Shown piece after piece: positions 1 to 20,000 of a stretch of DNA of 20,000 bases (positions are counted from its first letter, which is position 1; every line of letters begins with the position of its first letter). The notes under the pieces were generated by a model. That model worked only from the letters and a program-made list of their open reading frames with translations, was not told the origin of the DNA and did not search any database. Location: positions 168,902 to 188,901 of the forward strand of contig NOWV01000148.1 of assembly GCA_003344405.1 (NCBI GenBank). The letters run 5' to 3'. The DNA is from Trichoplax sp. H2 (Eukaryota). Position numbers and translations under genes: made by a program.

Positions 1-862
1 CGACCGATACTGGAGGATCAACTTCAAACATGGACGACATACTTAGCTTCAACCGGTTGATTCAGCGCGTGCTTCTAGCCAGTCAGTCTACAGCACGTCA
101 GTCTACAGTACGGTACGTCCGTCGACGGTCAGATGCAGCGAGTGTCGTGAGATGCGGTTATAGTATGCGATGGTTATTGAGCATGAGCAGTACCAGATGC
201 TTTCTGTCTCTAATCTCTCCAAGAGCATGCGTAATTATGTACTGGACTGATCTGGACCGTAACTGGACTGTTACTCAGTGACGCGACAGAATGAGAGTGC
301 GTAGTTGCTCGTAAACGGCTAGACAGGAAGGTGCTTGCGTCATAGTGTGAAGAAAAAAACTTGAAAATGTTTTTTTCATTTTTTTTCCTCTATGGCTTGC
401 GTACATATTGTGTTATTCCGTAATATTGTACATAGTACATTGTTAACACAAGGACCAAGATTTCTAGTACTGTAGTCCTTTATGTTATTTTGTGCTGGTT
501 GCAGCTGATGTTATTGGTTAAAACATGGACTACGACTAGGAAAAATACCTCGATAAGAAGTCGTTATGAAATTTATCTGGACGGACGGGTGTTCTGCCTA
601 CTTTGATAGTCTTTACCGCCTATTTCCTGATAATGGATCATAAGAATCAATTCCAAAATTGCAAATATAATTTCCAGGAAAGACTATCACTTTGTTGTAA
701 ACATCATTGAATTATTATAATTAAATTCTGTGATATCCAATTGATAAAGGTAAGAGAAAATATTAAATGCAGTACTTTTATAACGTCAGGCAATTGTTCA
801 TCAATTGATTTTGATAATTATTTTACCTGATGCATACTAATAATTGTAATTACACATTCTAG

Positions 863-2165
863 ATTAGCCATTGCTGTAAAAGTGCAGTTCGAGGTAGAAA
901 ATACGTAGTGCTCTATCATATTTTATGCCAATATTTTATATTATGCGTATATACGAATATTGACATAAAAATATACAAGTTAATGTCCTACTTCACTGTA
1001 ATTTTTTCTCTTACAGTATGCTAAGGAGCTAAAGCACCTAAGTAAAATATACTATTGATATAGATTTTATCACGTAATACGTCATTAAGTTTTGTAATGT
1101 TACCATAATGTATATCTTAATCATGTATCATAATAGGATTGTACGCCTGCGAGATTCGTAACGGTATTAAAGGTAAAGTCCGTAAGCTATCCGTGAAGAT
1201 AATTATGAATAGCGTATGTTGGTTTTAAAGCTGATTGGCTGTTTGGCATATTTATCTAGGTAGTAACTTCTAATTCATATTAGGCTTGCTATACGGTTTT
1301 ATTAAAATGCGTATCATAAAGCTGGTATGTTTAGCATAAATCTGAAGAAAGATTAATAGAACTAGAAAATAAATATTTATGACTTATAATAGCTAGAGTT
1401 GCATGTTGCTTTTGTGGAAAAGAAGTATCATACAAATTGTAAAAATGTGATAAAGTTCAGGCTAATAAAAATCTTTTTATAATTTAGTTCTTTAGTATGA
1501 ACGCGTATTATTATAATGTATAAGTAATTCCTGTATATAATTTTTAGGAGGATAGATATGTTTCAAAACTTATCTGTACTTTACGATGACGGTTTAGTTG
1601 GAAAAAAGGAGGGCATTGTCATTCACGTTTTTATTTCTAATTTATGAATATAATGTTTTGTCTTTCATTTTATAGCTAGCTTATTATTTTCGATTATTTT
1701 CGTTGCTTACTGTTTCCAGCAGCATTAGTGAATGTAAACAGTTTGCAACTGTCTTTAAATGATTTATTAACCTCTTAACGTTTATGTCATTTACATCGTT
1801 GTAAGTAGTCAATTTTATGGATTTTGCTAGGAACTATTATTAAACACTTGGTAGATACCATTTTTTGAAATTTGCAGTAAAGGATGTCATTGCAATTTTT
1901 ACAATTGTGTTAGCTTCTCTCAATCTAAAGATTTCTCATTGCATTTTCAATACGAAACCTTCATTTGGCTATGGATCGTAATTATTATCATAAAATTGAA
2001 ATGATAAAGAGCATTATTAAGAGCAGATAGCATGATATAATTATGTATAGTCCAATAAATGATCAACAATATTATTAGGTTTTGTTTTTACTTATCTACT
2101 TTGCTAGCAACCATAACACTGGTATTTTATTTTATATTTCCAAAAGTTCAATTTGCTAAATTTGA
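863..2165 (+). pseudogene. Decayed multi-exon membrane-protein gene remnant, possibly the GPS/TM1 region of an adhesion-type GPCR
   Basis: Run of AG...GT-bounded blocks with mostly chaining phases: 863-893 (LAIAVKVQFE), 1017-1041 (YAKELKHL), 1137-1213 (LYACEIRNGIKGKVRKLSVKIIMNS), 1284-1324 (phase break), 1393-1460 (GC donor), 1548-1626, 1676-1800 (in-frame TGA at 1760-1762), 1878-1977 (KGCHCNFYNC...ETFIWLWI) and 2079-2165 (FCFYLSTLLATITLVFYFIFPKVQ after a phase break). The family assignment is inference only. Confidence 0.35.
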
Positions 2166-4039
2166 GTTAGGTCATTTTTTACAATTGCTATACGTCGAAT
2201 TATGTAAGAAGGTATAATTTATTCTTATTGGTCTGCGGAATATTCTAGGAGTACTACAGTTAAGATGGCACAATAATTTTGTTGCTATAACACCTCGGCC
2301 AGATTTCTTCAGTGATTATTAGTAAAATAATACTCTAGATAGAAGTATTTAGCGTTGTCGAATAATATAAGTATTTGCATAGATATTTTACAGTCTTAGG
2401 TATCAAACATAATTATCAACTCTAGCGTAGCCTGGGGTGGTATCCAGCTTCAACTGATTTTCTAGTAAAGAGCTTACAATATGGAATGTAGTATTCTATT
2501 GCATGATTTTGTAAGAAATTGTGAGAGGTTAGAAATTAATTAAATCCAATTATCCGCTTTATCTTAGTCACTTTCGACTGCTCTTATTGGAAGGAAAAGT
2601 GATTATACGACGTGACAAGTCCAACTCTTAAAATATCCTATCATTACGACCTACTACGGTATCAAACTATTAAATAAAATTGAAACTTGTGAATATTATT
2701 TCGTTCTGATGCAGTACAAGTCGGTGATTCACAGTCGCAATTACCGCTAAATCCGTTTCACTATTAATTTACTAGCAATACTTTTGCTATAGGGATCTTT
2801 GCAAAATTCCTAATTTAGATAGAGCATTGATCGCTAGTTTCGAATAGGAATTGCCACGATAGTATCATTTCTAGATGTGACGCGCTAAATGATCTAATAT
2901 GCTGAGTAATGTCACTACTCAAATGATAATAAATGGTAGTCAATTATTTTAATGAACTATTGAATAGCACTTCTTTTCTGATATCGAATAAGGTACAATT
3001 GTGCTTTCGACAGATAATGGCATAAACTGCGATTTCTTGTAAAATTTTGCTTTACTACATTTACTTTGCTAGTCTTAATTAACATATACTAACAGCTTAT
3101 TCACTATAGCAATCTACAGTTACCTAAATGAAAGGCCTTCAACTACATAATATCATTAATATCACAATATCTACCAGCAGCGAGTTATTTCATTCAATTA
3201 TTGAATAGCTTACTTTTCCAATACTGTGTACTACATGATATCATTTATCTCATATTATTGTATCGTCTAGAAATAGGTATTTAGAGTCTTAAACTGATTT
3301 TGAGGTAGCATTATACATGGATTAGCCATCCAAATACTTTTCATAATAATCATATCACCGATGGCAGTATTTGTATTTCTTGCTTTCTAGTTTAGTTTAA
3401 TTGAAGGAATATATGCTGTTCATTTAACCTTCCCTTTATTCCAGATTAATTAACATGTGTAATGAAGATTGGTCAGTCATTTGCACTATATAGATAGATT
3501 ATTGACCTTATTATCTCTCGTATAGCTCTTTAAGTTTCTTAATCGTTGTTAGTACCAGCGCATCTTAAGAGTAAGATAAGCTAAGATTATAGTTCTGTAA
3601 TATACCTAAACGATTAAGCATAGGAACTTAAGATGATCACTTTATAGCGTTTGCCGATTTGCTATATTCTTTTTCAAATGACAATTGTGATAACTGTAAC
3701 CAAATTTTTGCAATTGCTATTGATTTATTCTATTTTCTTGAATTTTCAAATTAATTACATCAGGTATGAAACCCAATTTTTATGTTAAGTGCTATTACTA
3801 TTTCCATTAGTTTTAAAGTTTTAATCCAAGAATTGAATATCGGCGATAAAATCAACAAATATATTCATGGACTCATTCATACTGATTATGGTTAGTTAGA
3901 TACGAGTACTATCCATTAGCTTCAGAGCAACCCATAGAAAACTTCACTTCAAGTTACTAAACTCCAAATAGTATGCCACTTGTAAGCTATACAAGGTCAT
4001 ACGCTCTTTTAGATCAGAAAATATGCAAACCCAACATTA

Positions 4040-4045
4040 TTTATT
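4040..4045 (-). terminator. Candidate polyadenylation signal (AATAAA) of the GPCR gene
   Basis: TTTATT on + (AATAAA on -) about 157 nt downstream of the GPCR TAG stop. The motif is common in AT-rich DNA. Confidence 0.35.
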
Positions 4046-4201
4046 CATAGTCTGTGCGTTACTGGTAAACAGTACGTACCGACGAAGTAAACAAAGAAGA
4101 AATGTTTTGTACTGTAAGCAAATATTTACCTTTCCGTTACTGTTTGAATTCGTAATTTTAAATACATAATATTTTTGAATACCTTCGATTGAATTCATCA
4201 A

Positions 4202-5263
4202 CTATGTAGTATTTAATCTGCCTCTTGATGTAACAATATCGCTACTAGGTGCAACCCCACGTCTTTTAGATTCAAAATTAGCACTTAAAACCATGAATAG
4301 AACTGGATTAACAGCCGCGTTCAGATATAGTAACAGGACCAAAGTAGGAAATAAATCAGTTTCTTCTGGCTTATAGTTTGGTATAAATTGGCCAAGAATA
4401 GAAAATATCATGATAGGCAAATATGTAAATACATTGGTAAATACAACAGAAGCCAATATAAGACTAACACGTTTTTCAATGCGAGAAGATGAATTAGATT
4501 TGAATAATGATCTGGATTGCTTCAATTTCATGCATATTATAATATACAATATCATTGATGTAGTATGCATGCTAAAGCCCAAAAATAATTCAATATACAA
4601 AACTGCTAGTACCATAAAGCCCTTTGAGGAATCGGTATTACAGAATTGTCCAAGTATGTCAAAACGAGTTGAGTGATGTACAGTTGCACCATGCGCTGAA
4701 AGTAGGCCAATCGTGAAAGCAACAATAAAACCTAAAAGCCAAAATATAGTAGCGACGACACGAGCATCTTTGATTGTAATTTTGCGACGACTATGGGGAA
4801 ATACAACCAAGATATATCGATCAACTGCTACTATAAACGTCATTGAGATTGATATAACTAGGGACAGTTGGCTCAGAATTCTTTCCATCGTACATGTAGG
4901 GCTAATTATCCACTCATTTTCAATACTGGAATAATTAGGGTATGGTCCATACTTATTTCGATAGTGGTTTGTGTAAGAGCTATCGCTAATAGCCAAAATT
5001 ACTAAGTATAAACTGCTGACCAAGTCACCAAGGCTTAAATTAAACAGCAAAAAGATGGATGGATTTCGACTAATGAGAAGTCTATAGCGATTATTCACTA
5101 TTAAATATTTTGTAAAAATTGTCTTAGATTTATGGTAATTTAGTAGAAGTAATTCCGCAATAATGATAATATTGCAGGGCAAACTAACTAAACCTAACGA
5201 CCAACATAGTCCACGAACAATATTATAGTGAAGAAATACTGAATAAGAACTGTAATTCAACAT
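4202..5263 (-). CDS. Intronless class A (rhodopsin-like) GPCR, 353 aa, with an LGR/RXFP/GRL101-like 7TM domain
   Basis: Uninterrupted ORF from ATG (5263) to TAG (4202) with seven hydrophobic segments. Motifs: TM1 N (PCNIII), TM2 NLSLGDL..LYL.ILA..D, ECL1 W..S..C, TM3 AVDRY..VVFP, TM4 W, ECL2 C, TM6 TNVFTYLP, TM7 NAAVNPVLF. The TM2/ECL1/TM6 pattern is typical of glycoprotein-hormone/relaxin-receptor-like 7TM domains. Confidence 0.92.
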   Translation of the reverse strand: MLNYSSYSVFLHYNIVRGLCWSLGLVSLPCNIIIIAELLLLNYHKSKTIFTKYLIVNNRYRLLISRNPSIFLLFNLSLGDLVSSLYLVILAISDSSYTNHYRNKYGPYPNYSSIENEWIISPTCTMERILSQLSLVISISMTFIVAVDRYILVVFPHSRRKITIKDARVVATIFWLLGFIVAFTIGLLSAHGATVHHSTRFDILGQFCNTDSSKGFMVLAVLYIELFLGFSMHTTSMILYIIICMKLKQSRSLFKSNSSSRIEKRVSLILASVVFTNVFTYLPIMIFSILGQFIPNYKPEETDLFPTLVLLLYLNAAVNPVLFMVLSANFESKRRGVAPSSDIVTSRGRLNTT

Positions 5264-5414
5264 TTTATCGTTATCGTTATTAAACTACTTATCGTTATGT
5301 TGATATTGCAGAAGATAGACAATGGTAAAACGATCAAACCAAAGTATTGCGTATCGAAAATGTCGTAAGTTAAGTTCTTTTCGGTAAATATAAAACAGTC
5401 CAGGATCAGAACAC

Positions 5415-5832
5415 TGTAAGACAGTGTAATATTGTATTCTAAGTTGATGATATATTTAGTAATGTCTACCGTAGGTGTTGTGTTCAACATGTGATAGATA
5501 TACTCGTTAGAAGCTTAAGTATTAAATATAGCTAGCTTAGTAGCTGTAATCCTTTTGAAGAGGAGCGCTACAGTGCTCACACTAGAGCTTCACATGAAAG
5601 GTGTAAACTAGCCTGTATTTGAGATGCTAATACTGAAGTGTGTAGTAAGTAAGGTGCTAAGACTGTAAACGCGGAAAGGTATATAAGCGAGTAGTTTAGT
5701 ATAGTAAGCTAGTTCTTTCTCGTTAGAGGTCCTCAGCTAATTGATTACGTTGTATCTTCATAAAGGAGGTTTTGTTCAATAAATCTTAATTTACTAAAGT
5801 TTTTTGAAGATTCTTGATCTATCAACCTCACA
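5415..5832 (+). mobile_element. Solo LTR of an LTR retrotransposon (418 bp, 5-bp target-site duplication)
   Basis: Starts TGTAAG and ends CTCACA (TG...CA, imperfect terminal inverted repeat). Flanked by AACAC at 5410-5414 and 5833-5837. The empty site with a single AACAC is at 6932-6936 in the other copy. Internal TATATAA at 5680-5686 and AATAAA at 5778-5783. No PBS, PPT or coding sequence is adjacent. Confidence 0.9.
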
Positions 5833-5905
5833 AACACCCAGCGCAAAATTCAGATAGATTGTCAAGTATCATATAATAAAATCTGACGGTAATCTTAATC
5901 ACTAT

Positions 5906-5923
5906 TAGTAGTAGTAGTAGTAG
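5906..5923. repeat. (TAG)6 microsatellite (also at 7005-7022 in copy B)
   Basis: Direct reading: tagtagtagtagtagtag. Confidence 0.85.
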
Positions 5924-6433
5924 CAGGTCAGCTATTTTATTAATGAGAAAGAAAAAAGGTGATGCCAATTTCGGAACTGTGATACATAAACAAAATTGCA
6001 AATAGATGCTTACTTCAAAGCTGTTACTCTTCAGATTTTTATGCTATAAATCGGACTGTATAAAATTTCAATCCAGGATTAATGCTTTTGATTCAATCAA
6101 GTCGACGTGTATTAAATCGACATACTGTAATAAGAAAAAGGTTGATAGATAAGATCTATAAATTAACAACAAATATCTGAATTGTCACTTTTTACTATAG
6201 CAACCTATAACTCACAATTTTGAATCTTTTTTCCAAACTGAATAGGCTATTCCAATAATTAATGAATACTTAATCAATTCATAAATTTATAAAAGGATGC
6301 TATTAATAATTAAAGAATAAAGACGTAAATTCTATTATTAATTAAATACTACCTAAGCTATTACTCTGAATTATCATCTTACATAATGACCTTTCCTAAG
6401 ATTGAATGTATTAACGGTAAATGCATAGAAATA

Positions 6434-6453
6434 NNNNNNNNNNNNNNNNNNNN
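6434..6453. other. Assembly gap (20 N)
   Basis: Run of N exactly at the junction of the two duplicated copies. Confidence 1.
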
Positions 6454-6785
6454 TAATTAGGGTATGGTCCATACTTATTTCGATAGTGGTTTGTGTAAGA
6501 GCTATCGCTAATAGCCAAAATTACTAAGTATAAACTGCTGACCAAGTCACCAAGGCTTAAATTAAACAGCAAAAAGATGGATGGATTTCGACTAATGAGA
6601 AATCTATAGCGATTATTCACTATTAAATTTTTTGTAAAAATTGTCTTAGATTTATGGTAATTTAGTAGAAGTAATTCCGCAATAATGATAATATTGCAGG
6701 GCAAACTAACTAAACCTAACGACCAACATAGTCCACGAACAATATTATAGTGAAGAAATACTGAATAAGAACTGTAATTCAACAT
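6454..6785 (-). CDS. Partial second copy (N-terminal ~110 codons) of the GPCR, cut by the gap; probably the other allele
   Basis: Identical to the N-terminus of 4202-5263 except TKY>TKN and YRL>YRF. Runs into the N gap. Confidence 0.7.
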
Positions 6786-7532
6786 TTTATCGTTATCGTT
6801 ATTAAACTACTTATCGTTATGTTGATATTGCAGAAGATAGACAATGGTAAAACGATCAAACCAAAGTATTGCGTATCGAAAATGTCGTAAGTTAAGTTTT
6901 TTTCGGTAAATATAAAACAGTCCAGGATCAGAACACCCAGCGCAAAATTCAGATAGATTGTCAAGTATCATATAATAAAATCTAACGATAATCTTAATCA
7001 CTATTAGTAGTAGTAGTAGTAGCAGGTCAGCTATTTTATTAATGAGAAAGAAAAAAGGTGATGCCAATTTCGGAACTGTGATACATAAACAAAATTGCAA
7101 ATAGATGCTTACTTCAAAGCTGTTACTCTTCAGATTTTTATGCTATAAATCGGACTGTATAAAATTTCAATCCAGGATTAATGCTTTTGATTCAATCAAG
7201 TCGACGTGTATTAAATCGACATACTGTAATAAGAAAAAGGTTGATAGATAAGATCTATAAATTAACAACAAATATCTGAATTGTCACTTTTTACTATAGC
7301 AACCTATAACTCACAATTTTGAATCTTTTTTCCAAACTGAATAGGCTATTCCAATAATTAATGAATACTTAATCAATTCATAAATTTATAAAAGGATGCT
7401 ATTAATAATTAAAGAATAAAGACGTAAATTCTATTATTAATTAAATACTACCTAAGCTATTACTCTGAATTATCATCTTACATAATGACCTTTCCTAAGA
7501 TTGAATGTATTAACGGTAAATGCATAGAAATA
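6454..7532. repeat. Copy B of the duplication (no LTR; contains the empty insertion site)
   Basis: Begins immediately after the gap and matches 4932-5414 joined to 5838-6433. Confidence 0.95.
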
Positions 7533-8032
7533 TTACTTGGTTAAGTATTGACCATAATTTACCAATTATACTGTGATACTGATAGAAACGCAATAATAGC
7601 GCACAATATAATACGAGTACAGTCATCTTTATTAAATACTTCTGTCACTACTTGACATAAAATATAATATTTCTATCTTTAAAGGCGCTCATCGGTTAAG
7701 AATATCGAAAACTGCCACAATAGTCTATTATGCACTTATCCTATAAAAAGTATTACATGTTTTTATAATAACAGTGATAATTATCAGTGTTGAACAAATT
7801 ATTTATTCTATTTCTGGTTGATCTCATTGCCAACAGAAAGATAAGCAATTGAATTTTTATAAAAATAGAAAAATTAATTCCATAGCATACCATAAATTTT
7901 AATGCTTAGCCATTTAAATTATACATTAAAATTATCAATTTTAGACGAAGGTTAATCCAAGACTATCTATTCATAAATAATTCATAGCATGGTCAAATAA
8001 AATAATCTAACTTATGTTAAATTTTATATAAC

Positions 8033-8338
8033 TGTAGCAAAACCCCGTTCTACTAACTGTAATTAAAGTGTAGCTCACAAAAGTAATTTTAGAATAGCGG
8101 ATTTTATTACTGGTTCTCTATCTATTGAGATACTACGCATATTATAGTACAACAAGCTCTGACAGACAAGGAAAACTTCCTTTAACAGCAGATCTTAGAA
8201 AAGAAGGACTAAGATCGACAATGATAGAAAAGCGTAGCTGCTTAAATATATTATCTAACTTGCTTGCAATATGATAATTGCGAAAAACATAATTCAGCAG
8301 TGATAACGTGTCTTCTCAAAAATACAACACGAACTACA
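8033..8338 (-). mobile_element. Candidate solo LTR (306 bp) with non-matching flanks
   Basis: Perfect TGTAG...CTACA termini. On the - strand, TATTTAAG (8248-8241), TTAGT (8212-8208) and AATAAA (8108-8103) occur in LTR order. The flanks ATAAC and GTTTC do not form a TSD, which lowers confidence. Confidence 0.45.
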
Positions 8339-8393
8339 GTTTCTTGTAAACTTCACTTTATTAAATAAGATTAGAATCGTCTCATGACTACTA

Positions 8394-8433
8394 AGGACTA
8401 TCTAGCTTCAATAGGACTATCTCAGGACTATCT
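8394..8433. repeat. Three copies of the 10-mer AGGACTATCT
   Basis: Copies at 8394-8403, 8413-8422 and 8424-8433. Confidence 0.85.
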
Positions 8434-9342
8434 TTTACAGCGATAGCTCGCGGTTTATATATCCTTTGTTACAGAATAAATTATACATATTGCAATCATA
8501 TCTTGCCAATTAAGTCGCAAAATAAGAGTTTATCATCGCGCGAGCTATTTCATTATTTACGTGCCTAACTAAAGCACCATATTCATAAAAACTATACTAA
8601 TCTTGTAGAACAGTCTTATCCCTGTGTGACCGTAAGTAGTATAGAACTACCATACAGTAGAACTCCAGGTGTAAAGGAGCAAAGCATAAGTAATCTATTA
8701 GTTTAGTGTAGTAGTTCGCAACATAAGTTTGTGATATTTACTCATAATATTTCCGAGCTTGACTTATACCCAGTAAACTTTCTGTAAACTCTGTATGTGT
8801 AATGCTATACGCTTTGTATGTACTTAACAATACGTAAGCCTTCGATCACGCAAAAAGTAATAGAATTCGTATCGCACAACTAATGTGCACGTTTTAGTCT
8901 TACTATAACGTAATCTCTAAGGGAATAAAGTCCATGGAAACAAGTTGCCTTACTTTTCTGAGTACAATAAATAGTGACTCAATGCGTCTAGGTAGTTGCA
9001 ACTGAATGAATGTCTTTTGTCCGTTGGATTAGTAATTATCGTCAACCTATTGATTCTATCAGTAATTAAGTAGAATGATTGCCGTAAGATTTTTTATTTC
9101 TAGATTTAACGTGCGTGAGTAGAATCTTTAACGAGATAGTATTTGATATTTAGATGTGTCCCTTTCAGTTGGTCTCTTCATTTCATAGGACACATATATT
9201 GGTTTACTTTTGACTTTTAGTTTAAAACTTAAAACTCATTCGCAGCGCTAATTTTAAAGGTTAAGTTACCATTCAGTAATACTAAACAAGCTCCAAAAAA
9301 TCTGCACTTTCTAAATTCAGCTGTAAAATTCATTCACTAATC

Positions 9343-12300
9343 ATGATGCTCTCACGAAAACGTGAAGACAATATATGCACCCAGATGGATGCAGTAGAAA
9401 AGAAAGGCAGCGATGATGGTAATTTATATCATAAGAAGTATTTTAAGCACTAGAGCAATGCTTGTATCATAATGCAGTTGTTAGAATTCAGTGAGCACAT
9501 GAAGAATGATGTTACGGTATTTGCTCTTACCTGAGCGAGACTGGATACCGTAATTTACTAAGAATAGTCACTAGTATAGTATTTTTAAAGTAGACAAATA
9601 GCAATGATCTTTAAAATTCGTAGAATAGATTGTAGCTATTTACTTAATTGTCATTTCTTTTTTAAAACTTGCTAAAGAGCTCCTTCACAACAGTATAGAC
9701 CAATGTAAGGAATTTGTAGAATACGTATGATTTTTTTTATGATAATACGTGTTTTGCCATAGATTTAAAGTACATTTTGACATATAAATATTTTGAGCTG
9801 CAAAATAGTTCTATTTGAATGTTATTGCTAACTAACACTAAAATTGAATGTTATCCTCATTTCAGACCATCTTCAAAAGTTTACGATTGCTGACGTTATC
9901 GAACACATTGGCTTTGGGCCTTTTCAAATACGGAGTCTTTTCGTTATAGGATTCATATGGGTATGTCATAAATGACGATCATAGATGCTATAAAAATATG
10001 TAAATTTTAGTGAACCAACCAAACTATTAATTGCTGAGATAACGCACGATTATTTTAGACTTTTCTAGCCTTCTCTAAGTACAACTGCGCTATATTACCG
10101 AACTACATCACCTTTTATATGCTAAGTAGAGCGGCTGATAGTATTAGACTATCCAACTATCATTCTATAGTATTTCAAATTAAACTAGCAATCAAACTCA
10201 CACGATAAAATAAATTTTAGCCTAGACTCCCGAAAACTGCTAAATTAATAGTAAGTATAGTTTAGCTTTAAACTGTACATTTCTAGAGTATACACTTAGA
10301 CAAAATAAGAATCCCAGGTCAAATGTTTTGGGTTCATACTTTACGAAATTACTAAGTAACATTAATTTCTACATTAATTAATGATCAAAATCGGTACACA
10401 TGAATTCTATTAACTAAATATATCGCTAGAATCACAAAATCATAATATCTAATTCTTAATAAAAATTATGCTACGGATTATTTTAAATTCTAATCTGGAT
10501 AAAGCAGTCGGGTTTACACAATACTAAGATACTAAGTAAAATCTTCTATTATAATTAACCAAATAAATCATATTTTTTAAAGCTAGAATACTCATCTTGA
10601 TATAAAAACTAAGCTAAAGTAACTACAATACAAGAACTTGAAGAAAAATTTTAAAAGTTAGCCCTCATTACAGATAGGTAGAATTTACTCTTTTCCATTA
10701 TTACTTTTATGTTGAGACATCTTATTTAATTGTAAACCCGAGTTATATCAAAGTAATCAAGATAAAACTGTTGTGACTTGAAGCTTTGTCAATGAGTATT
10801 TGAGTACAATAAATAAAAATCTGTTGGGCGATTATAATTACTACATCCGCTTTATGAATGACATAGTTTTAGTTTGCTTAATAATTCGGACTTGAGAAAA
10901 AATTACCGAATAAATTTTGTTAGATTATGTTAATCCCCTATATTTTATATACAGCGTGTCATCAATAGCTTCTGCCATCAGCTTAATGTTAAATATTATT
11001 ATAAAATTTTACTGATCTAACATTAGCTTTGATAGCTGATTAACGGTGATAATAGAGGCTAATACTATTAATTGTGTATTTATGGATTCGTTAATAAATT
11101 ATTGTTTATTATTCAATAAGTTGTAATCTGCATGAACATTTTAAAGAAGTGATATAACAAAATTTACGTATCTTTTATTTAGTTAACTAGTATGATTCGA
11201 TTCTCAATGTTATCCATACTTGGGCCGCTGTTAGCCTGTGACTGGGGAATTACAAAGTCCGAGGAAGCCTTAATAAACGCTGTATGTAAAATTAGCTAAA
11301 TTTGACGGGATTAAGACATTATGGTTTAGAGACTTTAGCTATTTACAGTAGTAACATGGAGTAAGGTAAAGCTGGAAAGTCGAATAATTTGTTATATTTA
11401 CATTAGAGCATAATTGTGTGGTGACTATTATAATAAAAGGTTGTAATCATACCATTAAGAGGTTATAAAATTTATTCATAACATATTAACTTCCTTTAAA
11501 AATAGGAAATTAAAATTTATTAATAAGGTTAGTTTTTGTTGTCACTTTTTTGTATTTTTTACCTCATTAGTTGTCATTTGCCGGCGATATTTTGGGATCT
11601 ATTTATTTTGGATGGTTTTGTGATCGTTATGGTCGAAAATTGGTACTACTAGAGCTCAGATATAGCAAATTTAATAGCTCGTATATTGCAGCGCTAAATT
11701 CTCATAACATTATTACATTGTCAGTAGTGGTTGAAATTTTCAGCTACCTTTTTCTTCCCTACAATTAACATTGATAAAATAGAATTTAATGTTCTTTAAT
11801 AATCTAGGGCGTTATTTTCGGAATCTTAAGTACTAGCTATATGTCAATGATCTCAGGCTTATCATCTGGGATTGAAATGATGCTGTTATTGCGATTTGCG
11901 TGTGGATTCACAGAGGGTGCCACCATTCAGTGGTGATCTCATGTCTTCCTCAAATTAATGTTTTTTAATGTGCTGTAAATTCTGGGGTTGTGAAATTTGA
12001 AAGTACCGTATTACCTGATGATAATGCAGAACTTTATTGTATAAAAAAATCCAAGAAGTGAAATTTTTTAATAAGTAAAGACCTTCTATTAGCAAGAAAC
12101 GCGCAGTAGCTATTTCAGATAATTTAGTAGCTGTATTGAATTCGGTATTAAAATCAACTTATATTATTTCCCGATTTAGTGTGACAATGGTAATTGAAAT
12201 AGTTCCAGCCAAAGCTAGAGCTAAAACGATAGCTTCTTTACGAGTAAGTTATGGTAGCTTTAAGAATGATGAATTTAATAATGTTAGATATTGCACTGAC

Positions 12301-14583
12301 TTAGGAAATTGTTAACAGTTTGTTTTATTAATAGGCATTCAATTTCATCGGTATAGCAGTGGAAGGCATAATAGCTTATCTTTTCCTATGCAAGTTTGAC
12401 TGGCGTATGCTAATTTATGCTACAGCAGTTCTCTATTTAATATCCATGCCTTTAACCTCGGTAGTAATATAGAAACGTTACGGTCGTTAGCTGTCTAATT
12501 ATTAAAAGAAAGATAATGAAAGGCCACAAACATTTTTGTTTATGATACAAATTTATTACCAAAAATACTAATTTATGTATGCAGATCCTTGTAGAATCTC
12601 CACGCTATTTGCTATTACATGGATTCTATAAAGAAGCAAGTAATATCATGAAAAATGCCGCAAAGCTGAATAATAAACCCGCACCAGAAGGAAAGCTAGT
12701 TGCTTCAGTTAAAGTATGAATTGTAATAGCCAAACAGTATATTTGTATGCATAGTGAAAATAGATTTGGTGATAGGCTGTCTAATAACCTAATATTACCT
12801 GTCATCTCTATCTTAAAGATAGAAAAATAAATTATATCTTGATCACGTTTCTTTTAATTTTGAAGATTAAATCATGTTTCATAAAACCTTTTAACTTAGA
12901 TAAGTGGCGGAACTGTTAAGGATCTATTTAAGCCTGCTTATAGAAGAATAACATTAATAGTTTGGCTTATAACGTAAATGCAATATTATAAAATTTATAA
13001 TATACGTAGTAGAATGGCATATTTCCATGTTTATCAAGGCGTTAACTACTAAGCACGTTCCTCAGATTTACCATTACCACAATGTATTTTGGCACCATCT
13101 GGATGGTTCCTTTATTAGTAAATGTCGATCGATGCAGTGAGTAATTAAGCAATACGATCGAATATTCCATATAAAGATATACCGCACTATTTCCCTTTAG
13201 AGATGCTTTAGCTAGAAGAAACTATGCATTCGTCTATCTTTAGTACTGAAAATTAATTTTTACTGCAGATAATTTAGCCGACTTTTTAAGGCTGAATAGT
13301 CCGATTTAGAATACCAGTATCAATAAAATTACTATAAATGAACGTAAGTTTATTTGCTATACTGTAGGTCTAGCTAAAGGACCAGCGAGGTATGCTTGTC
13401 GATGCAAGGTAATAAAAACCGCTAATATCATCGGAATTATTACTGGAGGTCTTGGAGAGCCAATAGGTATATTTAATGTTAAAAATTGATTTTTTCCCTA
13501 TAATTTAGCGCATGAGTAAAAGTTTCATTTTATAATATTTTAATACGTACAGAGAGTATAAATTTTGCGCATTTCTAATATTTTTACCAAAAGTATTCTA
13601 TATAGAAGTCAAATAGATTGGATATTAATTATATAGTCAATAGAACGGAAAAATTTGAAGGGTGACTGAATATAATTTTCGTTAAACGTTTCCTTTCAAT
13701 TGAAAATTTTAGGAGCCTTGATAGCTTTTACTTTGATTGACAGGCTCGGAAGAAAGAGATCTTTAATCTTGGGATTTTTTGTAACGGGAATCTCTTTCGT
13801 TCTACTTATGCTATGTACCAGTAGGCATGTTAATGGATCTTATAGAATCCGTCAAATCATTGCTGTAACATACTCTACAATTGTTAAATTTTTCTTGCTT
13901 TACTATGATTAGGTTACGTCACTATCATCACAAACTCAAAGTCGCGTGATAATTTCAATTTAATATCCTTGGCTTTGTTCTGTTATAGAGGAATTAGATA
14001 CGCTTTGATCTTGTTAATAAGATCCTGCAATTGCTATTTACTTGATATATCTTATATATATATTTCCGAAGTGAGTGATTTCGAGGAATTAATTTCAGTA
14101 ATCATCACTTTTGTGATCACAGGAACTATTAACATTTACTTATTATGAACTTAGATCTATCCTAACAAATTCCGAGCAACAGGTCTAGGTACCGCTAGAG
14201 CATTCGCTGGGTTGGGTAATGTATTATCATCTTTTATTGGCCAAGTAAGTTAGATCAAATGGTACCAAATTCAGTGTTGAAGAATTTTTCTAACTAAATA
14301 GGAGTATAGTTTTTTTAGCTAAATGTAAGTTTGCGGCCAATTACGGATATTGGCCGCAACAGTAATATGCTATATGAAATTTATGTAATCTGAAACATAA
14401 AATAAGATTTGTTCATCATACCAAATAAATTTTAAATGATGGAATCACTTCATATCTTAGGCACTATTTTTAGCATCTGATATTGCAGCTTTAGCCACTT
14501 TTACTGGATTATCACTAGTAGGGCTTATGTGCAGCTTAACGATTACCGTTGAAACAAAAGGACGCTTGCTAAAAGTCAGTTAA
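9343..14583 (+). CDS. SVOP: SVOP-like (synaptic vesicle 2-related) major facilitator superfamily transporter, 15 coding exons, ~478 aa
   Basis: Exons: 9343-9418 (tentative first exon), 9866-9960, 11183-11281, 11571-11642, 11808-11932, 12180-12243, 12335-12460, 12585-12713, 12900-12973, 13066-13136, 13368-13466, 13713-13824, 13989-14070, 14155-14244, 14461-14574. All phases chain into 476 codons with no stop. Motifs: FTIADVIEHIGFGPFQ, CDRYGRK, E..PAKARA, WR, ESPRYL, DLFKP.YRR.T, IDRLGRK, EIYPNKFRATGLG, ETKGR. The C-terminus is uncertain: read-through VS* at 14583 or a spliced ETD* at 14704-14715. The symbol means family-level similarity, not proven orthology. Confidence 0.9.
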
Positions 14584-15935
14584 ATTATAAGCGAGTATGG
14601 CAGAATTTTATGATTTTATTACTGCGTCAGTTAATAAATTCATAATTTTATGAATACTCAAACTATCGATATTTTATACTTTAAACTTCATGATGAAACA
14701 AAGGAAACCGATTGATATTAAGAACAGAAATACTTTTAAGGTATATCTCCGAGTAGATCTTTGATACATAAGTGTTATGTTCGTACCAGACATTAGCATA
14801 CTCATATTTTACTATTAATATAATAGTTTTGCACAACATTTAGGGCCTACTCACGAATAATCCAGATTTGTAGCTGATTAATTTAAGAAACTAAATATGC
14901 CGTAAAATTAAATGCATTTACACGTCCGATATCATGAAGATAATTTTCGATGTAGCATAATGTTATTGATTTTGTTACTTTTATTATATATTTCAATTTC
15001 TGAATATTACCGGAACAGTAGTTTATATGTAAATAAGAGCCATCGTTGTTATTCTCCATTGAAACAATTTATAGTAAGACTTATTTAAATCTTCAAAAAT
15101 TTAGAAGTAGTTTATCTTGCCAACAGCGATTAGGTTGATCGACTTAACGAAATGCAGCGACTTGAAGAATCAACCCGAATTCAATTTTAGATTATTTCGC
15201 TAGATCAGCACTTATCCTATTTTCAATAAATTTCGATAATTAGTGCTTAATCGTTTTATTTTAGTATGCATGTACTATGTGAATTTAATGGAATAAAATG
15301 TTGCAAATACAACATAATTTGTGTTATCTTACTATTGAAGATAGGTTGCATAGTAGATTATGTTTGCATCAACTCCTATAATGTGCTAGTACTGCATTCG
15401 CATCGACAAAATGTCCAATTCCATTTCTTGCTAGGTTTTAGCATCAATTTTTGACAAACCTGAGAATGTTGTTTCCCTTATATTTAACGTAATAATTTAA
15501 GGTTTATGATATTATAAATAACTGTTAAATAGAGTCATATATGAATAATTTGTTTATTTATGGATGACTGAATAATATTTCATTAATTTTAAATCTAGTA
15601 ATCGTCTTAATTGAAGAATAGAAATGAATAAATCAGTGCAATGCACTTATTCTAAAATGCGTAGTATTTTAGATTTAGCATGTTACAACACGAATAAATA
15701 TGAGACAGTAATAGCTAATTACCCAAGACTCATTACCGTAATACTTGTATAAATAAATTGAAGTAATTGAAATAGATTACCGAACTTGATAAACTTGTTT
15801 GCTACTATCGCAAATTGAAATTTAAAAATAGTATAGAAATTAATAATCTATCAATTTCCACTTTATAGTATGAACTTAATCATAATGAACCTGACCAAGA
15901 AACCTCATCAAAATTTTTTTTTCATATCTCAACAG

Positions 15936-16594
15936 ATTAGTCAAATATACCTTAATATTACTGACAAGATCAAGTACTTGTTTTTTAACGAATGCCTTTG
16001 GGCTATATATTACCGAAGTGTGTAATCAACTTGTTGACACTAATGATATAAAAGGTTTTTTAAAACTTTATAAATAATCATAACTTGTCTAATTCTAATT
16101 TAGATCTACCGAACCAAATTTAGAGCAATTGCTCTTGCAGCTGCTTGATCTATTGGTGGTCTAGGCATGTTCTATCGTCATTTCTTGCTCAGGTCTAGTC
16201 TATGAAAATTGCTTTATTCTATTTTTTCTTTTTGAACGTGAAATGATCAGACAGGATTACTGTAAATCGATGTATACAATGCATGACGCCTTTGCGGTCG
16301 TTTTCAGGTAATTGCTTTCTTTTTAGGTACTATTTACTAATTCAGACATCACGGCGTTAGCTACTTTTATAGGATTCGGAGTTTTACCAATAGTTTGTAG
16401 CATGATGACGTATTGAGACCAAAGGAACCTTGCTCAAAGTAAGTCCTATGCAGAGTAGGAATTTTATTTAGAATTACGTTCAACTATCAACAAGATGAGC
16501 TACTTGTGATACTAATTCGTCCGTAATTTCTTTGAAGGATTTAAAGATACGGACTGAAAACGAAAATGGAGATACGAATTATACTGTCTTCTAG
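15936..16594 (+). pseudogene. SVOP-like pseudogene fragment (3' exons only)
   Basis: Exons: 15936-16017 (LVKYTLILLTRSSTCFLTNAFGLYITE); 16104-16192 (IYRTKFRAIALAAA*, TGA at 16146-16148, 89 nt vs 90 nt in the intact gene); 16327-16438 (VLFTNSDITALATFIGF...IETKGTLLK, 112 nt vs 114 nt); tentative last exon 16538-16594. Intron positions match the upstream gene. No 5' exons were recognised in 14.7-15.9 kb. Confidence 0.85.
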
Positions 16595-17156
16595 GTAATT
16601 ACTAGTTTTCTGAGTTGCTAACTAGTACATTGAACAGTCCAAATTTGATCGACTGTTCAACATTCATGTCAATTATATTAGCTCAGTTCTATTTTTCATG
16701 ACAAACTGGAAAGGAATGCCTACGAGTTTTTGCTGCAGAGTACATAATAAATTAATCCATCTAGCCAGAGTGTCAGGTATTGTCATCCCTACTTCAACAA
16801 GTTTTTACTTTTAAGTCTTTAGACTATTGAGAGATATGCATTCGTGATGTTTCATTCAATGAGAGAATAATAAGGTAGATTTGCTCAATATGATATCTTT
16901 GTCAATCTTTACTAATAGTACAAACTGATCATCGGTTATCAAAATTGAAGAAATTAACTGCAATGAAGAGTATTAATTGTTAAATTACTTCATTAATAAT
17001 ATATCTTATATATAGATACTGCTATGAAAACCACTGTTTGATTAAACATTTACTTTATTTGCAGAATAATTTACTTTGATTTATCAGTACCGTAAAGAAA
17101 CAAAAATATTCATTAATTATATAGGTAAAATACGAAATTTTACATAATGTTATTTG

Positions 17157-17780
17157 TCACTTATGGGTATGAAAATAATTTAAATAATCCAACCATTCAA
17201 GCATGGTTAAATAGCCAAAATGATCATTTTTATCCTGAATCTGTCCATACCTGAACCAACAGTAAATCCAGATTGTTATAAAATATAACAAATGCAGTGG
17301 TAATAAAGCAGATAATCTACTATGGTTGCCACGACATGATTCATTTTTAAAATTCCTACATTGTTATGAACGATTATTAAATGGATAATATTAATCAATT
17401 AGTTTGATAACAATTACAGCCTTCATTTCATGTAATATCGTATTGTATGTGAATAAAAATTGGAACAGACGCAGGATAACCTGTGGAGCTGCTTTGGCAA
17501 AAATATCGAATTCTTAAAGATTATTGGCATGGCAGTCATTTACTAACCTAATTTGACGCCTTTCTGTGAACTAATGCTAGCCATAATTTAATTTTTGATG
17601 GAATGCTACTAAGAAAGTTTATTAGATTGATTCGAAATCGTTCGTATCTAAAACCTTTAAAATCGAAATAAATGATAATAAACGTGAATTAATTATTGGA
17701 TGATTCAATAAACTATCATAACCTTTCTCCAGTAAACACTATATGTAATAACGGAGTTCGCAGGCAAATTTTATTTTGTT
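17157..17780 (-). pseudogene. Possible spliced gene remnant with a hydrophobic C-terminal region
   Basis: Minus-strand AG...GT blocks: 17780-17723 (QNKICLRTPLLHIVFTGER), 17547-17481 (LVNDCHANNL, then a stop or frameshift) and 17355-17157 (NFKNESCRGNHSRLSALLPLHLLYFITIWIYCWF...HK*). No family recognised. Confidence 0.25.
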
Positions 17781-18708
17781 CTAAAATTAATTAATATTTG
17801 CTGATGCTACAGCTGTGGAAAAATTGTTGGTACATTCGAAGATAAACTAAGTACATTTGAACGTGTAATAAGATAGGGCAAGTGTAAACTATTCTCTAGT
17901 ATTTAAGACTGTGGTGTCTAGTTGAGTTCTGTATAATACTATAATAAATTTCAATTAATAAAATCGAATCCTAATAAAGGACTGAAAATGGAGTCCTTTA
18001 TGGTCTCTAAGCAGTAGAATAGTGTTACTTTACGATAAAAACAGCATTGAAATTACTAGAATTGGTTATCTTACATAGTCAAGTCGATACTTCGCCATCA
18101 TTTCCTTTTCTTTTTTCGTAAGGTTTCTATACAGCAAACGATAGATACATTACTATAGAAAATTTTTTATATCGATTTTTGTCATAAAAATGATACGTCA
18201 GGGTTACTGTAAGTCTACTATTGGGACTGCATGCTAAATTGCATGCATTTTATCCTTTGCGTAGAAGACTAAAATTTAATTTTATATATTTTCTTCTTCT
18301 TATAGAATCTCTTGGCATCCTGATAATACCAATGTCATCCTATTGTAAAAAATAATTCATTTATTGAACTAGCCAGGCCACTTGGGATTTAAGAAACTTG
18401 CAATTAAGATGATTAATTCTCCAAGGTAGTATTCAATAAAGAATGTTGAATAAAACAACAATTAAATCTTCTATTGCTAATATTCCGTACTTTTAGAGCT
18501 TGATATAAAGATCATTAAATCAACTAAAACCGTTCACTTCATTAAATCTGATTTAAAAGAGTTTTTCTTTTAGGCTACGGAAGAGAGTTGGTAATAAACT
18601 TATTCACAACGATCTATCTTGACGCAAACTTTTCTGGATTTAGTATAATCTAAGGCAGTTTTGAACATCGTTTGAAAACTTTTTCTTTTAACTCGATCGT
18701 CAAGCATT

Positions 18709-19292
18709 ATGCCCTTCGCTAAAGATGAAGAGAAAATAGTGCTTCGGTGGCCAAAACAAAATAACGAAGGTAGCTTTATTAATAAGAATTATCGTTCTGT
18801 ATTGCCAAATATTTGATTAGGACTGAGGCTGAGGTTGAAACAATTTAAAAAGCGATACTAGTATGATATATTTGACATATATGATGTCGCTAGAACAGAT
18901 TGAATTAGTAAATTCCTAATTTTGTTTTCTTCTCCTTTGATTTGATTATGTTAACTAAGAAGGATGTTCTACAGCATTTTAGCAAAACTTTATAGAAAGT
19001 CAACTTATACAGATTGACATATTAACACTGTTTAATTATAATACAAGCCAACTCATTTAGTTAATAAAATCATGTTTATAACGTATTCGTGCCGATATTG
19101 CAAGTTGATGCTATACAGAGTTAGTTTGTTAGCGAATTTTGATAATCACTAAACGTTTGCAGTTCTATAGTAAATACTTTTACGACGATTTCTCTTCCTT
19201 TAGATCAAACTTTTACAATTTCTGAAGCTATAGAATCGATCGGCTTTGGGCGATTTCAGTGGCGATGTCTTTCAGTTATAGGATTTATATTG
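18709..19292 (+). CDS. 5' part of a third SVOP-like MFS transporter paralog (continues beyond the window)
   Basis: Exon 19204-19292 (QTFTISEAIESIGFGRFQWRCLSVIGFIL) has canonical splice sites and the same phases as exon 9866-9960. The candidate first exon 18709-18769 (MPFAKDEEKIVLRWPKQNNE, phase 1) is tentative. Confidence 0.75.
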
Positions 19293-20000
19293 GTAAATGT
19301 GTATGAATAATTGATTCACTTTGGCATTATTTTCAACTAATTCAGCAAAACGGGAAGTAGAATTGATAATGTTGATCGATATGTCTGTTAAAAGAGAGTA
19401 GATGTCTAATACATTATCAATGCTATCTTTTAGTTTACATTAATTTATCTAATCTGTTTTAATTTAAGCTGTATTCTTACATTTGATAATAAAGTAGTGT
19501 CACAAAACAGCTTTGCAACAAGATAACGCAATATACGATCAATAAGTCTATTCCTTGAACCACATATCAAGGAACGATATCTGCACTATCACAAACACTT
19601 TTGCTCTACTAGCAGACTACACAAAGACTTAAACGCCTCGTATTTTACGTTAAACACTAAGTTGGACAATTCTTTATTTCACAATATATATTGCATTTAT
19701 ATACTACTCCTCAATAGTTCATGAGTCATAGTTAATACAATTAACATTGGAATCATTTACTGAATTAGATATTAATTTTAGCTACTGCTCTCTTAATGCA
19801 GACAACAGTATTTACGAACATAGACATGTAATGACTATTACAGAATAGTCAGATTACGATATGTCCTATCACGGAACATTTCCATGATAATTTACAGTCT
19901 ACTATAAGTAAATTACAATCACAATGATTCGAACTGTAAGCAGATGATTTGCATTCCCTATTATAACTATTAATTTCAGTATGTGTATAAGTGTTACTGT

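Follow-up and report, generated by a model that had tools for sequence, protein, structure and literature searches.

The window, which is the whole stretch of 20,000 nucleotides of Trichoplax sp. H2 DNA that was analysed, carries an intronless rhodopsin-family GPCR gene of 353 codons on the minus strand (4205–5263, with the stop codon at 4202–4204; Pfam 7tm_1, E = 8.6e-19). The best named relative is a G-protein coupled receptor GRL101-like protein of Trichoplax sp. H2, which is 58% identical along the full length (100%) of the query. An LTR-like element of 418 bp, assembled as a solo LTR, is located upstream of this gene on the plus strand at 5415–5832. It starts with TGTAAG and ends with CTCACA. 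The distance between the element and the ATG of the GPCR gene is 151 nt, and the element is oriented away from the gene. A second copy of GPCR codons 1–110 plus two bases of codon 111 is found on the minus strand at 6454–6785, as a product of the apparent duplication that is described below.

The duplicated DNA was divided into two copies. Copy A (4932–6433, 1502 bp) contains the element and forms the 3' end of the first contig, where it stops on the last base before a scaffold gap. Copy B (6454–7532, 1079 bp) is free of the element and forms the 5' end of the second contig, its first base being the one that directly follows the gap. The gap itself consists of 20 N at 6434–6453 and is the sole N run in the window. 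The inner ends of the two copies are the two edges of this gap, 0 bp off both contig ends, and the sequence to the left of copy A and to the right of copy B is unique. In unit coordinates, no base is lost across the gap. The 20-N run was absent from the earlier note on this DNA, and it alters the reading of the duplicated locus.

A global alignment of the two copies gave one 423-bp indel and five mismatches over 1079 aligned positions, corresponding to 99.5% identity or a difference of 0.46%. The earlier note had counted about five differing positions over surroundings of about 1.08 kb, in agreement with this alignment. The mismatch sites are 5080/6602 and 5107/6629, at which copy B shows L62F and Y53N relative to the GPCR sequence of copy A, together with 5377/6899, 5885/6984 and 5889/6988. 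The two sites that fall within the duplicated portion of the GPCR coding sequence are thus both nonsynonymous and can serve as allele tags. The first difference between the copies lies 148 nt into the second contig, about one read length of the sequencing project (150 nt), and the distance from the last difference to the end of the first contig is 544 nt (5889 vs 6433), which is near the insert size of 500 bp. A (TAG)6 microsatellite has equal length in copy A (5906–5923) and copy B (7005–7022), and a TTATCG repeat of 2.7 units and 11-mer repeats also show no difference between the two copies.

The right-hand part of the window contains a multi-exon SV2-related/SVOP-like MFS transporter gene on the plus strand (9832–14580). 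Its exon at 13676–13909 matches a Synaptic vesicle 2-related protein of Trichoplax sp. H2 (P0007, 302 aa), of which the exons map to 12187–14580 with up to 100% identity. Hoilungia hongkongensis was rejected as the source of the DNA, since its published assembly is free of gaps (PMC6067683) and P0007 of Trichoplax sp. H2 maps onto the window. The P0007 model begins mid-protein at 12187 and leaves out the upstream frames at 9832–9972, which by eye only resembles the SVOP N-terminus, and at 11571–11765, which has a weak Sugar_tr match at profile positions 56–80. It also runs through 13909–14145, a segment of intronic appearance. The P0007 model seems to be partial or mis-predicted. A second SVOP-like first exon is seen on the plus strand at 19146–19307, resembling the frame at 9832–9972 by eye (unaligned), and a weak match to the P0007 C-terminus with 33% identity is present at 16207–16444, also on the plus strand. 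These two segments suggest tandem paralogues of the SVOP-like transporter. At the other end of the window, a 92-codon plus-strand frame (3–278) is open at the window's 5' end. Its GC content is 49% vs about 30% for the window, and Pfam gave no match to it; the frame is possibly an exon belonging to a gene that extends beyond the window.

The 418-bp element and its class

The earlier note had described a TGT...ACA element of 418 bp, bordered by a perfect 5-bp duplication of AACAC and cleanly missing from copy B. The element was confirmed to the base. Direct reading and the alignment of the two copies placed the left target-site duplication at 5410–5414 and the right one at 5833–5837, and the alignment placed the empty (pre-integration) site, a single AACAC, at 6932–6936 in copy B, which is read as allele B. 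The 423-bp indel is equal to the 418-bp element plus one additional AACAC. Since the outer bases flanking the two AACAC repeats differ, the target-site duplication is exactly 5 bp. Both ends of the element match TGTNR: it starts with TGTAA, and its last five bases are TCACA, the reverse complement of which is TGTGA. The GC content of the element is 34% vs 29% for the flanks. The TATA box and the polyadenylation-type hexamer that had been noted were also located, as TATATAAG at 5680 and AATAAA at 5778. Both are on the plus strand and 98 nt apart, the AATAAA lies 55 nt from the 3' end, and the plus orientation of the element was set by the order of these two motifs.

The chance level of each feature was estimated. 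Identical 5-mers at the spacing of the element occur at 61 of 19545 window positions. The chance expectation is about 2.5e-4 for TGT...ACA ends and about 8e-5 for TGTNR at both ends. By chance, 418 nt of sequence should hold about one TATA and about one AATAAA; therefore, each of them alone is weak evidence. Of 5160 random background segments, 108 (2.1%) showed the ordered layout near the 3' end with the 98-nt spacing, and this arrangement gives modest support to a U3-R-U5 layout.

Several other kinds of element were sought in and around these coordinates. The best local alignment between the first 60 nt of the element and the reverse complement of its last 60 nt scored 8, whereas the shuffled sequences averaged 9.7. 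No terminal inverted repeat rises above the shuffled controls, and the reading as a MITE was therefore dropped. A TRIM, or miniature LTR retrotransposon, needs two short direct LTRs around a primer-binding site and a polypurine tract, and the self-comparison of the element contained no internal direct repeat longer than 11 nt. An ncRNA or SINE origin was dropped because Rfam gave no match, either over the whole window at the gathering threshold or over 5300–5950 at E ≤ 1, and ARAGORN returned no tRNA. A second copy or fragment of the element was not detected in the 20-kb window, in which blastn with a word size of 7 gave only chance-level matches of at most 44 nt (E ≥ 0.08). A domain search of 113 ORFs of at least 40 aa from the window gave matches to MFS/Sugar_tr only, and no reverse transcriptase, integrase, gag or protease; this set covered the frames free of X other than the GPCR frame, which was scanned separately. 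The first 25 nt of the element had no match in a prokaryote genome collection, which is uninformative here as that collection is without placozoan DNA.

The LTR-type reading is based on the TGTNR termini, the target-site duplication, the empty site, and the absence of terminal inverted repeats and of any coding remnant. Solo LTRs are described as having TG...CA ends, which take the form TGTNR in Gypsy (PMC2836005), and the termini found here are of this form. The 5-bp AACAC duplication with its matching empty site falls within the 4–6 bp expected of a solo LTR. Judged from its anatomy, the insertion is very probably a genuine LTR-type insertion polymorphism, for which an integrase would have been responsible. 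An LTR insertion on one allele is an ordinary kind of feature. As for the superfamily, Gypsy supplies 53 of the 56 LTR-class fragments tabulated for T. adhaerens (PMC2871265, Table 2). A priori, Gypsy is therefore more likely than BEL/Pao or Copia.

Two explanations without an LTR have to be weighed against this reading. A non-autonomous cut-and-paste DNA transposon, moved by an integrase-like DDE transposase of the Ginger/TDD type, would share a part of the anatomy, in that Ginger termini likewise are TGTNR and 5-bp duplications are made by TDD-4/5 (PMC2836005). Moreover, of the DNA transposons reported for Trichoplax, Ginger makes up the largest group, with 0.3% (PMC6057997). However, Ginger elements are described with inverted repeats of 40–270 bp, whereas the element here has no inverted repeat above shuffled controls, and metazoan Ginger elements make 4-bp duplications at CCGG/CCGT or RTATAY targets, whereas the duplication here is 5 bp and reads AACAC (PMC2836005 for Ginger). 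Among the Ginger/TDD elements of the same source, 5-bp duplications are given only for TDD-4/5 of Dictyostelium. A transposon of this type is thus very unlikely. The filled and empty sites could also be obtained with no mobile element at all, if allele B had lost 423 bp of intergenic DNA through a microhomology-mediated deletion between two AACAC repeats, as a deletion between 5-bp direct repeats would leave the identical pattern. On the other hand, such a deletion makes it a coincidence, at a level of about 8e-5, that the lost segment starts with TGTAA and ends with TCACA. The same segment would also happen to hold the ordered TATATAAG...AATAAA pair, found in only 2.1% of random segments, and to have a GC content above that of its flanks. 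The deletion is considered highly improbable.

Two alleles or a tandem duplication

The published properties of the source genome bear on how copies A and B should be read. According to the genome report, the H2 assembly was made from 150-nt paired reads with 500-bp inserts by MaSuRCA and then AlignGraph, one parameter was altered "to better merge haplotypes", and the N total is only 44.8 kb (PMC6057997). The animals are described there as clonal, and their SNP and indel rates are given as 1% and 0.1%, respectively; the 0.46% difference between the copies is within this allelic range. Kelley and Salzberg define "duplicated overlapping contigs" as adjacent contigs with an end alignment of more than 300 bp and more than 95% identity that reaches the contig ends, and they attribute them to two contigs that carry one heterozygous stretch from different haplotypes (PMC2864568). 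At the present locus, the end alignment is 1079 bp with 99.5% identity plus one indel, and it lies 0 bp from both contig ends. Gap-separated near-identical neighbours are also a documented sign of false heterotype duplication (PMC9516828, PMC2864568), for which the signs at the read level are haploid depth, discordant mate pairs and haplotype-specific k-mers (PMC9516828).

As the inner ends of the copies meet the scaffold gap to the base, the copies read as unmerged haplotypes. The earlier note had treated them as two genomic copies of the locus, and this is not supported, since the coincidence of the copy ends with the gap is a sign of haplotypes that were left unmerged. From the geometry of the gap and from what is published on the assembly, we infer that copies A and B are alleles, copy A being the filled haplotype and copy B the empty one. 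The locus is probably a single one with two alleles, of which only one has the LTR-type insertion, at 151 nt upstream of the intronless GPCR gene, and the apparent duplication would be an assembly artefact. The alternative is a real and recent tandem duplication of a unit of about 1.08 kb, comprising the 5' end of the GPCR gene and its upstream DNA, with a later insertion of the LTR into one of the copies. Two in-register copies with 99.5% identity on one scaffold are what such a duplication would give, and repeats, including real tandem duplications, can break assemblies at unit boundaries. However, both inner ends fall exactly at the gap with nothing missing in unit coordinates; if the array were real, reads crossing the junction should have closed the gap. 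In addition, the layout is the one documented for false heterotype duplication (PMC2864568, PMC9516828), and the source genome is reported as a 1% heterozygous genome assembled from short reads (PMC6057997). A real tandem duplication is accordingly improbable.

The course of events under the two-allele reading can be proposed as follows. On one allele, a retroviral-type integrase would have placed an LTR retrotransposon 151 nt ahead of the GPCR start codon and duplicated AACAC in the process. A single 418-bp LTR is now assembled at this site, and it would be a solo LTR if LTR-LTR recombination excised the interior. The other allele would retain the intact AACAC target. The resulting heterozygous indel of 423 bp may have been beyond the overlap-error tolerance of the assembler, so that the alleles stayed unmerged. 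One contig would then have followed the filled allele and broken off, and its successor would have begun on the empty allele. Finally, the scaffolder would have ordered the two contigs with a minimal gap of 20 N, giving the appearance of a tandem duplication of 1.1–1.5 kb. Celera-type scaffolders may write a minimum gap of 20 N where the gap estimate is negative or smaller than 20. Support for 20 N as the minimum gap of Celera Assembler or MaSuRCA was not found in the literature.

If it is kept, the probably artefactual duplication of the GPCR 5' end would inflate the counts of duplications and gene fragments in the H2 assembly. For the gene itself, the filled allele shifts the DNA beyond –146 of the GPCR a further 423 bp away. 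Any effect of the insertion on GPCR transcription is speculative. As Y53N and L62F tag the two alleles, allele-specific RNA-seq could probe the influence of the insertion on GPCR expression.

Solo status and timing of the insertion

Whether the element is solo or full-length is a question independent of that of the duplication. The assembled sequence runs continuously from flank to LTR to flank without a gap, and the element is taken as a putative solo LTR. Solo LTRs usually outnumber full elements. Instead, the filled allele could hold a full-length heterozygous LTR retrotransposon, the identical 418-bp LTRs of which were collapsed while its interior was dropped by the assembler. With the reported 150-nt reads and 500-bp inserts (PMC6057997), an assembler could go from flank to LTR to flank and skip the interior. 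Two LTRs on one haplotype would have approximately the depth of a diploid unique sequence, so a collapse would presumably escape flagging, and the locus has already been mis-assembled at the gap. These points are opposed by the gap-free continuity of the assembled sequence and by published surveys, in which reverse transcriptase, integrase or transposase ORFs are few (nine in H2) and the repeats are for the most part small fragments (PMC6057997). A collapsed full-length element is unlikely.

The earlier note had also concluded from the roughly five differences that both the insertion and the formation of the solo LTR were recent. This conclusion is not upheld. If copies A and B are alleles, the five differences gauge the divergence of the haplotypes, and the value of 0.46% is an allelic divergence rather than the time since a duplication; therefore, recency is not established. 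The insertion would have taken place on one haplotype lineage after its split from the other, so that at least one LTR family would have moved since that split. The two Trichoplax haplotypes may be old, because an interbreeding origin followed by long clonal propagation is argued for Trichoplax by Kamm et al. (PMC6057997).

In published surveys, the transposons of Trichoplax are described as scarce and inactive (PMC2871265, PMC6057997), and T. adhaerens is entered by Wang et al. with "Active TE: None" and a TE content of 0.13% (PMC2871265). This view lowers the prior for a polymorphic insertion. In the literature searched, no report of a solo LTR or of a polymorphic LTR insertion in placozoans was found. 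A bolder reading, which we regard as rather unlikely, is that the filled allele bears witness to the movement of an LTR family in the Trichoplax lineage after the haplotypes had diverged, and that the element might even be full-length and heterozygous but concealed by the collapse of its LTRs. If true, either case would contradict the published view of inactive placozoan transposons. The insertion would also provide a marker with which the history of H1 and H2, both clonal and hybrid, could be dated. According to Kamm et al., most loci have alleles in common between H1 and H2 (PMC6057997). Therefore, genotyping of this site could place the insertion relative to the proposed common hybrid origin of the two.

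Comparison with known systems

The target duplications of Mutator transposons are about 9 bp in length, whereas that of the element here is 5 bp. The Mutator insertions in placozoan promoters described by Kim et al. (2025) resemble the present locus in that a transposable element is situated just upstream of a placozoan gene. However, they are DNA transposons recognised by their terminal inverted repeats (PMC12221973), and the element here is without such repeats. Ginger1 and Ginger2 (TDD) share with it the TGTNR termini and a short target duplication of the integrase type (PMC2836005).

The layout around the gap is comparable to false heterotype duplication as described by Kelley and Salzberg (2010) and Ko et al. 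(2022), the common features being a heterozygous region, contig ends separated by a gap, and an indel too large to be merged; the likeness here is one of contig geometry. For the element itself, the comparison is with a solo LTR of the Ty3/Gypsy type. It differs from that type in that no full-length partner, primer-binding site or polypurine tract is seen and in being a single copy so far. In contrast, its TGTNR...YNACA ends, its 5-bp target-site duplication, its size within the range of LTRs and the matching empty allele are those of a Ty3/Gypsy solo LTR, as are the lack of coding content and the position of the TATA motif upstream of AATAAA on one strand.
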